A DNA stretch of 64,000 bases from a bacterium (GTDB lineage Bacteria; Gemmatimonadota; Gemmatimonadetes; Longimicrobiales; RSA9): contig QGVH02000005.1 of the NCBI GenBank assembly GCA_003242735.2, positions 17,055-81,054 of the forward strand, in the 5' to 3' direction. The position numbers and the translations under genes were made by a program. Within the stretch, counting starts at the first letter, position 1; every line of letters starts with the position of its first letter. This document shows positions 1 to 64,000 of the stretch, piece after piece. The notes under the pieces are model-generated. The model was not told the DNA's origin, ran no database searches, and was given only the letters and a program-made list of their open reading frames with translations.

Positions 1-475
1 CCGCCGCTTCACTCGGCGCTGCGGTCGCCGCGCCGATCCCTGAGCTCGTCTCTCTCGCCATCTCGACGGTCTCCTCGGTTCTCGTGCCGTCCCGGCGGCA
101 GCGTCGCCGCCGGGGAAAGGGTGATCTCTGCCCCCGCGCGCACCCGCTCTCCGGCGCACGGCGCGCGACGACGATTCCTCGGATCTATCGTGACCGGCGG
201 CGCTTACGGCCGCCGGATCCATGCCATTCCTCACCCCCGGGGTCGCCCAAACCTAACGTGAACCACCCCACCTCGCCACCCCGCGCCGCCCCCGCCACGG
301 GGTGCACACAGCGCCGCTGACGACGATCTCACCGACCCGACCACGGGACGGACCGCCGCCCGAACGCCGCCACGAGCCCCGCCCCACACCGTGTCGCTTT
401 CTCCTATGGCGCCGTCCAGCCGGCAAGGACATCCTCTACCCCGACCGTCCACCACCCGCATCCCGGAGCCGTCAC

Positions 476-1540
476 GTGAACGCCCTCGACCGCATCCTCG
501 GACCGAGCGACGCCGCCGCCGCACTCCGGGAGTTCGGTCGGCGCGCCGCCGCCGTCGACGCACCCGTCCTCCTCACCGGCGAAACCGGTACCGGCAAGGG
601 AGTGCTCGCCCGCGCGATCCACGAAGCATCGCGCCGGGCTCGCGGCCCCTTCGTCGCCATCAACTGCGCAGGCATCCCGGAGACCCTCTTCGAGAGCGAG
701 TTCTTCGGCCACACCCGCGGCGCCTTCACCGGCGCACAACAGTCCCACCGCGGCCTCTTCGAGCAGGCCGCCGGCGGCACCCTGTTCCTCGACGAGATCG
801 CGGAACTGCCGCTCCCGCTCCAGGCCAAGCTCCTCAACGCCCTCGAGGACGGCGAGATCCGCCGCCTCGGCGGCGAACGCACCGTCCGCGTGGACGTCCG
901 CATCATCGCCGCCGCAGGCATCGACCTCGAGCGCGCCGTCGCCGAGCGCCGCTTCCGCCGCGACCTCTACCACCGCCTGCTCGTCCTCTCCTGCCGTCTG
1001 CCCCCGCTCCGCGACCGCCACGGCGATATCGAGTTCCTCGCCCACCAGTTCCTGGACCGCTTCGCCCAACGCTACCAGGCCCCCGCCCGCACGTTCTCAC
1101 CCGCCGCCCTCGCCCGGCTCCAGGCCTACCCGTGGCCCGGCAACATCCGCGAGCTCGCCCACGCCGTCGAGGCCGCCGTCCTCGCTTGCGACGGCCCCAC
1201 CATCGGCGTCGCCCACCTCCCCACCACCGTCACCAGCACGCCCCCGCCGCTCACCCATGCCCCGATGGCACACGAGCCCAGCGCCGCCTACGCGTCCGCC
1301 CCACCAGCGCCCGACGGCGCCGGCGAGCCGCGTCCGCCGTTCCACCTCCCCCGCGGCCGCTACTCGTTCTACGGCTCCGAAGAGGAGGAACGGCGCCGCA
1401 TCGAGGAGGCGCTCCGCTTCTACCGCGGCAACAAGTCGCGCGCCGCCGCAGCGCTCGGCATGGCCCGCAACACACTCCGGCTCAAGCTCCGCCACTTCGG
1501 CCTCGATGGCCACAAGCGCGCGGAACCGGCCGGCCGCTGA
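476..1540 (+). CDS. sigma-54-dependent transcriptional activator (bEBP): AAA+ core plus C-terminal Fis-type HTH, no N-terminal sensory or receiver domain
   Basis: ORF 302..1540. Walker [15 protein letters not shown] loop ([10 protein letters not shown]), Walker B LFLDEI, C-terminal [23 protein letters not shown]. The in-frame GTG at 476 is preferred as start because the residues encoded by 302-475 look like Pro/Arg-rich non-coding translation. The start is uncertain. Confidence 0.9.
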
Positions 1541-1640
1541 CCACCCCGTGTCCCTGACCGCTATGGCCCCACGAACCATGACACGCCGGCAATTCGTTGC
1601 GCCACGGACCGTTGCGACCATGCGCCACGCCTCCACCCGC

Positions 1641-1873
1641 TCCGGCACGCCGCATGACCGATCCCCCGGCGCCACGAGCCGCGACCGGGGCGGATCGACG
1701 ACGTCGCCGCAACCCGCGTGGCCACCGCAACCCTGGATGCATCCCGGCCGGCGCCCGAACGCTGCTCGGCCCGGCCGCCGTCGGCCGTCGCTCGATTCGC
1801 CGCAGCGCCCGGCGCGCCTCGCGGGCACGATCGCCCACGCCCGCTCCGCGGGCCACACACCGGGAGGTTTGCC
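1641..1873 (+). promoter_or_regulatory. conserved leader A: GGCACG-N5-TGA element (1643-1658), palindrome GCCCGC-TCC-GCGGGC (1839-1853), SD GGGAGG (1862-1867)
   Basis: Alignable at nucleotide level with 3520-3659 upstream of the paralogous small gene. Copy A carries an insertion of about 85 nt between the two conserved blocks. Confidence 0.5.
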
Positions 1874-2200
1874 ATGCGCCACAGCAGCATCACGGGCTCC
1901 GTGCCCGCTCTCGCGCTCGTCCTCGCGTTCGCCGCCGCCGCGTGGGCCGACTGCGCGCCCTACATCTCCACGGGCATCAACGACCCGCCGGGCGTCGGCA
2001 CACTCATCGGCACCGAAACGCGGACCGAGGTCGTGCGGGAGACCATCGAGATCGTCGTCTCGGGCTCCGGTTCTGGCGCCGGCGGCTCGGTCAAGCGGAC
2101 GATCACCCGCGAGACGACACGCAGCTACCAGGTCGGCACGTACCTCATGAGCGACGGCTCGCGGGTCAGGGTCGATTGCAGCACCTACAGGTACATCTGA
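1874..2200 (+). CDS. small secreted protein (108 aa), Cys-bracketed, paralog of 3660..3953
   Basis: Internal ATG of ORF 1718..2200 preceded by GGGAGG. Sec signal peptide MRHSSITGSVPALALVLAFAAAAWA|DC. Shares the motifs LIGTE and VGTYLMxDGSRxRxxC with the paralog. Confidence 0.75.
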   Translation: MRHSSITGSVPALALVLAFAAAAWADCAPYISTGINDPPGVGTLIGTETRTEVVRETIEIVVSGSGSGAGGSVKRTITRETTRSYQVGTYLMSDGSRVRVDCSTYRYI

Positions 2201-2221
2201 GCAGGACCGGGGACCCGCTCG

Positions 2222-2248
2222 GTGGCGGCCGGACCGCCCGGCCGCCAC
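2222..2248 (+). terminator. GC hairpin after small gene A (11-bp perfect stem GTGGCGGCCGG/CCGGCCGCCAC, no U tract)
   Basis: Read directly from the sequence. An analogous hairpin follows the paralog at 3968-4001. Confidence 0.4.
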
Positions 2249-2282
2249 GCCCGTCCGGAACCACCAACCAGAGCGAGGCACC

Positions 2283-3311
2283 ATGCGCACCCGAACCCTC
2301 TCCGCCCTGCTGCTCCTCGCCGCCTGCGCCGCCTCCGACACCGAGCACCGATCCGCCGCCGACCCGCCGCTCATCGCCCGGGAGCTGATCGCCAGACGGG
2401 TCGCGAGCATCGCCGATGACTCGTTCCCGCTCACCACGCCGATCCGCATCCGACTCCTCGGAGACACCCTCGTCGTGGCGGACATCGGCGACGACCGCAT
2501 CGCGCTCTTCGACCGCGACCTCGAGCTGCTCCACGTCTTCGGCAGGAGCGGCGCCGGCCCCGGCGAGCTCCAGGGAGCGTTCGAGCTCGTGTGCGCGGAC
2601 GGCCTCATCGCCGTCGGCGACATGACCAACCAGCGGATCTCCTTCTTCACCCCGGACGGCCAGCTCGTCCGCGAGATCCGACTGGACGAGGCGCTCCGCA
2701 GCTTCGTGGTGGGCCCGGACGGATCGGTCTACCATGTGTCCATTTCGGGCCGCGACGCCCTCTTCACCGTCATCGCGCCGGACGGCACGCGCCGGCCCTG
2801 GGGCACCCGCCCGCCCGGGCTGCGGCCGGGCACGGACGACGGCAGGCGCGTCATCGAACAGGACGAAGTCCTTGCCCTCCGTACGCCCGACGGCGCGGTC
2901 CACGTGCTGGACAACCGGGAAGGCGTGCTCATCCGGTTCGACTCCGCCGGCGCCGTGCAACACACCGTGCAACTGCCACGCTGGCTGCTCGAGCCCATCC
3001 GCAAGCGGCACGAGGCACTCGCCCGCAGCCTGGCCCGGCAGGGCCTGCACGTCTACCCGGGCACCATCGCCAAGGACCTGTCCCTCACCTCCGACGGCCG
3101 TCTGCTCCTCGCCGTCGCCTCCGGCGATGTCGTCGCCGTCGTCGTGGACCCGGCGACCTACTCGCCCCGCGAGATCCGCGTCCCCGCCGGAGAGGGCCCA
3201 TGGGACGCGGCGCGCCGGGCCGTCAGCCTCGCGCTGCACGGCGACACCCTTTACGCCGTGACCACCGACGGCCTCTACGCCTTCGTCCTCGAGCCGGCGC
3301 AAGCCGGCTGA
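2283..3311 (+). CDS. NHL-repeat beta-propeller lipoprotein
   Basis: Lipobox LLLAAC near the N-terminus. Repeated NHL-like units (VVADIGDDRIALFD, GAGPGELQGAFEL, VGDMTNQRISFFTPDG). Confidence 0.8.
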   Translation: MRTRTLSALLLLAACAASDTEHRSAADPPLIARELIARRVASIADDSFPLTTPIRIRLLGDTLVVADIGDDRIALFDRDLELLHVFGRSGAGPGELQGAFELVCADGLIAVGDMTNQRISFFTPDGQLVREIRLDEALRSFVVGPDGSVYHVSISGRDALFTVIAPDGTRRPWGTRPPGLRPGTDDGRRVIEQDEVLALRTPDGAVHVLDNREGVLIRFDSAGAVQHTVQLPRWLLEPIRKRHEALARSLARQGLHVYPGTIAKDLSLTSDGRLLLAVASGDVVAVVVDPATYSPREIRVPAGEGPWDAARRAVSLALHGDTLYAVTTDGLYAFVLEPAQAG

Positions 3312-3331
3312 TCCTTCCAGCCCCTCCCTAC

Positions 3332-3385
3332 GACGCTCCGCGCCGCGCTCTCCCTGGGACGCGTCTCCACCCGGCGCGGAGCGTC
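3332..3385 (+). terminator. long hairpin downstream of the NHL gene (14-bp perfect arms GACGCTCCGCGCCG/CGGCGCGGAGCGTC)
   Basis: Inverted repeat read from the sequence, with an inner GACGCGTC palindrome in the loop. No U tract. It could alternatively be a protein-binding site upstream of leader B. Confidence 0.35.
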
Positions 3386-3519
3386 TCGACCACGAACGGA
3401 CGGAACTGCCCGGTCGTTGACCGCCCAACGCCCCATCCCGCCCTGCCCCCTGCCGCGACGATTGGGCTATAGGTCGCTGAATCACCGAAACTTACGACAG
3501 CGTGGCCCGGAGCAGGTCG

Positions 3520-3659
3520 CCCGGCACGCCGCGTGACTTCCCGATGGCCGCCACGGGCCGTGACGGGGCGGAGTGCGACGACGTCGCGGAGGACTCGCCC
3601 GGCGCGGACCGGAGGCGCGTCCATCACGCCCGCTCCGCGGGCCATGCCGGGAGGTTCCC
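3520..3659 (+). promoter_or_regulatory. conserved leader B: GGCACG-N5-TGA element (3522-3537), palindrome GCCCGC-TCC-GCGGGC (3628-3642), SD GGGAGG (3649-3654)
   Basis: Nucleotide-level homolog of 1641-1873. Confidence 0.5.
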
Positions 3660-3953
3660 ATGCGCAACTTCAACGTCAGGGCCTTCGTGCCCGCACTCGT
3701 CCTGTTGCTCGCGATCGCCACGGCCGTGCGCGCGAATTGCGCGAAGGAGCTGGCCCTGGGCGGGACGGACGGCACAGCGATCCTGATCGGGACGGAAGAG
3801 CGGAGGCAGGAGACCTACTTCCCGATCGTGGCGCCGCCGCTGGTCACCATGGGCTTCATCAAGATCGTGCACACCACCGAGGTGGGCACGTACCTGATGC
3901 CCGATGGGTCGCGGATCCGGATCACGTGCCAGGAGCAGTTCTCGCTCGGCTGA
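3660..3953 (+). CDS. small secreted protein (97 aa), Cys-bracketed, paralog of 1874..2200
   Basis: Internal ATG of ORF 3573..3953 after GGGAGG. Signal peptide MRNFNVRAFVPALVLLLAIATAVRA|NC. Motifs ILIGTEE and VGTYLMPDGSRIRITC. Confidence 0.75.
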   Translation: MRNFNVRAFVPALVLLLAIATAVRANCAKELALGGTDGTAILIGTEERRQETYFPIVAPPLVTMGFIKIVHTTEVGTYLMPDGSRIRITCQEQFSLG

Positions 3954-3967
3954 GCGGCAGCCGCCGT

Positions 3968-4001
3968 GGCCGGCCGCCGCGGCCCACGCGGGCGGCCGGC
4001 C
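3968..4001 (+). terminator. GC hairpin after small gene B (11-bp perfect stem GGCCGGCCGCC/GGCGGCCGGCC)
   Basis: Read directly from the sequence. No U tract. Confidence 0.4.
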
Positions 4002-4033
4002 CGGCCGGGGCGCAACGATACGAGGAGCGATCG

Positions 4034-4693
4034 ATGAAGCCACGCACCTTCGCCGTCACGCTCGTGAGCATCGCCATTGCCGGCGCGGCCGCCGTCCTCC
4101 ACACCGCCCTCCGCGGCCCCGATCCGATCCGCACGGTGCACATCGGCGCCGCGGTCGCGGAACGGGCCGCGGACGCCGGCGTCGCCATCGGCCCCGCGGA
4201 CGCAGCCATCGTCGTCCGCGTCTTCTCCGACTTCCAGTGTCCCGCCTGCCGACGGCTGGACGCCGAGGCCGGTGTCGTCCTCAGGCGCTGGGCCGCTGAT
4301 GGCCTGATCCGCTACGTCCACATCCACGCCCCCCTCCCCGCACACCGCCGCGGCCCCGCCGCAGCCGCGGCCTCCCACTGCGCCGCACGAGCCGGCAGGC
4401 CGTGGGACATGCACCGCATGCTCGCCGACCGCCTCCCGGAGTGGACCCAGGGCGAGCCGCCGGAGCCGAGGTTCGTGACCTACGCCCACGCCCTCGGCCT
4501 CGACACCACCACATTCGCCCTCTGCCTCACCGACCCCGCCACCGCCGAGCAGGTCCAGCGCGACCGGGCCGCCGCCCGCGCCCTCGCGCCGGACCGGGTG
4601 CCCGTCGTCTACGTCAACGAGGCCCTGATCGAGGGCCTGCGAGACCCCGCCCAGCTCGTGGACCACGTCCGGCGCCTCCTCCGCCTGCCCTGA
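4034..4693 (+). CDS. membrane-anchored DsbA-family thiol:disulfide oxidoreductase
   Basis: Internal ATG of ORF 3533..4693 after GAGGAG. N-terminal TM helix FAVTLVSIAIAGAAAVL. Thioredoxin active site FSDFQCPACRRL. Confidence 0.85.
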   Translation: MKPRTFAVTLVSIAIAGAAAVLHTALRGPDPIRTVHIGAAVAERAADAGVAIGPADAAIVVRVFSDFQCPACRRLDAEAGVVLRRWAADGLIRYVHIHAPLPAHRRGPAAAAASHCAARAGRPWDMHRMLADRLPEWTQGEPPEPRFVTYAHALGLDTTTFALCLTDPATAEQVQRDRAAARALAPDRVPVVYVNEALIEGLRDPAQLVDHVRRLLRLP

Positions 4694-4807
4694 CCCCGGT
4701 CAATGGCGCACCTTCGCGCTCCCGGTTAAGTTCACGCGTGGCGCCGCGCGGCACCGACCCCTACGGCCGCCGGCCGCCACGTACGGACTCCACTCCCTCG
4801 ATTCGTC

Positions 4808-6736
4808 ATGCTGGACACGATTCTCGAGACACTTCGCCGGCACGTCATCAGCCGGAAACTGGAGCCTGGTGATGTCGAGTACCTGGCATCCCAGGCCCGC
4901 GCCATCTGTTATCTGCCCGGCGCGTACATCTTCCGTGAGAGTCAGCCACGCCGCGAATTCGGCATCATCGTCCGCGGCCGCGTCGAGATCCGCAAACGGC
5001 ACCGCGGCCGCAACCAGGTCCTCGCCCTGCTCGGACCCGGCGACTCCTACGGCGAGGGCACGCTCCTCGACGACTACCCGCACTCGACCTCCGCCTACGT
5101 CATGGAGCCCGTCGAGGCGATCGAGTTCCCGCGCGAGACCATCATGCGCATCGCCGAAGAGCGGCCGATGCTCTACGCGCGGCTCGCCATCGCGGCCGCC
5201 CAGATCATCGCGATGCGGCTCCGCGCCGCCAACGCGCGCATCGCCGGCGGAGAGCAGATCTACCTGTCCGGCGAGCTGCGGCGTGAGAAGGACCTGCTCG
5301 GCGAACGCGAGGTCCCCGACCGCGAGTACTATGGGATCCAGACGCTGCGCGCCATCGAGAACTTCCCCATCACGGGCATCACGATCGCGCAGTATCCCCA
5401 CCTCATCGTCGCGCTCGCCGCAGTCAAGGAAGCCGCGGCCCGGGCCAATCAGGAGCTGGGCCTCCTCGACCCGACCATCGCGAACGCCATCATCGCCGCG
5501 TGCCAGGAGATCCGCGGCGGGGCGCTGCACAGCCACTTCGTCGTGGATGTCATCCAGGGCGGCGCGGGCACCTCGACGAACATGAACGCCAACGAGGTGA
5601 TCGCGAACCGCGCGCTGGAGATCCTCGGCAGACGCCGCGGCGAGTACCACATCGTGCACCCCAACAACCACGTCAACCTCTCCCAGTCCACCAACGACGT
5701 CTATCCCACCGCGCTCAAGATCGCGCTCATCTGGATGCTCCGCGACCTGGAGGTGGCGCTCGCCGCGCTGCGCGATGCGTTCCTGCTCAAGGCGGACGAG
5801 TTCGCCGACATCGTCAAGATCGGCCGGACCCAGCTCCAGGACGCCGTGCCGATGACGCTCGGCCAGGAGTTCCACGCCTTCGGCATCACGTTGGGTGAAG
5901 ACATCGAACGGCTGCGCGAGGCGGCCGGCCTCTTGTGCGAGATCAACCTGGGCGCCACCGCCATCGGCACGGGCATCAACACCGACCCGCGCTACGCGGC
6001 GCTGGTCCGTGAGCGCCTGGCGGAGATCACCGGCCTGCCGCTCGTCACCAGCCCCGACCTCGTCGAGGCCACGGCGGACACGGGCGTGTTCGTCCAGCTC
6101 TCGGGCGTGCTCAAGCGGGTCGCGACCAAGCTCTCCAAGATCTGCAACGACCTGCGCCTGCTCTCCAGCGGGCCGCGCGCCGGCCTCGGCGAGATCTCGT
6201 TGCCGCCCATGCAGCCGGGCTCGAGCATCATGCCGGGCAAGGTGAACCCGGTCATCCCCGAGGTCGTCAACCAGGTCTGCTACCAGGTGGTCGGCAACGA
6301 CCTCACGGTGACGATCGCGGCCGAGGCGGGCCAGCTCCAGCTCAACGTGTTCGAGCCGGTCATCGCCTTCAACCTCTTCCAGTCCATCGACATGCTCGAG
6401 CAGGCGTGCATCGTGCTGCGTGAACGCTGCGTTCTCGGCATCACGGCGAACCGCGAGCGCATCCGTCACCTGCTCGAGCGGAGCATCGGCATCGTCACCG
6501 CGCTCGTCCCGTACATCGGGTACGACCGCGCGAGCGCCGTTGCCCGCGAGGCGCTGGAGACCGACCGGGGAGTCTACGAGCTGGTGCTGGAGAAGGGCTG
6601 GCTGACCCGGGAGGAGCTGGACGAGATCCTGTCACCCGAGGCGATGACGCGACCGCGCCCGATGCCCGTGCTGCGCGGTCGCTTCGACAGCCAGGAGGAA
6701 GTCGCGGCGGCCCCGCACCAGCCGGCGCAGGGGTGA
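4808..6736 (+). CDS. aspA: aspartate ammonia-lyase fused to an N-terminal cyclic-nucleotide-binding-like (CAP effector) domain
   Basis: Residues from about 160 to the end match class-II fumarase/aspartase, including the signature GSSIMPGKVNP and the TNMNANEVIANRA and SQSTNDVYPTA motifs. The first 150 aa or so have the beta-roll pattern of cNMP-binding domains (GDSYGEGTLL...STSAYV). Confidence 0.9.
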   Translation: MLDTILETLRRHVISRKLEPGDVEYLASQARAICYLPGAYIFRESQPRREFGIIVRGRVEIRKRHRGRNQVLALLGPGDSYGEGTLLDDYPHSTSAYVMEPVEAIEFPRETIMRIAEERPMLYARLAIAAAQIIAMRLRAANARIAGGEQIYLSGELRREKDLLGEREVPDREYYGIQTLRAIENFPITGITIAQYPHLIVALAAVKEAAARANQELGLLDPTIANAIIAACQEIRGGALHSHFVVDVIQGGAGTSTNMNANEVIANRALEILGRRRGEYHIVHPNNHVNLSQSTNDVYPTALKIALIWMLRDLEVALAALRDAFLLKADEFADIVKIGRTQLQDAVPMTLGQEFHAFGITLGEDIERLREAAGLLCEINLGATAIGTGINTDPRYAALVRERLAEITGLPLVTSPDLVEATADTGVFVQLSGVLKRVATKLSKICNDLRLLSSGPRAGLGEISLPPMQPGSSIMPGKVNPVIPEVVNQVCYQVVGNDLTVTIAAEAGQLQLNVFEPVIAFNLFQSIDMLEQACIVLRERCVLGITANRERIRHLLERSIGIVTALVPYIGYDRASAVAREALETDRGVYELVLEKGWLTREELDEILSPEAMTRPRPMPVLRGRFDSQEEVAAAPHQPAQG

Positions 6737-6819
6737 AGCCACGCCGATGCCGGCGGGGTCACACCCCCGCCGGCGCGGGCCGGGCTCGACGGCGCGGAGA
6801 CGTGGCCGTGCCGGTTCCG

Positions 6820-8235
<1,416 letters not shown>

Positions 8236-8536
8236 GCGCGGAGAACAGGGCCGATCCGGTCGTGTCCATCCGTGCTCGATCGGGCCCGGAACTCCCTTGA
8301 CGACGTTCCTACCCGTCTCTACTGTATCAGCGATTCATCCAGCCGTTTCAGTCCGTGCCCAGTTTGGTCGGCGAACGCTGAGCCGGACCCGGAATTGACC
8401 ATTACGGTGGGGCCTGCGCAAGGGCAGGCACCCTTCAACTGTTCCCTGTGTCGGGCGGGAACCGTTGGTGCCGCCCGTGCCGAGTGCGGGCGCGAGACCC
8501 ACTCAACAATCTCACCAGATCGGGGGGAGCGAAGTC

Positions 8537-8824
8537 ATGAACAAGTCTGAGTTGATCCAGACGCTGGCCAACAAGGCCAAGATGACCAAGGCCGATGCGG
8601 CGCGTGCGGTCGAGGCGCTCTTCGGCGTCAGTGGCGGCATCATCGCGACGGCGCTCCGCAAGGGCGACCGCGTCCAGATCACCGGGTTCGGTACGTTCGA
8701 GACCAAGAAGCGCAAGGCCCGCACTGGCCGCAACCCGCGCACGGGCAAGGAGATCCAGATCCGTGCGACGACGACGCCTTCGTTCCGCGCCGGCAAGGGC
8801 CTGAAGGACGCGGTCAAGCGCTGA
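8537..8824 (+). CDS. hup: HU/IHF-family nucleoid protein
   Basis: MNKSELIQTLA...GFGTFETKKRKARTGRNPRTGKEIQI. Internal ATG of ORF 8465..8824. Confidence 0.95.
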   Translation: MNKSELIQTLANKAKMTKADAARAVEALFGVSGGIIATALRKGDRVQITGFGTFETKKRKARTGRNPRTGKEIQIRATTTPSFRAGKGLKDAVKR

Positions 8825-8854
8825 TCGGCCCGCGCATCACACTCTGCCTCGAAG

Positions 8855-8894
8855 GACGAGAGCCACGTCCCCACCCGGCGACGTGGCTCTCGTC
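8855..8894. terminator. 15-bp perfect hairpin between the convergent hup and helicase-like genes
   Basis: GACGAGAGCCACGTC-(10 nt)-GACGTGGCTCTCGTC. No clear U tract. Confidence 0.55.
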
Positions 8895-9003
8895 GTCTCA
8901 CCCTTCCTGTACCGGCCCGCCGCAGGAGCGGCGCGCCCGTCCCGCGCCGGCGAGACCCGCGCTCTCTGGCACGGCCGCGTCCCGCTCGGCGCGCGCTCCC
9001 ACC

Positions 9004-10536
9004 TCACCCGCCCGGGCCGCGCCCCCGCCGCGGCGGCTGCGTCGGCTTGCGGTCGTAGTCCACGCGCAGGCTCCGGCCCTTGAGTGTCACGCCGTTCAGC
9101 GCCTGGATCACCCGCTCCGCCGCGTCCGCCGCGACCTCGACGATGGAGAAGGTGTCCCGGATCTCGATCCGCCCCACCTCTTCGCCCGTGATGCCGGCCT
9201 CGCCCGTGATCGCGCCGACCAGGTCGCCCGGCCGCACGTTGTCGCGCTGCCCCGCACTCACGAACAGCCGCACCCACGGCCGCACGCCGGCGCCGGGGGA
9301 CGGAGCCGCGGCCGCCGGCGCGAGCGTCGGGACGCGCTGCCTCAACAACGCGCTCAACGCCGCCGCCACCTCCGCGGCGCTGAACTCCGCGAACAGCGGC
9401 TCGAGCACCAGCAGTTGCGCGCCGATGTCTTCCTCCCGCACGGCCTGCCGGATCCGCGCGCGGTACGCGTCCAGCTCGCTGCGCGCCGTCGTGGGCTCGG
9501 CCCCACTCACCGCTTCGAGCGTGAACTGCGCGTCCGCTGCGATCTGGCGGAGGTGCGGCAGCTCGCGCGCCAGCACCAGGACCACGCCGCCGGCCGCGTG
9601 CCGCTCGCCGAGCGACGCGGCGTCGAACGGGACGTCGTAGCTCACGACCGTCGCCACGCCGCCGGCCGCCGACACGTCCCCATCGCGAAGAGCCAGCCGG
9701 AACACGGCGCTGCCCGGAGCAAGCCCCGGCTCCGGATCGCTCGCGCGGAAGCCCCGGAGCTCGAGCGCTTCCCGCGCCGCCGCGGCGCTCGCCGGCGCGC
9801 GGCAGTGCACCGCGGCGGGCAGGTTCACCCTCCCACCGGCCACCAGCCCCGCGAGCAGCTCCGCTTTGCCACCCTCGGGCGCGACCGCGTAGCTCAACAC
9901 GCCGCGAGGGGGAGGCACTTCCTCGGTAACGACGGGCCGGCCCGGAATCCACAACGCGCGGCGGACGTGCCGCTCGATGTAGCTCTCGACCTGCGGCGTC
10001 GCCTCCGCCGTCACCACCACCCGCTGCGCCTCTCGTGGCAGCGAGACCGTCAGCGCCTCGATCACGTCGTTGCCGGACAGCGCCAGCACGACCGAGGCCG
10101 AATCCAGCACGAACGACTCCAACGTCTCCAGCTTCAGCCGCGACGCCTCGACCTCCCGCAACGCCGTCTCGGCGGACGCGACCACCACCTGCGGCGTGCC
10201 CTGCGCCCACCCCGGCCCCACCGCCGCCACCGAGACGCCTGCCGGCCCCCCGAGCCGCGCGAGCGACAGCGCGATACGCTCCGCAGCAACGTCGCTCACC
10301 GTGACCACCAACGCCCGCAGACCGCCCCCCTCCATGCCCGCCAGCCGGTCGAACACGCCCAGCCCGTACGCCCCGACCACACCCGCGCCCGAGGAGGCAT
10401 ACAGCACCGCGTTCCCGCCCCGGCGCAGCACCGGCACCGCTCCCCGCTGCAGCGGCGTCGGCGCCTCGTACCCCGCCGCCCGCGCCGCCTCGACCAGCTC
10501 CGGCCTCAATCCCAGATCGGCAAACGTCTCCGCCAT
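9004..10536 (-). CDS. DEAD-box-helicase-like protein with DbpA-type C-terminal RNA-binding domain and degenerate catalytic motifs
   Basis: Q-motif region (FADLGL...TPLQ) and a DbpA-like C-terminus (VRLFVSAGQRDNVRPGDLVGAITGEAGI...IEIRDTFSIVEV). Motif I reads ASSGAGVVGA (no Lys-Thr). Motif II reads LDSAS instead of DEAD. Confidence 0.8.
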   Translation of the reverse strand: MAETFADLGLRPELVEAARAAGYEAPTPLQRGAVPVLRRGGNAVLYASSGAGVVGAYGLGVFDRLAGMEGGGLRALVVTVSDVAAERIALSLARLGGPAGVSVAAVGPGWAQGTPQVVVASAETALREVEASRLKLETLESFVLDSASVVLALSGNDVIEALTVSLPREAQRVVVTAEATPQVESYIERHVRRALWIPGRPVVTEEVPPPRGVLSYAVAPEGGKAELLAGLVAGGRVNLPAAVHCRAPASAAAAREALELRGFRASDPEPGLAPGSAVFRLALRDGDVSAAGGVATVVSYDVPFDAASLGERHAAGGVVLVLARELPHLRQIAADAQFTLEAVSGAEPTTARSELDAYRARIRQAVREEDIGAQLLVLEPLFAEFSAAEVAAALSALLRQRVPTLAPAAAAPSPGAGVRPWVRLFVSAGQRDNVRPGDLVGAITGEAGITGEEVGRIEIRDTFSIVEVAADAAERVIQALNGVTLKGRSLRVDYDRKPTQPPRRGRGPGG

Positions 10537-10671
10537 CGCCCGTTCCCCTCACACGTGTTGTAAAGGACTTCCGCCAATATATCCGCTTGCAACCTTGCTG
10601 CCCAGGCGGTTAGCTTCCTCCCTTCCGTTCCTCACGAGAGACAAGCGCGGACTACCGCCGACGGGGGCGAC

Positions 10672-12096
10672 ATGGAAAGAGCGCAACTCGTTCTCGGCCA
10701 GATCAGCGACTTCGTCTGGGGGTTGCCCACCATCCTCCTGCTCGTGGGCACAGGGGTCTTCCTCACGATCCGCCTCCGCGGCCTCCAGTTCCGGGAACTC
10801 AAGCACTCACTCTGGCTCGCCCTGATCAAGCGCAAGGAGGAGGGCGCCCAGGGCGACATCTCCCACTTCCAGGCCCTCATGACCGCCCTCGCCGCGACCG
10901 TCGGCGTCGGCAACATCGCCGGCGTCGCCACCGCCATCGCCTCGGGCGGGCCCGGCGCACTCTTCTGGATGTGGGTGACCGGCCTCTTCGGCATGGCCAC
11001 CAAGTACTCCGAGGCCGTCCTCGGCGTCCGCTACCGCGAAGTCGATGCCCGCGGCAACATGGCCGGCGGCCCCATGTACTACCTCTCCCGCGGCATCGGC
11101 GGCCCCGCCGGCAAGACCCTCGGCTTCCTCTTCGCGCTCTTCGCGGCCTTCGCCGCCTTCGGCATCGGCAACATGGTCCAGTCCAACTCCGTCGCCGACG
11201 CGCTCCGCTCCTCCTTCGGCATCCCGCCCGTCGTGACCGGCGTGATCCTCACGATCGGCGCCGCCCTCGTCATCCTCGGCGGGATCCGCTCCATCGGCCG
11301 GGTCACGGCGTTCTTCGTGCCGTTCATGATCGTCTTCTACCTGGCCGGCGGCCTGATCGTCCTGCTCATCAACTGGCGCAGCCTGCCCGCCATCGTCGTC
11401 CACGTCTTCGGCGAAGCGTTCACGCCGACGGCGCCGATCGGCGGCTTCCTCGGCGCCACCGTGCGCGACGCCATCCGCTGGGGCTTCGCCCGCGGCGTCT
11501 TCTCCAACGAGTCCGGCCTCGGCACCGGCGCCATCGCAGCCGCGGCCGCACAGACGCGCCACCCGGCCACCCAGGCCCTGGTCTCGATGACGCAGACGTT
11601 CATCGACACCATCGTCGTCTGCTCGATCACGGGCTTCACCATCATCGCGACCGGGGCGTGGACGCAGACCGACCCCGCCACCGGCGCCGCGCTCACCGGC
11701 GCGCCGCTCACCGCCGCCGCGTTCCAGACCGGCCTACCCGGCCAGTGGGGCGGTCACATCGTCTCCCTCAGCCTCGCCTTCTTCGCCTTCTCCACCGTGC
11801 TCGGCTGGGCCTACTACGGCGAGCGCGCCGTCGAGTACCTGTTCGGCGTCCGCGCCATCACACCGTACCGCATCCTGTTCGTCATCGGGACCTTCGTCGG
11901 CGCCTACGTCCTGCAGCTCCAGCAGACCACGGGATTCCAGCTCGTCTGGACGTTCAGCGACATCATGAACGGCCTGATGGCGATTCCCAACCTCATCGGA
12001 CTGATCCTGCTCTCCGGCGTCGTCGTCAGGGAGACCCAATCCATGCTCGAACAGCGGCGCGTCGCCGAGCCGGTCGCGAAGGTCGAGACGACGTGA
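10672..12096 (+). CDS. alanine/glycine:cation symporter (AGCS family)
   Basis: Multi-TM protein with typical AGCS motifs ([46 protein letters not shown]). Confidence 0.9.
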
Positions 12097-12132
12097 GAGA
12101 AGGGCGCGGAGGGGAATCCTCCGCGCCCTTCT
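12096..12132. terminator. 16-bp perfect hairpin immediately after the symporter stop codon
   Basis: GAGAAGGGCGCGGAGG-GGAAT-CCTCCGCGCCCTTCTC. Confidence 0.55.
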
Positions 12133-12206
12133 CGGCACTCGGCCCGGGCTCACGCGGAGACCAGGGGGCGCAGCGACACGGAGCAGCACGGAGGACGGCT
12201 CCGCTG

Positions 12207-12491
12207 CTACCGCTTCGGCACGTCCCCCGGCTGGTAGGGCAACTGGTTGAGGTAGTACTGCGTCTCGATGTCGAGCCGCGACGTGCGAGGCTGGTCCGTC
12301 GAAGCGTGAACCACCGTGTCCGGCCCATGACGGTGCGCACGGATCGTGACCGTGCCGTCACCACCCTTCAACGTGATGGAGTGCCGATCCTCGCTCACCT
12401 TGGTGAGCGGCAGCCGCGCCGTCAGCACCTCCTCCGCCGTGCGCAGCGCCTCGCGCGTCGACACGGCCGTGATGCGCTCGTAATCCGCCAT
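12207..12491 (-). CDS. hypothetical small protein (94 aa)
   Basis: C-terminal part of ORF 12207..13196 starting at MADYERITAV. Ordinary amino-acid composition, unlike the upstream shadow sequence. Lies 18 nt downstream of the DsbA-like gene on the same strand. Confidence 0.55.
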   Translation of the reverse strand: MADYERITAVSTREALRTAEEVLTARLPLTKVSEDRHSITLKGGDGTVTIRAHRHGPDTVVHASTDQPRTSRLDIETQYYLNQLPYQPGDVPKR

Positions 12492-12508
12492 CGGATCCTT
12501 CGTCTCGT

Positions 12509-13129
12509 TCAGCCGCCTGCGTCGGCGGCGCTCCGTTGAATCAGCTCCAGCAGGTCTTCGTACCGCTGCAGGCCCGTGATGAGCCGCCCGCCTACGACGT
12601 ACGCAGGCACGCCCCGCACGCCCCGCCGCAGCGCCTCCGCCTCCTCCGCCAACACCTGCTCCGTGTAGCGATCCACACCCAGCGCGATGCGCAGGTCCTG
12701 CGCATCCAGGCCCAACCGCGCACCCAGCTCCGCCAGCACGTCGATCCGCCCGATGTCCAGCCCTTCGACGAAGTGCGCACGGTACAGCGCCTCGTGGAAC
12801 TCGTCGAAGCGGCCGTGCTCCCGCGCGTACACCGCGGCTTCGTGCGCCTTGCGCGTGCGCGGCTGGGTCCGCGGACACCGCAGCTCCAGCCCCAGCTCCC
12901 GCGCCAGCGGCTCCACGACCGTGGCCCAGTCGCGCTCCGCCTCCCGCGGGTCCGGCAACTCCGTCGGCGCCGGCCACAACTCGTACGCCCTGCGCTCCAC
13001 CCACACACCCGCCTCGTCGCGCAGCCGCCGCAACCCCGGCTCCGCCAGGTAGCAGAACGGCGAGACGTAGTCGCAGTAGACCACGACACGCGCTCCCGGC
13101 GCCGCGGACGTCCGTTCCACGTCCTCCAA
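12509..13129 (-). CDS. DsbA-family oxidoreductase/isomerase (FrnE/HCCA-isomerase-like)
   Basis: C-terminal 200 aa or so of ORF 12509..14194. VVVYCDYVSPFCYLAEPG (SPFC in place of CPxC) and GVRGVPAYVVGG near the C-terminus. Start is TTG 13129 or GTG 13120, after GAGGAGGG. Confidence 0.75.
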   Translation of the reverse strand: MEDVERTSAAPGARVVVYCDYVSPFCYLAEPGLRRLRDEAGVWVERRAYELWPAPTELPDPREAERDWATVVEPLARELGLELRCPRTQPRTRKAHEAAVYAREHGRFDEFHEALYRAHFVEGLDIGRIDVLAELGARLGLDAQDLRIALGVDRYTEQVLAEEAEALRRGVRGVPAYVVGGRLITGLQRYEDLLELIQRSAADAGG

Positions 13130-13249
13130 ACCACCCTCCTCGCGCTGCCGTGGATCGACGAGCCCGTAATCTGACCGGCACGCCGGGGGCGGGCAAGCTC
13201 TCCTTGTGGCCCGCCGGCCACCCCGTATATTCACGGCCACTTTCGAATC

Positions 13250-14485
13250 ATGGACCGACTTCCAGCACGCTCGATCACCTTGCGGACCAGCACCAACATC
13301 GCCGGCCTCCAGCCCTCGGCCACCGTCGCCGTCGCCGCGCTCGCGCGCGAGCTCCGGGCCCAGGGCCGCGACATCGTCGACCTCAGCGCGGGCGAGCCCG
13401 ACTTCGACACACCCGCCTTCATCCGCAGCGCCGCCATCCACGCCATCGAGCACGGCGCAACCCGCTACGCCGCCGCGCCGGGCATCCAGCCCCTGCGCGA
13501 GGCCATCGCACGCGACCTCGCCAGCCGCACGGGCCGCGACATCGACCCCGCCGGCATCGTCGTCTCCGCCGGCGCCAAGCAGGCCATCTTCAACGCCTGC
13601 TTCGTCCTCTTCGGCCCCGGCGACCGCGTGCTGTTCCCCGCGCCCTACTGGACCAGTTATCCGGACATCGTGCGCCTGGCGCGCGCCGAGCCCGTGCCCG
13701 TCGCCGGCGACCCCGACAACGGCTACAAGGTCACGCCCGCACTGCTCGAGGCGGCCAGCGACGACCGCACCCGCGGCCTCATCCTCAACTCCCCGTGCAA
13801 CCCCACCGGCGCGGTGTACACGCGCGAGGAGCTCGAGGCCATCTACCGCTGGGCCGCCGAGCGCGACATCTGGATCATCAGCGACGAGATCTACGCCCGC
13901 ATCTGCTTCACCGCGAATGCCGCGCCCGGCCTGCTCGAGCTGCCCGAGGCGTCGCTGGACCGCGTCGTCATCGTGGACGGCGCGTCCAAGACCTTCGCCA
14001 TGACCGGCTGGCGCATCGGATTCTCGTACTCGAACGCCGAGCTCGCCCGCCACATGGCCGCGCTCCAGAGCCACATCACCACCTCGGCCGCGACGCCGTC
14101 CCAGTACGCCGCGCTCGCGGCCTACCGCGCCGAGGGCGAGCACGCCGCCGAGCTGCGGGCCATGGCCGAGACGTTCCGGCGCCGCCGCGACCACGTCGTC
14201 TCGCTCTTCCGGGAGCTGCTGCCCGGCACCGAGTTCGTCTACCCCGAGGGCGCGTTCTACCTCTTCTTCCGCGTCGACGGCTTCTTCCGGGACGGCGTGA
14301 ACAGCGCCGTGGAGCTCTGCCGCAAGCTCATCGAGGAGGGCGGTGTTGCGCTCGTGCCCGGCGCCGCGTTCGGGGATGACCGCTTCGTCCGCCTCTCCTT
14401 CGCCGCCAGCGAGGAGATGCTGACCGAGGGGATCCGCCGTATTGCCCGCACACTCTCGCCGGGCTCCGCCGGCGGCACGGCCTGA
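13250..14485 (+). CDS. pyridoxal-phosphate-dependent aspartate aminotransferase (class I)
   Basis: NSPCNPTGAVY, SDEIY, and the PLP-lysine motif SKTFAMTGWRIG. Confidence 0.92.
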   Translation: MDRLPARSITLRTSTNIAGLQPSATVAVAALARELRAQGRDIVDLSAGEPDFDTPAFIRSAAIHAIEHGATRYAAAPGIQPLREAIARDLASRTGRDIDPAGIVVSAGAKQAIFNACFVLFGPGDRVLFPAPYWTSYPDIVRLARAEPVPVAGDPDNGYKVTPALLEAASDDRTRGLILNSPCNPTGAVYTREELEAIYRWAAERDIWIISDEIYARICFTANAAPGLLELPEASLDRVVIVDGASKTFAMTGWRIGFSYSNAELARHMAALQSHITTSAATPSQYAALAAYRAEGEHAAELRAMAETFRRRRDHVVSLFRELLPGTEFVYPEGAFYLFFRVDGFFRDGVNSAVELCRKLIEEGGVALVPGAAFGDDRFVRLSFAASEEMLTEGIRRIARTLSPGSAGGTA

Positions 14486-14492
14486 CCACCTG

Positions 14493-14540
14493 CCGGCCCC
14501 GCACGACCGACGACGCGCGGGGCCGGTTTCATTGTTTCAG
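14493..14540 (+). terminator. intrinsic terminator after the aminotransferase gene
   Basis: CCGGCCCCGC-(14 nt)-GCGGGGCCGG followed by TTTCATTGTTTC. Confidence 0.6.
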
Positions 14541-15445
14541 AGCGGCACGGCGTCGAGCCGCGCGAGCGTGCTGCCCACGTAGCTCGCGCCGAACAGGTTG
14601 ACGTGCACGAGGAGGTAGTAGAGCTGGTAGATCGGCCGGCGTCTCTCCGCGTAGCCCGGCGCCAGCGGCCACGCCTCGCGGTACGCCTCGTAGAACCCGC
14701 TGCCGAAGCCGCCGAACAGCTCGCTCATGGCGAGGTCGACCTCGCGGTGGCCGTGGTAGGCGGACGGATCAATGAGTGCGGCCCGGCCGCCCGCCATCAC
14801 GTGGACGTTGCCGCCCCAGAGGTCGCCGTGCAGGAGCGAGGCGCCGTCCGCCTCCGCCTCGGCGAGGAGCGCGTCGAGTCGGTCCAGCAGCGCGTCGAAC
14901 CGGCGGCGGGCCCGCGCATCGAAGTACCCGGCGCGCACGGCCCGCTCGAGCTGCGGCGCCAGCCGTCGCTCCCGCCAGAAGGCCGCCCATGATGCCGACC
15001 AGCCATTCGCCTGCGGCAACGAGCCGATGAAGTTGTCCTCCGGCCAGCCGTAACGCTCTGCGCGAACGCGGTGCAACGCGGCGAGCGAGCGGCCCAGCTC
15101 CGGCCACGTGCGCGCGTTCGGCGAGCCGGGCTCCAGCCACTCGAGGAGCAACCACGGCGCCCCGCTGTCCGGCCCGCCCACGGCGATCACCTCCGGTACC
15201 CGCACCGCGTTCGCCGCGGCCAGGGCGGCGAGCGCCCGCGCCTCCGCGTCGAACAGCCCGGCCGGCGTCCGGCCCCCCGAGCCCCACTTGAGGAAGAAGA
15301 CGTCGCCTGCGTCCGTCTCCACCCGCGCCGCGGGGCTGATGCAGCCGCCGCCCACCGCCCGCACGCTGCTCACGTGCGCCTCCCGCCCGGTGCGTCGCGC
15401 GAGCGCCCGCTCGACCGCGACGCGCACGCCGCCCGGCAGCTTCAA
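14537..15445 (-). CDS. fructosamine kinase family protein
   Basis: FFLKW, LLHGDLWGGNV and LIDPSAYHGHREVDLA motifs. Likely TTG start at 15445 overlapping the upstream stop codon (TTGA). The ATG at 15517 lies inside the upstream gene. Confidence 0.85.
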   Translation of the reverse strand: MKLPGGVRVAVERALARRTGREAHVSSVRAVGGGCISPAARVETDAGDVFFLKWGSGGRTPAGLFDAEARALAALAAANAVRVPEVIAVGGPDSGAPWLLLEWLEPGSPNARTWPELGRSLAALHRVRAERYGWPEDNFIGSLPQANGWSASWAAFWRERRLAPQLERAVRAGYFDARARRRFDALLDRLDALLAEAEADGASLLHGDLWGGNVHVMAGGRAALIDPSAYHGHREVDLAMSELFGGFGSGFYEAYREAWPLAPGYAERRRPIYQLYYLLVHVNLFGASYVGSTLARLDAVPL

Positions 15446-15966
15446 GGCTCCGCCCGCCTGCCGACGCCCGCATCCAGCCCCCGCTCCGCCACGATGTGCC
15501 GGAGCAGCGCCGCGCACGAGCGCTCGACGATGTCGTGCACCTTCTCGAACCCCTGCGGGCCGCCGTAGTACGGGTCCGGCACGTCCAGGTCCCCGTGCGC
15601 CTCCGGGTCGAACTCGCGTAGCCGCATGACCCGCGGCGAGCGCACACCCGCCTCCGCCACCAGCCGCTGGACGTCCCGGAGGTTCATCTCGTCCATCGCG
15701 ATGATGTAGTCGAACCGCTCCGCATCCTCACGGCGGATCTGCCGGGCCCGCCCCGTCATCTCCACGCCCCGCGCACGGGCCACCCTCACCGTCCGCGGGT
15801 CCGGGCCCTCGCCCTCGTGATACGACGACGTGCCCGCCGAATCCACCTCGACCAGGTCCTCCAGCCCCGCCTCCTTCACCTGCTTGCGGAACACCGCCTC
15901 CGCCAGCGGCGAGCGGCAGATGTTGCCCAGACACACGAACAGCACCGACGTCTTCTTTCCAGTCAT
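15442..15966 (-). CDS. low-molecular-weight protein-tyrosine phosphatase
   Basis: P-loop VCLGNICRSP and a DPYYG Asp loop. Confidence 0.92.
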   Translation of the reverse strand: MTGKKTSVLFVCLGNICRSPLAEAVFRKQVKEAGLEDLVEVDSAGTSSYHEGEGPDPRTVRVARARGVEMTGRARQIRREDAERFDYIIAMDEMNLRDVQRLVAEAGVRSPRVMRLREFDPEAHGDLDVPDPYYGGPQGFEKVHDIVERSCAALLRHIVAERGLDAGVGRRAEP

Positions 15967-16327
15967 CTCTCGGCCCTTCCCCTGGTCCTGGGTCCAACCT
16001 CCCTGGCTCGGATACCCCTCGCCCTTCGCTCCGTGTCACACGGGCCCATGGAGATCACGGAGCAGCGCGCCGGGACCAGGCAGGATCCACCGCCACCGAA
16101 CGTTGACTCGCCCGCAGAGAACGACCATATCACGGATCAACGCGGACGCCGGGACGACTCCGCGGCGCGCCGGACACCGGAGCCCCCGGCCTCCCCGTGC
16201 TGCGCGCCTCCGCGTGAGCCCCTCGTGCTCCGCGTCTGGCTCATGCTCCCCCGCTCCCGCACGGACCCGGAAACAGCGAACGAACGCGCAGGTGGAGAAA
16301 ACCAGCAAACCGACGACGAGACCCACT

Positions 16328-17191
16328 ATGCCCGCCCAGCCCACGCGCCAGGTCTTCAGCCCGGACCTCCTCGCCGGCCGCACCGCCCTCATCACCGGCG
16401 GCGGCTCGGGCCTCGGCCTCGCCATGGCCCGCCGCTTCCTCGAACTCGGCGCCAGGGTCGCCATCGCCGGCCGCAGCGCCCAACGCCTCGAGGCCGCGGC
16501 GCGAGAGCTCGACGCCGGCGATGCGCTGCTCACACACACCGCCGACGTCCGCGACTTCGCTCAGGTCGAGGCGCTGGTCAACGCCACGGTCGAACGGTTC
16601 GGCGACCTGGACATCCTCGTCAACAACGCCGCGGGGAACTTCCTCGCCGCCACAGAAGAACTCTCGCCGAACGGCTTCCACGCCGTCGTCGCCACGGTGC
16701 TCCACGGCAGCTTCCACGCGACGCTCGCCGCCGGCCGACACATGATCCGGCGCGGCGGAGGCTCGATCCTCAACATCCTCACGACCTACGCGTGGACCGG
16801 CTCCGCGTTCGTGGTGCCCTCCGCAGCGGCCAAGGCCGGCGTCCTCGCCATGACCCGCTCCCTCGCCGTCGAGTGGGCCGCCTACGACATCCGCGTCAAC
16901 GCCATCGCGCCCGGCCCGTTCCCCACCGAGGGCGCGTGGTCCCGCCTCATGCCGTCACCGGAGCTCGAGGCCGAGGCGCGCGAGCGCATCCCCGCGGGCC
17001 GCTTCGGCGACCCCGCCGAGCTCGCCAACCTCGCCGCGTTCCTCGTCTCCGATGCGGCGCCCTACATCACAGGGGAGTGCGTCACGATCGACGGCGGCGG
17101 GTGGCTCGCATCGGGCGGCACCTTCAGCCACCTGACACGCCACGACCGCGCGGAAACGAAGGAGGTGTTCAGGAAGATCCGCGGACGCTGA
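16328..17191 (+). CDS. SDR-family oxidoreductase (2,4-dienoyl-CoA reductase-like)
   Basis: Internal ATG of ORF 15830..17191. ITGGGSGLG, NNAAGNF, SAAKAG, and ITGECVTIDGG at the C-terminus. Confidence 0.88.
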   Translation: MPAQPTRQVFSPDLLAGRTALITGGGSGLGLAMARRFLELGARVAIAGRSAQRLEAAARELDAGDALLTHTADVRDFAQVEALVNATVERFGDLDILVNNAAGNFLAATEELSPNGFHAVVATVLHGSFHATLAAGRHMIRRGGGSILNILTTYAWTGSAFVVPSAAAKAGVLAMTRSLAVEWAAYDIRVNAIAPGPFPTEGAWSRLMPSPELEAEARERIPAGRFGDPAELANLAAFLVSDAAPYITGECVTIDGGGWLASGGTFSHLTRHDRAETKEVFRKIRGR

Positions 17192-17211
17192 GTGCCGAAC
17201 CCGCCCGGCGG

Positions 17212-17484
17212 TCACCGCGGCAGACGGTACCGCCGGGGCAGGACCGCGAGGAAATGACTGCCACAGCTCAGGCACTGGCGCCACCGCAGCCGCGGCATGC
17301 GGGGCGAGAAGAGCGCCGCGCGCGGCGTCGGCTGATCCACTTCCTTGGTATAGCGCGATCCGCAGTCGGGGCACGCGCGGCCACGCCCACCGACCTTGGC
17401 ACCGCTGTCAGAGCCCGAATCCGAATCCGGCACGAAGAGAGCGCACATATCGGCGTCAGCCCCATCCAGGTCGTCACGGGTCAT
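17212..17484 (-). CDS. hypothetical zinc-ribbon protein (90 aa)
   Basis: Two CxxC pairs (CPDCGSRY ... CLSCGSHF), an acidic N-terminus, and mostly G/C at third codon positions. Confidence 0.5.
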   Translation of the reverse strand: MTRDDLDGADADMCALFVPDSDSGSDSGAKVGGRGRACPDCGSRYTKEVDQPTPRAALFSPRMPRLRWRQCLSCGSHFLAVLPRRYRLPR

Positions 17485-17920
17485 CGCGCCGTGCCCCCCG
17501 TCGTGCCACCTGGCCTGCCCCCTGGCGGCGGGGGCCTGCCACCCGCCAGCCCGTGCGGTCTCCGGTCACACGTGCCGACGAGGTGGTCAGGCACCCCGCC
17601 ATCGACCCTGACTGCGGCTCCGGGGAGAGCCACGGCGGCCCGCGCATTGGTCAATGACCGTGCCAGCCACGCAGGGCGCACGAGTGCTGGATTTGCCGAG
17701 CCAGCCGCGCACCGCCGGCGGCCAGAGTCACGAATTACGACGACAGCTTGTAGCGGGAGCGCCACATGCGATCCGCGATCAACCCATCGCTGCACCCGCA
17801 GTTGCGTCACGGCCGAAGCACCCGCGCGCCGCGGCTTGCCCCACCGCTTCGGCAGCCCTTATCCTCCGTTCCGGTTCGACCGACGCGGACTCCTCCGATC
17901 CTCGTCCAGTGAAGCCGACC

Positions 17921-19387
17921 ATGCGGCCCCTCGCTCCATCACCCGGCGACGTCCCGCGTCGCCCGCTCCGCATCCTGACCCTGATCGCGGCGCTCCTGCC
18001 GCTCGCTGCCGAGGCGCACGGGCAGCCACGGGCGGATCTCGCCGCGCGCGTGGACAGCCTGTTCGCCGAGTGGGACCGACCGGGCTCGCCCGGCTGCGCC
18101 CTCGGCGTCGTACAGGATGGCCGCCTCGTCTACGCCCGCGGGTACGGGTACGCCAACCTCGATCACGACGTCCCGATCTCGCCGAAAACGGTCTTCTACA
18201 TCGCGTCCGTCTCCAAGCAGTTCACCGCAGCGAGCATCGTGTTGCTCGCCCAGCAGGGCGCGCTCTCGCTCGACGACGACGTGCGCACCTACATCCCGGA
18301 GCTTCCCGACTACGGCGCGCCGATCACGATCCGGCACCTGATCCACCACACCAGCGGGCTGCGCGACTACCTCACACTGATGCTGCTCGCCGGGATGCGA
18401 CTCGAGGATGTGCACACGGACGAAGAGGTCCTCGACCTGGTGACCCGCCAGGAGGCGCTCAACTTCACGCCCGGCGAGCGCCACCTCTACAGCAATACGG
18501 GCTACCTGCTGATGGCGGAGATCGTACGCCGCGTCTCGGGCAAATCGCTGCGAGAATTCGCCGACGAGCACATCTTCCGCCCGCTCGGCATGACCAGCAC
18601 CCACTTCCACGACGACCGGACCATGGTCGTCCGCAACCGAGCGATGGCGTACGCGCGGAACGAGGACGGCTCCTACCGCCTCGATATGTGGACGAACTTC
18701 GACAAGGTCGGCTCCGGTGGCCTGCTGAGCAGCGTCGAGGACCTGGCGCTCTGGGACCTGAACGCCGAGCACCACACGGTCGGCGGCGCCGCGCTGCGCG
18801 AACAGATGCTCGAGCGTGGCGTGCTGAACAACGGTGACACGCTCGACTACGCGTTCGGTCTCGTTCTCGGTGAGTACCGGGGCCTCCGCACGGTGAGCCA
18901 CAGCGGCGGCTCAATGGGGTTCCGGGCCCACCATTTGCGCTTCCCGGACGAACGCTTCGCCGTGATCTGCCTGTGCAACCTCGGCTCCATCGACGCGGCC
19001 GGCCTCGCGCGCCGCGTCGCGGACATCTACCTCGAAGACCGCTTCCCCGAGCCGCCGCAGGCGACCCGCGCGTCCGGGCCGGCCCCCCGCGCCGGCGATG
19101 CCGCCTCCCCGTTCCCGGCGCCGGCCGAGGCAGCGCTGGCGGAGTTCGCCGGCCGGTACCACAGCGATGAGTTGCGCGTCACCTACACGCTCGCGGTGGA
19201 GCGGGGTCGCCTGGTCCTCCACGGCCGGAACGCCCCGCCCGCCACGCTCCAGGCCATCGGTCCCGACCGCTTCCGGGCCGATGGCGTGGCGCTGCGCTTC
19301 GTGCGCCACGACTCCCGCAACATCACAGGATTCGTGCTGGACGCCGGCCGCGTGCTCGGCCTGCGGTTCCAGCGCGTACCGGAGTGA
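17921..19387 (+). CDS. serine hydrolase of the class-C beta-lactamase/penicillin-binding family
   Basis: Internal ATG of ORF 17654..19387. Signal peptide. SVSKQF (SxxK) and YSNTGY (YxN). Confidence 0.88.
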   Translation: MRPLAPSPGDVPRRPLRILTLIAALLPLAAEAHGQPRADLAARVDSLFAEWDRPGSPGCALGVVQDGRLVYARGYGYANLDHDVPISPKTVFYIASVSKQFTAASIVLLAQQGALSLDDDVRTYIPELPDYGAPITIRHLIHHTSGLRDYLTLMLLAGMRLEDVHTDEEVLDLVTRQEALNFTPGERHLYSNTGYLLMAEIVRRVSGKSLREFADEHIFRPLGMTSTHFHDDRTMVVRNRAMAYARNEDGSYRLDMWTNFDKVGSGGLLSSVEDLALWDLNAEHHTVGGAALREQMLERGVLNNGDTLDYAFGLVLGEYRGLRTVSHSGGSMGFRAHHLRFPDERFAVICLCNLGSIDAAGLARRVADIYLEDRFPEPPQATRASGPAPRAGDAASPFPAPAEAALAEFAGRYHSDELRVTYTLAVERGRLVLHGRNAPPATLQAIGPDRFRADGVALRFVRHDSRNITGFVLDAGRVLGLRFQRVPE

Positions 19388-19400
19388 GGTGAGCCGCGGA

Positions 19401-19973
19401 ATGGCACCGCTCCCGCGCATCCGCATCGAGGTGCCGGCCTGGGCCTCGGAACTCGTGGACTGGGACCGCGCCTACACGTCGGACGAGGAACGGATGGACC
19501 TCGCCATCGCGCTCGCCCGCGAGAACGTCCTGCGCGAGGGCGGCGGGCCGTTCGGCGCGGCGGTCTTCGAGGCGGACTCGGGCCGCCCGGTCGGTGTGGG
19601 GGTGAACCTGGTGATGGCGCTGAACAACAGCGTGCTGCACGCGGAGACCGTCGCCCTCATGCTGGCTCAGCAACGACTCGGATCCTACACACTCCGCGCC
19701 CCGGGCATGCCGGCCCACGAGCTGGTGGCCTCCTGCGACCCGTGCGCCATGTGCCTCGGCGCCACGCTGTGGAGCGGCGTGACGCGGCTGGTGTGTGGCG
19801 CCGCACGGGAAGACGCCGTCGCCATCGGCTTCGACGAAGGGCCGGTCTTCCCCGCCTCCTACGAGTACCTGGAGGAGCGCGGCATCGCCATCACGCGTGG
19901 CGTGCGCCGCGCCGAGGCCCGCGCCGTACTCGAGCTCTATCGCGACCGCGGCGGCATCGTCTACAACGCCTGA
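19401..19973 (+). CDS. CMP/dCMP-type zinc deaminase (nucleoside or guanine deaminase-like)
   Basis: Zinc-binding motifs HAE and PCAMC. Internal ATG of ORF 19098..19973. Confidence 0.85.
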   Translation: MAPLPRIRIEVPAWASELVDWDRAYTSDEERMDLAIALARENVLREGGGPFGAAVFEADSGRPVGVGVNLVMALNNSVLHAETVALMLAQQRLGSYTLRAPGMPAHELVASCDPCAMCLGATLWSGVTRLVCGAAREDAVAIGFDEGPVFPASYEYLEERGIAITRGVRRAEARAVLELYRDRGGIVYNA

Positions 19974-20041
19974 TTCGCCGAGGGCGCTCGATCCAGCGAG
20001 ACGACAAAGAGGCCGCCCGACACCGGCCGGGCGGCGCTCCA

Positions 20042-20596
20042 TCACTGCCAGGAGACCCGGTACCTGCAGTACGGACCGCCCCTGGCGCGGCACGTCTCTT
20101 CGACCACCTGCACGCCCTGCGCGCCGCACATCTCGAGCGCGCGCCGATACCAGCCGATCACGGTGAGGCAATCGGGCTCGCTGAACGTCTCGGCGTCGTA
20201 CGTGGTGAGCACGCCCTCCCGTTCACCCGTCTGCTGGTACTCGCGCCGCCCGGTCTCATAGTACAGCTCGTAGATCTGCGGCGCTTTCCGCAGGAAGGCG
20301 TGCGGGTCCCCCGGCGTCAGGAAGGACTTGTGCAGCGTCGCCAGATTCTTCTCCGCCGATGCCTCGCCCAGCCGCTCGAAGAACTCGGGGTCGCCGCCGC
20401 CCACGACCCGCACGATCGCTTCATCCAGGCGCCGGCCCAGCTCGAACGGGTACCAGCGCACGGTCAGCAGCATGCGCAGCGCACGCTGGTCCTCTTCGTC
20501 GAGACTCCTCAGCACCTGCTCCAGGGCCGCTTTGCCGAAGTGCTGCTCGACGAACGCCAGGCGGGCGATCAACACGGTGCCCTTGATCTGTTGCAT
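20042..20596 (-). CDS. hypothetical protein (184 aa)
   Basis: C-terminal part of ORF 20042..21571 starting at MQQIKGTVLIARLAFVEQHFG. Ordinary composition. I do not recognise the family with certainty. Confidence 0.65.
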   Translation of the reverse strand: MQQIKGTVLIARLAFVEQHFGKAALEQVLRSLDEEDQRALRMLLTVRWYPFELGRRLDEAIVRVVGGGDPEFFERLGEASAEKNLATLHKSFLTPGDPHAFLRKAPQIYELYYETGRREYQQTGEREGVLTTYDAETFSEPDCLTVIGWYRRALEMCGAQGVQVVEETCRARGGPYCRYRVSWQ

Positions 20597-20936
20597 CACC
20601 GGCCTCCCCGGGGCGTGCCGCACGCGCACCACGGCCAGGCGGGGCGAAGCGAAACGCCCTCGATGTGCCCAACAGCGGCGATGGACATGATGTGCACGGG
20701 AACGGAAAAGGGTGGAGCGCTCTCGCCCAAAATGAGCGGACTCGCGGGCCGAGGCAAGGATGGGGGCCGGACTCCGCCAGGCGCCGACCCCGCGCCACGG
20801 CCATAGCCATGGCGACAGGGAAGCGCGGCAACGCACGCAGGCGCCGGTCCGCCCCGAACCGCGCCCTGCGCGGAAGAGCAGCGGGCACAGATGGTGCACC
20901 GTTGGGACCGCGGAACACGATCCCGGAGGCGAGCCC

Positions 20937-21965
20937 ATGGACTCCCGCCACGGCAGGCCCGCCCGTGTACCCGACCCGATGTTCTTCGCCAGCCACCAGC
21001 TCCGCCGCCGCCTGCGCAGCCACCGGCGGCTGCCGCAGGCGTTGCGTGCGGCGCAGGGTGGGTGCGCCATGGGCCGTCTGCCGTACGACGGCGGCGAGCC
21101 GGCCTCGCCGTCCGGGCGCCCCCCCGTCCGCGCCCGCCGCGACACCGCACTGCCGTTCGACCGCCGGGCGCCGTGGAGCGGCGGGCCCTGGCCACGACTC
21201 TTCGACGCCGCAGAGCCCAGCGGCGAGCGGCGGAGCGGCGTCGAACGCAGGTCTGGGAAAGACCGGCGCAGCGGGCCGTTCCCCGGTGGACGCCGCGCCA
21301 CGGACCGCCAGCCCCCCGACGCCGCCGCCCCCGGCTGGCGCAGCCGGGCACGCGAGTTCGTCCGCCGGTTCCGCGACCCGCTCATCGGCCTGACCATTGC
21401 GGGCGCGGCCGCGCCGCTCGCGACCGCCACGACCACGGCGCCCAAGGCCAAACAACCCCGGCCCGAGCGGCGCGCCGCTGTCGCCGGACGCCGAGCCGAA
21501 CCGGGCGAGGGCGTCGAGACGGCGCGCGTGCCGAGCGATGCGGCGCGCAACGCCGCCGTCGAACGGGCCATGGAACGCTACGACATCCCGCGCGACCTCG
21601 CCGAGGACATCTACGACCACGCCGTCGAGGCGGGCATCGACCCCAAGATCGCCTTCGGCCTCGTCAAGACGGAGAGCAACTTCGACCACCGCGCCGTCAG
21701 CCACGTCGGCGCCCGCGGCCTCACACAGCTCATGCCGCAAACCGCCCGCTGGCTCATGCCGGGCATCACCAACGAGGACCTCTTCGACCGCGAGATCAAC
21801 CTGCGCCTCGGCTTCAACTACCTGCGCGACCTCATCGACCAGTACGACGGCGACGTGCGCCTCGCGTTGCTCGCCTACAACCGCGGCCCGGGAACCGTGA
21901 ACCGCGTCCTCGCGCGGGGCGGCGACCCGAACAACGGTTACGCCGACATGGTCCTCTCCGGCTGA
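20937..21965 (+). CDS. lytic transglycosylase (SLT domain) with Arg-rich N-terminal region
   Basis: SLT motifs ESNFDHRAVSHVGARGLTQLMP and AYNRGPG. Start ATG 20937 after GGAGG. The N-terminal half contains three (E/D)RRSG repeats and one hydrophobic segment. Confidence 0.8.
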   Translation: MDSRHGRPARVPDPMFFASHQLRRRLRSHRRLPQALRAAQGGCAMGRLPYDGGEPASPSGRPPVRARRDTALPFDRRAPWSGGPWPRLFDAAEPSGERRSGVERRSGKDRRSGPFPGGRRATDRQPPDAAAPGWRSRAREFVRRFRDPLIGLTIAGAAAPLATATTTAPKAKQPRPERRAAVAGRRAEPGEGVETARVPSDAARNAAVERAMERYDIPRDLAEDIYDHAVEAGIDPKIAFGLVKTESNFDHRAVSHVGARGLTQLMPQTARWLMPGITNEDLFDREINLRLGFNYLRDLIDQYDGDVRLALLAYNRGPGTVNRVLARGGDPNNGYADMVLSG

Positions 21966-22103
21966 CACGGCCTGCTGCTCCCCCACGCGCCTGCCCCCGA
22001 GCCGGCAACCGCTCTCCCTCGACGCGTGGACCCCGGGCCACGCGCCCGGGGTAGCCGCACCGGACGCACACGACCACTCGAACCTTTCTCGGACGAGGGA
22101 GCG

Positions 22104-23147
22104 ATGCGCCCGAGTCTCGCGGCCGGCTCGTTGCTGCTGCTCTTCGCCTCCGCCGCGCACGGCCAGACCATCGACACCCTCGCCCTGCGCGCGCACACCT
22201 ACTTCCTCGCCCACGACCTGCTCGGCGGGCGGGGCACCGCTTCGCACGGCGAGCGGCTCGCCGCGCTCTACATCGTCAGCGAGCTGCGGCGCATGGGTAT
22301 CGAAGGCGCCGGGCCCGGCGGCGAGTACCTCCAGCCCGTCCCTCTGCGCCGCGTACGCACGAACGACGGCGCGGCCTACTTCGTGCTGCGCACGGACGGC
22401 TCCAGCGCGGACGGCCCACCCGGGGCGCCGGTCGGGGAGGACGTCGTCGGCTACAACATCGCGGCGCTCGTGCCCGGCAGCGACCCCGCACGCCGCCACG
22501 AGGTCGTCGCCTTCACCGCACACTACGACCACCTCGGCATCGGCACGCCCGACGAGAACGGCGACTCGATCTTCAACGGCTTCTCGGACAACGCGGCCGG
22601 CGTCGCCATGCTGCTCGCGATCGCGGACGCCGTCAGGAAGGACCCGCCCGCCCGCTCCACCCTCTTCCTCTTCTTCACGGGCGAGGAGCAGGGGCTGCTG
22701 GGGTCCACGCACTACGTCTCCGCGCCGCTCGTCCCCCTCGAGCGCACCATCGCGGTCATCAACCTCGACGGCGGCGCGCCACCCGCCCCGCCCATCGTCT
22801 GGCGCGTTTCCGGCGGCGCCCAGTCCTCACTGGGCGAAGACGCAGCGCGCATCGCACAGGCGCGCGGCTGGACCACGCAACTCGAGCGGGCGCGCCCCAA
22901 CTCCGACCACTGGCCGTTCCTTCAGAACGGCGTCCCCGCCGCATTCATCATCCCCGGGCGCGACTGGGAGGGGCTCTCACCGGAAGAAGAACAGCAGCTC
23001 TTCGAGCGCTGGGACCGCTACCACCAGCCCGGCGACGAGTGGCAGCCCGACTTCCCCTGGGCCGGCCTCCAACGCTACGCCGAGTTCGGCCTCGCCCTGG
23101 GCCGCCACGTCGCCAACGCCGCCGGACGGCCGACCCTCACACCCTGA
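22104..23147 (+). CDS. M28-family aminopeptidase
   Basis: Signal peptide LLLLFASAAHG. Metal-ligand motifs AHYDHLG, FFTGEEQGLLGS and YHQPGD. Confidence 0.88.
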   Translation: MRPSLAAGSLLLLFASAAHGQTIDTLALRAHTYFLAHDLLGGRGTASHGERLAALYIVSELRRMGIEGAGPGGEYLQPVPLRRVRTNDGAAYFVLRTDGSSADGPPGAPVGEDVVGYNIAALVPGSDPARRHEVVAFTAHYDHLGIGTPDENGDSIFNGFSDNAAGVAMLLAIADAVRKDPPARSTLFLFFTGEEQGLLGSTHYVSAPLVPLERTIAVINLDGGAPPAPPIVWRVSGGAQSSLGEDAARIAQARGWTTQLERARPNSDHWPFLQNGVPAAFIIPGRDWEGLSPEEEQQLFERWDRYHQPGDEWQPDFPWAGLQRYAEFGLALGRHVANAAGRPTLTP

Positions 23148-23150
23148 ACG

Positions 23151-23189
23151 AAAAAAGACGGACGCGCACGCCGACCGTGCACGTCCGTC
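23151..23189 (-). terminator. intrinsic terminator of osmC
   Basis: Hairpin GACGGACG/CGTCCGTC. On the minus strand it is followed by TTTTTT (plus-strand A6 at 23151-23156). Confidence 0.6.
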
Positions 23190-23211
23190 TCCCTCACCCC
23201 GGAGAGCGGGG

Positions 23212-23643
23212 TCAGGAGATCAGACTCACTTCCGTCAGCTGGATCTCCGCCCCCGCAAACAGCTTCGACACCGGACAATTCTGCTTCGCCGCCTCGGCGT
23301 ACTCGCGGAACGTCGCCTCGTCGATCCCCGGAACCCGCCCCTGCGTCGCCAGCTCGACCCGCGTGATCGCGAAACCGTCCCCCGCCTTCTCCAGGTGCAC
23401 CTTGGCCGTCGTCTCGATCCGCTCCGGTTGGAGCCCGGCACGCGACAGCCCCGCCGAGAGCGCCATCGAGAAGCAACCCGCGTGCGCCGCCGCGAGCAGC
23501 TCCTCCGGGTTCGTGCCCTGCCCTTCCTCGAAGCGCGACGCGAACGAGTACGGCCCCTCGTACGCCCCGCTCTGCATCCGCATCTTGCCCTGCCCCTCCC
23601 TCAACGTCCCCGACCACTCCGCCGTCGCAGACCGTACCGGCAT
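23212..23643 (-). CDS. osmC: OsmC-family peroxiredoxin
   Basis: Internal ATG of ORF 23212..23745 after GGGGAGGAG. The sequence MPVRSATAEWSGTL...NPEELLAAAHAGCFSMAL...NCPVSK is typical of OsmC, with two conserved Cys. Confidence 0.92.
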   Translation of the reverse strand: MPVRSATAEWSGTLREGQGKMRMQSGAYEGPYSFASRFEEGQGTNPEELLAAAHAGCFSMALSAGLSRAGLQPERIETTAKVHLEKAGDGFAITRVELATQGRVPGIDEATFREYAEAAKQNCPVSKLFAGAEIQLTEVSLIS

Positions 23644-23832
23644 ACGCTCCTCCCCATGGTGTTCGCGTGAAACGTTCACGTGCACCAGCACGCGTACGGC
23701 ATACGAGAATGCGGGCCGGCGGCCCCGCCCGTCAAATCGCGGCACACCCGCACACGGGGGCGCCGCCCTCGTCGTCCACGCTCACGACGTGCACGGGACC
23801 GGAACGCACGGCCCGCGGCCACCCGGAACGAG

Positions 23833-23862
23833 AAAAAAAGCCGGCCCCCACACGGGACCGGC
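23833..23862 (-). terminator. intrinsic terminator of the ECF sigma gene
   Basis: Minus-strand hairpin (GCCGGTCCC/GGGGGCCGGC with one mismatch) followed by TTTTTTT. A T7 run is exceptional in this GC-rich DNA. Confidence 0.65.
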
Positions 23863-23890
23863 CCCGGTTTCGCCTCTCCCTCGACCGCCC

Positions 23891-24535
23891 TCAGTTCAGC
23901 AGCGGCTCGATCCGCTCGGCGAAGCTCGTGCGCGCCCGGTGCAACCGGCTCTTCACCGTCCCCAGGTTCACGCCCGTGATCTCCGCGATCTCCTCGTAGC
24001 TCTTGCCCTCCAGCTCCCGCAGCTTGAACACCAGACGGTGGTGCTCCGGCAGCTCCTCGACCGTCTTCTCGACGATCTCCTGGAGGTACCGCTTCCGGTA
24101 CAGACTGTCGGGTCGCAACGAGGAGTCCTCGAACTGGAGCGGCCGATGCTCAGGCTCCCAGTGCGTCGTCAGCTTCTGGAACAACACCAGCGGGTTCCGC
24201 GAGCGGTTCCGAAGCTCGTTCTTCGCCAGGTTCGAGCAGATCGTGTAGATCCAGGTCGAGAACTTCTTCGACTGGTCGAACCGGTGCAGGTGCCGCGTCA
24301 CCCGGATGAACGCCTCCTGCACCAGGTCCTCCGCCCGATCGCGATCACCCGTCTTCCGCGCAATGAACTGGACCAGCTTGTCACGGTAGCGGTCATACAG
24401 CTCCGTGAACGCGCCCGGGTGACCGCCCAGGTGCGCAGCCACCAGCTCGCCGTCCGTCGCCTCCGCCAGCTTGAGCTCCGGCACCTCGACGTGCTGCGGC
24501 GCCCGCCGCTTCCGCTTCACGGTCGTCGTGGCCAT
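23891..24535 (-). CDS. ECF-type RNA polymerase sigma-70 family factor
   Basis: Region 2 (DLVQEAFIRV, FSTWIYTICSN) and region 4 (SYEEIAEITGVNLGTVKSRLHRAR). Start MATTTVKRK after GAAAGGAGA. Confidence 0.92.
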   Translation of the reverse strand: MATTTVKRKRRAPQHVEVPELKLAEATDGELVAAHLGGHPGAFTELYDRYRDKLVQFIARKTGDRDRAEDLVQEAFIRVTRHLHRFDQSKKFSTWIYTICSNLAKNELRNRSRNPLVLFQKLTTHWEPEHRPLQFEDSSLRPDSLYRKRYLQEIVEKTVEELPEHHRLVFKLRELEGKSYEEIAEITGVNLGTVKSRLHRARTSFAERIEPLLN

Positions 24536-24713
24536 TGATCTCCTTTCGGAAAGGCACGGGGGCCCCCGAACCGCGCCGGGAGCCCCCCCGCCGGCCGCCG
24601 AGTTACGGCCCAAATGATCGAATCAGGGTCGTAGACCACCCTGCTCGGTCCTTTTCCTGTGCCCCCTAACATACACAAAACGGGCTCTCGGCTCAAGGGG
24701 TCCGGGCGCCCGG

Positions 24714-24740
24714 ATTCGGGCCTTTCCAACAGATGTTTCA
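24714..24740 (-). promoter_or_regulatory. candidate ECF-type promoter TGAAAC-N16-CGAAT upstream of the ECF sigma gene
   Basis: Read on the minus strand in the AT-richer patch just after the amidohydrolase stop. It resembles the generic ECF AAC / CGT architecture. Its distance to the start codon is about 170 nt. Confidence 0.3.
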
Positions 24741-24750
24741 ACGCCGTATC

Positions 24751-25872
24751 TTATTGTACGAACGCAACTTGGACCTCGTGTCCAGCCCGCTTGTACACCA
24801 CGCCGCCCTTCATCACGAACGCCACCCGGCGCAGCAGCGAGACGTCCGCCAGCGGGTCGCCCCGCACCGCCACGATGTCCGCGTCGTGGCCCGGCGCGAT
24901 GCGGCCCAGCTCGGCCTCCCGCCCCAGGAGTCGGGCGGCGTCCACGGTGGCGCTCCGGATCGCCTGGGCGGGGGTCATCCCGCCCCGGACCATGAGGACG
25001 AACTCCTCGGCGTTCTCGCCGTGGGGGAAGACGCCGGCGTCGGTGCCGAAGGCGATGTCGACGCCGGCGCGGACGGCGGCTTTGATCCCCTCGGTGCCAT
25101 GGGCGTGCGCGGCGACCTTCCGGCCCGCCATGGAGGCCGCGCGGACGATCGCCCGCATCTCTTCCTCGGTGAGCTGCTGGGCGCCGACGGCGTCGCCGGC
25201 CGAGAGCACGCCCCCGGTCGCGCAGATCTTGATGACGTCGGCGCCGTACTTGATCTGGTGCCGGACCGCGGCCATCGCCTCGTCCACGCCGTTGGCGATC
25301 CCCTGCTCGACGCCGCGGCGCGGGTAGCGGTCCGGGCGGTAGCCGTTGGTGTCGCAGTGCCCGCCGGTGCTGCCGATGGCGAAGCCGGCCGCGACGATGC
25401 GCGGGCCTGGCACCAGGCCGTTTTCGATCGCGTCGCGGAGCGCGATGTCGGCCCACTCGTCGGAGCCGACGTTGCGGACGGTGGTGAAGCCGGCCAGCAG
25501 CGTGATGCGCGCGTTCTTGACGCCGACGATGGCGGCGTAGCCGGGCCACTCGTGCAGCCGGTGGTCGCGGTATCCGCCGCTGGGGTCGCCGTCCAGGTGG
25601 GTGTGGGTGTCGATGAGGCCGGGCAGCACGGTGTGCCCGGCCAGGTCGATCACCTCGGCGCCGCTCGGGATGTCCACGTCGGTACCCACCGCAGCGACGC
25701 GTTCGCCACGCACGAGGATGATCGCGTTGTCGGTGACCCGCCCCGTGGCGGGATCGAAGAGCCGGCCCGCGCGGATCGCGATGACGCGCTCGGCCGGGGC
25801 CTGCGCCTGCGCCGCGTGGGGCAGGGCGGCGGCTGCGACGAGGACGAAGGCGAGGGCGAGACGGGCGCGCAT
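24751..25872 (-). CDS. secreted metal-dependent amidohydrolase
   Basis: Signal peptide MRARLALAFVLVAAAALPHAAQA. Metal ligands DTHTHL, AAHAHG and GTDAGV. Start after GGAGG. Confidence 0.88.
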   Translation of the reverse strand: MRARLALAFVLVAAAALPHAAQAQAPAERVIAIRAGRLFDPATGRVTDNAIILVRGERVAAVGTDVDIPSGAEVIDLAGHTVLPGLIDTHTHLDGDPSGGYRDHRLHEWPGYAAIVGVKNARITLLAGFTTVRNVGSDEWADIALRDAIENGLVPGPRIVAAGFAIGSTGGHCDTNGYRPDRYPRRGVEQGIANGVDEAMAAVRHQIKYGADVIKICATGGVLSAGDAVGAQQLTEEEMRAIVRAASMAGRKVAAHAHGTEGIKAAVRAGVDIAFGTDAGVFPHGENAEEFVLMVRGGMTPAQAIRSATVDAARLLGREAELGRIAPGHDADIVAVRGDPLADVSLLRRVAFVMKGGVVYKRAGHEVQVAFVQ

Positions 25873-26011
25873 GCTGGTTGCCTCCGCTGGCGGCGGTCCC
25901 GGTCCCTGGTGTCGGCTCGCGGCGCCGAATCTACGGGCCGCAGGCCGGACCCGCCACCGTCGCGGGCGTGCGCGCCGCGCCCCGGCGCCGCGCGGCGGAT
26001 CGGCCGAGCGC

Positions 26012-26260
26012 CTACTCCCGCTCGACCCGCTCGATGAACTCCTCGGCGAGCTCCTCGAAGCGACGGCGCAGCCTGTCCGCATCCGCTGCCGCGCGCTCGG
26101 ATCCGCGCGCGTCCATGTACGCCGGCGGGTTGTCGCCCGCCGTCGCCTCGCCGAAGGAGTTGCCTGCGCGCCGCTGCCGGGCGCGCGCGGCCATCCAGCG
26201 GCGACCCGTCTTGTACATCTCCTCGAGCACCCACTCCGGCGGTCGCACCCGCGGTCTCAT
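26012..26260 (-). CDS. hypothetical small protein (82 aa)
   Basis: MRPRVRPPEWVLEEMYKTGRRW... preceded by GGGAGGTGG. C-terminal charged helix RLRRRFEELAEEFIERVERE. Confidence 0.5.
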   Translation of the reverse strand: MRPRVRPPEWVLEEMYKTGRRWMAARARQRRAGNSFGEATAGDNPPAYMDARGSERAAADADRLRRRFEELAEEFIERVERE

Positions 26261-26357
26261 GGACCACCTCCCGAGGCGTTGGGTCGTCAAAGCCCCGCCG
26301 ACGGCGGCGCCGTCGGCGGGGCCCCGATGCCATCTGCTTGCAGCGAGCGGGCCGCGG

Positions 26358-27245
26358 TCAGTCCGCGCTGCGCATGGTGCTCCCAGCAGGTCTGCCGCTG
26401 CGGCAGGCGAGCCTGCCGTTCTCCGGCGTGAACGTGAACCAGCGGCGGCGGCCGCCGTCGAGGGTCTGGTCAATGACCGGACTGCACAGCACCGTCGCCT
26501 GTCCATCCTTCACGACCAGCGCGGGCGAGTCGCCCACGCGGAGCACGAAGTCTCGCGTCGCCGCCGGGATGTCGAGCACGAGCTCGCTCACGCCGGCCAC
26601 CTCGAGCTCGAGCGCGCTGCTGCCGCGCTCCAGCACGCCGACCCCCGTGTCGCCCGCGACGCGGAACTCCCTCCCCTCCCAGCGCACGGCGATCCGCCGC
26701 AGCGTCCCCGCCTGCGGGATCCAGACCGTGCCGGGCGCCCGGAGCCGGGCGTAGGACACGTAGAGCCCTTCGTCCACGAAGCGGGCGGGCGAGACCCCGT
26801 CGGGCGGCGGCGGAGCCGGCGAGGGCCCGGGGGCCGGCGGCTCCGCGGCGCCGCGCCAGCTATACGTCGCCGCCTGGTCGAGCGAGCCGAAGACCTCGGC
26901 CACCGGCTGTTCCGGCAGTACGACGCGCACGCGCAGGTCGGACGGCACCACGACGAGGTACGTCACGCGCTGCGCGCCGACCGCCGTCAGCTTGAGCCGG
27001 TCACGGGCGTCGCCCGTGAGGCCGAAGCCGGCGATGCCGTCCGTCGTGCGGGCGGCCACCTCGATCAACCCGGGCTGGCCACGCACGAGGTGCAGTCTGC
27101 CGGGCGACTGCCCCACCACCTCGATCGTCAGGTCGTTGCCGATGAACGTGAACGTGCGCCGGGCGACCTCGTGCTCCTGCGCCGCGACCGGGGTCGCGAT
27201 CGCCAGCATCAGCGCGGCCGTCCAGCCCTTCCGCAGGAATCTCAT
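26358..27245 (-). CDS. hypothetical secreted protein (295 aa)
   Basis: MRFLRKGWTAALMLAIATPVAAQ signal peptide after GGAGGCAGCC. A beta-rich body with a Pro-rich linker (PPAPGPSPAPPPP). Two Cys near the C-terminus. Confidence 0.7.
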   Translation of the reverse strand: MRFLRKGWTAALMLAIATPVAAQEHEVARRTFTFIGNDLTIEVVGQSPGRLHLVRGQPGLIEVAARTTDGIAGFGLTGDARDRLKLTAVGAQRVTYLVVVPSDLRVRVVLPEQPVAEVFGSLDQAATYSWRGAAEPPAPGPSPAPPPPDGVSPARFVDEGLYVSYARLRAPGTVWIPQAGTLRRIAVRWEGREFRVAGDTGVGVLERGSSALELEVAGVSELVLDIPAATRDFVLRVGDSPALVVKDGQATVLCSPVIDQTLDGGRRRWFTFTPENGRLACRSGRPAGSTMRSAD

Positions 27246-27337
27246 GGCTGCCTCCGGGGTGAGCGTGCCAGGATCGCGGTCGAGCTTCCCTCGTATGGAT
27301 TGCTCCGGGATCGGGAGCCCCCGGCCGGGCGGTTCCT

Positions 27338-27373
27338 GCCACCGAGGCAGGAGCTGCTCCCTGCCTCGGTGGC
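27338..27373. repeat. 14-bp perfect inverted repeat GCCACCGAGGCAGG-(8 nt)-CCTGCCTCGGTGGC
   Basis: Read from the sequence. Lies about 95-130 nt upstream of the start of the minus-strand gene 26358..27245. Confidence 0.6.
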
Positions 27374-27730
27374 TGCATCGCACAACGCGGTCTTGCCCCG
27401 GCCGCCGGGTCCGGCCCCGACCCGGCTCGCCGCCGTGCGCCATCCGACGGCTGCGCGGCGCTTGCGGGGCGCAGCGCCGCACCGCCGTCGTCGCCGACAA
27501 ACTGTAGCAGCCCCGCCACGGCGCGTCTGCCCGGGCGGCCAGACGGCGTCAGCACGGCCGCAGCCCGCCGCCCCGGAGCACGACCGCCCCGGGCGGCCGG
27601 ACCCGTCCGGTCCGACGCCGGTCCCCGACCCTCCCGGCGCGGAGCCGTGGACCGCGGGGTCCACGGCGGGCGCGGGGAGTGCCGTCGTCGCTCCACTGCC
27701 GTTGGGGCTGCCTGCGCTTGTTAACACCGC

Positions 27731-27758
27731 AAAGAAAAGGCCCCCGCGAACGGGGGCC
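27731..27758 (-). terminator. intrinsic terminator of gene 27782..28426
   Basis: Minus strand reads GGCCCCCG-TTCG-CGGGGGCC followed by TTTTCTTT. Confidence 0.65.
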
Positions 27759-27781
27759 CCGGTAAGGTCGCCCGTGGTCGC

Positions 27782-28426
27782 TCACGGGGACTGTCGCGTC
27801 GTGTCCGACGAGCCGCTGCCCGGTCCCATCATCGGCGTCGTCCCCGCGGCCCCCGTCCCCGTGTCCGCCGGCTGCTGGGCCCCGGTCGTGCCCGGCGCGG
27901 TGGTGCCTGGTGCGGCCTGTTGCCCGCCTTCCAGGGGCGCGATGAAGAGGTCCTCGTGGATGGTCCAGCCGGCGGCCGGACGGAGGTTGGCGCGCTCACG
28001 CCACGTCCGGACCCGATCGCCCGTCGCCGGCGCGAGCCGGCCCGTAACGTGGACGGACTCGCCGGAGTTGCGCTTCTCCTCCGTGACGACGAACAGCACG
28101 GCGTCTTGATCCGTGAGGATCCAGTAGCCCTCCTCGATGGGCTGGCCCACCACCGTGCCCCGGGTCGTGACGGTGCGCCCGGCGTCTTCCGTGCCCAGCG
28201 GCATCAGCGTCCCCAGCTCGACGGCTTGGGCCGCCCCCGGCTCCACGGTCGGCGCGGGGACCGCGGCCGGCGCCCCAGCGGGCTCGACTTCCTCGACCTC
28301 GGCGACCTGCGTCTCATCCGTGTCCACCATTTCCGCGATCGCCCAGATGAGGAGCGCGAGCACGAGCAGACCGATGATCCACGGCCAGACCGAAGGGCCC
28401 TTGCGCTCGACGTTGATGTCGGCCAT
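27782..28426 (-). CDS. hypothetical single-pass membrane protein (214 aa)
   Basis: MADINVERKGPSVWPWIIGLLVLALLIWAI (TM helix) after GGAAGGAGG. An acidic linker, then a globular segment, then a Gly/Thr/Pro-rich tail. Confidence 0.7.
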   Translation of the reverse strand: MADINVERKGPSVWPWIIGLLVLALLIWAIAEMVDTDETQVAEVEEVEPAGAPAAVPAPTVEPGAAQAVELGTLMPLGTEDAGRTVTTRGTVVGQPIEEGYWILTDQDAVLFVVTEEKRNSGESVHVTGRLAPATGDRVRTWRERANLRPAAGWTIHEDLFIAPLEGGQQAAPGTTAPGTTGAQQPADTGTGAAGTTPMMGPGSGSSDTTRQSP

Positions 28427-28595
28427 CGAAGCGTTCCTCCTTCCCCCAGACTCCACGCGCCGGGGCTGCCGCGACCCGGCCCGCAACCCAAAGTCGCAAT
28501 TTGCGTTCCCCGGATGGAACGCAAGACCGCCGCGGCGCGGCGCACGGGGGCCCGTACACCGGCCGACGGCGGTCCCTGGGGGAAGGAGACGCCCG

Positions 28596-29747
28596 CTACT
28601 CGACGCGCTTGGCGATCCGCACGCCGCGCCGGTCCAGCTCGGCGACGTACGCCTCGGCCGGCACGCCCTGGTCCGGCGTGAAGACGCCGCGCTTCGCGAT
28701 CCGGCCGTCCACCTGCATCACGCCCGTGATCGCGAGCGAGAAACCGGTCGTCCGCTCCATCGCGCTGATGCCGGTCTGCTCGTCGTAGTAGTCGAGCAGG
28801 TCGTAGACGATGCGGCGCGGCTTGCCGTCCTTCTCACCCTCCACCTCGACCCGCAGCGCCACGAGGTCCCGGCCCTCCGGCCGCCGCAACCGCGGCTCCA
28901 CGCACGCGATGAACAACTCCCGCGGCACCACCCGCTGGCCCTTCACCTCCACCGGGTCGGTGCCGAGCAGGCCCAGGTCCCGGATCGCCCGCATGATCTC
29001 CGCATGGCCCGGGTAGCGCAGCGTCTTGTACTCCATGCTGCGCACCTTCCCCTGGTACGTCCACGGCAGCGTGGACAGCCCGCCGGCCGTGTGGAACGCC
29101 TCGAGCGTGCCGACCGGCGCGGGGAACTCCACCGACTCGATCTCGGTCAGCGCCTCGACCTGCCGCGGCTCGCCGTCCCGCAGCACCCACGACGCCGTCG
29201 TGTAGTAGTCCAGCACGCCCTCGAGCGAATACACGATCTGGTAATTGAGCGGCGGCTTCGGGTCCTGCGGCAGGCCGCCGACCCGGATCTTCACCGTGTC
29301 GGCCCGGTCCAGCTCCGCGATCCCCGCCGCAGCCAGGATGTTCACCATCCCGGGCGCGAGCCCGCAGTCCGGGATGACGCTCACCCCGCGCTCCCGGGCC
29401 TGCTCGTCGAGCTCGAGCTGCTGGAAGACGATGCCCGTGTTGCCGCCGAGGTCCGCGTAGTGGATCCCCGCCCGGACCGCCAGCTTCGCCATCGGGAGGT
29501 TGAAGTAGTACGGCAGCGCGTTCATGCACGCGTCCGCACGGCCCATCGCGGCAAGGACCGCGTCCTCGTCCCGGGCGTCCAGCCGCAGGAGCTCGAGCCG
29601 CGGGCTGCCGCGATCCTTCTCCAGGAACGGCGGCAGCCGGTCCACGTTCAGGTCCGCGAGAACGACGCGCTCGACGGCGTCGTTCCGCAACAGGTCGTAT
29701 GCGCAGGCCGACCCTTGCAGCCCCGCGCCCAGCACCAGCGCACGCAT
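28596..29747 (-). CDS. saccharopine dehydrogenase family oxidoreductase
   Basis: Rossmann motif MRALVLGAGLQGSACAYDL and the typical C-terminal sequence YPGHAEIMRAIRDLGL. Start after GGAGAGGAG. Confidence 0.85.
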   Translation of the reverse strand: MRALVLGAGLQGSACAYDLLRNDAVERVVLADLNVDRLPPFLEKDRGSPRLELLRLDARDEDAVLAAMGRADACMNALPYYFNLPMAKLAVRAGIHYADLGGNTGIVFQQLELDEQARERGVSVIPDCGLAPGMVNILAAAGIAELDRADTVKIRVGGLPQDPKPPLNYQIVYSLEGVLDYYTTASWVLRDGEPRQVEALTEIESVEFPAPVGTLEAFHTAGGLSTLPWTYQGKVRSMEYKTLRYPGHAEIMRAIRDLGLLGTDPVEVKGQRVVPRELFIACVEPRLRRPEGRDLVALRVEVEGEKDGKPRRIVYDLLDYYDEQTGISAMERTTGFSLAITGVMQVDGRIAKRGVFTPDQGVPAEAYVAELDRRGVRIAKRVE

Positions 29748-29889
29748 GGTCTCCTCTCCACAGAAAGAGCGGCCCCAGTGCACGCCGTGAGGCCGCCCGG
29801 TTCGACGAACGGACAGGCGTTAGGCGTTTTGCTCGCCAGCAGAGTGCGGCGCCGAGGGCGTGTTTGTCAACGCCTCGTGCTCGTCCGCG

Positions 29890-32280
29890 CTAGCGCCGAT
29901 CCCGCTCCGGCAGCCGGAGCGGCGGCCCGGGCCGGCCGAGGAGCCGGGGCCGCCGCTCGCCCCGCGGCTCGTCGTCCCGCTCCTCGCGCTCTTCCTGCGC
30001 CGGCTGCCGGCCCACATCCCCGGCCTCGTGCCCCCGGCCGCGCCCGCCCGTCGCGGTGTCGGCCCGCGCGCCTTCAACGCCATCGCCGGCGTCGTGTCGC
30101 GCCTCGTCCGTGCCGGCCGGCCAGGGCCGCTGCGGCTGGCTGTCCCCGGGCGCGCGCCACCACGGCACGTACTCCTCGCCCAACAGCGAGTCCTCCAGCG
30201 CCGAGTCGGGCATGCTGGGGACGAGGATGCGGCCGCAGCGGCCGGCCGGCGCCGTGCCGGCCAGGAAGTACTCGGCACGCACGGGCCCGCTCGCCCAGCA
30301 GCCGGGTTGGATGATCGCGCCCGACGCATCGATGAGACGGGTCTCGACCCCGGGCGGCGGCCTCCAGTCCGGCCCGGCCGCGGCCGGGAGCCGCCGCATG
30401 ACCCGGCCCCACACCGGCGCCGCGAGCCGGCCGCCCGTCGCGCCGGCCACGATGGGCTGCGGCCGGTCCAAGCCGATCCACACCCCGGCCGCGAGCGACG
30501 GCGTGACGCCGATGAACCACACGTCCGTCGCGTCGTTCGTCGTCCCCGTCTTCCCCGCCGCAGGGCCGGTGTAGCCGACGGCGCGCACCGCCGTCCCCGT
30601 GCCGCGGTCCACGACATCCCGCATCATGTCCAGCACCAGGAAGGCGACGCCGGGGTCGAGCACGCGCCGGCGGCGCACCTCCGGGCGCCAGAGCACTCGC
30701 CCCGCACGGTCCTCGACCCGGAGGATGAAGCGCGGCTCGACGCGCCGGCCGAGCGCGGCGAACGCCGCGTACGCCGCCGTCATGTCCAGCAGCGAGACGC
30801 CGCCCGCGCCGATGGCGATGGACGGGTACTCCGGTAGGTCGCCGTCCACGCCGAGCCGCCGCGCCAAGGCGATGACGTCCCGGATCCCGACCTCCTGCGC
30901 CAGCCGCACCGTCGCCACGTTCCGCGACTGCACCAGCGCCTCCCGCATGGAGATCGGCCCCGCGTAACTGCCGCCGAAGTTGCGCGGCGCCCAGGTACGC
31001 CCCCCGGCCTGCACGACCCGCAACGGCGAGTCGTCCAGCACGTGCGTCGTCGTGTAGCCCTCCGCCACCGCCGCCGCGTACACGAACGGCTTGAACGCGC
31101 TGCCCGGCTGCCGCCGCGACTGCACCGCGCGGTCGAACTGCGAGTCCCGGAAGTCGCGGCCGCCCACCAGCGCCAGCACGTCTCCCGTCTCCACGTCCAT
31201 CACCACCATGGCGCCCTGGAGGTACGGCGTGGCCGACTCCGCGGTGTCCGCCGGCGCGCGGCGCGGACGGTAGCGCGGGTGCCGGTACGGCCCGTACGCG
31301 CCGGCCTCGATGGCGGCGAGCTGACGCCGGAGCTCCGCCTCCGCCACCTCCTGCGCCCGGCGGTCCAACGTCGTGTAGATCCGCAACCCGCCCGTGTACA
31401 CGGCCTCGCCGAACCGGCGCTCCACGATCTGCCGCGCCAGCTCCACGAAGTAGCCGGCCGTCCGGTCCTCCCCGCCGCTGTCCCGCGCCAGCCGCAACGG
31501 CGCCGCCATCGCCTCTGCCGCCTCCGCTCCCGTGATGAACCCCTCGGCCGCCATGCGCCGGAGCACCGACTGACGCCGCGCCACGGCCAGCGTCCGGTTC
31601 ACCCGCGGATTCAGCCGCGACGGCGCACGGACGATCCCCGCGAGCAGCGCCGCCTCCGCCAGCGTCAGCTCCGAGGCCGGCTTGCCGAAGTAGACCCGCG
31701 ACGCCGCCTCGATGCCCCACGCGCCGCTGCCGAAGTAGATCTGGTTGATGTACAGCTCGAGGATCTCCTCCTTGTCGTACGTCTGCTCAATGGCCCGCGC
31801 GACCCGGATCTCACCCAGCTTGCGCCCCAGCGTCCGCTCACGCGCCGGCAACCGGTCCGGGAACAGGTTCCGCGCGAGCTGCATCGTGATGGTGCTGAAC
31901 CCTTCGGCGATGCCGCCCGCGCGCAGGTTCGCCCACGCCGCCCCGAGGGCGCGCGTCCAGTCCACGCCGTCGTGCTCGTAGAAGCGACGGTCCTCGATGG
32001 CGACGAACGCCTGAGGCACGTACCCGGGCAGCGAGTCCAGAGGCACGACGACGCGTTGCACCCGGTACAGCTTCACGAGCTCCTCGCCGTCCCGGTCCAG
32101 CACCACCGACGCCTCGTCCGGCACGTAGCCGCGGAGCAGACGCACGTCCGGGCAGCCGCGCAATCCGCAGGTCATGTAGAGGGTGAACAACGCCACCGCG
32201 CCCACCGCGAGCGCCACCGCCACCACCCCGAGGATCACCCCGCCCGTGCGCCGCACGGGACTCGCCCTGGCACGGCCCAT
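29890..32280 (-). CDS. mrcA: bifunctional class-A penicillin-binding protein (PBP1A: glycosyltransferase GT51 plus transpeptidase)
   Basis: GT51 motifs EDRRFYEHDGVD and GFSTITMQLARN. Transpeptidase motifs SAFKP (SxxK), QSRN (SxN) and KTGTTND. N-terminal TM anchor. The rest of ORF 29890..33597 is antisense to paaA. Confidence 0.93.
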   Translation of the reverse strand: MGRARASPVRRTGGVILGVVAVALAVGAVALFTLYMTCGLRGCPDVRLLRGYVPDEASVVLDRDGEELVKLYRVQRVVVPLDSLPGYVPQAFVAIEDRRFYEHDGVDWTRALGAAWANLRAGGIAEGFSTITMQLARNLFPDRLPARERTLGRKLGEIRVARAIEQTYDKEEILELYINQIYFGSGAWGIEAASRVYFGKPASELTLAEAALLAGIVRAPSRLNPRVNRTLAVARRQSVLRRMAAEGFITGAEAAEAMAAPLRLARDSGGEDRTAGYFVELARQIVERRFGEAVYTGGLRIYTTLDRRAQEVAEAELRRQLAAIEAGAYGPYRHPRYRPRRAPADTAESATPYLQGAMVVMDVETGDVLALVGGRDFRDSQFDRAVQSRRQPGSAFKPFVYAAAVAEGYTTTHVLDDSPLRVVQAGGRTWAPRNFGGSYAGPISMREALVQSRNVATVRLAQEVGIRDVIALARRLGVDGDLPEYPSIAIGAGGVSLLDMTAAYAAFAALGRRVEPRFILRVEDRAGRVLWRPEVRRRRVLDPGVAFLVLDMMRDVVDRGTGTAVRAVGYTGPAAGKTGTTNDATDVWFIGVTPSLAAGVWIGLDRPQPIVAGATGGRLAAPVWGRVMRRLPAAAGPDWRPPPGVETRLIDASGAIIQPGCWASGPVRAEYFLAGTAPAGRCGRILVPSMPDSALEDSLLGEEYVPWWRAPGDSQPQRPWPAGTDEARHDAGDGVEGARADTATGGRGRGHEAGDVGRQPAQEEREERDDEPRGERRPRLLGRPGPPLRLPERDRR

Positions 32281-32685
32281 CCCGGGCGGCGAGGGGCAAG
32301 GACGGGGCCAGGCCCCTGCTCTTTCGGTGGCGGCCACACCGCCCCGCCCCGGAAACCCGCGTGCCGGTGGCCCCGACCCGCTTCTCCGCCGGGCCAAGGG
32401 GCGGGCGGGATCAAGAGAACGGAGCGTGCAGGGAGCAGCCCGCGGTGAGTGAGGCCGCGGATCACCAGCGGGGCTGTGGCCGGCGGCTTGCGCCACCGCC
32501 GGGAACCAGCCGGCCACCGGGCCGGTAGAGGACCTGCCCCGTACCCCCGGGCCCGCGCCGGACCGGCGCCGGGGCCCACGCCGCCCGTCGCGGCGGCCGG
32601 GCCGCCGCAAGACGGCTTGCGCCGGACAACGCCCCACGTTACCATGGGCGAACTCGAACGAACGTTCGAAAAGCCGAGGTGCCCC

Positions 32686-33630
32686 ATGAGCCGCTTCTCC
32701 GAAGAGGAACTCAAACAGAAGGTCCAGAACGGCTACATCCTCGAGTCGCCCGACGAGATGACCGAGGGGTACCGCAAGGCGCTGATCGTCCAGCTCACGG
32801 TGCAGGCCGACACGGAACTCATGAGCGCGCCCGCCTACTGGCTGGCGGCGAAGGACGCACCCTCCATCAACACACAGGTCTCGGCCGTCGCCATCATCCA
32901 GGACGAGCTCGCCCACGCCAACATCGCGTACCGGCTCCTCGAGGACCTGGGACTCGACAAGGAGAAGCTGATCTACGGCCGCGAGCCGCACGAGTTCAAA
33001 CACCCGTACGGCTTCGACCAGCCGCTCGAGAACTGGGCCGAGCTCGTCACCGCCAACGGCTTCTACGACCGCGCGGGCATCACGCTGCTGAGCGACGTGT
33101 ACCGCAACACCAGCTACGGCCCGCTCAAGCGCGCGCTGGTGAAGGTAGACCTCGAGGAGACCTTCCACCTGCGGCACGGCGAGGTGTGGATGCGACGGCT
33201 GGCGCAGGCCGGGGGCGAGGCGAGGGAGCAGCTCCAGCGCGCCGTGGATTGGATGTTCCCCATGACCATCGAGTGGTTCGGACTGCCCGACCACCTCAAG
33301 CGGCACAGCGACCAGCTGGAATACCGGCTGAAGGGAATGACCAACGACCAGCTCCGGCAGGCCTGGATGGCCGCGACCGTGCCGCTGTGCGAGTCCATCG
33401 GCATCAAGGTTCCGGCTCACTACGATGAGCAGCGCGGCGAGTACGTGCTCGACTACCCGTTCCCGTGCGAGTACGACCCGGAGGCGAAGCGCTGGCTCTT
33501 CGAGGAGGGCGAGATCTCGTGGGAGCAGGTGTTCAAGCGCTGGAAGGCGCGGGGCCCGATGAACGAGCGATACGTGGAGGCGGTGCGGCGGAGCCACGGC
33601 GACCTGAACCGGCTGCTGGAGGCGGCGTGA
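32686..33630 (+). CDS. paaA: 1,2-phenylacetyl-CoA epoxidase subunit A-like diiron oxygenase
   Basis: Diiron ligand motifs QDELAHANIAY and EETFHLRHG. ATG 32686 preceded by GAGGTG. ATG 32644 is an alternative start. Confidence 0.88.
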   Translation: MSRFSEEELKQKVQNGYILESPDEMTEGYRKALIVQLTVQADTELMSAPAYWLAAKDAPSINTQVSAVAIIQDELAHANIAYRLLEDLGLDKEKLIYGREPHEFKHPYGFDQPLENWAELVTANGFYDRAGITLLSDVYRNTSYGPLKRALVKVDLEETFHLRHGEVWMRRLAQAGGEAREQLQRAVDWMFPMTIEWFGLPDHLKRHSDQLEYRLKGMTNDQLRQAWMAATVPLCESIGIKVPAHYDEQRGEYVLDYPFPCEYDPEAKRWLFEEGEISWEQVFKRWKARGPMNERYVEAVRRSHGDLNRLLEAA

Positions 33631-34001
33631 ACGGTGGTTCCGCGCGCCTGAAGGACGCGGTGGCCCCCGCGCCGGGGCCCAGCGCGGCGGCGCCCGAAAC
33701 CGCCTCCCTCTGGTCGGCGCTCCGCGACGTCCGGGACCCCGAGTTCCCCATCAGCGTCGTGGACCTCGGCCTCGTCTACGACATCCGCCGCGCAGGCGCA
33801 CGCGTCGAAGTGGATCTCACGTTCACCGCGACGGCCTGCCCCTGCATGGACTTCATTCGCGATGACGTGCGAGACCGGTTGCTGAAGGAGCCGGGCGTCG
33901 AGGAGGTCGAAATCCGCGTGGTGTGGGATCCGCCGTGGACGGTCGACCGCATGACCGAGGAGGGCCGCGCCGCGCTGCGCCGCCTCGGCGTCGCCGCCTG
34001 A
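33627..34001 (+). CDS. paaD: DUF59/MIP18-type protein corresponding to the N-terminal domain of PaaD
   Basis: The GTG start overlaps the paaA stop (GTGA). VRDPEFPISVVDLGLVYDI and TFTATACPC resemble the E. coli PaaD N-terminal half. Confidence 0.75.
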   Translation: MNGGSARLKDAVAPAPGPSAAAPETASLWSALRDVRDPEFPISVVDLGLVYDIRRAGARVEVDLTFTATACPCMDFIRDDVRDRLLKEPGVEEVEIRVVWDPPWTVDRMTEEGRAALRRLGVAA

Positions 34002-34023
34002 TGCGGGCGGGGGAGGAGCCGCG

Positions 34024-34275
34024 ATGGTCTACGAGGTTTTCGCGCGCAAGAGCCGGGGCGAGCCGCTCCGCCACATCGGCAACGTGAACGCGCCGGACGA
34101 CCAGCTCGCCCGGGTGTACGCGTACACCACGTACGACGAGGAGAAGTGGTTCGACATGTGGGTGGTCCCCCGGGACCGCATGATCCAGGTGTTCAACCGC
34201 GGCGATGCGGAGCCGTCGGCTCCCGCGCAGAAGCGCGCGGAGCGGGGCGAGGCCGCCGCCACACAGGGGGCGTGA
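34024..34275 (+). CDS. paaB: phenylacetyl-CoA epoxidase subunit B
   Basis: MVYEVFARKSRGEPLRHIGNVNAPD...YDEEKWFDMWVVPR is typical of PaaB. Confidence 0.88.
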   Translation: MVYEVFARKSRGEPLRHIGNVNAPDDQLARVYAYTTYDEEKWFDMWVVPRDRMIQVFNRGDAEPSAPAQKRAERGEAAATQGA

Positions 34276-34276
34276 C

Positions 34277-35071
34277 GTGAGCACGGTGGACATGGAGACC
34301 CCACTGCCGGAGGCGGTCCGCACGGGCGTGCGCGACCTGGTGCTCGTGCTCGCGGACAGCAAGCGGCTGCTCGGCATGCGTTACGCGGAGTGGATGTTGG
34401 GCGCGCCGGAGCTCGAGGCCTCCATCGCGTGCTCGTCCATGGCGCAGGACGAGTGGGGCCATGCGCGGCTGCTCTATGCGCTGCTGCGCGACTTCGGCGA
34501 AGACGTCTCCCACATCGAGCACGGCCGTGAAGCCCACGAGTACTACAACATCGAGCTGCTGGACCGCGCCGCCGGGAGCTGGCCGGACCTCGTCGCCCTC
34601 AATGCCCTCGTGGACACCGCCCTCACCATCCAGCTCGAGGCGCTCCGGGAATCCGCGTACGCACCCGTCCGGCAACGGGTGGGCAAGCTCCTCGAGGAGG
34701 AGCGCTTCCACGGTGCGCACGCGGCAGCGTGGGTCAGCCGCTTCGCGCGCTCCAGCGCCCGCGCACGCGATGCGATGGCCGGCGCGCTGCAGCGGATCCT
34801 GCCCGACGTGCTCCGCTGGTTCGGCCCGGACTCGCCGAGCGTGTCGCTCGTGCCCGCGGGCATCGTGGACGCCGAGGGCAGCGCGCTGCGCGTCCGGCTC
34901 GCCGAGCGGGTGGCGCCGCTGTTCGAGGCGGTCGGCCTCACGGCCGCGGTCACGGAGCCGGACTTCACCGGCTTCGACGAAGCTCGCCGCCGCACCTCCC
35001 GGAGCGGCCCCGATCCGGACACCCTCGCCCGCATCCGCGGCGACAAGAACCGCGTGTTCTTGATGGACTGA
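34277..35071 (+). CDS. paaC: phenylacetyl-CoA epoxidase subunit C
   Basis: QDEWGHARLL and EEERFHGAH motifs. GTG at 34277 lies 2 nt after the paaB stop. ATG 34292 is an alternative start. Confidence 0.85.
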   Translation: MSTVDMETPLPEAVRTGVRDLVLVLADSKRLLGMRYAEWMLGAPELEASIACSSMAQDEWGHARLLYALLRDFGEDVSHIEHGREAHEYYNIELLDRAAGSWPDLVALNALVDTALTIQLEALRESAYAPVRQRVGKLLEEERFHGAHAAAWVSRFARSSARARDAMAGALQRILPDVLRWFGPDSPSVSLVPAGIVDAEGSALRVRLAERVAPLFEAVGLTAAVTEPDFTGFDEARRRTSRSGPDPDTLARIRGDKNRVFLMD

Positions 35072-35074
35072 CCA

Positions 35075-35302
35075 ATGGACTCCCGCGCCCGCGCCGACTG
35101 GACCGCCGCGGTGTTCGGCCTGCCCGCCCGGGCCGTCTGCCCGTTCTGCGGAGGCGACGACACCGAGCTGCACTCGCCGTTCGGCTCCGCGCTCTCCGTG
35201 GTCACCTACTGGTGCCACCGCTGCCACACGGCGTTCGAGCGGTTCAAGCGGGAAGGCGACGCCGGGCGCGGGGAGACGTCAGCGGCCGAGCTGCGCCCGT
35301 AG
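35075..35302 (+). CDS. zinc-ribbon protein corresponding to the C-terminal domain of PaaD
   Basis: VCPFCGGDDTELHSPFGS...YWCHRCHTAFERFK parallels the E. coli PaaD C-terminus (CPRC...ISEFGS...YRCDSCREPFDYFK). Starts 3 nt after the paaC stop. Confidence 0.7.
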   Translation: MDSRARADWTAAVFGLPARAVCPFCGGDDTELHSPFGSALSVVTYWCHRCHTAFERFKREGDAGRGETSAAELRP

Positions 35303-36301
35303 CCACGCGACCGTTTCCGGCAACCCTTCGGCCAGCGGCCGCGGGACCCAGCCCAGCTCCCGGGTCGCCTTGGCGTGGGAGTGGAGCCAACGCCACCCGT
35401 TCACCATCTCGACGTTCTCCCGGTTGATCGAAGTCCGGAGCCCGGTCACGCGCGCGATCACGTCCATCAGGGTGGCGCTGATCCGCAGCACGGGCCCGGG
35501 GAAGCGGAACGGCGGCGGACGTCGGCCGGCGAGCCGCGCCACGCGCCGCGCGAATTCATCCATCCGCATGTGCTCGCCCGAGAGCACGTACGTCTCGCCC
35601 GGCCGTCCCCGCTCCGCCGCGGCCACGATCCCCTCCGCCACATCATCCACGTGCACGTACGACCACCACGCCGGCCGCGTCGGCAGACCGGGCACCCGCC
35701 CGCGGATCAGGTCCATCATGAAGAGGGCGTGCGGGCTGCGGTCGCCCGGCCCGTACACCACCGCGGGACACACGATGATGAGCGGCACGCCGCGACGCTG
35801 CGCAGCGACGGCGAGACGATGCGCCTCCGTCTTCGTCCGCTCGTACGTGGAACGGTAGCGATCGCCCGGATGCTCCGTCGTCTCATCGCCCTCGCCCTCC
35901 GGCACGGGCCCGAGCGCTGCGGTCGTCGAGACGTAGACCGCGCGCGGCGTGCCCGCCCGCTCGACCGCGGCAATGAAGGCGCGGGTGCCCTCGATGTTCG
36001 TGCGCTCGAGCGCCGCCACGTCCACGAGGCCCATCTCGTAGGCGCCGGCCATGTGGATCGCCAGCGCCGCCCCGTCCAGGCCGCGTGCGAGCACGGCAGC
36101 GTCGTGCAGCTCACCGCACACGAGCTCCGCGCCCGCACGCTCGAGGTCCTTCGTGTCGGACGAGGCGCGCACGAGGCACCGCAGCCGGTACCCCCGCTCA
36201 CGCAGGAGCCGCGCGACCCGGCTGCCGATGAACCCCGTCGCGCCCGTGAGGAACGCGATGGGCTCGGCCCCCGCCCGTCCGTCCGGGAGGTGCTCGCTCA
36301 T
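35279..36301 (-). CDS. NAD-dependent epimerase/dehydratase (extended SDR)
   Basis: LTGATGFIGSRV Rossmann motif and YERTKTEAH (YxxxK). Confidence 0.88.
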   Translation of the reverse strand: MSEHLPDGRAGAEPIAFLTGATGFIGSRVARLLRERGYRLRCLVRASSDTKDLERAGAELVCGELHDAAVLARGLDGAALAIHMAGAYEMGLVDVAALERTNIEGTRAFIAAVERAGTPRAVYVSTTAALGPVPEGEGDETTEHPGDRYRSTYERTKTEAHRLAVAAQRRGVPLIIVCPAVVYGPGDRSPHALFMMDLIRGRVPGLPTRPAWWSYVHVDDVAEGIVAAAERGRPGETYVLSGEHMRMDEFARRVARLAGRRPPPFRFPGPVLRISATLMDVIARVTGLRTSINRENVEMVNGWRWLHSHAKATRELGWVPRPLAEGLPETVAWLRAQLGR

Positions 36302-36348
36302 TGACGCCGTCTCGCGGTGTCCGCGGAACCGTCCCGACTCCCGCTCCC

Positions 36349-36666
36349 TCAGCCGGCCGGCTCCGCCGTCCAGCCGATCCGGACTGCCTCGCCGTCCGCC
36401 GCCGAGACGACCACGTCGATCTCGCGAAGGCGCTCGAGCCGGTCCGCGCGGGCGCGGCCGCTGGTCGCCCCGATGCCGTGGATGAGGACCACGCGCTCCG
36501 AGCCGTCCGGCCCGATCAGGCGGAGCGAGCGGCCCGGGCGCAGGAGCGCCATCGTCGGATCGCCCTCGGTCACGCGCAGACGGAGCATGTACCCGCGGAG
36601 CGGGACAGGAACCACATCAGAGACACGGAAACGGGCTACCCCGCTGATGGAAGCGTTCGTCGACAT
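36349..36666 (-). CDS. hypothetical protein (105 aa)
   Basis: Complete ORF directly upstream of the epimerase on the same strand, with ordinary composition. Confidence 0.5.
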   Translation of the reverse strand: MSTNASISGVARFRVSDVVPVPLRGYMLRLRVTEGDPTMALLRPGRSLRLIGPDGSERVVLIHGIGATSGRARADRLERLREIDVVVSAADGEAVRIGWTAEPAG

Positions 36667-36781
36667 CGATCGAAACAGCGAAAGGTTCGGCCATCACACC
36701 GCGCAACCGCGCGGCCGTGGGCAGGGTACACGCCGCAGCGCGGCGCGTCAACGCCCTCCCCCTTGGTTTACCCCGACACCC

Positions 36782-36810
36782 TTGACTTTCGCCCCCGGCA
36801 GGCGTACCTT
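36782..36810 (+). promoter_or_regulatory. candidate sigma-70 promoter TTGACT-N17-TACCTT for the cold-shock gene
   Basis: Read from the sequence. Implies a 5' UTR of about 220 nt, as is usual for cspA-type genes. Confidence 0.4.
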
Positions 36811-37035
36811 GTGGCTCAGTGTGACCCCGCCCAACGCAGGGACGGGGCTTCGGTTGCGCGGGTGAATCGTTGAAATCCAACAGGGAGCCTGCGGACACAC
36901 GCGGGCTCCCTGTTGCTTCTTGGGCATGCGCCGGCCGCGCGCGCTGAGTCGCGGCGAGCGTCAGAGGGTACGGGTCATCGCACCGTAACCCCCGGACACA
37001 CACAGAGCCAAACCTTTCCACACAGGAGTATCGCG

Positions 37036-37347
37036 ATGGCTCGTACCAAGGGTAGCGTCAAGTGGTTCTCGCAGGAAAAGGGTTACGGTTTCCTCACCGC
37101 CGAGAACGGGCCCGACGTCTTCGTGCACCACAGCGCCATCGAGGGCACCGGCTTCAAGGTGCTCTACGAGGGCGAGGAAGTGGAGTTCGACGTCATCCAG
37201 GAGGCCAAGGGGCCGAAGGCGCAGAACGTCGTGCGGCTGAACCCGCCGGCGGAGCCGCCGCGCCGCGCGCCGCGTCGTGAGGGCGGCCCTGGCCGGCCCG
37301 GCGGCGGCCGCTACGGCATGGGCGGCCGCTACGAGTCGCGGTTCTGA
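37036..37347 (+). CDS. cspA: cold-shock domain protein with Arg/Gly-rich C-terminal tail
   Basis: RNP1 KGYGFL and RNP2 VFVHH. Start after AGGAG. About 35 aa of tail ([29 protein letters not shown]). Confidence 0.93.
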
Positions 37348-38909
37348 CCCCCGCCCGCCGATGAGCCGCCGGAGCGCCCGCGGATACCTTCCGCGGGCGC
37401 TCCGCGCTTCTTCCCCGGATCCGCCGCACGAGTCGCCCCAGACGCGAACGCGGTCCGCTCGGCGACCTCGCGCAGGAGCGCCAACGCATCCGGGTACGCG
37501 ATGTCCTTCGCCGCCGCTTCCCGCAACAGCCCGCCCGCGGCGGTGTCCACCACCACGTCGGCCAGGCCGTGGCGCCGCTGGAACGGCGACTGGACGAGGT
37601 GCACCGTCTGAATGCGCCGGTCCGGCACGATCCACGTGATGCGGTCGAGCAAGCCGGCGCGGGTGACGACGAACCCGGGCGCCAGCGCGTAGCCGAGGTT
37701 CCGGTAGTACCGCCCTGCGGCGAGCCAGGCCACCGGCAGCACGGGCAGGAACGGCAACCAGCGCGGCTCCACCACGAACGTGAGAGCCACCGCAGCGAGC
37801 CCGAACACGATCGTGTAGCGCACGAACGCGCGCCGGCGCGCCCGCGGATGCGCGGGCAGGAACACGAGCCCGTCGTAGTCCAGGCCGCCCAGCACGGCCT
37901 CCACCAGCCGCTGCACATCGGCCGCGCGCGCGATCGGCAGGAACGCCTCGGCGCCGCCGCGCCGCCGCTCCTGCGGCGCCCCGCCCGCCGTCTCCACCTT
38001 CAGCGCGGCGAGGCGGAACGGCCGGCGGATCCACGACTCTTCCACGCGCACGGCCTGCACGCGCTCGAGCGGAACCACCGCCTCGCGCCGGCTCAGCAGT
38101 CCGTACCGCTTGCGCAGCTCGGAGGACGTCTGCTCCAGCGTGAAGCCGTGGTACGTGATCAGTGCGCCGAGGATCGAGGAGAGCCAGCCGATCAGCAGGA
38201 CCGCGAGCACGATGCCTGCCACGGCCACCACGATGTCTCCGCCGGAGAGCTCCGCGATGCGCTCTGGATCCGGGAGGAAGTCGGGAACGTCGATCCGCAG
38301 GTCGTCCAGGACCTGGAGCGCACCGCCCAGCGCCGCGGCCACGATCCCCGCCTCGCTCGCCGTCGCGCCCGCGACGATCAGGTCCTGCGTGGACAGCCGC
38401 GCCAGCTCGCGAACCGGCTCCGTCTCCTCCGTCTGAACACCGACGCCGCCCCCCACCAGCGCAGCACGGCGCCCCGCCAGCAGCGCCTCGCGCAACGATT
38501 CCGCGTGCGCGCGGTCCAGCACCCGCAGCGCGGCCTCGGTCTCGCCCGACCCCGCCGTCTCGACACGCAGCTCCACGACTCCGCAGAGGCGCTGGAGCGG
38601 CGACTCGCGCACATCGATGTTCTGGATCCGCGCCAGCGGGATCACCCGCCGCTGACGGCTGAGGACGCCCGAGTCAATGATCAGCTCATCGCCCGTGAGC
38701 CGGTAACGGAACGAGAAGTAACGTGCAACCGCGAGAAGGATCGCCGGGACGGAGAGCAGCGCGAGGGTCCACGTGAGCACGCTCTCCACTTCGCCGCCGC
38801 CGGCCGAGACACCGCCGAACAGCGCCGGGACGACGAACGCCCGCGCCGTCGCGACCGCGTCGAACAGCACGGTGTACGGATGGAGCCGCTGCGGCTCAGA
38901 CAGCATCAT
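37329..38909 (-). CDS. YdbT-like membrane protein with repeated bacterial PH (bPH_2) domains
   Basis: [16 protein letters not shown]... Three repeats of a TM hairpin followed by a PH-like unit (e.g. [31 protein letters not shown]). The ATG overlaps the ydbS-like stop region. Confidence 0.8.
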
Positions 38910-39435
38910 CGCCGTCACCCAGCGCCGCCAGCCGGTCGCGCAGCGCTTCGGCGTCCACCGCATCGAGGCCGGGGATCCGCACGGCCGCACCACGGCTCCC
39001 CGCCGTGTGGACGACGACGGTCGCGAGCCCGAACGCACGCTCGAGCGGCCCGCGTCGCGTGTCCACGTACTGGATCCGTGCGTGCGGCACCACGCTCACG
39101 CTGCGCCACACGACGCCGTGCCGCACGAGCAGACCGGCGGGCCGGACCTGGAAGCCCCACGCGCGGTACCGAACGCTCGGCAGGAACACGGCCGCCGCCA
39201 CGCACGTCGCCGTGAGCCCCAGCAGGGCGGCGCCCACGGCTCCGCGCCCCGACACCAGTGACACGAGCGCCGCGAGCGCGAGCAGCCCGGCCGTGATCAG
39301 CCAGGCCGCACGCCACACCTTCATCACCCGCGGATCGAGCGGTCGCAGCGTGGAGGGATCCGGCAGTGCGTCCTCGCACGCCGCCGCACTCGCCTCGGAC
39401 GGGGCTCCAGGCACGACTTCATCGAACGGCTGCAC
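38896..39435 (-). CDS. YdbS-like membrane protein with a single bPH_2 domain
   Basis: A TM hairpin followed by VPHARIQYVDTRRGPLERAFGLATVVVHTAG. Confidence 0.8.
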   Translation of the reverse strand: MQPFDEVVPGAPSEASAAACEDALPDPSTLRPLDPRVMKVWRAAWLITAGLLALAALVSLVSGRGAVGAALLGLTATCVAAAVFLPSVRYRAWGFQVRPAGLLVRHGVVWRSVSVVPHARIQYVDTRRGPLERAFGLATVVVHTAGSRGAAVRIPGLDAVDAEALRDRLAALGDGDDAV

Positions 39436-39445
39436 GGTGTGTCCC

Positions 39446-41533
39446 TCAGAACCAGGGTCCGACGTTCACGTGCAGGCGCCAGCGTCCGCGCGTGTTCGCT
39501 CCCACGCCGCCCAGGACCGGGCCCAGCGGCGTCGCCCACAACAACTCCAGCGCAGCGCCCAGCACCCACGCACCCGAATCCCGGAACGCGTCCACGTCGC
39601 CCGCCGCCGCCCCCGCCCGCAGCCGCAGCCGCACCGCGCCCTCCAACACGAGGGGATGCGGAATGGGATGCGCGATGTCGGCACCGGCCACGACACGCGT
39701 CCGGCCGCGCTCCTCGCCCCACCGCATCCCGGGCACCAGCCACTCGTCGCCCAGCGCAGGCAGCACATCCGCAGGCGCATCGCTGCTGGCGGACGTGACG
39801 TCCACCAGCGCGGCCAGCGACCAGCGCCCGGACGCCGCACAGGCCGCTCCCCGCGCCCGGACCCGCTCGTACGAGACAGCCCCCGCACGCGCCTCCAGCT
39901 CGAGCATCGGCGAGGCGCCGACGAGACGGGTCAGCGGCTGCACACCTTCGATCCGCACCAGCGGCCCGTACGACACGCCATCCTCGCCGTCGCCGCGCCG
40001 GACACGCTCCGCCAACGCAACGGCCGCGAACGCGAGCGCCGGCCGTACGCGGAGCAGCTCCGCCCCCAACCACCCACCCGTCCGCTGCACATCCACCTCC
40101 CCGCCCCGCACCCGGACCTCGTTCGACGCGTGGTGCGCACCCACGCTCCACGCCAGCGGCGCCGTGCCCGGCGGATGCACGCGCAGCGACAGCGCGGCCC
40201 ACCGCTCCAGCGAGCCCAGCGAACCCGCCACCCCGAGCACCAGCGGCTCCGCCGAGGTCACGCGCGTGGACGCCCTCGCCCAGACCCGGCCGCCACGGTC
40301 GTTGTCGTAGCCCACCGCACCCACCACGTTCGTCCGCGCGACCGGCTCCACCCGAACCACCAGCTCACCCGCTCTCCCACCTCCACTCTCCATAAGTCCC
40401 TCGACACTCGGCCAGACGCCGTCCACCAGCCCCGTCTCGTACAGCCGGTCCACCGCGCCCAGCACCCGCGCCGTGTCGTAGCGCGCGGGCGCAGCATCCC
40501 GGAAGAGCCGCTGCGCCAACGCCCCGATGGCCGCATCCGCGGCCATGACACGCAACGCGACCAGCGTGTCCGGCTGCGGCAGCGGCGCCCGCGCCCGAGA
40601 ACCGCCGCTCGCGGGCAGACGACCAGCCGCATCACGCCGGACCGCCTCCAGCCCCGCACGGAACAGCGGCGTCGGATCACGCGGGAACAACGCCTCGCTG
40701 ATCTGCCGCGGGATGTCCGGCAGCACCAGCACATCCGCCGCGGTGTCCGGCAGCGTGTTGCGCATCGTCAGCCGCAGACCGCGCAACGCCACCGCCGGCG
40801 CAGAATGATCCTCGATCTCGGGCGCGGGCCGGATCACGTCCGAGGCGACGATGTACCGCGCGCCCTCGGCTCGTGCCACCGCGATCGGCAAGTAGTCGGC
40901 GATTCCGCCATCCACCAGCGGCGTGCCGGCGCGCACCACCCCCGCGAACACGCCCGGCACCGCCATGCTCGCCCGCACCGCCCGCGCCAGGTCGCCCTCC
41001 GCGATCGCCACCGCTTCACCCGTGCGCAGGTCCGCCGCAACGGACCGGAACCGCCGCGGCAGCCGGTCGAAGTCTCCGCCGCTCCGTGCCCCGGCGTCGA
41101 AGAGCAGGTGCACGAGCGCCCGATTGATCCGCCACTCCGCGATGAGACCCGCCGGCCTCTGCACCCCGATGCCGACCTCGAGCTGCGGATGGCGGAGCTC
41201 ACGCCGCGGACCCACCGGCCGCGGCATGTGCACGAAGAACTCCGGCCAGTCCTGCGCCAGTACGATCCGCCACACACCCTCCGGCGAGTGGCCCGCCGCG
41301 TACAACGAGCCGATGATCGCGCCCATGCTCGTCCCCACCACCAGTTCGGGCTCGTAGCCGAGCTCCTCGAGACCGGCCAGCACACCCGCATGAGCGAGCC
41401 CGCGCGAGCCGCCGCCCCCCAGCACCACCGCCTGCTGCCCACTCGCATCACCCGCGAGCAGCATCACCAGCAACCAACCCAGGGCGATGGCCTCTCCACA
41501 AAGATCTTGACAGACGACGCGGATCGCATTCAT
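39446..41533 (-). CDS. patatin-like phospholipase fused to an Omp85/surface-antigen beta-barrel (PlpD-like, type Vd secretion architecture)
   Basis: Patatin motifs GGGSRG, GTSMG and VDGGI. The C-terminal third or so is beta-rich and ends in ...[10 protein letters not shown], an aromatic terminal residue typical of OM barrels. Starts at MNAIRVV. Confidence 0.82.
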
Positions 41534-41583
41534 CGTCCTTGGTGCCGTCGAAGTACGCTTCAACATTTCACAGGAGGGCGACG

Positions 41584-41802
41584 ATGCCCGCAACGAGAAG
41601 TGCTGTGAAGAAGACGGCGAAGAAGGCAGCACCGAAGACGGCGGCGAAGAAGACCGCGAAGAAGGCGGCCAAGAAGGCGACGGCGAAGAAGGCCGCACAG
41701 AAGACCGCCAAGACCGCCAAGAAGGCTGCCAAGAAGTCCGCCACCAAGGCCGCCAGGAAGTCCACCACGAAGTCCGCAAGGGAGTCCAGCCGTACGAAGT
41801 AG
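41584..41802 (+). CDS. histone H1-like Lys/Ala-rich nucleoid protein (72 aa)
   Basis: [31 protein letters not shown]... after AGGAGGG. Confidence 0.8.
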
Positions 41803-41821
41803 TTTCCCGTAGCGCCCGTTG

Positions 41822-41853
41822 CGCAGCGGCGGCGCACGTGTGCCGCCGCTGCG
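41822..41853 (+). terminator. 12-bp perfect hairpin after the H1-like gene
   Basis: CGCAGCGGCGGC-(8 nt)-GCCGCCGCTGCG. No U tract. Confidence 0.45.
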
Positions 41854-41992
41854 TGCATCTGCGGACCGCGCTGCGCGAGGAGCGAGCCACCCTTGCCCGG
41901 CGCCGGCGCGGCTCTTTTCATGCAGCGGCCTGGTATGGTAAGATGCCCATACGGCTGCGGGCCGGGCAACGACGACTCGACGGGAGGCGATC

Positions 41993-42271
41993 ATGGCAGA
42001 GATCCGCTGCGTCAGGTGCGGGCAGACCAACCCGCAACTCGAGCGGCCGCCTCTGCGAACGGAGCTGGGCGAGCGGATCCACCGCGAGATCTGTCAGCGC
42101 TGCTGGGACCAGTGGCTCCGCTACCAGACGGCGCTGATCAACCACTACGGGCTGGACGTGCGGGAGCGCCCGGCGCGCGAATTCCTCACCGCCAACATGG
42201 AGGCGTTCCTCTTCCGTTCGGGCCAGCCCGAACAGATCGACACGTCGCAGCAGGGGAACGTGCGCTGGTAG
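41993..42271 (+). CDS. yggX: Fe(2+)-trafficking protein YggX
   Basis: MAEIRCVRCGQT...CQRCWDQWLRYQTALINHYGL is typical of YggX. Confidence 0.88.
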   Translation: MAEIRCVRCGQTNPQLERPPLRTELGERIHREICQRCWDQWLRYQTALINHYGLDVRERPAREFLTANMEAFLFRSGQPEQIDTSQQGNVRW

Positions 42272-42294
42272 CCCGGCCGCCACCGCGCCATCGT

Positions 42295-43536
42295 TCATTC
42301 GTAGCGCAGCGACTCCACCGGATCCACCGCCGCGGCCCTCCTCGCCGGGAACACGCCCGCGCACAGGCCGATGGCCGTGAGCGCGGCCACGGTCGTGAGC
42401 GCCACCGGCCAGGAGAGCTCCGGGTTCGCGAGGAACTCCATCGCCCCGTTCGACGTGGGGAGGCTGTCCACGGCGAACACGACCAGCGCGGCCACGGCGA
42501 GGCCGGCCAGCCCGCCCGAGAGGGAGAGCAGGAGCGCCTCGAACACGAACTGGGCAACGATGTGCACCCGCCGCGCGCCCAGCGCCCGCTTGACCCCGAT
42601 CTCCCTCGTGCGCTCCCGCACCGCCACGTACATGACGTTGGCGATGCCGACGCCCGCCACCACCAGCGTGAAGCCGCCCACCACGCCGAAGAAGATCTGG
42701 ATGCCCAGCATGATGCGGCGCGCCAGCTTCTCCTCCTCGATCACGTCCCAGAAGCTCAGCGCGCGCTCGTCTGCAGGGTCGAACCGGTGACGCCGGCCCA
42801 GCGTCCGGTAGATCTCCGCCTTCACCACCCCCGGATCGTACGCGCTGCTCGGCCGGACCAGCAGATGGTTCACGTAGCGCGGGCCGTAGATCGCCCGGAA
42901 CGTGGACGCCGGGATGACCGCGCGCTCCGCATCCGGGCCGTTGTTCATGGTCGTCTGGAGCTTGCGTTGCATGACGCCGACGACGGTGAACGGCAGGTCG
43001 TCGATCAGCACCGTCTGCCCCACGGGCGAGACATCGCCGAACAAGCGCTTCGCGATCGAATCGCCCAGGAACACTACGCGCCTGCGCTCCTCGACGTCGC
43101 GGACGTTCAGGAACCGCCCGCCCGCCACGGGGAACATCCGCCGCATCAGCTCGAAGGACGGGTGCACCCCCTCCATGTACGTCGTCGTCACCACATCGCC
43201 GAAGCGCAGTCTCGTGCCGCTCCGGCCATACGACGGGCTCACCAGCTCCACCCCGGGGATGCCGCGCAGCAGCTCGCCATCCGCTTCGGTGAGGGCGATG
43301 CGGCGGCCGCGCGGCAGCCCTTCGTACGGCAGAGTGGTCTCGCCGGCGTAGATGATGAACATGCGGTCGTAGGCGTTGACCAGTCCGTCGACGACCGCGT
43401 TCCTCAGCCCCGCGCCGAAGGAGAGCAGCAGCACGATCGCGATGGTGCCCCACGCGATGCCGAACATCGTGAGGAAGGCACGCACCTTTTGCGTCTTCAG
43501 GTCGCCGTAGAATTCTTCGAACAGGATCCTCCACAT
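42295..43536 (-). CDS. ABC transporter permease (MacB/FtsX type)
   Basis: N-terminal TM helix, large periplasmic domain, and a C-terminal FtsX 3-TM bundle (RTREIGVKRALGA). The start MWRILFEEF at 43536 is preferred because the ATG at 43569 overlaps the upstream gene. Confidence 0.85.
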   Translation of the reverse strand: MWRILFEEFYGDLKTQKVRAFLTMFGIAWGTIAIVLLLSFGAGLRNAVVDGLVNAYDRMFIIYAGETTLPYEGLPRGRRIALTEADGELLRGIPGVELVSPSYGRSGTRLRFGDVVTTTYMEGVHPSFELMRRMFPVAGGRFLNVRDVEERRRVVFLGDSIAKRLFGDVSPVGQTVLIDDLPFTVVGVMQRKLQTTMNNGPDAERAVIPASTFRAIYGPRYVNHLLVRPSSAYDPGVVKAEIYRTLGRRHRFDPADERALSFWDVIEEEKLARRIMLGIQIFFGVVGGFTLVVAGVGIANVMYVAVRERTREIGVKRALGARRVHIVAQFVFEALLLSLSGGLAGLAVAALVVFAVDSLPTSNGAMEFLANPELSWPVALTTVAALTAIGLCAGVFPARRAAAVDPVESLRYE

Positions 43537-43547
43537 CGCCGCGCCCC

Positions 43548-44786
43548 TCAGACGCCGTACCGTAGGCACTCCACGGGGTCCAGCGCCGCGGCCTTGCGGG
43601 CGGGCAGCAGGCCGGCCACGAGCGCGACCAGCGCCAACAACGCCAGCGCCGTCGCCAAGACGGTGGTCGAGATCTGCGGCGTGCCGACCACCTCCTGGAT
43701 CGGCAACAGGCGCACCACGCGGATCAGCGCCGCCGAGAGCAGGAGCCCCAGCGCCGCACCCACGGCCACGATCAGGAAGGCCTCCGTGATGAACTGGAAG
43801 AGGATGTCACGGCGCCGCGCACCCAACGAACGCTTCACGCCGATCTCCCGAGTCCGCTCCCTCACCACGATGTACATGATGTTCGCGACGCCGATGCCAC
43901 CCACCGTCAGCGTGAAGCTACCCACGATGCCGAGGAAGACGTTGAACCCGAGGAACAGGTAGCGGAACAGCCGCATCAGCTCGTTGGTGTCCCAGAAACT
44001 CAGCGCATCCCGGTCCGCCGGGTCGAAACGGTAGCGCCGCCCGAGGAGCTCGTAGATCTCCTGCTCGATCGCCGGCCCCTCCGCCGGGTCGGCCGGCCGA
44101 TAGACCAGGTTGGAGAGGTAGGGCGTGCCGAACAGTGCGCGGAACGTGCTGGCCGGGATGAACACCCGGTCGGTGTCGCGGGAGTTGTAGGACGAGGTCT
44201 GGGTCTTGGGCTGCATGACGCCGACGACCGTGAACGGCACCGCGCCGATGAAGACCTGTTCGCCGACGGCCTCCGCATCGCCGAACAGGAGCCGTTTCAC
44301 ACCGTCGCCGAGCACCACCACCCGCCGCCGCCGCTGCTCGTCCAGGTCGTTCAGGAACCGCCCGCCCGGCTCCGGGATGATGTTGCGGAGCTCGCCGTAG
44401 ACCGGCAGCACGCCCGTGATGTACGGGTTCACGATCGCCGTGCCCCGGCGCACCGGCCGGCCGTGGCTGCCGTACTCCGGGCTGAGCGCCTCGATCCCCG
44501 CCACCTGGCGCGCGATCAGCGCCGCGTCCTCCTCCCGCATCCGGATCACCCGCCCCTCGCCGTACCCGGCGTACGGCCGCGTCGTCCGTCCGCCGAACAC
44601 CAGCACGATGCCATCGCCCATCCCGCGGGCGTTGCGCCGCATCTGCTCGGCCAACCCCGTTCCGAACGCCAGCAGCACCACCACCGCCACCGTGCCCCAC
44701 GTGATGCCCAGCACGGTCAGCGTGGTGCGCAGCTTCTGCGCGCGGACGTCGTCCAGGAACTGGTGGAGCAGGATCAACGTGCGCAC
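43548..44786 (-). CDS. ABC transporter permease (MacB/FtsX type), paralog of 42295..43536
   Basis: Same architecture (RTREIGVKRSLGA). Confidence 0.88.
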   Translation of the reverse strand: MRTLILLHQFLDDVRAQKLRTTLTVLGITWGTVAVVVLLAFGTGLAEQMRRNARGMGDGIVLVFGGRTTRPYAGYGEGRVIRMREEDAALIARQVAGIEALSPEYGSHGRPVRRGTAIVNPYITGVLPVYGELRNIIPEPGGRFLNDLDEQRRRRVVVLGDGVKRLLFGDAEAVGEQVFIGAVPFTVVGVMQPKTQTSSYNSRDTDRVFIPASTFRALFGTPYLSNLVYRPADPAEGPAIEQEIYELLGRRYRFDPADRDALSFWDTNELMRLFRYLFLGFNVFLGIVGSFTLTVGGIGVANIMYIVVRERTREIGVKRSLGARRRDILFQFITEAFLIVAVGAALGLLLSAALIRVVRLLPIQEVVGTPQISTTVLATALALLALVALVAGLLPARKAAALDPVECLRYGV

Positions 44787-44812
44787 GGGAGGCCGACCTC
44801 CGCCCTCGTCTC

Positions 44813-45904
44813 TCAGATCTGCCGCGCCGGCTTCTCCCGGACCCGCTCCCCTTCACGCAGGCCGGAAACCACTTCGATGTTGATCGCGTCGCTCAGTCCC
44901 GTCTCAATGACCCGCCGCTCGGTCTGGCCCCCGCCGAGCTCCACGGTCACCCACGCGGTGTCGCCCGAAAAGGTGACGACCCGTTCGGGAATCATCAGCA
45001 CGTCCTCCCGCTTCTCGATGACGATGTACGCGTTCGCCGAGTAGCCGGCGCGCAACACCACGCCGTCCGTCGGCTCCAGCGTGATCTCCACGGGGAACAC
45101 CGTCGAGTTGTCCTGCTTCCTCGCCTTGAGTGAGATCCTGGAGAGCACGCCCTCGATCCGGGCGCCGGGCAACGCGCCGATGCGGATCTCGGCACGCATG
45201 CCCTCACGCAGCCGCCCCACATCGATCTCGTCCACCGTCCCCCGGAAGATCAGCCGGCTCATGTCGGCCATGGTCATGAGGACCGTGCCCTCCTGGTACG
45301 TGCTGAGAGGAACGACCGGGTCGCCCGGCTGCGCCATCTGCTCGAGGATGTATCCGTCGATCGGCGCCTTGACCACGGACTCGATGCGGGTGTCCGCGAT
45401 GGTGACCGCGCCTTTCTCGAGTAGGGCCAACCGCTCGCGCGCGATCTGCTCCTGGAGCACGGCTTCGGCGTGCCGCCGCTGGACCTCCTCGTACACGGCG
45501 GCCGAGACCATGCCCTGCTCGCTCAACGCCCGCTGCCGCGCGAGCTCCCGCTCCAACATCTCCAGCTCGATGCCGCGCAGCTCGAGCTGGCGCCGCGCCT
45601 CGACCAGCTCCAGCGGCGTCGGGTCGGGCTGGATCTCCAGCAGCGGCGCGCCGGCCCGCACGAACTCTCCCATCTCTGCGAAGCGCCGCCGCACGACGCC
45701 GGAAACCTTGGACTTCACGCTGATCTCGATCTCCGGCTCGATCGTTCCCACCGCCAGCGCGCGGTCCACGATCTCGCCCCGCGTGACCACCACGACCGGC
45801 GCCGCGTCCTCGCCCCCCTGGTCGTCGGCCCGGAGGAAGGATGCGGCACCGGCGACAATGGCGATGCAAATTCCGCCCAGGACGACCTTCGTGCGTGTTC
45901 TCAT
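44813..45904 (-). CDS. HlyD/MacA-type periplasmic adaptor (membrane fusion protein)
   Basis: TM anchor, a coiled-coil hairpin (ELEMLERELARQRAL...), and barrel-sandwich and beta-barrel segments. Confidence 0.88.
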   Translation of the reverse strand: MRTRTKVVLGGICIAIVAGAASFLRADDQGGEDAAPVVVVTRGEIVDRALAVGTIEPEIEISVKSKVSGVVRRRFAEMGEFVRAGAPLLEIQPDPTPLELVEARRQLELRGIELEMLERELARQRALSEQGMVSAAVYEEVQRRHAEAVLQEQIARERLALLEKGAVTIADTRIESVVKAPIDGYILEQMAQPGDPVVPLSTYQEGTVLMTMADMSRLIFRGTVDEIDVGRLREGMRAEIRIGALPGARIEGVLSRISLKARKQDNSTVFPVEITLEPTDGVVLRAGYSANAYIVIEKREDVLMIPERVVTFSGDTAWVTVELGGGQTERRVIETGLSDAINIEVVSGLREGERVREKPARQI

Positions 45905-46048
45905 CGCGAGACTCCGTTCGGCAGGTGCCGCGGACCGGCCCGCGGCGCGCCCACCCGCGCGCCCCTGGAGACGACGCGGGCATGGCCTCTACGGGGGCCG
46001 TGGACCCGTGGTTTCACCATGCACGCATCTTGCACCGGCCCGGCTCGC

Positions 46049-47419
46049 ATGAGCATCGGTCCTCGTTGCATCGCCCTCGCCGCCGCGCTCTGCGTCGCGG
46101 CGTGCGGCCAGGAGGAGGAGCGCGTCCCGGCGCCGGCCGCGGCCACGTTCCGCGAGGCGGTGGACCGCGTGCTGCCGTCTGTCGTCTACATCCAGGTCGA
46201 GAGTGCGCGGCCGCCGTACGAGGGGCCGCTGCCGCCGCTGCCGGGCCTGCCGCTGCCGGACATGCCGCCGGGCGGCATCCAGCTCGGCGCCGGCTCCGGC
46301 ATCATCCTGGATCGGGAGGGTTACATCCTGACCTCGGACCACGTGGTCGAGGGCGCGACCGCGGTCACGGTCACGCTGCACGACCGCCGCGAGTTCGAGG
46401 CGCACGTCGTCGCGAGGGACCCGAGCACGGACGTGGCGGTGCTGAAGATCCAGCCGGGCGACTACCCCGTCGCCCGGCTGGGCGACTCGGACCAGCTCCA
46501 GCTCGGGGACTGGGTGCTCGCGGTGGGCAGCCCGCTCGGCCTCCAGTTCAGCGTCTCCGCCGGGGTGGTCAGCGCGAAGGGACGCTCCATCGGCATCCTC
46601 GGCACGCGCAGGGACGGCGCCGCCCAGGCCGCGCCACTCGAGCACTTCATCCAGACCGATGCGGCGATGAACCCAGGCAACTCGGGCGGGCCGCTGGTGG
46701 ACCTGGAAGGCCGCGTCGTCGGGATCAACACGGCCATCGCCTCACCCACGGGCCTGTACTTCGGCTACGGCTTCGCGGTCCCCATCAACCTCGCCCGCCG
46801 GGTCGCAGACCAGCTCATCCGCCAGGGCTACGTCAGCCGCGCCTACCTCGGCGTCATGCTCGACGAAGTGGAGAGCGCCGACGCCCAGGTGTACGGCCTC
46901 ACCTCCACCGAAGGCGCCGAGGTCGTCCACGTGGAGCCGAACGGTCCGGCGGACCGCGCCGGCGTCGAGCTCGGCGACATCATCATCGGGATCGGCGACC
47001 GCGAGGTCACGACCGTGAGCGACCTCCAGGCCGCGCTGGCCGAGCTGACGCCAGGGGCCATCGCCCGGCTCCACATCATCCGCTACGGCACGCGAACGGC
47101 CGTGGATGTCGAGCTGGGCGCCATCCGATCCGGCGAACGGCCGGCGCCGCAGCCCACCCCGCCTGGTCCGCACGGCATCGGCTTCTCCGTCGCCCAACAG
47201 GGCGACCGCCCCGTCGTCGCAGCCGTCCGGCCCCACTCGCCCGCCGCCCGCGCCGGCATCCGGCCCGGCCAGGTCATCCTCGAGGTGAACCGGCGCGAGG
47301 TCACCACCGTCGAGGAGTTCGCCAGCGCCGTCCGCCAGGCCCACAACGGCGTCCTGTCCGTGATCGTTGCGGAACCCGAGCTGGGACGGCGCATCATCAA
47401 CTTCGAGACCCGGCCATGA
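46049..47419 (+). CDS. htrA: HtrA/DegP-family serine protease with two PDZ domains
   Basis: Lipoprotein-like signal ALCVAAC. Catalytic triad contexts TSDHVV, DVAVLKI and GNSGGPL. ATG 46019 is an alternative start. Confidence 0.92.
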   Translation: MSIGPRCIALAAALCVAACGQEEERVPAPAAATFREAVDRVLPSVVYIQVESARPPYEGPLPPLPGLPLPDMPPGGIQLGAGSGIILDREGYILTSDHVVEGATAVTVTLHDRREFEAHVVARDPSTDVAVLKIQPGDYPVARLGDSDQLQLGDWVLAVGSPLGLQFSVSAGVVSAKGRSIGILGTRRDGAAQAAPLEHFIQTDAAMNPGNSGGPLVDLEGRVVGINTAIASPTGLYFGYGFAVPINLARRVADQLIRQGYVSRAYLGVMLDEVESADAQVYGLTSTEGAEVVHVEPNGPADRAGVELGDIIIGIGDREVTTVSDLQAALAELTPGAIARLHIIRYGTRTAVDVELGAIRSGERPAPQPTPPGPHGIGFSVAQQGDRPVVAAVRPHSPAARAGIRPGQVILEVNRREVTTVEEFASAVRQAHNGVLSVIVAEPELGRRIINFETRP

Positions 47420-47547
47420 ACGGGAGCCGGCCGGGCGCCGTGCGCCGCCCGATTGCCGGACGCCGCGCCCCCTTCTAGCTTCCCGACAGACGGCGCGGCG
47501 CCCCACGATCGCTGCGCCCGGTGCAGTACCGGCCAGAGAAACGAGGC

Positions 47548-47976
47548 ATGCAGGTCAAGCTCGCAGTCCTTGCCGACTACGCGAACGTCACCGCCGAGGG
47601 CAAGCTCAACATCCTCGGCATCTTCGACTGTATCAACGTGACCGACGTGCCGGCCGTCCACCCGCAGATGCAATTCATCATGCGCCTCGAAGCGCACCCG
47701 GCCGAGAAGGACCGGGTGCACACGATCGAGGTCCGCCTGCACGACCCGGACGGCCAGACGGTGTTCGAGTTGAAAGGGGAGATCGTCCCGCGCGGAGGCG
47801 CGCCCGGTCAGACCATCGCCAGCAACCAGATCATCACCATCAACAACCTGGAGCTGAGGCAGACGGGCGAGTACAGCTTCGTCGTCTTCATCGACAACGA
47901 CCTGAAGACGGAGGTGCCGCTCACCGTCACCCAGATTCCCAGGCCACCCGAGGTGACGCCTCCGATCGTCCACTGA
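47548..47976 (+). CDS. hypothetical protein (142 aa)
   Basis: MQVKLAVLADYANVTAEGKLNILGIFD... Ordinary composition, with a GAGG SD upstream. Confidence 0.65.
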   Translation: MQVKLAVLADYANVTAEGKLNILGIFDCINVTDVPAVHPQMQFIMRLEAHPAEKDRVHTIEVRLHDPDGQTVFELKGEIVPRGGAPGQTIASNQIITINNLELRQTGEYSFVVFIDNDLKTEVPLTVTQIPRPPEVTPPIVH

Positions 47977-48053
47977 CCCGATCCACCGAGCCGGACGCCG
48001 GCGCGCCGCCTCCCGAGGCCGTGCGCCGGCACCCGACCGGAGAGTGTTCACTC

Positions 48054-48887
48054 ATGCGACTGACGCCGTTCACACACCCCACACCCGCGCCCCGCCCGCA
48101 CCGCCGCGGCCGGCGCGCGCGGACGCCCCTCGCAGCCCTCGCCCTCGCCGCGGCGCTCGCCGCCGCCACCTGCAGCCGCGGCGAGCCCGCGACCGGCTAC
48201 GAGGTCATCGCCCGCTTCCCGCACGACACCAGCGCGTACACCCAGGGCTTGCTCTACCACGGCGGCGTGCTCTACGAGAGCACCGGCCGCTACGGCGCCT
48301 CCGAGCTGCGCCGGGTCGAGCTCGAGACCGGCCGCGTCCTCCAGCGCGTACGCCTGCCGGACGACCGCTTCGGCGAAGGGCTCGCGCTCCTGGACGGCAA
48401 GCTCTACCAGCTCACGTGGGAATCGGAGGTGGGCTACATCTACGACGTCGAGACCCTCGCCCTGCTCGACTCGTTCACCTACGCGGGCGAGGGCTGGGGG
48501 CTGACCACCGACGGGCGGTCGCTCATCATGAGCAACGGGTCGGACACGCTCCGCTACCTCGACCCGCAGACCTTCGAGATCACCCGCACCGTCGCCGTCC
48601 ACGACCGCGGCGCGCCCCTCAAGGAGATCAACGAGCTCGAGTACATCAACGGCGTGCTCTACGCCAACGTCTACCGCACCGACTGGATCGTCCGGATCGA
48701 TCCGGAGACGGGAGAGGTGCTGGGCTGGACGAACATGCGCGGCCTGCTCCCCGCCAACGAGCGGACGCCCTACACCGACGTCCTCAACGGCATCGCGTAC
48801 GATGCGGAGAACGACCGGCTGTTCGTGACCGGCAAGCTGTGGCCGGCGCTCTTCCACGTCCGGCTCACCACCGGGACCAGCCCGTAG
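48054..48887 (+). CDS. glutaminyl-peptide cyclotransferase (beta-propeller type)
   Basis: Lipobox AAATC. FPHDTSAYTQGL, FGEGL, LTWESEVGYIYD and VLNGIAYD are typical of plant/bacterial glutamine cyclotransferases. Confidence 0.85.
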   Translation: MRLTPFTHPTPAPRPHRRGRRARTPLAALALAAALAAATCSRGEPATGYEVIARFPHDTSAYTQGLLYHGGVLYESTGRYGASELRRVELETGRVLQRVRLPDDRFGEGLALLDGKLYQLTWESEVGYIYDVETLALLDSFTYAGEGWGLTTDGRSLIMSNGSDTLRYLDPQTFEITRTVAVHDRGAPLKEINELEYINGVLYANVYRTDWIVRIDPETGEVLGWTNMRGLLPANERTPYTDVLNGIAYDAENDRLFVTGKLWPALFHVRLTTGTSP

Positions 48888-48946
48888 GCTCCGCGTGGGC
48901 TCCGGCCGCGCTGGGCCCCGCTCCGCCGGGCGCCGGCCCTCCGGGG

Positions 48947-48983
48947 CCGGGCCCTGCGGTGGCGAAGCCGCCGCAGGGCCCGG
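48947..48983. terminator. 13-bp perfect hairpin between convergent genes
   Basis: CCGGGCCCTGCGG-(11 nt)-CCGCAGGGCCCGG. Confidence 0.45.
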
Positions 48984-49014
48984 CGGGCCCGCCCCCCGAG
49001 CGGAGCCGCGGCTC

Positions 49015-50250
49015 CTAACGCCGCGGCTCGCCGGCCTTCCTGCCGTCCAGCTCCTCGATCGTCTTCACCGACGGCGGCCGCTCCCGCTGCAGCCGCGCCG
49101 CCACCCGCTCCACCTCCCGCCAAACCCGCATCACGTTGCCACCCGCCAGCTTCGCCAGCTCCTCCTCGGTCCACCCCCGCCGCGCCAGCTCCGCGAACAG
49201 CGCCGGGTACGTCGAGACGTCCTCCAGCCCCTGGACCACCGCCGAGATCCCGTCGAAGTCGCCGCCGATCCCCACGTGGTCCACACCCGCGACCCGCCGG
49301 ATGTGCTCGATGTGCCGGATCACGTCCTCCATCGTCGCCCGCGGCTCCGACCCCTTCCGCTGCTCCGGCGGCAGGCTCGACCACCGCATCACCTCCGCGT
49401 TCACGAACGACGGCACGAACGTCACCATCACCACCCCGCCGTTCTCCGGCAACCGCCTGAGCACATCGTCCGGCACGTTGCGCGGATGGTCCGTCACCGC
49501 ACGCGCCCCCGAGTGCGAGAAGATCACCGGCGCCTCGGACACGTCCAGCGCATCGTGCATCGTCCCGGGCGACGTGTGCGAGAGGTCCACCAGCATGCCC
49601 AGCCGGTTCATCTCCCGCACCACCTCCTTCCCGAACTCGCTCAGACCGCCCAGCCGCGGCGGCTCGCAGCACGAGTCCGCCCAGTCAATGTTCGCCGAGT
49701 GCGTCAGCGTCAGATACCGCACGCCCAGGTCGTAGAACGCCCGCAGCGCACCGAGCGAGTTCTCGATGGCGTGCCCGCCTTCCATCCCCAGCACCGACGC
49801 GATCCGCCCGCTCCCGAAGATCCGCTCCACGTCGGACACGCTGTACGCCTGCTCGAACACGTCGGGGTACCGCGCGATCACCCGCCGCGCGATGTCGATC
49901 TGCTCGAGCTGCACCCGCGCCGCGCCTTCCTCCGTCGCCTCGAACGGGATGTACACGGACCAGAACTGCGCCCCCACCATCCCCTTTCGCAGCCGCGGGA
50001 TGTCCGTGTGCCCGGGCGCCCTGCCGCGCAGGTCGTACGCCTCCACGTTCCCCGGCGCGCCGGTGTGCTCCCGGATCGCCCACGGCAGGTCGTTGTGCCC
50101 ATCGAACAGCGGCGTCTGGGTCAGCACCCGCCGAACCAGCTCATCCGCCGCATCGCCGCCCTGGCCCAGCGCCGGGGCCGGGGCGAGGGCGAGGGCGAGG
50201 GTGAGGGTGAAACGGGCGAGGGCGGTCCTCCTCATCGGCGTGTTCCGCAT
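49015..50250 (-). CDS. membrane dipeptidase (M19 family)
   Basis: Signal peptide, then DGHNDLPW, LTLTHS, DLSH and the GGDFDG motif. Start is ATG 50250 (after AGGAG) or 50235. Confidence 0.9.
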   Translation of the reverse strand: MRNTPMRRTALARFTLTLALALAPAPALGQGGDAADELVRRVLTQTPLFDGHNDLPWAIREHTGAPGNVEAYDLRGRAPGHTDIPRLRKGMVGAQFWSVYIPFEATEEGAARVQLEQIDIARRVIARYPDVFEQAYSVSDVERIFGSGRIASVLGMEGGHAIENSLGALRAFYDLGVRYLTLTHSANIDWADSCCEPPRLGGLSEFGKEVVREMNRLGMLVDLSHTSPGTMHDALDVSEAPVIFSHSGARAVTDHPRNVPDDVLRRLPENGGVVMVTFVPSFVNAEVMRWSSLPPEQRKGSEPRATMEDVIRHIEHIRRVAGVDHVGIGGDFDGISAVVQGLEDVSTYPALFAELARRGWTEEELAKLAGGNVMRVWREVERVAARLQRERPPSVKTIEELDGRKAGEPRR

Positions 50251-50440
50251 GGCTCCTACGGGTTTGGGCCCGCACGTGCGGGCGGTTGAGACAGTGCCCT
50301 GCAATGTGGCGCCGCCGGCCCCGCCTCGCAAATCGCCCGCCCTCCGCGCAGCCCTCCCTTGACTTTTCGCCACCCCATATCATTATTTTCGGCAACCCTA
50401 AAACCTGGAACGACAGCCCAGCCTCACGAGGACGACGGTC

Positions 50441-52696
50441 ATGCTGCCCAACGACTCCGACCCTCGCACCCGGCGACGACCCCGCCCCGCCCTCCTCCCG
50501 GCCGCGGCGCTCGCCCTCATGGCCGCCACCCCCGGCCTCGCCCGCCAGCAGGGCACCGGCGCTCTCCACGGCATCGTCGTCGCCGACGGCGCACCCGTGC
50601 CCTACGCGGCCATCGAGGTCCGCGGCGCCAGCCTGCGCGCGCTGGCGGACGCCCATGGCCGCTTCCGCATCGCCGGCGTGCCGGCCGGCCAGCGGACCCT
50701 CCTGGTCACGGCGCCGGGCTACGCCACGGCCGAGCGGACGGTCCGGCTCGAGCCGGGGGAGACGGAGTTCCTTCGCGTGGAGCTGATGCGCGCGCCGTTG
50801 GAACTGAACCCCGTGGTCGTGACGGGCACGATGAAGGAGACGTTCGTCTCGGAGTCGCCGGTGAAGGTGGAGGTGGTGACGGCCCGGCACCTCCAGCGCA
50901 ACGCGTCGTCGAGTCTGATGGAGTCGGTCCAGTACCTGAACGGCCTGGCACAGCAGGTGGATTGCGGCGTCTGCTACACGAACAGCATCCGGATCAACGG
51001 AATGGAGGGCCCGTACACGGCGGTGTTGATCGACGGCATGCCCATCATGAGTGCGCTCGCGTCCGTGTACGGCTTGAACGGGATCAGCCCCGCGTTCATC
51101 GAGCAGCTCGAGATCATCAAGGGCCCGTCCTCCACCCTCTACGGGACGGAAGCGCTGGCGGGTGTGGTGAACGTGATCACGAAGGATCCGCGTTTTGCGC
51201 CGCGGCTGGCGTTGGAGGCGTATCACACCTCGACGGGCGAGTCGAACGTCAACGTTGCGGGCGCGCGTGCAGGCGAGCGCGCGCGTGGCCTGGTGGGTGT
51301 GAGTCTCGTGCATCGCGACCGCTTCATCGACGGCAACGGCGATGGCTTCACCGATCTCCCGCTGGTGACCCGCGGCTCCCTGTTCGGCCGCCTGGACGTG
51401 GGCACCGCGGAGCGGAGCCGCTGGCGGCGGGGCGTGCTGAGTCTCTCGGCCCGGGGATACTACGAGGACCGCTTCGGCGGGGTGCGGGGGTGGACCCGCG
51501 CCGACCGCGGCGGCAGCCGCGTCTACGGCGAGCACATCGAAACGCGGCGGTTCGAGCTGATCGGCTCGCTCGCGCCGTGGCCGGAGCGCGGGGTGCGCGC
51601 GGACTTCTCCTACACGTGGCACGCGCAGGACGCCGCCTACGGCACGACGCCGTTCGTGGCAACGCAGCACGTCGCGTTCGCGAACCTGCTCTGGCAGGCG
51701 CCCGCCCCGCAGGGCCACGACCTCCTGGCCGGCCTCACGGTCCGTTATCAGGTGTACGACGACGGCACACCGGCCACCCCCACGCCGGAACGGAGGTTCA
51801 TCCCCGGGATCTTCATCCAGGATGAACTCGATGTCGCCGCCGATCTCCGCGTGCTCGCCGGGCTGCGGCTGGATCATCACGACGCCCACGGGGTGATCCC
51901 CGCGCCGCGGCTGAGCGTGAAGTGGCAGCCGCTCCTGGACACCGCGCTGCGTCTGAACCTGGGCAGCGGCTTCCGCGTGGTGAGTCTGTTCACGGAGGAC
52001 CACGCCGCGCTGACGGGCGCGCGTCGAGTCGTGATCGAGGAGACGCTCGAGCCGGAGCGGTCGTGGAGCGGCGCGCTCAACGTGAACCACGTCTTCCCGT
52101 TCGGCGGGAACAACATGGTCGTGGACGTGGACGCGTTCTACACGCGTTTCGGCAATCGGATCGTGCCGGACTACGACACGGACCCCGACCTGATCATCTA
52201 CCGCAACCTCCACGGCCGCTCGGTCAGCCGCGGCGTTGCGCTCTCGCTCAACCAGAACTTCCGGGAGTTCCCGCTGCTCTACTCGCTGGGCATCACGGTG
52301 CAGGACGTCGACACGGAGCGCGATGGGGAGCGGCGGGAAGAGCTGTTCGCGCCGGACTACAAGGCCACGCTCGGGCTGTCCTACACGTTCGGCGCCCTGA
52401 CGCTGGACTACACGGGGACGTTCGTCGGGCCGATGCGGCTGCCCGAGTACCCTCCGCCGTACACCCGGCCCACGCGCTCGCCTGCGTACTCGACGCACAA
52501 CCTCCAGGGCACCTGGCGCCCGCGGACCGGGATCGAGCTGCTGGCCGCGGTGCGCAACCTGTTCGACTTCCGCCAGGGCAGCCCGCTCGTCGCGCCGCAC
52601 GACCCGTTCGGCCCGGACTTCGACACCGCGTACGTCTGGGGCCCGATCCACGGCCGCGAGCTGCTGTTCGGCGCGAGGGTGGGGCTCGGCCGATGA
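50441..52696 (+). CDS. TonB-dependent receptor with N-terminal carboxypeptidase-regulatory-like domain
   Basis: Signal peptide. A CarboxypepD_reg-like segment (GIVVADGAPVPYAAIEV...GRFRIAGVPAG). Plug motifs (IEIIKGPSSTLYGTEALAGVVNVITK). A long beta-barrel. Confidence 0.9.
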   Translation: MLPNDSDPRTRRRPRPALLPAAALALMAATPGLARQQGTGALHGIVVADGAPVPYAAIEVRGASLRALADAHGRFRIAGVPAGQRTLLVTAPGYATAERTVRLEPGETEFLRVELMRAPLELNPVVVTGTMKETFVSESPVKVEVVTARHLQRNASSSLMESVQYLNGLAQQVDCGVCYTNSIRINGMEGPYTAVLIDGMPIMSALASVYGLNGISPAFIEQLEIIKGPSSTLYGTEALAGVVNVITKDPRFAPRLALEAYHTSTGESNVNVAGARAGERARGLVGVSLVHRDRFIDGNGDGFTDLPLVTRGSLFGRLDVGTAERSRWRRGVLSLSARGYYEDRFGGVRGWTRADRGGSRVYGEHIETRRFELIGSLAPWPERGVRADFSYTWHAQDAAYGTTPFVATQHVAFANLLWQAPAPQGHDLLAGLTVRYQVYDDGTPATPTPERRFIPGIFIQDELDVAADLRVLAGLRLDHHDAHGVIPAPRLSVKWQPLLDTALRLNLGSGFRVVSLFTEDHAALTGARRVVIEETLEPERSWSGALNVNHVFPFGGNNMVVDVDAFYTRFGNRIVPDYDTDPDLIIYRNLHGRSVSRGVALSLNQNFREFPLLYSLGITVQDVDTERDGERREELFAPDYKATLGLSYTFGALTLDYTGTFVGPMRLPEYPPPYTRPTRSPAYSTHNLQGTWRPRTGIELLAAVRNLFDFRQGSPLVAPHDPFGPDFDTAYVWGPIHGRELLFGARVGLGR

Positions 52697-54183
52697 GGGT
52701 GCGCCGAACCGTCATCGTGTTGTTCACCGCGACGACCGTGCTCCCGGCGCTCGGATCCTGCGCCGCAATGCCGGACGTGCCCCGGGGTTCTCCGGCACCT
52801 GCCGTCGCCCGGACCAGCATGCCCGGCGGCCTCCAGGTCCTCGGCCAGGCCGACTATGCGTGGCGCATCCGCCCGCTGGATGCGGACGGCGAGCCGCTCC
52901 CGCTCGAGCGCCTGCGCGGCCGCGTGCTGTTCATCCATCTGTGGGCGACGTGGTGCGCGCCGTGCGTCGCGGAGCTCGCCTCCATCGCGGCGCTGCACGA
53001 TTCGCTGCGATCGGACGATGTCGCGTTCCTGGTCGTTTCGCCGGAGGAACCGGCGCGTGTCGAGGCGTTCCTCCGGCGTCACCGGTATGACCTGCCCGCA
53101 TACGTCGAGGCGGAGCCGATCCCGGCCGCATACGGCCTCGAGGCGCTCCCCACCACCTTCATCGTGGACCGGCTGGGCCGCATCGTGCTGCGTCGCCGCG
53201 GCGCAGCGAACTGGGACACGACGCCCGTGCGCGACTTCCTGCGGTGGCTCGCGGCCCGGCCGGCGCCCCAGGCTTCCGCAGGGCCTGTCCAGGCCGCCGT
53301 CCATCTCGTCCCGCGACGCCTCCGCATTGCTCCCGGCGGCGCGGCGCGCTTCGCACTGAGGATCGAGCCCGCGCCCGGTTGGCACGTCTATGCGCCCGAC
53401 CCGGGCGACGTCGGTCTGCCGCTGCGCGTGGAGTGGGAGGCACCGGAAGGCGTGCAGATCAGCCCACTGGCGTGGCCGCCGGCCACGCCGCTCGTCGTGA
53501 ATGGCGAACGGGCGTCGCTGGTCTACACGGAAGCGGTGGAGGCGGAGGGCGAGATCCGCGTCGCGGCGGATGCGGAGCCAGGCACCAGCCTCCGCGTCGC
53601 GGCCACGGTCTCGTGGGGCGCGTGCCGCGAGGTGTGCGTGCCGCAGAGCGCCCGCGTCGTGCTCGAGGTCGACGTCGTCCCCCTAGCCACACGGCGACGG
53701 TCCGACCCCGCCGAGGCAACGCCCGAGGCCGGACGCTCAGGAGAGGGAGCATCCCCCGGGCCGCACGGGGCTCACGCTCCCTCCGCAGCCTCCTCGCCCA
53801 GCGGCTCGATGTGGAGCCGTTTGGCCAGCTCGACCCCCAGCATCTCGACGGCCTCGCCGATGCGCACGCGCAGCGGCCCGCCGAACGGCGCGCGGTCGAG
53901 CAGCTCGATCGTCACACCCGGGCGCAGGTTCAGCTCGGCGAGGTATCGCAGGAGGGCGGGGTCCTCATCGCTCACGCGCCGCAGCACCGCACGGCGACCC
54001 ACTTCCAGATCGGCGAGCGTGGGCAGCGGCTCCTCGAGGAACACGCGGCCACGCTCCGGGATCGGATGCCCGTGCGGGTCTTCCCGCGGCTCGCCGAGGA
54101 GCCGGGCCATCCGGTCGATCAGCTCGTCCGACGCCGCGTGCTCCAGCCGCTCCGCTTCGTCGTGCACCTGGTCCCAGGTGTAG
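52693..54183 (+). CDS. TlpA-like thioredoxin fused to a DsbD N-terminal-like domain. As sequenced the frame has no stop until 54183, and the recognisable protein ends near 53685
   Basis: The ATG overlaps the receptor stop (ATGA). Lipobox-like LPALGSC. WATWCAPC active site. Second domain WHVYAP...WGACREVCVPQ. From about 53700 on the translation is Ser/Arg-rich and antisense to mntR. Confidence 0.7.
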   Translation: MRVRRTVIVLFTATTVLPALGSCAAMPDVPRGSPAPAVARTSMPGGLQVLGQADYAWRIRPLDADGEPLPLERLRGRVLFIHLWATWCAPCVAELASIAALHDSLRSDDVAFLVVSPEEPARVEAFLRRHRYDLPAYVEAEPIPAAYGLEALPTTFIVDRLGRIVLRRRGAANWDTTPVRDFLRWLAARPAPQASAGPVQAAVHLVPRRLRIAPGGAARFALRIEPAPGWHVYAPDPGDVGLPLRVEWEAPEGVQISPLAWPPATPLVVNGERASLVYTEAVEAEGEIRVAADAEPGTSLRVAATVSWGACREVCVPQSARVVLEVDVVPLATRRRSDPAEATPEAGRSGEGASPGPHGAHAPSAASSPSGSMWSRLASSTPSISTASPMRTRSGPPNGARSSSSIVTPGRRFSSARYRRRAGSSSLTRRSTARRPTSRSASVGSGSSRNTRPRSGIGCPCGSSRGSPRSRAIRSISSSDAACSSRSASSCTWSQV

Positions 54184-54449
54184 CCGAGCTGCTCCACCAG
54201 GAACGACTCGAGCACCCGATGCCGCCGGATCAGCCGAACCGCCATCTCCACCCCCGCCGGCGTCAGCGTCACGCCGCGGTACGGCACGTGCTCCACCAAC
54301 CCCGCCTCGCCCAGCCGCTTCAGCATCTCGGTGACCGATGCCGCTGCGATCCCCAACCGCTCGGCGATGGCGGAGTTGCTCACCCGCCGCCCCTCCACGG
54401 AGAGCAGGTAGATCGCCTTCAGATAGTCTTCCGCCGCGGGCGTGGGCAT
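53772..54449 (-). CDS. mntR: DtxR/MntR-family metal-dependent transcriptional repressor
   Basis: EDYLKAIYLL, an HTH (NSAIAERLGIAAASVTEMLKRL), the dimerisation/metal region HRVLESFL...DEAERLEH, and a C-terminal SH3-like FeoA domain. Confidence 0.92.
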   Translation of the reverse strand: MPTPAAEDYLKAIYLLSVEGRRVSNSAIAERLGIAAASVTEMLKRLGEAGLVEHVPYRGVTLTPAGVEMAVRLIRRHRVLESFLVEQLGYTWDQVHDEAERLEHAASDELIDRMARLLGEPREDPHGHPIPERGRVFLEEPLPTLADLEVGRRAVLRRVSDEDPALLRYLAELNLRPGVTIELLDRAPFGGPLRVRIGEAVEMLGVELAKRLHIEPLGEEAAEGA

Positions 54450-54528
54450 GGACCTCCCGGTGGCCAGACAGCCGCATCGCTCGGAGAAGACCGGGCCGCC
54501 GGACGGGTCGTCCCCGCCCGGCAGACGC

Positions 54529-54756
54529 TCAATTCAGGCCAGCGTGCCCGCACCCGCACGCGCCGCCGCAACAGCCGCCACCCCACGCGGCGCCCTCCCG
54601 CGCTCCGCCCCCCACCACCGCCGCGGCCGAGATCCGCAACAGCGTGCGCCGTGAACCGCACTCCGGGCAAGGATGCACCGCGAGCCGCTCCTCGTACCCG
54701 AGCCTCAGCTCGAAGCTCGCCGCACAGTCGCGACACACGTACTCATACAGGGGCAT
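54529..54756 (-). CDS. FmdB-family zinc-ribbon protein
   Basis: MPLYEYVCRDCAASFE...CPECGS and a Gly/Cys-rich tail. Start after GGAGGA. Confidence 0.85.
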   Translation of the reverse strand: MPLYEYVCRDCAASFELRLGYEERLAVHPCPECGSRRTLLRISAAAVVGGGAREGAAWGGGCCGGACGCGHAGLN

Positions 54757-55069
54757 GGCCGAACGTCCTCCGATTCCTCCGTGGACCCGCGCCCCCCATC
54801 CCCCAGCACACCGCGCGCCAGGTCCACCCAGGAACATAGCCGCACGCCCCTCCCCCGGCCAAGCCCCACCGAGGCCCCCACCCGACCCAGTGCCAGTTCG
54901 ACCGAAATCGGCCAGTCTGGTCCGAAAAACCTGATTGACGGTCCGACCCTACGGTTTACTTTGCGAGGTTGGCGGCGCGAAGACGGGCAGCCCCCGCTCC
55001 GCCGCACCTTCCACCCCCCGCATCCGTGGTCCAGACGGCCACTGCCGGGCCGTGCCGACGAGGGCCGCC

Positions 55070-55444
55070 GTGCCAGCCAAGACCGTGCTCGTCATTTCGG
55101 GCAACGAGGACGACCGTTTCATCTGGAACGCGGTCCTCCAGCACTACGGGTACACGGCCGTGCTGGCGGATTCGCTGGCGGCGGTGCCTGCGCGGATCGA
55201 TGCGGACCTCGTCCTGCTCGCGCTGGACCGCTTCGACCCTCCCCGCGCCCGGCTGCTTCGGGAAGTGATCAAGGATCGCCGGGTCCGCGGCGTACCCGTC
55301 GTCGGCGTCGTCGACCCGGATGTCCACCCCTCCGAGCTGCTACACGCCGGCTGCGCCGCCGTCCTCTCCCGGCCACTCCGCCCCGCCGCGCTGGAGGCCG
55401 AGGTCCGGCGCCTGATCGGCCCGGCGGCGCCGCCGGCGAACTGA
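55070..55444 (+). CDS. stand-alone receiver-domain protein (atypical response regulator)
   Basis: GTG start in ORF 54935..55444. KTVLVISGNEDD (acidic pocket) and DLVLLALD (phospho-acceptor Asp position). The conserved Thr/Ser and Lys positions look substituted (VVGVVD, SRPLRP). Confidence 0.65.
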   Translation: MPAKTVLVISGNEDDRFIWNAVLQHYGYTAVLADSLAAVPARIDADLVLLALDRFDPPRARLLREVIKDRRVRGVPVVGVVDPDVHPSELLHAGCAAVLSRPLRPAALEAEVRRLIGPAAPPAN

Positions 55445-55860
55445 TCCCGCGAAAGCCCTGGAAGCCGGCGGTTCCATCGAGATCGGAGCGCCGCCGTTCA
55501 ACGGGCCGGGACCGGCACCGTTCGAGGGTCGCGAAAGCCAGCCCTTCAACGACGCGCGACTCCACACGCGCTCGAGCAGATCGCCGATGGATCCGGCGGA
55601 CCGGCGGGGCGACGCCCGCCCGCCGCTGGCGAACGGCCGGTCGAGGACGCGCGTTCCGCGGTGGTGTCCGGTCCCGTGCGCGCCGCGACCGTTCCGGGGG
55701 CGGGTCCCTCCCCGGGCGCGTCTCGCACCGCCTGTCGGATGCTCATGCCCGCTGCGTTGCAGACACACAACAAACCGCTGCCCGCGACGCCTCGCCAACA
55801 CCGACGGCCAATCCAGCCTATGCCCTGAGGAGACAAGGCGCTCCCGACGGAAGGACCGGC

Positions 55861-55876
55861 TGGCACGCCGCCTGCC
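55861..55876 (+). promoter_or_regulatory. near-consensus sigma-54 promoter TGGCACG-CCGC-CTGC
   Basis: Matches TGGCACG-N4-TTGC in both the -24 GG and the -12 GC, with correct spacing. Located in a gene-free gap. About one chance match is expected per window from base composition. Confidence 0.35.
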
Positions 55877-56035
55877 GATCCACCCGGGCGTCGCAGCGTT
55901 CGGCGACTGCCGTGCGCTGTCTGCCCGAGCCGCAGGGCAGCACTGACGTCTGACCGTCCGCCCTGGGCGCTCTCCCCCGGCGCCCCGCATCACGCGCGGC
56001 GCCGAACCGGGCCCGCCACCCCGTATCTCCCCCGG

Positions 56036-56058
56036 GGTCGGCGGGCCCGACCGTTTTT
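56036..56058 (+). terminator. candidate intrinsic terminator GGTCGG-CGGGC-CCGACC-G-TTTTT
   Basis: A short GC stem followed by T5, which is rare in this DNA. Lies about 170 nt downstream of the sigma-54-like promoter. Confidence 0.35.
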
Positions 56059-56297
56059 CGGCTGCCCCTCGGGCGAAGACGGCCCCCTTCCTCAGACCAC
56101 CGCCTATCCCTATTCTCTCCTTGCCGCGACCACACCCAGCGAGGAGAACGACACCCCATGACCCGCGCTGTTGCCTCTGCCAGCGTCCGGGCCTTCGTGA
56201 GCGGGGAGCCGCATGCGTGGCGCACACCCGCCGCCTTCGCACCGGCGGCCGCCAGCCGTCGGAAGGAACCGACAGCACCGCACACGGCCCGCGAGCG

Positions 56298-56945
56298 ATG
56301 ACCACCGTCCTCTTCGACCTGGATGGCACGCTCGTCGCCACGCGGCGGCTGTATCTCGAGTGCTACCGACGCGCGCTGGCGCCGCACGTCGGCCGCGCGC
56401 TCAGCGACGAAGAGATCCTCGCCTACAAGCCGCGCTCCGAGATCCGGCTGATCCAGGCGATCGCCGGCGAGGATGCCGTCGCCGCCTGCCTCGCCGCGTT
56501 CTACCGCCACTACGAGGCGCTGCACGACGAGCTCTTCCAGGGGATCTATCCCGGCATCCCCGAGCTGCTCGCGTCGCTCCGCCAGCGCCGGACGCCCATC
56601 GGCGTCGTCACCGGCAAGAGCCGCCGTTCCTGGGAGATCACCACCGCCCGCGCCCATCTCGGCCCCTTCGACGTCGTCATCCTCGACGACGACGTTTCCG
56701 CTCCCAAGCCCGACCCCGAGGGCATCCTCCTCGCCCTGTCTCGGCTCCGCGCCGATCCCGCCGCCACGCTCTACGTCGGCGACAGCATCAGCGACGTGAT
56801 CGCCGCCCGCGCCGCCGGCGTCCGCCCGGCCGCGGTCCTCTGGTCCAAGCGCGAATCCGAGCGGGAGAGCTTCGCCGCGCGGGCCCGCGCCGAGGGCGCC
56901 CTCCTCCTCCATGAGCCGGACGACCTCATCGCCGCGCTGGGCTGA
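56298..56945 (+). CDS. HAD-superfamily phosphatase (phosphoglycolate phosphatase-like)
   Basis: Motif I LFDLDGTLV, motif II VVTGKS, motif III/IV K...YVGDSISDV. Internal ATG of ORF 56121..56945. Confidence 0.88.
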   Translation: MTTVLFDLDGTLVATRRLYLECYRRALAPHVGRALSDEEILAYKPRSEIRLIQAIAGEDAVAACLAAFYRHYEALHDELFQGIYPGIPELLASLRQRRTPIGVVTGKSRRSWEITTARAHLGPFDVVILDDDVSAPKPDPEGILLALSRLRADPAATLYVGDSISDVIAARAAGVRPAAVLWSKRESERESFAARARAEGALLLHEPDDLIAALG

Positions 56946-57478
56946 GGCTCGCCCCGCGCGAGAGACGGCTCGGCGCGCCTCCCAACGGTGTTCGGCACCG
57001 CACCCGCCGTGGGGATTCGCGGCGGAACGGCACACTCGGGGTCGCCTGCACCTTTTTCGCGGAAACGCCCCACTTTTCGCGGACCCCGGCCACCCCCGCC
57101 CGATCCGGGTGTGAACCGCTTGGTGCTCGATGCTCAATGACTTAGCGGCCGTGGCGCTCCACTGGTTCGGCTCTTGCCCAGCCAGAGCGCCGGTTCTCCG
57201 AGCCACGCCCCATCGGCTCCCGTTGCCCCGTCGCCACAACCGATCGGGCCGGCGTCCGCGCCCGGGCTGGACCCTTCCTTCCTTCGCAGCCCAGCGACGC
57301 CTCGCAACCCAGTTCGCGGCGCGGCGCCGGCCCTTTTCGCCTGGCCGACGGGTGCCCACGGCCGGCCCGACTCGCCCGGTCACGCCCTGCCCAACGTCCA
57401 CCGCGAACCCTTCGCCCGCCGCGTGGTAGCAGGCATGAGCCACGAGTCGAATCCCTTGCCGCCACGGAGGAGCCACCT

Positions 57479-59482
57479 GTGACGGTCAGACTCTGCGTTC
57501 TCGCGCTCTCCCTACCCGTCATCGCCGCCTGCTCGGCAGGCCGCACGGCCGTCGAACCGCCGCCGCGCCCGACGCCCGTGCCCGTCACGGCGGACCCGTC
57601 GCTCACCGAACCGCCGGCGAGGCCGCTCCCCTACCCGGTCTTCGAAACGGTTGCGTTCCGGCGCGCAGTGGAGAACGGCACCCGCACGCGTTCGGGGCGG
57701 CCCGGGCCGGAGTACTGGCAGCAGTACGCCGAGTACCGCATCGAGGCCGAGCTGGACCCCACGACCGCGCGGCTCACGGGCCGGAGCACCGTCCGTTACC
57801 ACAACCGCTCGCCCAACCCGCTGCCCCGGCTCGCCGTGCACCTGTACCAGAACGCCCACCGGCCGGACGCCATGCGCAACCGCGTCGTCCCCGTCACCGA
57901 GGGCGTCCGGCTCCACCGCGTCGCCGCCAACGGCCGCGTCCTGGAGATGCGCCCGACGGGCCAGGCGCCCGGCTACCAGGTGGACGGGACCGTCCTCTAC
58001 ATCGCGCTGCCCGAGCCCGTCCCCGCAGGCGGACAGGTGGACCTCGAGTTCGCCTGGTCGTTCACCGTCCCGCCCCTCGGCGCGCCGCGGATGGGCCAGG
58101 ACGGCGAGGTGTTCTTCCTGGGCTACTGGTATCCGCAGCTCGCCGTCTACGACGACGTCAACGGCTGGCACACCGACCCGTACCTCACCAACGCCGAGTT
58201 CTACATGGGGTACGCCGACTACGACGTCTCCCTCACCGTGCCCGAGGGCTGGCTCGTCGCGGCGACCGGCACGCTCCAGAACCCGGAGCAGGTCCTCTCC
58301 GCCACCGTGCTCGAGCGGCTCGACCGCGCACGCCGCTCGGCCGAGGTCGTCCGCGTCGTGACGCCGGAGGAACGCGGCGCTGGACGCGCCACGCTGCGCG
58401 GGAGGAACGGCAAGCTGACCTGGCACTTCCGCGCGCGGAACGTGCGCGACTTCGCGTGGGGCGCATCGCGCGCGTACGTGTGGGACGCAACGCACGCCGT
58501 CGTCGGCGACCACGATTCCGATGGCCGCCCGGATACCACCATGATCCACACGCTGTACCGGCCGGAACGGGGGTGGACCGAATGGGCCCGCTACGCGCGC
58601 CACTCCGTCGAGTTCCTGTCGGAGCTGCTGTGGCCCTATCCCTGGCCCCACATGACCGCGGTCGAGGGGCTGATCGGCGGCGGCATGGAGTACCCGATGA
58701 TCACGCTGATCGGCGGCGCGCAGGACTCCATCGCGCTCTACTCCGTGACCGTCCACGAGATCGGCCACATGTGGTTCCCCATGATGGTCGGCTCGGACGA
58801 GAAGCGCTTCGCCTGGCAGGATGAAGGCCTCACGCGCTTCCATCAGTCCCTCGCCATGGCGGATTTCTTCAAGGGCTACGACCGGTTCGCCCAGGCCATG
58901 GACCGGTACGCCGCCACCGTCCGCAACGGCCTCGAGGTCGAGCTGATGCGTCACGGCGACCTGTATCCCATCGGCAGCCCCGCCTTCGTCATCGCGAGCT
59001 ACGAGAAGCCCTCCCTCGTGCTGCGCGCGCTGGCCGGCGTGCTGGGCGAGGAGACGTTCTTCCGGGCGCTCCGAGAGTACGGCCGCCGGTGGCGGGATCG
59101 GCACCCCACGCCCTTCGACTTCTTCAACACCTTCGAGGACGTGGCCGGCCGCGATCTGGACTGGTTCTGGACGCCGTGGTTCTACGAGACCTGGACGCTC
59201 GACCACGCCCTCGGCCCCATCACCCCCGCCGGCGGCGCGCTCGAGGTCGTCATCGAGGACCGGGGCCTGGCCCCCATGCCCGCCCGCGTGGTGGTGACCC
59301 GCGCGGACGGCTCCACCGAGCGCCATGAGGTGCCCGTCGAGGTCTGGCTCCGGGGCGCACGCCGCCACGTGCTGCGCATCCCGGCGGAACCCGCCGTCAC
59401 CCGGATCGAGATCGACCCGGAACGCTGGTTCCCCGACATCGACCGTTCCAACCAGGTCTGGGTGGCGACGACGGGCGGTTAA
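57479..59482 (+). CDS. M1-family zinc metallopeptidase lipoprotein
   Basis: GTG start after GGAGGAG. Lipobox VIAAC. HEIGHMWF plus the downstream WQDEGLT. Confidence 0.9.
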   Translation: MTVRLCVLALSLPVIAACSAGRTAVEPPPRPTPVPVTADPSLTEPPARPLPYPVFETVAFRRAVENGTRTRSGRPGPEYWQQYAEYRIEAELDPTTARLTGRSTVRYHNRSPNPLPRLAVHLYQNAHRPDAMRNRVVPVTEGVRLHRVAANGRVLEMRPTGQAPGYQVDGTVLYIALPEPVPAGGQVDLEFAWSFTVPPLGAPRMGQDGEVFFLGYWYPQLAVYDDVNGWHTDPYLTNAEFYMGYADYDVSLTVPEGWLVAATGTLQNPEQVLSATVLERLDRARRSAEVVRVVTPEERGAGRATLRGRNGKLTWHFRARNVRDFAWGASRAYVWDATHAVVGDHDSDGRPDTTMIHTLYRPERGWTEWARYARHSVEFLSELLWPYPWPHMTAVEGLIGGGMEYPMITLIGGAQDSIALYSVTVHEIGHMWFPMMVGSDEKRFAWQDEGLTRFHQSLAMADFFKGYDRFAQAMDRYAATVRNGLEVELMRHGDLYPIGSPAFVIASYEKPSLVLRALAGVLGEETFFRALREYGRRWRDRHPTPFDFFNTFEDVAGRDLDWFWTPWFYETWTLDHALGPITPAGGALEVVIEDRGLAPMPARVVVTRADGSTERHEVPVEVWLRGARRHVLRIPAEPAVTRIEIDPERWFPDIDRSNQVWVATTGG

Positions 59483-59584
59483 GCCCCTCGGCCGCGCTCG
59501 CTCCCGGCCCCCGGCCGGGCACGTTGCCATGCCCGCCGCTGCACCATGAAAGCCGCCCAGGCCTGAGCGGACGCCCCATGGCGG

Positions 59585-59650
59585 AAAAACGCGGAGCCTC
59601 CCGGAGGGGCGATACGCCCCACCACGGGAGGCTCCGCGTTCGCGGACGGG
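59585..59650 (-). terminator. intrinsic terminator of the Ig-like lipoprotein gene
   Basis: Minus strand reads AACGCGGAGCCTCCCG-(loop)-CGGGAGGCTCCGCGTT running into TTTTT. Confidence 0.7.
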
Positions 59651-59683
59651 CCGCCATCAGACGACCCGCCCGCCAGGAGTTCC

Positions 59684-62530
59684 TTACCGAACCACGTCGA
59701 TCGACTTGGGCTGCGCCGCCAGGGCGTCGCCGTCCCTCGTGATCGCCACCGCGAAGACGCCCATGCCCGTCTGCTCGCCGAGGCCCGCTCCGTTCAGCGT
59801 GATCCGGTACGTGTACGTCCGGTTCGGCCCGCTCTCGTTCATATCGGCCGACGTGGCCTCGCCGATGAACTCGTAGGTCTGCGCGATCAGGTCCACCACG
59901 CGGAAGAACCACACCCGCGCGTACGGGTTCGTGAAACTGCTGCTGGACGGACCCGTCACGATCGCCGAAATCGTCGTGCTCTCCGGCGTGGTGCCACAGT
60001 CGCCGTCGATCTCGATGTCGCAGATGATCGGATCCGAGACCTCGACGTGGAACGTCTGGAGATCCGGAGCATAGCTGGACACGTCCTCGCCAGCCGGCAC
60101 CGTGCCGGCCGCGAAGGGGACGGTCGCAGACCTGACCCGGTTGCCGGCAACATCGCGCGCACGGAAGCCGACGGCCGTCGACGCAGAGCTGGCAGGCACA
60201 GGCGCGTCCGACCTCAGGTCCGTCACCTGGATCGAGCGGATGAAGCTCGACACCTCATAGGTCTCGTTCCTGACCTCGGTGACGAGATCGCCCCCAAAGC
60301 CATCACCCACGACCTTCCACGGGCCCATCGGCAGCATGAAACCGCCGGCAAACTCGAAAACAACATCGAACGCTCCCAGATCGACGTTGTCCGAGATGCT
60401 CCCGATGCCAAACACCGCCGGCTCGCCACCCGTCAGCGTCGTCGGGAACACCACGGAACCGTTGATCGTCGGCGCCGTCGCGTCCACTAGGATCGTCCGC
60501 TCCTCCGGAGCCGTCGTGTTGCCTGCCCGGTCACGGAGCGAGTAGCTCATCGTGAAGTAGCCCTCACCAGCGCTGGCGGGCAGCTCCACCCTGTCGCCCA
60601 CGACGAGCGGGACGCACGCGCCGCCGGCAAAGCCGCCGACCACGCAGTTCCCCGGGCCGGGCTCGAAGTTCCGCAGCAGCGTCGCAAGCCCCCGGTCGTT
60701 CGCGCTGAAGCCGCTCAGCGCGTCCGTGAACGTCGCGAAGGACCACGTCCGATCCGCAACCGTCGTGAAGATCGCGCCGTCCGCCGGACCCGTCGGCTCC
60801 CCGAGCGTCGGCTTGCCGTGGTCGACGCCCAAGGGCCCGACCTCCGCGATCGTCTCGTTGCCGAGCCGGTCCGCGACGACCGCGATCACCTTGACCTCGG
60901 TGTTCGTCTGCGTCTCCGGGATGTCCGCGCCCTTCTCGACGACTCGGCCCGCCGCCTTGATCTGGGCGGCCGTCTGGGACGCCTCGCCCCAGTAGAACAC
61001 CGGATCCCCGTCGACGCCGACACCAGTGTCGCTCACGCCCGTCCAGCCAGCGGCGAACTCGTAGGCCGCGCCGACCCAGCCGCCCATGCAGCACAGGTTC
61101 TCTAGCGCATTGCCCGCGGTCGTCGCCGCCGTCAGCGCGAAGTTCGCAACCGGTGGCTCGTTGTCGAGCCGCAGCTCGAAGTCGTCGGCCGGATCGTCAA
61201 TGACCGTCTCGCCGTCGAGCTGCCACGCGCGAACCGCGGTCGGCGCGTTCTGGCCACCCTCGTAGACGGCCGAGAGAACCGCAGTGACAGCGTCCACCTC
61301 ACCGCGGTGCTCGCCCGGAATGTCCGCAGTCGCCGAGTACGTCGCACTGAAGCCGCCGTCCCCGTCCGCCGCACCGGCCTTGTTGACGCCGAAGAAGCGG
61401 AACGTCACCCCGCTCACCTTCCGGCCAGAGTACGGCACCGGCCAGCCCGTCACCACCACATCGCCACCATACCACGCAGCGCCGTCGTCATCCGCCACCG
61501 GGCCCTTCGCCGGCTCGACGTTCAGCACCCACGCGTCCGCGTTGTTGAACGTCACCGTCTGGTCCGCCTGCGCGTTCACCACGTCTGCACTCGTGACCAG
61601 CCGGGCCACGAGAGTGTACTGACCGTTGGGGAAGCGAACCTGGACACCGCCGTCCCCCACCCCGTACGCATCCGTCAGCAGCGGGCAGACGATCTGGGCC
61701 AACGCATCGGCCTCCTCACCCGCATCGGCCCCGGTACCACCGATCGACTGCGAGCAGACGACATCCTCGTTGCCATCCCCATTCCGGACCGCCACCTCGA
61801 CACGCGAGATCCCGCTCCCCTGCGGGGCCGTGAACTCCACCGTCACACCGACCTGCCCCGACAGATTGTTCGGGTTGGCCTGCGTGCCATCCGGCAACGT
61901 GATCGACTTGATCACGATCTCACCCGTGATCCTGACCACGTTCACCACGGCCACACCAACCGCCTGCGGATCCGCCTCCGACGCCGCACGAATCAGCGTC
62001 GTACCCTCCGCAACACCCGTCACCAGACCCGTGTTGCTCACCGTGGCCACAGACTCATCATCCGACGACCACGTCACGTTCTGGTTCGTCGTCCCGGACA
62101 CCTGCGCCACGAGCTGACGCGTCGCACCGACCGGCACCGCGACCTCGCCCGGCACAACCGTCACCTCGATCGTCGACGCAGGCTCCTCGACCACCACGAT
62201 CGTCGCCGCACCCTGCGCCGTCGTATCCACCACCGACTTCGCGATGATCACCGCCGTGCCCGCGCCCACCGCCGTCACGACACCCGACGACCGGTCCACC
62301 GTCGCGACGCTCGGCGCGTTCGACTCCCACGTGACGGTCCGGTTCTCCGTGCCCGACACCGACGCATGCAGCGTCACCTGCTCGCCCACCTTCATCGTGT
62401 GGAGCGAGGGCATCACCGTCACCCGAACCTCAGGCGGCAGCACGACCTCGTCCTCATCGCACGCCGCCAGCGCGAGGGTCAGCGCGGCCGCAACCGCGAG
62501 CCCCCGTACCGCGAACCTCGTTGGTCTCAT
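59684..62530 (-). CDS. large surface lipoprotein (948 aa) with two N-terminal Big_2 (bacterial Ig-like) domains
   Basis: Start MRPTRFAV after GGAGG. Lipobox LALAAC. Two Big_2-type repeats (VGEQVTLHASVSGTENRTVTWESNAPSVATVD... and VGATRQLVAQVSGTTNQNVTWSSDDESVATVS...). The remainder is beta-rich and of unknown function. Confidence 0.85.
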   Translation of the reverse strand: MRPTRFAVRGLAVAAALTLALAACDEDEVVLPPEVRVTVMPSLHTMKVGEQVTLHASVSGTENRTVTWESNAPSVATVDRSSGVVTAVGAGTAVIIAKSVVDTTAQGAATIVVVEEPASTIEVTVVPGEVAVPVGATRQLVAQVSGTTNQNVTWSSDDESVATVSNTGLVTGVAEGTTLIRAASEADPQAVGVAVVNVVRITGEIVIKSITLPDGTQANPNNLSGQVGVTVEFTAPQGSGISRVEVAVRNGDGNEDVVCSQSIGGTGADAGEEADALAQIVCPLLTDAYGVGDGGVQVRFPNGQYTLVARLVTSADVVNAQADQTVTFNNADAWVLNVEPAKGPVADDDGAAWYGGDVVVTGWPVPYSGRKVSGVTFRFFGVNKAGAADGDGGFSATYSATADIPGEHRGEVDAVTAVLSAVYEGGQNAPTAVRAWQLDGETVIDDPADDFELRLDNEPPVANFALTAATTAGNALENLCCMGGWVGAAYEFAAGWTGVSDTGVGVDGDPVFYWGEASQTAAQIKAAGRVVEKGADIPETQTNTEVKVIAVVADRLGNETIAEVGPLGVDHGKPTLGEPTGPADGAIFTTVADRTWSFATFTDALSGFSANDRGLATLLRNFEPGPGNCVVGGFAGGACVPLVVGDRVELPASAGEGYFTMSYSLRDRAGNTTAPEERTILVDATAPTINGSVVFPTTLTGGEPAVFGIGSISDNVDLGAFDVVFEFAGGFMLPMGPWKVVGDGFGGDLVTEVRNETYEVSSFIRSIQVTDLRSDAPVPASSASTAVGFRARDVAGNRVRSATVPFAAGTVPAGEDVSSYAPDLQTFHVEVSDPIICDIEIDGDCGTTPESTTISAIVTGPSSSSFTNPYARVWFFRVVDLIAQTYEFIGEATSADMNESGPNRTYTYRITLNGAGLGEQTGMGVFAVAITRDGDALAAQPKSIDVVR

Positions 62531-62644
62531 CACGGCCTCCGAAAAAACGTTTGCTCTCTCGAACCGGCCTCCACTCTCTCCCTTCGCGGCGCCGGCCGGC
62601 ACGCTCCGCGGCTGCGGCGATCGCTCCGCTCGGCCGAGGATACG

Positions 62645-62902
62645 GCGGAGCCTAATGGAGGGGTGATACGACCCACCGCGGGAGGCTCCGCGTTCGCGGA
62701 CGGGCCGCCACCAGACGAGCCGTCCGCCAGGAGTTCCTTACCGAACCACGTCGATCGACTTGGGCTGCGCCGCCAGGGCGTCGCCGTCCCTCGTGATCGC
62801 CGCCACGACCTCGCCCGGCACAACCGTCACCTCGATCGTCGACGCAGGCTCCTCGACCACCACGATCGTCGCCGCCCCTGCGCCGTCGCATCCACCAATG
62901 AC
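62645..62902 (-). pseudogene. mosaic remnant of the downstream Ig-like lipoprotein gene: copy of its last ~20 codons plus terminator hairpin, fused to a copy of an N-terminal inter-domain segment
   Basis: 62645-62801 aligns with 59591-59747, with about 9 mismatches, all in the non-coding hairpin part. 62807-62900 aligns with 62141-62236 (first 69 nt identical, then a 1-nt deletion). The frame opens after a TGA and has no ATG. Confidence 0.75.
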
Positions 62903-63341
62903 GCGGTGTCATTACACTTGAGATGAGGCGCCTCGGCGCCCCGCTCGTGCGAGGGTCGGTGGGGTGTCGGTGACCCGACCACTGGGATCCGGCTCGCCCC
63001 GAGGTCTCACGGATGCCCCGGGATGGGCGGGGAAGCCATTCTACCTACGCGACATCAAGCGCGGCTGCCACGTGTCTTGATTCCACGCACGTTGCGCGGT
63101 CGGGCCCGGCGGCCAGGTGCCGCACCCGCCCCCGCAGTGCGTGGCGGCGCCGCGGCTTGGCAAGTTCCATGCCCAGGCCACGCTCAACACCCCCTGCGCC
63201 GCGGCCCACCACGCCCCCCGGCCAGCCTCGCCGCCCGGAACACGGCAGCCCGCCCGTCGGAACCGTGTTCCGCAACGCGTCCGGACGGGCTGCGAGACAG
63301 GCCCATCCCAGGGCCGGTTGTCCGTATTTCGTTCTGTTACT

Positions 63342-63369
63342 CGTTGGATAACGGTCAACACGTCCAACG
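63342..63369. repeat. 7-bp inverted repeat CGTTGGA-(14 nt)-TCCAACG in an AT-richer patch
   Basis: Read from the sequence. Lies about 50 nt upstream of the start of the last gene. Confidence 0.4.
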
Positions 63370-63418
63370 ACGCTCGGCCCGGCCGCGCGCCGGGACCGGC
63401 ACGATCCCGGGAGACGCC

Positions 63419-64000
63419 ATGCACACCACGCTTCGAGCCCTGCTCCTCGCCTGGGCGCTCGGCCTCGCGGCCGCGCCGGCGAGCACCCGGGCCCAGTCCG
63501 TGCTGGACCGCACGCCGAACCTGGGGGGCGCTTGGGTCGGCCGCGCGGGCACCCTGCAGTTCAACTTCCTGCATCGGTTCAACGTCAGTGATCCGCCGCT
63601 GCGGAAGGTGACGGCCACGCCCACCTTCCTCCTCGGCGCAGGGTTGCCGGGCCACACCATGTTCGCGGCGCAGTACGCGTCCAACTCCCTGGTGGCGGGC
63701 TCAGACGTGCCCAACGAGCTGGAGCTCGCGGCCCGGTGGCTGGCGCTCCGCCAAGAGGCGGGCGCACCGCTGGACCTGGGCGTGCAGGCGGCGTACAACA
63801 CCGCGGCGGCGAGCCCGGACGCAGAGGTCGCGCTGGCGCGGTCGTTCGGCACCGTGCGGCTGCTGGCGGCGGCCCGCGTGCTCGGCCGCGGCTACGACCG
63901 GGACACGGTGCGCTACGCGCTGGGCGGCGGCGCCGTGGTGCGGCTGGGTCGGCACGTGGCGCTGGCCGGCGACGCCGTCACGCTGCTGGATCGCGGTGCG
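63419..64000 (+). CDS. hypothetical secreted (possibly outer-membrane) protein, 5' partial view (runs off the window)
   Basis: Not in the ORF track because no stop is reached. ATG 63419, signal peptide MHTTLRALLLAWALGLAAAPASTRA|QS, open frame to 64000 with a strong G/C third-position bias. Confidence 0.7.
   Translation, partial: MHTTLRALLLAWALGLAAAPASTRAQSVLDRTPNLGGAWVGRAGTLQFNFLHRFNVSDPPLRKVTATPTFLLGAGLPGHTMFAAQYASNSLVAGSDVPNELELAARWLALRQEAGAPLDLGVQAAYNTAAASPDAEVALARSFGTVRLLAAARVLGRGYDRDTVRYALGGGAVVRLGRHVALAGDAVTLLDRGA

Follow-up and report, generated by a model that had tools for sequence, protein, structure and literature searches.

Organization of the locus

Within the window, by which we mean the whole 64-kb stretch of DNA that was analysed and that comes from a bacterium of the Longimicrobiales (Gemmatimonadota), uncultured to date, a gene for a predicted enhancer-binding protein is followed by two units, A and B, each composed of a gene for a small secreted protein and a second gene. 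The genes and the hairpin between the units are as follows.

476..1540, plus strand: enhancer-binding protein gene (Pfam PF00158, PF25601, PF02954)
1874..2200, plus strand: small secreted protein A, 108 aa, with a signal peptide and two conserved cysteines
2283..3311, plus strand: second gene of unit A, found in synteny in all loci; its 342-aa product gave a weak NHL/beta-propeller-like match
3332..3385, plus strand: terminator-like hairpin downstream of unit A, its 14-bp stem free of mismatches and its z-score -4.1
3660..3953, plus strand: small secreted protein B, 97 aa, with 39% identity to A
4034..4693, plus strand: DsbA/thioredoxin-like protein, second gene of unit B (Pfam PF13462, PF01323)

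The structure of protein A was predicted at low confidence (pLDDT 67), and a Foldseek search of it against PDB gave no significant match. A hairpin of different sequence occurs at the same place after unit A in related loci L001 and L013. Since the terminator-like hairpin separates unit A from leader B, unit B needs its own promoter.

A non-coding cassette shared by both units

The earlier note described a conserved non-coding leader before two diverged small genes, a description borne out by conservation at the DNA or RNA level and by recurrence in relatives. The cassette occupies positions 1641-1873 (copy A) and 3520-3659 (copy B), and the two intergenic regions can be aligned from CCGGCACGCCGC onward. 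Leaders A and B are 85% identical over 136 aligned positions (random fragments of the window 0.70 +/- 0.04; this and the following random values were all obtained with one aligner). The coding sequences show 68% nucleotide identity (random 0.65 +/- 0.03) and 39% amino-acid identity, and over the 100 nt upstream the identity is 55% (random 0.63). The 20-mer CACGCCCGCTCCGCGGGCCA is found exactly in both copies and nowhere else in the 64 kb, with approximately 0.18 chance matches expected even when up to three mismatches are allowed.

Recurrence in relatives was the test set by the earlier note, and the leader was indeed found upstream of homologous small genes: in all related loci that were recovered, each of the two paralogous small genes is preceded by the cassette, and these loci represent about 13 lineages in two clades from Longimicrobiales MAGs and metagenomes. 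Sixteen complete leaders formed the basis of all motif, spacer and P3 counts given below. A pattern scan of metagenomes resulted in 71 matches, of which only seven proved to be genuine leaders, every one of them belonging to the same loci and nearly duplicating lineages already in the set; the rest were mostly chance matches. The only relative among genome contigs, L020 from a Gemmatimonadales MAG, encodes a distant homologue of the small protein, but has no leader, no adjoining activator gene and no convincing sigma-54 site (7/12 positions). The cassette is confined to one narrow lineage and has not been described before.

Leader orthologues are 0.81-0.87 identical at the nucleotide level, similar to the neighbouring coding sequences, and divergence is therefore too low to prove selection by rates alone. 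In agreement with the earlier note, no reading frame is shared by the leaders, given the 1-nt indels among orthologues. The same grounds led us to reject a leader peptide and an antisense ORF, the overlapping ORFs being typical high-GC artefacts whose frames are broken by these indels. A dispersed repeat or mobile element (REP/MITE-like) was also rejected: the window contains exactly two copies, and the same two genes lie downstream in all relatives.

Three of the earlier points had to be revised, the third of which, on the degree of A/B similarity, is taken up further below. The similarity does not start abruptly at GGCACG, as multi-species alignments revealed three weaker shared islands that reach approximately 130 nt further upstream; these are partly decayed in copy B of the window genome, and for that reason could not be seen in the window. 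What was described as an insertion of about 85 nt in copy A is a block of approximately 90 nt (about 1714-1803), 86% conserved, that is kept in all A leaders as well as in the B leaders of clade 2 (L013, L023, L025 and L027). It is therefore the B leader of the window that is the short form, and the comparison of sequences indicates that the block is an integral domain absent from that form.

A near-invariant motif with sigma-54 spacing

The cassette contains the GGCACG-N5-TGA element, found at 1644-1657 and 3523-3536 as previously noted. It is part of a 15-nt motif, numbered here according to the sigma-54 convention.

1644..1658, plus strand: motif of copy A, GGCACGCCGCATGAC, with GG at -25/-24 and GA at -13/-12 (A1657 = -12)
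1659..1669, plus strand: variable 11-nt spacer of copy A, with a predicted transcription start at ~1669
3523..3537, plus strand: motif of copy B, GGCACGCCGCGTGAC, with A3536 at -12 and a predicted start at ~3548

All 16 complete leaders contain GG[C/T]AC[G/A]CCGC[G/A]TGAC, and the ATG follows the motif at 229-237 nt in the long form and at 134-137 nt in the short form. The conservation profile, expressed as majority fraction, rises from 0.69 in the 3 nt before the motif to 0.97 in the motif, drops to 0.64 in the 11-nt spacer and then returns to 0.88. The spacer is nearly constant in length and has 16 distinct sequences in the 16 copies; conservation resumes approximately where a sigma-54 start site would fall. 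This succession of a 15-nt island, a freely varying spacer and renewed conservation agrees with the proposal that the element resembles a core promoter.

GG-N10-GA occurs at fixed spacing in 16/16 leaders. Compared with TGGCACG-N4-TTGCW, eight of 12 positions match (GGCACG and TG) whereas T-26, T-15, C-12 and W-11 differ. In place of GC at -13/-12, the G is kept and an invariant A replaces the C in 16/16. GG, AC and TGA never vary; variation is restricted to C/T at -23, G/A at -20 and G/A at -15, positions that are presumably among the less constrained ones in published compilations of sigma-54 promoters. Among known sigma-54 promoters, 96% have C at -12 (PMC4551910). The CCGC in the central spacer of the motif is also invariant, which sigma-54 recognition does not explain.

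No other sigma-54-like site is common to all copies, and no other GG-N10-GC site is common to all leaders. The sole recurrent GG-N10-GC site, (T/C)GGATGCATCCCGGCC in the middle domain of the leader, was rejected as it is a poor match to the consensus and is missing from the short forms. On the reverse strand the motif would read GG-N11-GC, which has the wrong spacing and the wrong direction. A near-canonical sigma-54 site elsewhere in the window, CTGGCACGCCGCCTGCC, has GGCACGCCGC in common with the motif. No RpoN box was found in the 64-kb window or in the related loci recovered, and the presence of sigma-54 in this genome is deduced solely from the activator. The earlier characterization of the element as sigma-54-like is thus sustained as regards its spacing, near-invariance and adjoining activator gene; on the other side stand the invariant A in place of the -12 C and the lack of an RpoN box in the loci searched.

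The adjoining activator and the upstream islands

The activator encoded by 476..1540 consists of an AAA+ sigma-54 interaction domain (PF00158, 218 bits) with an intact GAFTGA, an AAA lid and a Fis-type HTH, without an N-terminal sensor domain. It is the only ORF in the window with GAFTGA. Against the PspF profile TIGR02974 it aligns over the full length with 268 bits, below the cut-off of 443, and a scan of the five flanking proteins brought up nothing recognisably PspA-like. The earlier note had a sigma-54 activator gene directly upstream of the cassette; a GAFTGA-bearing gene adjoins it in every complete locus. Between this gene and the motif, and again before copy B, lie the upstream islands.

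391..410, plus strand: third copy of island U2, GTGTCGC-N7-TATGGC, 66 nt before the activator start codon
1517..1542, plus strand: island U1 of copy A, GCGCGGAACCGGCCGGCCGCTGACC, overlapping the last codons and stop of the activator gene
1548..1567, plus strand: island U2 of copy A, GTGTCCC-N7-CTATGGC, lying some 100-120 nt upstream of the predicted start
1593..1618, plus strand: island U3 of copy A, with two TTGCG repeats near -72 and -57, 15 nt apart
3399..3498, plus strand: islands of copy B, with U1 at 3399-3422, U2 at 3427-3449 (decayed in the window genome) and U3 at 3473-3498

All three islands lie between roughly -55 and -150 in both A and B, one of them is also found before the activator gene, and none has clear dyad symmetry. 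U1 overlaps coding sequence in copy A, and its counterpart in relatives is non-coding and precedes copy B. The U2 copy before the activator gene is conserved in all six orthologous upstream regions, and U2 is a candidate binding site of the activator.

The same data could be read differently, with the motif as the operator of a dimeric transcription factor, part of a longer transcribed or regulatory region, and the true promoter further upstream, for instance at the GTGTCCC-N7-YATGGC island or the TTGCG repeats. We consider this unlikely. CACGCCGCGTG is a dyad, CACG-N3-CGTG, a second instance of which lies 28 nt downstream in copy B; the conserved islands upstream of the motif in both copies, one of them also before the activator gene, the invariant CCGC at the centre of the motif and its lack of a -12 C would all suit an operator. 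The dyad is, however, broken in seven of the 16 leaders (CACA...CGTG in five, CACG...CATG in two), whereas the GG and TGA that lie outside it never vary. A scan of positions 1-5000 found no sigma-70-like site, that is, no -35/-10 pair, and by eye the spacings in the islands do not fit the ECF-type (GGAAC-N16/17-CGT), sigma-32-like or sigma-70 promoter classes. The variable 11-nt spacer followed by renewed conservation is a better fit to a core promoter.

Predicted structure of the leader

For the sequence between the predicted starts and the small genes, RNA structure was modelled from the alignments.

1670..1873, plus strand: leader A, full-length form, a 5' UTR of about 205 nt
1671..1688, plus strand: 5' strand of helix P1 in copy A, pairing with 1809-1826 (RNAalifold, pair counts)
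1695..1705, plus strand: H2 palindrome of copy A, CGACGACGTCG, a block conserved in all copies
1714..1803, plus strand: middle domain, a long hairpin of two stacked helices, missing from the short B form
1809..1826, plus strand: 3' strand of P1 in copy A (RNAalifold, pair counts)
1839..1853, plus strand: hairpin P3 of copy A, GCCCGC-TCC-GCGGGC
1862..1867, plus strand: Shine-Dalgarno GGGAGG of gene A, read from the sequence
3546..3621, plus strand: long stem-loop of copy B, in which P1 pairs 3546-3570 with 3596-3621, capped by the GCGACGACGTCGC hairpin at 3575-3587
3549..3659, plus strand: leader B, short form, a 5' UTR of about 112 nt
3628..3642, plus strand: hairpin P3 of copy B
3649..3654, plus strand: Shine-Dalgarno GGGAGG of gene B, the first Gs of which can pair with the upstream YCC in an extended P3

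Long and short forms each yielded P1 in separate predictions, and the helix brackets exactly the ~90-nt block that the short form is without; the copy-B stem-loop, obtained by single-sequence folding, was recovered by an independent RNAalifold run on the seven short-form leaders. P1 connects segments approximately 140 nt apart and has several mismatched cells. At its pair 37-194, 11 copies have A-U and five have G-C, with G-U in L100, and pair 116-135 of the middle domain occurs as four pair types (UA, AU, GC and GU). Over the model helices 95.3% of the cells are paired. Twelve cells are changed on both sides, which none of 500 shuffles reached; in these closely related sequences only three pairs are changed on both sides, which 226 of 500 shuffles did reach. 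Covariation thus appears modest, at two to three pairs. The helices contain 30 G-U cells as compared to five A-C cells, which favours an RNA of the plus strand.

The P3 palindromes are present as the earlier note gave them. The stem is invariant in 16/16 leaders and the loop varies in sequence as well as in length (3-4 nt). P3 was rejected as an intrinsic terminator or attenuator, the stem being followed by CCACACACC or CCATGCC with no U tract, and a terminator scan of 1-5000 found none. The folding energy of the leaders is not below that of composition-matched shuffles (z = +0.06 for A and +0.44 for B). Rfam 15 gave no match in the whole window at gathering thresholds and none in 1400-4100, including the leaders, at E <= 5. 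The leader is a candidate cis-regulatory RNA of an undescribed kind.

It is doubtful, in our opinion, that the blocks downstream of the motif act instead as DNA, providing promoter-proximal or downstream sites for the activator or another protein. Such sites would be in line with the short palindromes, CGACGACGTCG and GCCCGC-N3-GCGGGC, and with the lack of excess thermodynamic stability of the leaders. Yet the CGACGACGTCG dyad of H2 is broken in all clade-2 copies (CGACGACGACG), P1 spans ~140 nt and tolerates G-U and rarely A-C, and a P3 loop of either 3 or 4 nt would shift the spacing of the half-sites.

Exchange between the paralogous leaders

Both paralogues occur in both clades and the A/B duplication is therefore old. 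The divergence of the coding sequences had been taken as an argument against recent sequence exchange, which is contradicted by signs of gene conversion in the leaders. At ten of the 12 columns that are diagnostic of A versus B in clade 1, the A and B leaders of clade 2 share the same state, and copy A of the window shows B-type states at 4/12. Within L013 and L023, A and B leaders are 85-87% identical, as compared to 79% between the A leaders of the window and L013. The likeness of A and B leaders is inflated by gene conversion between the copies. The claim that leader similarity is clearly higher than that of the coding sequences holds as a measurement (85% versus 68%), with gene conversion supplying some of the excess.

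Taken further, the same patterns, together with the unremarkable folding energy of the leaders, could mean that gene conversion simply keeps paralogous intergenic regions alike and that most of the leader is without specific function. This concerted evolution seems to us improbable as a full account, since the same tract holds both the invariant motif and the adjoining 11 nt that differ in 16/16 copies. It leaves unexplained the invariant P3 stem with its variable loop and the compensated changes in P1, and the A and B leaders of clade 1 differ at many positions but keep the same elements.

A model for the cassette

Our preferred reading, to which we give roughly an even chance, is that the cassette combines a non-canonical sigma-54 promoter with a regulatory 5' UTR. 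It builds on what was observed directly, namely the way conservation is distributed, a spacing compatible with sigma-54, the adjoining activator gene, recurrence in relatives and the fit of P1 to both leader forms, and it predicts sigma-54 dependence, start sites, activator binding sites and a role for the leader. Units A (small gene and 342-aa gene) and B (small gene and DsbA-like gene) would each have their own promoter-leader cassette. The 15-nt motif GGCAC(G/A)CCGC(G/A)TGAC would serve as a sigma-54-class core promoter in which TGA replaces TGC at -14 to -12, with the PspF-like enhancer-binding protein from the gene directly upstream as its activator. The activator probably binds at least one of the conserved islands at about -55 to -150, of which GTGTCCC-N7-YATGGC also lies 5' of its own gene. 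Transcription would start ~12 nt past the motif, at ~1669 and ~3548, giving 5' UTRs of ~205 nt (A) and ~112 nt (B). The UTR is predicted to fold into a domain closed by the long-range helix P1, the short B leader having the same fold minus an internal hairpin domain, followed by the invariant GC hairpin 8-12 nt 5' of the ribosome-binding site. The probable role of the leader is to determine how stable the mRNA is or how it is translated, and the high A/B similarity may reflect selection on these elements with occasional gene conversion.

A more elaborate version of this model is speculative, and we would not expect it to hold in full. Here the cassette would be a two-layer switch in one Longimicrobiales lineage: the A at -12 would loosen the lock on basal transcription, and the structured leader, a new RNA with its P1-closed domain and the hairpin beside the ribosome-binding site, would gate output post-transcriptionally in response to a protein or small molecule connected with disulfide stress in the envelope, with the short B leader as a natural minimal version.

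Comparison with known systems

The preferred model has its closest parallels in the sigma-54 (RpoN) -24/-12 promoters of the pspF-pspA (E. coli) and hrpRS-hrpL (Pseudomonas syringae) systems. Shared are GGCACG at -24 and TG at -14/-13 in GG-N10 spacing, an activator of only AAA+ (GAFTGA) and Fis-type HTH encoded beside its presumed targets, conserved islands ~55-150 nt upstream, and envelope or secreted proteins as presumed targets. Sigma-54 has been proposed to control the cell exterior (PMC3162934), which the secreted targets here fit. The cassette departs from those systems in its invariant A at -12, where they have C, and in lacking T at both -26 and -15. A PspA- or HrpV-like partner could not be recognised here, and the putative promoter is duplicated along with a long conserved leader.

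At activator-bypass promoters the -12 C, which restrains basal transcription, is not strictly conserved (PMC4551910). The cassette resembles natural sigma-54 promoters with a non-consensus -12 in lacking this C, and differs from them in that the A is fixed in every copy of both clades, which suggests selection.

Like riboswitches, ribosomal-protein leaders and RNA thermometers, the cassette has a 5' UTR that is long and better conserved than its flanks, a multi-helix model with a final hairpin beside the Shine-Dalgarno, recurrence before homologous genes and some compensatory changes. Unlike these structured leaders, it has no match in Rfam 15, no excess folding stability and a very narrow distribution, and the gene content here suggests no ligand or protein partner.

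Vibrio Qrr and enterobacterial GlmY/GlmZ are sigma-54-dependent small RNAs, and likewise have a sigma-54-type promoter before a conserved non-coding RNA segment. The leaders described here, in contrast, run directly into an ORF without a terminator and are for that reason UTRs and not stand-alone sRNAs. A separate candidate sigma-54-type sRNA was observed at 55860-56062 of the window.

Implications

The practical reach of these observations is limited, as they concern a narrow uncultured lineage and the controlled genes are of unassigned role. The leader brings with it a built-in comparison of a long and a short form. If RpoN dependence is true, the cassette would be a natural sigma-54 promoter in which absence of the -12 C is fixed, in two clades and two paralogous copies, and hence a natural test of the role of that C. 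A sensor-less activator would in that case also have its targets assigned in the Gemmatimonadota, to our knowledge a phylum with almost no regulatory data.

Gene context and distribution

Two non-coding cassettes, copy A (window 1641-1873) and copy B (3520-3659), precede genes for small proteins in a region of about 72% G+C. The locus comprises:

476-1540, + strand: enhancer-binding protein (activator) with sigma-54 interaction AAA+ domain, AAA lid and Fis-type HTH, without a sensor domain
1874-2200, + strand: small secreted protein A
2283-3311, + strand: 342-aa protein, weak NHL/propeller-like match
3332-3385, + strand: strong hairpin 3' of the 342-aa gene (z = -4.1)
3660-3953, + strand: small secreted protein B, 39% identical to A
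4034-4693, + strand: DsbA/thioredoxin-like protein
4808-6736, + strand: cNMP-binding/aspartate ammonia-lyase fusion with N-terminal cyclic-nucleotide-binding domain
next gene, opposite strand: GAF histidine kinase

The sensor-less activator was PspF-like by profile comparison, contains GAFTGA and is encoded by the sole GAFTGA ORF within 64 kb. Proteins A and B each carry a signal peptide; of their two invariant cysteines, one directly follows the predicted cleavage site and the other lies near the C-terminus. The structure model of protein A (pLDDT 67) shows many beta-hairpins and gave no match against PDB. The aspartate ammonia-lyase part of the fusion scored 760 bits against its subfamily model, and the juxtaposition of the fusion and the GAF kinase is kept in all relatives.

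Relatives were gathered by protein searches and exact-protein look-ups, which yielded metagenome contigs and two NCBI MAGs. They form clade 1 (the window, L001, L007, L021, L015, L016, L011 and L028) and clade 2 (L013, L023, L025, L027 and L036) and share the order activator, A, 343-aa gene, B, DsbA-like, aspartase fusion, GAF kinase, HU; NCBI attributes the homologues of A and B to Longimicrobiales MAGs of the phylum Gemmatimonadota. The leader, for which the earlier note had proposed a search of relatives, does recur: an nhmmer leader profile matched each locus exactly twice and gave no further hit in the window. All 16 complete leaders contain GG[C/T]AC[G/A]CCGC[G/A]TGA. A metagenome-wide scan for this motif followed by N30-45-CGACGAC returned 71 stretches, only seven of them real leaders, all belonging to these same loci. 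A single more distant genomic relative was recovered, a Gemmatimonadales MAG with a distant small-protein homologue (L020, 5989-6288); it lacks both the leader and a neighbouring activator, and the homologue sits in a different gene context, near a GMC oxidoreductase-like ORF and a DUF4382 ORF. The element is thus restricted to one narrow lineage and to genes A and B. The small-protein family is more widespread than the leader: its members form 63 clusters at 50% identity in a set of 1.84 billion representatives.

The motif as a possible promoter

Within the window GGCACG-N5-TGA occurs three times (0.96 expected), twice at the leaders. Across the 16 copies the majority fraction is 0.69 at the three positions before the 15-nt motif, 0.97 in the motif, 0.64 over the following 11 positions (16 different sequences of nearly constant length), and back to 0.88 beyond this spacer. 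An invariant motif, a variable spacer and renewed conservation form the pattern expected where a core promoter leads into a functional transcript. In sigma-54 numbering the motif would read as follows:

Copy A, + strand: GG 1644-1645 as -25/-24, A1657 as -12, predicted start near 1669
Copy B, + strand: GG 3523-3524 as -25/-24, A3536 as -12, predicted start near 3548

GG, AC and TGA are invariant; the variable positions (C/T, G/A and G/A) also vary among known sigma-54 promoters in published compilations. No canonical GG-N10-GC common to all leaders occurs elsewhere, and no sigma-70-like site was found in a scan of 1-5000. The hairpin after the 342/343-aa gene is kept in position, with different sequence, in L001 (5685-5727) and L013 (8535-8569); no T tract follows it. 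This is how a terminator between the units would behave, and its persistence in relatives implies that gene B and the DsbA-like gene would need a promoter of their own.

Against a sigma-54 reading count the invariant CCGC at the motif centre, the absence of T-26 and T-15, with only 8/12 consensus positions matched, the lack of any rpoN gene in the window and the recovered related loci, and the -12 position, which is always A, not C. Of the known sigma-54 promoters, 96% have this C, which limits basal transcription (PMC4551910). Natural -12/-11 variation has been tied to RpoN paralogues (PMC3162934), so that a lineage-specific -12 preference may apply. That the motif is instead an operator for another regulator, with the promoter farther upstream, is unlikely.

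Upstream islands

According to the earlier note the A/B similarity began abruptly at the motif. Between A and B the 100 nt 5' of it are indeed at random level (0.55 against 0.63), but multi-species alignments revealed three islands farther upstream that A and B share, so that the homology does not begin at the motif. The break looks abrupt since two of them, U2 and U3, are partly decayed in window copy B. U1 (GCGGAACCG.CCGG.CGCTGACC) corresponds in copy A to the activator gene's 3' end, stop codon included; U2 reads GTGTCCC-N7-YATGGC; U3 consists of two copies of TTGCG 15 nt apart. U2 precedes leader A, leader B and the activator gene across both clades, in the last case 66 nt 5' of the start codon and conserved in all six orthologues:

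Window 391-410 and 1548-1567: U2
L001 2743-2762 and 3900-3919: U2

Its presence before the activator gene as well makes U2 the best candidate for an activator binding site, which would serve autoregulation and target activation; alternatively it may belong to an unknown promoter type.

The sole A/T-rich patch 5' of the motif (window 1591-1602, CAATTCGTTGCG; ATCAATTC(A/C)TTG in some relatives, namely the L013 and L015 A leaders) lies at about -80, between U2 and U3, and might resemble the IHF core WATCAANNNNTTR. In relatives, a gene of the HU/IHF family is located a few kb further downstream.

History of the two copies

From CCGGCACGCCGC on the two intergenic regions are alignable, and the leaders are non-coding and more alike than the genes, as had been claimed. 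With one aligner, leader identity is 85% over 136 positions (same-size random window fragments 0.70 +/- 0.04), against 0.68 for the coding pair, which is random level (0.65 +/- 0.03). A 20-mer across the palindrome is identical in A and B and unique in the window. The supposed insertion of about 85 nt in A is a block of about 90 nt (about 1714-1803) that belongs to the full-length leader, being present with good conservation in all A leaders and the clade-2 B leaders; window leader B is a short form. Which form came first is uncertain, since conversion from A may have restored the block to B in clade 2.

The duplication is old, because both paralogues occur in both clades. Gene conversion between the leaders appears evident from the alignment of window copies and relatives. 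Twelve columns distinguish the A from the B leaders of clade 1; in clade 2 the two leaders match each other at 10 of them, and at four (39, 44, 50 and 188) window copy A shows the B-type state. That conversion mainly maintains the A/B similarity is quite improbable.

Predicted leader structure

RNAalifold was run on 11 full-length leaders and separately on seven short-form leaders. The full-length model comprises a long-range helix, an internal long hairpin, the invariant hairpin P3 (GCCCGC, 3-4 nt loop, GCGGGC) and an unpaired Shine-Dalgarno:

1671-1688 with 1809-1826, + strand: helix P1

In the short form the same P1 closes straight onto the GCGACGACGUCGC hairpin, and P3 is extended, with YCC paired with the first Gs of GGGAGG. 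Predicted alike in both forms, P1 brackets exactly the block that distinguishes them. P3 as a terminator was ruled out, as it lacks a U tract.

In the 16-sequence alignment 95.3% of cells are paired, against at most 41% in slid controls. At pair 37-194, 11 copies have A-U and five G-C, with a G-U intermediate in the related locus L100, and pair 116-135 shows UA, AU, GC and GU. G-U cells exceed A-C cells (30 to 5), which favours a + strand RNA. Against the fold, only three pairs change on both sides among these closely related sequences, P1 contains mismatched cells, the CGACGACGTCG dyad is broken in every clade-2 copy, leader MFE is no better than shuffled (z = +0.06 and +0.44) and the leaders have no Rfam match. 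The leader fold is plausible as a model; that the conserved blocks are DNA-level sites downstream of the start is quite improbable.

Other sites in the window

At 55860-56062 (+ strand), in a gene-free stretch of about 850 nt, a near-canonical sigma-54 site, CTGGCACGCCGCCTGCC (GG-N10-GC), is followed by about 175 nt with four hairpins (MFE -112 kcal/mol against -86 shuffled, z = -5.8), ending in a terminator-like hairpin and TTTTT at about 56036-56060. This candidate sigma-54-dependent small RNA matched nothing in Rfam at gathering thresholds and lacks a counterpart in the recovered related loci. A further GG-N10-GA site, TGGCACGGTCATTGAC (17650-17665, - strand), falls within a long opposite-strand ORF (15817-18837) and has probably arisen by chance.

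Proposed mechanism and significance

A non-canonical promoter of sigma-54 type, served by the PspF-like activator and followed by a folded regulatory leader, is the most likely mechanism, with about an even chance of being correct. The activator would bind the upstream islands, U2 foremost, possibly regulating its own gene, and drive sigma-54 RNA polymerase from the motif. The mRNAs would bear a folded leader that may act on mRNA stability or translation in two envelope-directed units, namely the small disulfide-bonded proteins with the propeller-like and the DsbA-like protein. Of this scheme the analysis establishes the conservation pattern, the spacing, the neighbouring activator gene, the recurrence among relatives and a P1 that suits both leader forms; dependence on sigma-54, the start sites, the sites bound by the activator and the leader's role are inferred. 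The promoter-leader cassette is real, undescribed and lineage-restricted, and its general kind is familiar; it is of moderate interest for its fixed non-consensus -12 base and its natural pair of long and short leaders.

Follow-up and report, generated by a model that had tools for sequence, protein, structure and literature searches.

The 64-kb window analysed here, that is, the whole 64,000-nucleotide stretch of DNA, raises the question of what is encoded by two small, similar genes, each followed by a GC-rich hairpin and a gene for an envelope protein. The sequence-only reading of this stretch had recognised no known family in their products and had likened the layout to pilin, bacteriocin or secreted-effector loci. 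All features discussed below lie on the plus strand of the window.

Two paralogous small genes and their protein family

The first small gene (A, 1874..2200) encodes a protein of 108 aa, a canonical member of a new family with a signal peptide, Cys27, a variable T/G/S-rich centre and VGTYLMSDGSRVRVDC, which contains Cys102. The second (B, 3660..3953, with its ATG at 3660) encodes a divergent, clade-specific paralog of 97 aa that retains both cysteines and has a hydrophobic, Pro-containing centre in contrast to the T/G/S-rich centre of A. BLASTP relates the two at E=7e-18, with 39% identity across 103 columns, and the blocks G(T)(L/I)LIGTE and VGTYLMxDGSR(V/I)R(V/I)xC are common to both. The open reading frames, the paralogy and the bracketing cysteines read from the sequence alone are thus borne out. 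Inspection by eye under the AXA rule likewise agrees with the proposed Sec signal peptides, both of which show a basic n-region and a hydrophobic core ending in AWA followed by DC (A) or VRA followed by NC (B).

A profile search recovered a family of 62 cluster representatives (50% identity level) of ~90–125 aa. The cysteine bracket extends throughout this family, both cysteines being invariant in 62/62 representatives, with exactly two cysteines in 53 of them and the second lying a median of 6 residues from the C-terminus. A hydrophobic N-terminal stretch precedes the first cysteine in 61/62 members. The placement of this cysteine at mature position +2, proposed earlier for A and B, holds in the window clade but not family-wide, as other members read '...ALPC'. 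Only C27, L44, G88, Y90 and C102 are invariant among the 62 representatives. The two termini are conserved across the phylum Gemmatimonadota, the N-terminal segment reading C-A-x-Y-I-S-S-G...G-x-L-x-G-T-E-T and the C-terminal one T-Y-x-V-G-x-Y-x-M-x-D-G-S...D-C-R-x-Y-T, with the turn motifs M-x-D-G-S and G-T-E-T strictly conserved; the centre is hypervariable, being 12–39 aa long and 46% G+T+S.

The 62 members have no real match in Pfam, and the family has none in NCBIfam or PADLOC. The best match of a profile search against the PDB scored 0.13, and Foldseek comparisons of the small protein gave a best E of 0.38 against the PDB and 0.05 against BFVD. None of the members carries a functional name in the databases, one being labelled 'hypothetical protein' and the remainder being unnamed. 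Given the lack of matches in these searches, the small proteins constitute a new family: A and B belong to a group of putatively exported proteins with two cysteines that has not been described before and is largely confined to Gemmatimonadota. The profile and structure searches that the sequence-only reading had proposed therefore leave its unrecognised family without a described relative, while the cysteines are invariant and, as detailed below, the partner neighbourhood is conserved. Judging from their N-termini, family members are predicted to be Sec-exported proteins of ~70–95 aa.

An AF2 model of A built with the 62-sequence alignment has a pLDDT of 78 overall and of 86–91 over the conserved strands, with strands predicted at 30–32, 41–63, 72–92 and 97–101. 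In this predicted fold the conserved N- and C-terminal segments pack into a small β core, which a single Cys-Cys disulfide probably staples end to end, and a Thr/Gly/Ser-rich, two-stranded β arm of variable length appears to project from it. The long isolated β-hairpin of the model may be an over-prediction or a sign of oligomerisation.

An NHL propeller lipoprotein as the universal partner

The gene immediately downstream of A (2283..3311) encodes an NHL-repeat 6-bladed β-propeller lipoprotein of 342 aa, the small gene's universal partner. Its profile matches the NHL domains of Thin, TRIM71 and TRIM2/3 in the PDB at 1e-36 to 9e-28, with 2–5 stretches each, establishing it as a six-bladed NHL propeller; weak matches to DUF5128, NHL and ScyF were also recovered. 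The Pfam model DUF5128 is matched in 7/11 propeller sequences, the window protein falling below Pfam's cut-off. A lipoprotein signal (LLLLAAC followed by AASD, with the lipobox LLAAC) is present, the lipobox recurs in all orthologs and its cysteine is invariant in the six that were compared; the protein is accordingly a bacterial lipoprotein by its predicted lipidation.

The motifs GRxGxGPGE and NxRI are invariant in the propeller, and the invariant residues R88, G92, P93, V111, R118 and P232 include no His and no Cys beyond that of the lipobox. The absence of conserved His and Cys outside the lipobox gives the protein the appearance of a binding platform rather than of a metallo- or thiol enzyme. 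PAL (peptidyl-hydroxyglycine lyase), the peptidylglycine-amidating lyase, is a propeller enzyme candidate that we considered and rejected. It has a conserved His triad for Zn together with a catalytic Tyr and Arg; since the propeller matches it only weakly (7e-6), and its orthologs share no invariant His, a PAL-type activity is unlikely.

An orthologous, full-length propeller gene of ~340 aa lies directly downstream on the same strand in 18/18 loci with downstream sequence (the window, L001, L003, L007, L008, L010, L012–L016, L018, L057, L058, L060, L084, L090 and L091), and the flanking contexts of these loci are unrelated, containing gyrB, nadA, HU, ankyrin or trypsin-like genes. In L007, L013 and L057 the start and stop codons of the two genes overlap or nearly abut. 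Searching from the propeller side, all three full-length orthologs found have the small gene, and 39 more distant NHL paralogs are without it. The envelope partner seen after A in the window is thus a constant feature of the family, and the small gene and the propeller form a real, conserved envelope module.

This adjacency would also fit an enzyme-substrate, toxin-immunity or chaperone-cargo pair. Under the second of these, the small protein would be an exported, bacteriocin-like toxin, the propeller its lipoprotein immunity factor and B an extra or orphan toxin allele. The tight linkage to a lipoprotein gene, the duplicated or degenerate copies (B, and second small-gene copies in L016 and L018) and the small, exported, Gly/Ser/Thr-rich product with a predicted disulfide and a hypervariable centre of 12–39 aa are all in keeping with such a pair. 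However, no locus contains a toxin domain, a double-glycine leader, an ABC exporter, a lysis gene or a secretion system, a Sec signal peptide would send the product into the producer's own periplasm, and the phylum-wide conservation of the termini is unlike that of fast-evolving toxin/immunity pairs. Furthermore, there is no PADLOC or PDB match, and B lacks a second propeller gene. We therefore regard a toxin as highly unlikely. A class II microcin or bacteriocin was separately rejected on account of the Sec-type (AXA) leader and the lack of exporter or immunity-like genes in the loci.

Accessory neighbours: a DsbA-like protein, a σ54 activator and a HExxH protein

B is followed by a gene (4034..4693) for a 219-aa DsbA-like thiol-disulfide oxidoreductase that carries a hydrophobic anchor at its N-terminus and, within FQCPACR, the active site CPAC. 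It matches the Pfam models Thioredoxin_4 (E=1.9e-18, 67.7 bits against a cut-off of 23.2) and DSBA (4e-9, 36.9 bits against 25.6), and DsbA/BdbD structures in the PDB at 4e-8 to 4e-7; it is thus a DsbA-family oxidoreductase with predicted activity. In L090 and L091 a homolog immediately follows the propeller, so that three independent lineages (the window clade, L090 and L091) have such a gene within the operon; their small proteins are 35–45% identical to A. Small gene, propeller and DsbA, as in L090 and L091, is likely to be the ancestral operon order. The symmetry seen earlier, in which each small gene has an accessory gene of its own, is not supported: B is a clade-specific duplicate inserted between the propeller and DsbA.

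Upstream of A lies a σ54-dependent activator or bEBP (302..1540) with an AAA+ σ54-interaction domain bearing GAFTGA, an AAA lid and a Fis-type HTH, as established by matches to the Pfam models Sigma54_activat (8.7e-65), AAA_lid_14 and HTH_8 (1.6e-10). It lacks a sensor or receiver domain at the N-terminus. Its orthologs in L003 and L001 have called lengths of 354 and 366 aa, and the true start is probably ~50–60 codons downstream of 302. This activator adjoins the operon in the window clade; the bEBP beside the operon of L090 is a different one. The proposed DsbA/bEBP neighbourhood hence recurs in three lineages for the former and two for the latter, but fails in most others: no DsbA-like gene or bEBP lies nearby in L007, L008, L012–L014, L016 and L018, and both are therefore accessory.

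The recurrent DsbA-like gene brings to mind a split redox module of the NHLRC2/SOQ1 type, in which the propeller would dock the small protein, as a dedicated redox substrate, for the DsbA-like enzyme and the disulfide state would be the functional output. A Trx-like domain fused to a 6-bladed NHL propeller exists in NHLRC2, for which a protein-ligand groove has been proposed (PMC6107167); here, a Trx-fold gene shares the operon in three independent lineages, beside a candidate substrate with exactly two invariant cysteines. We nevertheless consider this reading fairly unlikely: most lineages have no such gene nearby, the Trx fold is of the DsbA/BdbD oxidase type as against the TlpA/DipZ-like type of NHLRC2, and the propeller matches TRIM-type NHL domains generically, in a comparison made with PDB NHL domains rather than with NHLRC2 itself.

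A gene for a secreted HExxH (gluzincin-like) protein follows the DsbA-like gene in L090 and directly follows the propeller in L013, the two proteins sharing 33% identity. This arrangement could indicate that the small protein is a periplasmic precursor, which the DsbA-like enzyme would fold, the propeller hold and the HExxH protein cut, yielding a peptide or an activated form such as a signal or an enzyme cofactor subunit. Yet the HExxH gene is found in these two lineages only and nowhere within the 64-kb window, no conserved cleavage motif was identified, and the poor resemblance of the propeller to PAL described above does not favour peptide maturation of that type. The likelihood of a precursor thus appears very slight.

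Hairpins and leaders of the small genes

The layout of GC hairpin plus envelope gene holds after both small genes, the next ATG lying 82 nt (A) and 80 nt (B) beyond the stop codon. The intercistronic hairpin after A (2222..2248) has a perfect 11-bp GC stem and a 5-nt loop, and that after B (3968..4001) has a perfect 11-bp outer stem, extended by 3 further pairs with a single bulge. Both lack a U-tract: there is no T-run after either, a scan returned no terminator-like site, and neither qualifies as an intrinsic terminator, although hairpins of this kind may terminate or stabilise RNA in high-GC bacteria. The window holds 10 perfect stems of at least 10 bp, against 0–4 (mean 1.5) in Markov simulations, and this abundance indicates that they represent the genome's general terminator-type hairpin rather than something special to A and B. 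Strong GC hairpins nonetheless follow the small gene in five lineages with different stem sequences; counterparts of the A hairpin occur with other sequences in L001, L003, L008 and L018, and those of the B hairpin in L001 and L003. The hairpin is absent where the small gene and the propeller overlap (L007, L013 and L057). The recurrence of hairpins in five lineages fits an expression of the small gene in excess.

An excess of product is also what would be expected of a polymerising structural subunit (a fibre, pilus-like or amyloid-like), with the propeller as its anchor or assembly factor. Besides the hairpins in five lineages, the predicted β-hairpin arm of ~22 residues, which is unlikely to be stable alone, points in this direction, as do the RNA-labelled runs X29–X31, each of which yields a contig covering gene A. 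A contig over A also comes from X32, for which no library type is recorded; all of these are low-depth assembled contigs that neither rank expression nor map a transcription start. Against a polymer, the predicted arm is charged on both of its faces, genes for an usher, secretin, sortase or curli-type export are lacking, no pilin or amyloid family is matched, and the overlapping, hairpin-less genes of L007, L013 and L057 argue for roughly 1:1 synthesis there. A structural polymer accordingly seems quite improbable. Pilin, chaperone-usher and type IV pilus loci were rejected, as the neighbourhoods contain no such Pfam families and there is no structural match. More generally, the initial analogy with pilin, bacteriocin or effector loci finds no support, since none of the loci encodes a toxin or immunity-type domain, an usher, a secretin or an ABC exporter.

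A conserved motif, GGCACGCCGCATGAC (1644..1658), marks the 5' edge of the gene A leader and has the consensus GG[CT]AC[GA]CCGC[GA]TGAC, with the same spacing in 9/9 A- and B-type leaders. It resembles a σ54 -24/-12 element with TGA instead of TGC at -12; read as GGCACG-N4-[GA]TGAC, it has the correct σ54 spacing, but A replaces C at -12. By the pattern TGGCAC-N5-TTGC, with an invariant GG and GC 10 nt apart, no canonical σ54 promoter was matched with two or fewer mismatches in 1541–1873 or 3312–3659. The conserved, GC-rich leader that follows (1659..1873) contains the palindromic or stem-forming blocks TCGACGACGTCG, TGGCCA, GGATGCATCC and CCGGCCGG...CCGGCCG, a CCCGC-TCC-GCGGG hairpin (1840–1852) and the SD GGGAGG (1862–1867). 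Leader alignments show only two covarying pairs, and Rfam gave no relevant match at E<=1 in 1–9000, which covers the leader. The leader of gene B (3523..3659) is a duplicated, shortened version with the motif GGCACGCCGCGTGAC (3523–3537), the GCGACGACGTCGC block, the CCCGC-TCC-GCGGG hairpin and an SD; the two leaders hardly differ in L001, whereas in the window clade proteins A and B share only ~36–43% identity.

A proposed role for the module

Taken together, the above observations lead us to prefer, at about even chances, a reading in which the small protein is a periplasmic β protein with an end-to-end disulfide staple that serves its propeller lipoprotein as ligand, subunit or substrate. 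Its site of action, shared with the propeller encoded downstream, would be the periplasm or the outer membrane, and most probably the propeller binds it in one of these three capacities. Where the operon includes a DsbA-like enzyme (the window clade, L090 and L091), this enzyme could supply or edit the staple disulfide. In the window clade, the small gene was duplicated together with ~140–230 nt of conserved leader and inserted between the propeller and DsbA; with the leader duplicated along with the gene, A and B are therefore expected to share cis-regulation, probably through the adjacent sensor-less σ54 activator. The terminator-type GC hairpin after each small gene would allow the small protein to be made in excess over the product of the downstream gene.

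A bolder version, which we hold to be distinctly unlikely, combines these elements into a split counterpart of the Trx-like/NHL-propeller proteins human NHLRC2 and plant SOQ1, with a co-encoded client docked by the propeller, a redox state set by DsbA and σ54 activation through an undescribed structured leader. If true, it would be the first propeller/Trx pair whose client can be read from the genome, and a genetically tractable one.

Comparison with known systems

Among bacterial proteins of solved structure, the one closest to the propeller is a Bacteroidota DUF5128 propeller (PDB: 4raa; 6e-5). Like the present protein, DUF5128 proteins are exported six-bladed propellers that occur as paralog families, but the similarity is weak and no small-family member matches any Pfam model. 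Small 'NVEALA' proteins neighbour DUF5128-type genes in Bacteroides.

MxaI/MxaF, MauA/MauB and QhpC/QhpB exemplify small subunits of periplasmic propeller enzymes, and the module resembles them in that a propeller protein of ~340–600 aa is encoded next to a small subunit that is exported or cross-linked. It differs from them in that the small family has only two cysteines and no conserved Trp for TTQ or CTQ, and in that its operon lacks maturation genes for PQQ, heme or radical SAM, the propeller here being of the NHL type without conserved catalytic residues.

The bEBP is comparable to PspF and HrpS, being an AAA+ protein with GAFTGA and HTH but no N-terminal regulatory domain, encoded beside an envelope-protein operon. 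It differs from them in that its scores are generic, below every equivalog cut-off, and in the lack of a PspA-like partner and of a canonical -24/-12 promoter.

A parallel for partner binding is offered by TolB, whose central canyon accommodates a distorted hairpin of 12 residues (PMC2821528). As in TolB-Pal and the colicin TolB-box, a periplasmic six-bladed propeller is combined here with a small envelope partner, one with conserved turn motifs. Unlike in the Tol system, the propeller is itself a lipoprotein and partner binding is putative; Tol genes are absent, and the proteins are unrelated in sequence to TolB and Pal.

The target of plant SOQ1 is a small β-rich protein of the thylakoid lumen, where SOQ1 acts. 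As in NHLRC2/SOQ1, a thioredoxin-fold protein is combined here with a 6-bladed NHL propeller that has no obvious catalytic site. The NHLRC2/SOQ1 architecture itself, a single polypeptide with a CC(I/V)NC-type motif, is distinct from the present separate genes, in which the DsbA/BdbD-type fold carries CPAC or CAAC and the DsbA-like gene is missing in most lineages, so that the relationship is one of analogy only. For NHLRC2, the propeller cup and the Trx-like domain have been proposed to form together a groove for a protein ligand, and its structure authors found no conserved neighbours of the bacterial versions (PMC6107167); in the module described here, by contrast, a candidate small partner is co-encoded.

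The small protein family

The small genes A (1874-2200, plus strand, 108 aa) and B (3660-3953, plus strand, 97 aa) encode paralogous proteins (BLASTP E=7e-18, 39% identity) that share the sequence blocks listed in the sequence-only reading. At the N-terminus of each, a basic n-region leads into a hydrophobic core and then an AXA site (AWA|DC in A, VRA|NC in B). A word-indexed search recovered 6 relatives for A and 5 for B, all of them metagenomic and one labelled Longimicrobiales. A HMMER profile search of 1.84 billion representatives extended this to 62 clusters at E<=1e-3 (22 at E<=1e-10), the clusters being drawn at 50% identity; match lengths range from 84 to 165 aa, mostly about 90-125 aa, with three long matching proteins left aside. 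A hydrophobic stretch is present at the N-terminus in 61 of the 62 members, and 53 of them have exactly two Cys, the second lying a median of 6 residues before the C-terminus and 55-85 residues after the first. Only C27, L44, G88, Y90 and C102 (numbering of A) are invariant in the 62-sequence alignment, and the consensus reads C-A-x-Y-I-S-S-G-x-x-D-x-P-x-x-G-x-L-x-G-T-E-T ... T-Y-x-V-G-x-Y-x-M-x-D-G-S-x-x-x-x-D-C-R-x-Y-T. At the centre lies a variable insert, 12-39 residues long, of which Gly, Thr and Ser make up 46%. B-type proteins, confined to the clade comprising the window and the related loci L001 and L003 (the window clade), keep both Cys and have the polar insert swapped for a hydrophobic, Pro-containing one.

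The family is new to the databases searched, in agreement with its earlier description as unrecognised: its members gave zero matches in Pfam, NCBIfam and PADLOC, no PDB sequence matched the family profile, and no source searched supplied a functional name. The 62 clusters thereby define a protein family for which we found neither a database model nor a structure. An AlphaFold2 model of the small protein reached a pLDDT of 62 with 11 sequences and 78 with 62 sequences, the latter model showing values of 86-91 across the conserved strands, namely a short strand (residues 30-32), a long hairpin (41-63 and 72-92) and a strand at 97-101. In our reading of this predicted fold, the conserved segments at the two termini form a small β core from which the variable β arm would protrude, with both invariant Cys apparently at the edges of the core; for an exported protein, a putative end-to-end disulfide between them naturally suggests itself. 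Foldseek searches with the model gave nothing significant in PDB (best E 0.38) or BFVD (best 0.05), and the weak matches to hybrid Tudor domains, pore-forming toxin stems and phage tube proteins are explained by the long β hairpin alone. We rejected a transmembrane hairpin on account of charges on both faces of the predicted strands, and a quinoprotein small subunit of the MauA/QhpC type on account of the absence of a conserved Trp, the presence of just two Cys and the absence of a maturation gene.

An obligatory NHL propeller partner

Gene A is followed by a lipoprotein gene (2283-3311, plus strand, 342 aa) encoding an NHL propeller. A profile of six orthologs matched the NHL domains of Thin, TRIM71 and TRIM2/3 in PDB at 1e-36 to 9e-28, PAL at 7e-6 and the exported Bacteroides protein 4raa (DUF5128 type) at 6e-5. 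The lipobox Cys is invariant among the orthologs, and since they have no invariant His and no other invariant Cys, we treat the propeller as a binding scaffold; a PAL-like enzyme was rejected on the same lack of a conserved His.

The neighbourhoods of family members 35-69% identical to A always contain a gene of about 330-365 aa directly downstream on the same strand. HMM scans for both families identified a full-length propeller ortholog after the small gene in 18 of the 18 loci having downstream sequence (window, L001, L003, L007, L008, L010, L012-L016, L018, L057, L058, L060, L084, L090 and L091), with the same outcome upon re-scanning with a cleaned propeller profile; the propeller ORF is frameshifted in L091 and ended by the contig edge in short contigs. 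The two genes overlap or almost abut in L007, L013 and L057. Around the pair lie gyrB in L012, L014, L016 and L018, nadA in L013, HU and DbpA genes in L008, ankyrin and PSD-domain genes in L007, and a trypsin-like gene in L090; as the surrounding genes differ between loci, small gene and propeller evidently travel together. The converse, propeller-side scan of one genome per species yielded 42 loci, nearly all from Gemmatimonadota (Longimicrobiales, Ca. Palauibacter and Gemmatimonadales). Full-length orthologs occur in three of these (L015, L016 and L018), each with the small gene, which is missing from all of the remaining 39; these hold remoter NHL paralogs that often form tandem arrays of as many as seven. 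In four loci from Gemmatimonadota and Ca. Palauibacter genomes (L029, L031, L038 and L039), 5-7 paralogous NHL-propeller genes lie in tandem at a spacing of about 1.2 kb, unaccompanied by a small-family gene, and represent a large lineage-specific expansion of propeller proteins.

This link to a specific propeller lipoprotein provides the first functional handle on the small family, and the core of the sequence-only reading stands, namely a new family of exported, Cys-bracketed proteins linked to genes for envelope partners. The pilin or bacteriocin analogy that accompanied it is not supported, the expected components being missing from the loci. The same shortfall weighs against two explanations of the pairing itself, namely that the small protein is a toxin and its partner the immunity protein, or that it is a polymerising subunit and its partner the anchor; we regard both as improbable, and to an equal degree.

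Accessory genes and evolution of the operon

Beyond the pair, gene content varies. In the window, gene B is followed by a gene (4034-4693, plus strand, 219 aa) whose Thioredoxin_4/DsbA-like product is hydrophobic at its N-terminus and carries a CPAC motif. Homologs of this gene (phmmer E=4e-15 and 1e-42) lie directly 3' of the propeller in L090 and L091, whose small proteins P0034 and P0016 are respectively 35% and 45% identical to A; the L090 enzyme has a CAAC active site. The ancestral operon therefore probably ran small gene, propeller, DsbA, and the window clade has acquired gene B between the latter two. L008 and L010 have a DSBA-family gene 3 kb upstream, but it is not homologous to the DsbA-like gene of the window (E=0.029, CxxC not aligned). 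In Ca. Palauibacter (L016 and L018) small genes flank the propeller on both sides; the downstream one (L016 5032-5250, L018 4976-5200) is shortened and has in front of it a duplicate of the region 5' of the first (GAGGGCGnC...GTCGCCCTC hairpin and GGGGAGGTGGA), and this duplication of gene plus leader is independent of, and parallel to, gene B of the window.

The presence of a Trx-fold gene beside the propeller bears on the possibility of a redox module akin to a split NHLRC2/SOQ1, where the Trx-fold enzyme would be presented with its client by the propeller (cf. PMC6107167). Components expected of such a module are missing, and we consider it unlikely, albeit the best placed of the alternatives. 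A secreted, gluzincin-like HExxH protein (HE[IV][AG]H ... EAxAxWAE) is encoded 3' of the DsbA-like gene in L090 (3687-4580) and 3' of the propeller in L013 (9456-10463); the two are 33% identical and have no significant Pfam match, with a sub-threshold match to Peptidase_MA_2 in L013 (E=0.034). The small protein might accordingly be pictured as a precursor processed by this enzyme, a reading to which we give the least weight of all: its expected components are missing, and the 64-kb window has no HExxH gene.

A σ54-dependent activator gene (bEBP; 302-1540, plus strand; Sigma54_activat 8.7e-65, AAA lid, HTH_8, GAFTGA), whose product has no N-terminal sensor domain, adjoins the module in the window clade, and a different one with an N-terminal extension does so in L090. 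None of the DsbA-like, HExxH and bEBP genes occurs within the fetched flanks of the remaining lineages. The neighbourhood proposed earlier is thus conserved in part: the NHL propeller recurs in all 18 loci with downstream sequence, and outside the window clade DsbA-like genes are confined to L090 and L091 and the bEBP to L090, these genes and the HExxH gene being recurrent but optional. Downstream, the gene at 4808-6736 (plus strand) encodes a class II aspartase/fumarase (Lyase_1 and FumaraseC_C) with an N-terminally fused cyclic-nucleotide-binding domain, an arrangement conserved in L001 and L003; this unusual architecture suggests lyase activity regulated by cNMP.

Leader, hairpins and expression

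The spacers 5' of A (333 nt) and B (348 nt), in a region of about 72% G+C, contain a common, duplicated GC-rich leader of about 140-230 nt (window 1644-1873 and 3523-3659; L001 9770-10000 and 11810-12042; L003 9765-10000), also conserved in L060, L080 and L084. It starts with the identically spaced motif GG[CT]AC[GA]CCGC[GA]TGAC (window 1644-1658 and 3523-3537), continues through palindromic or stem-forming blocks (TCGACGACGTCG, TGGCCA, GGATGCATCC, CCGGCCGG..CCGGCCG) and ends in a CCCGC-nnn-GCGGG hairpin beside the Shine-Dalgarno sequence; the B leader of the window is without the central ~85 nt. The A and B leaders of L001 are nearly identical, whereas in the window clade protein A shows only about 36-43% identity to protein B. 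Being more conserved than the proteins under its control, the leader is a candidate new cis-regulatory element, and co-regulation of A and B through it is well supported. It could act as a new regulatory RNA in cis or hold several binding sites for an activator. RNAalifold proposed a multi-stem structure with just two covarying (compensatory) pairs, Rfam gave no match, and a metagenome scan with the leader 19-mer returned 30 loci with only four true leaders, too few for a covariation test.

The motif at the leader start is similar to a σ54 -24/-12 element, correctly spaced but with A replacing C at -12; no canonical σ54 site lies upstream of A and B, and scans found no σ70-like promoter or canonical terminator. 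Control of both genes by σ54 and the bEBP may be proposed. A second 'GGCAC' block about 50 nt 5' of the ATG was ruled out as a σ54 promoter, its spacing to the next GC differing among copies. Elsewhere in the window, a good σ54 -24/-12-like site, TGGCACGCCGCCTGCC (55861-55876), whose GGCACGCCGC core is in common with the leader motif, falls in the roughly 800-nt intergenic region that separates a receiver-domain-like ORF (54935-55444) from a HAD-type ORF (~56300-56945).

The hairpins 3' of A and B fold as previously described, as a perfect 11-bp stem (2222-2248, z-score -2.2) and an 11-bp stem plus three pairs with a bulge (3968-4001, z-score -2.6), neither having a U-tract. Perfect stems of at least 10 bp number 10 in the 64-kb window, against 0-4 (about 1.5) in Markov simulations; these GC-rich stem-loops of 10-16 bp (e.g. 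6749-6774, 12097-12133, 26292-26322, 27338-27373 and 37370-37404) have no U-tracts and are likely to be general gene-end elements of the organism, acting as terminators or RNA stabilisers. The window, L001, L003, L008 and L018 each have a strong GC hairpin 3' of the small gene, the stems being unrelated in sequence; this fits partial termination or 3' stabilisation favouring the small gene, and attenuation may occur there.

Gene A is covered by assembled contigs (window 1829-2170) from the RNA-labelled sequencing runs X29-X31, of compost and rhizosphere origin, and from X32, for which no library type is recorded. The contigs of X29, X30 and X32 begin within 8 nt of one another at 1829-1836, just 5' of the hairpin near the Shine-Dalgarno sequence, and that of X31 at 1734. 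The cluster may correspond to a 5' end, either processed or primary, and the starts weakly suggest a long primary transcript together with a shorter stable species. Runs X25-X28 ('METATRANSCRIPTOMIC WGS') show flat coverage over genes and spacers, and are hence uninformative on expression.

Functional implications and relation to known systems

Taken together, we favour, at about an even chance, a periplasmic, disulfide-stapled small β protein that is a ligand, subunit or substrate of its propeller lipoprotein. The small protein would be exported by Sec and oxidised, by the DsbA-like enzyme of the operon where present, to a β protein stapled end to end, which would then work with its cognate propeller, most simply bound on the propeller face.

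Soil, compost and sponge communities harbour abundant Gemmatimonadota. To our knowledge the envelope biology of this phylum is almost unstudied, and a conserved, apparently expressed envelope module offers a useful entry point to it. We likewise know of few functions for bacterial NHL propellers; a propeller with a genome-encoded candidate ligand, accompanied in some lineages by a DsbA and a metalloprotease, makes the question of what such propellers bind directly testable. The components around the small family, an NHL propeller, a DsbA and a bEBP, are ordinary. No described counterpart of the obligatory pairing with a specific NHL propeller lipoprotein was found, and literature searches on NVEALA, DUF5128, or Gemmatimonadota with NHL returned nothing relevant. 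As an exported small partner with a periplasmic propeller and a Trx-fold accessory, the system is sharply defined and testable, and may inform the Trx/NHL proteins NHLRC2 and SOQ1.
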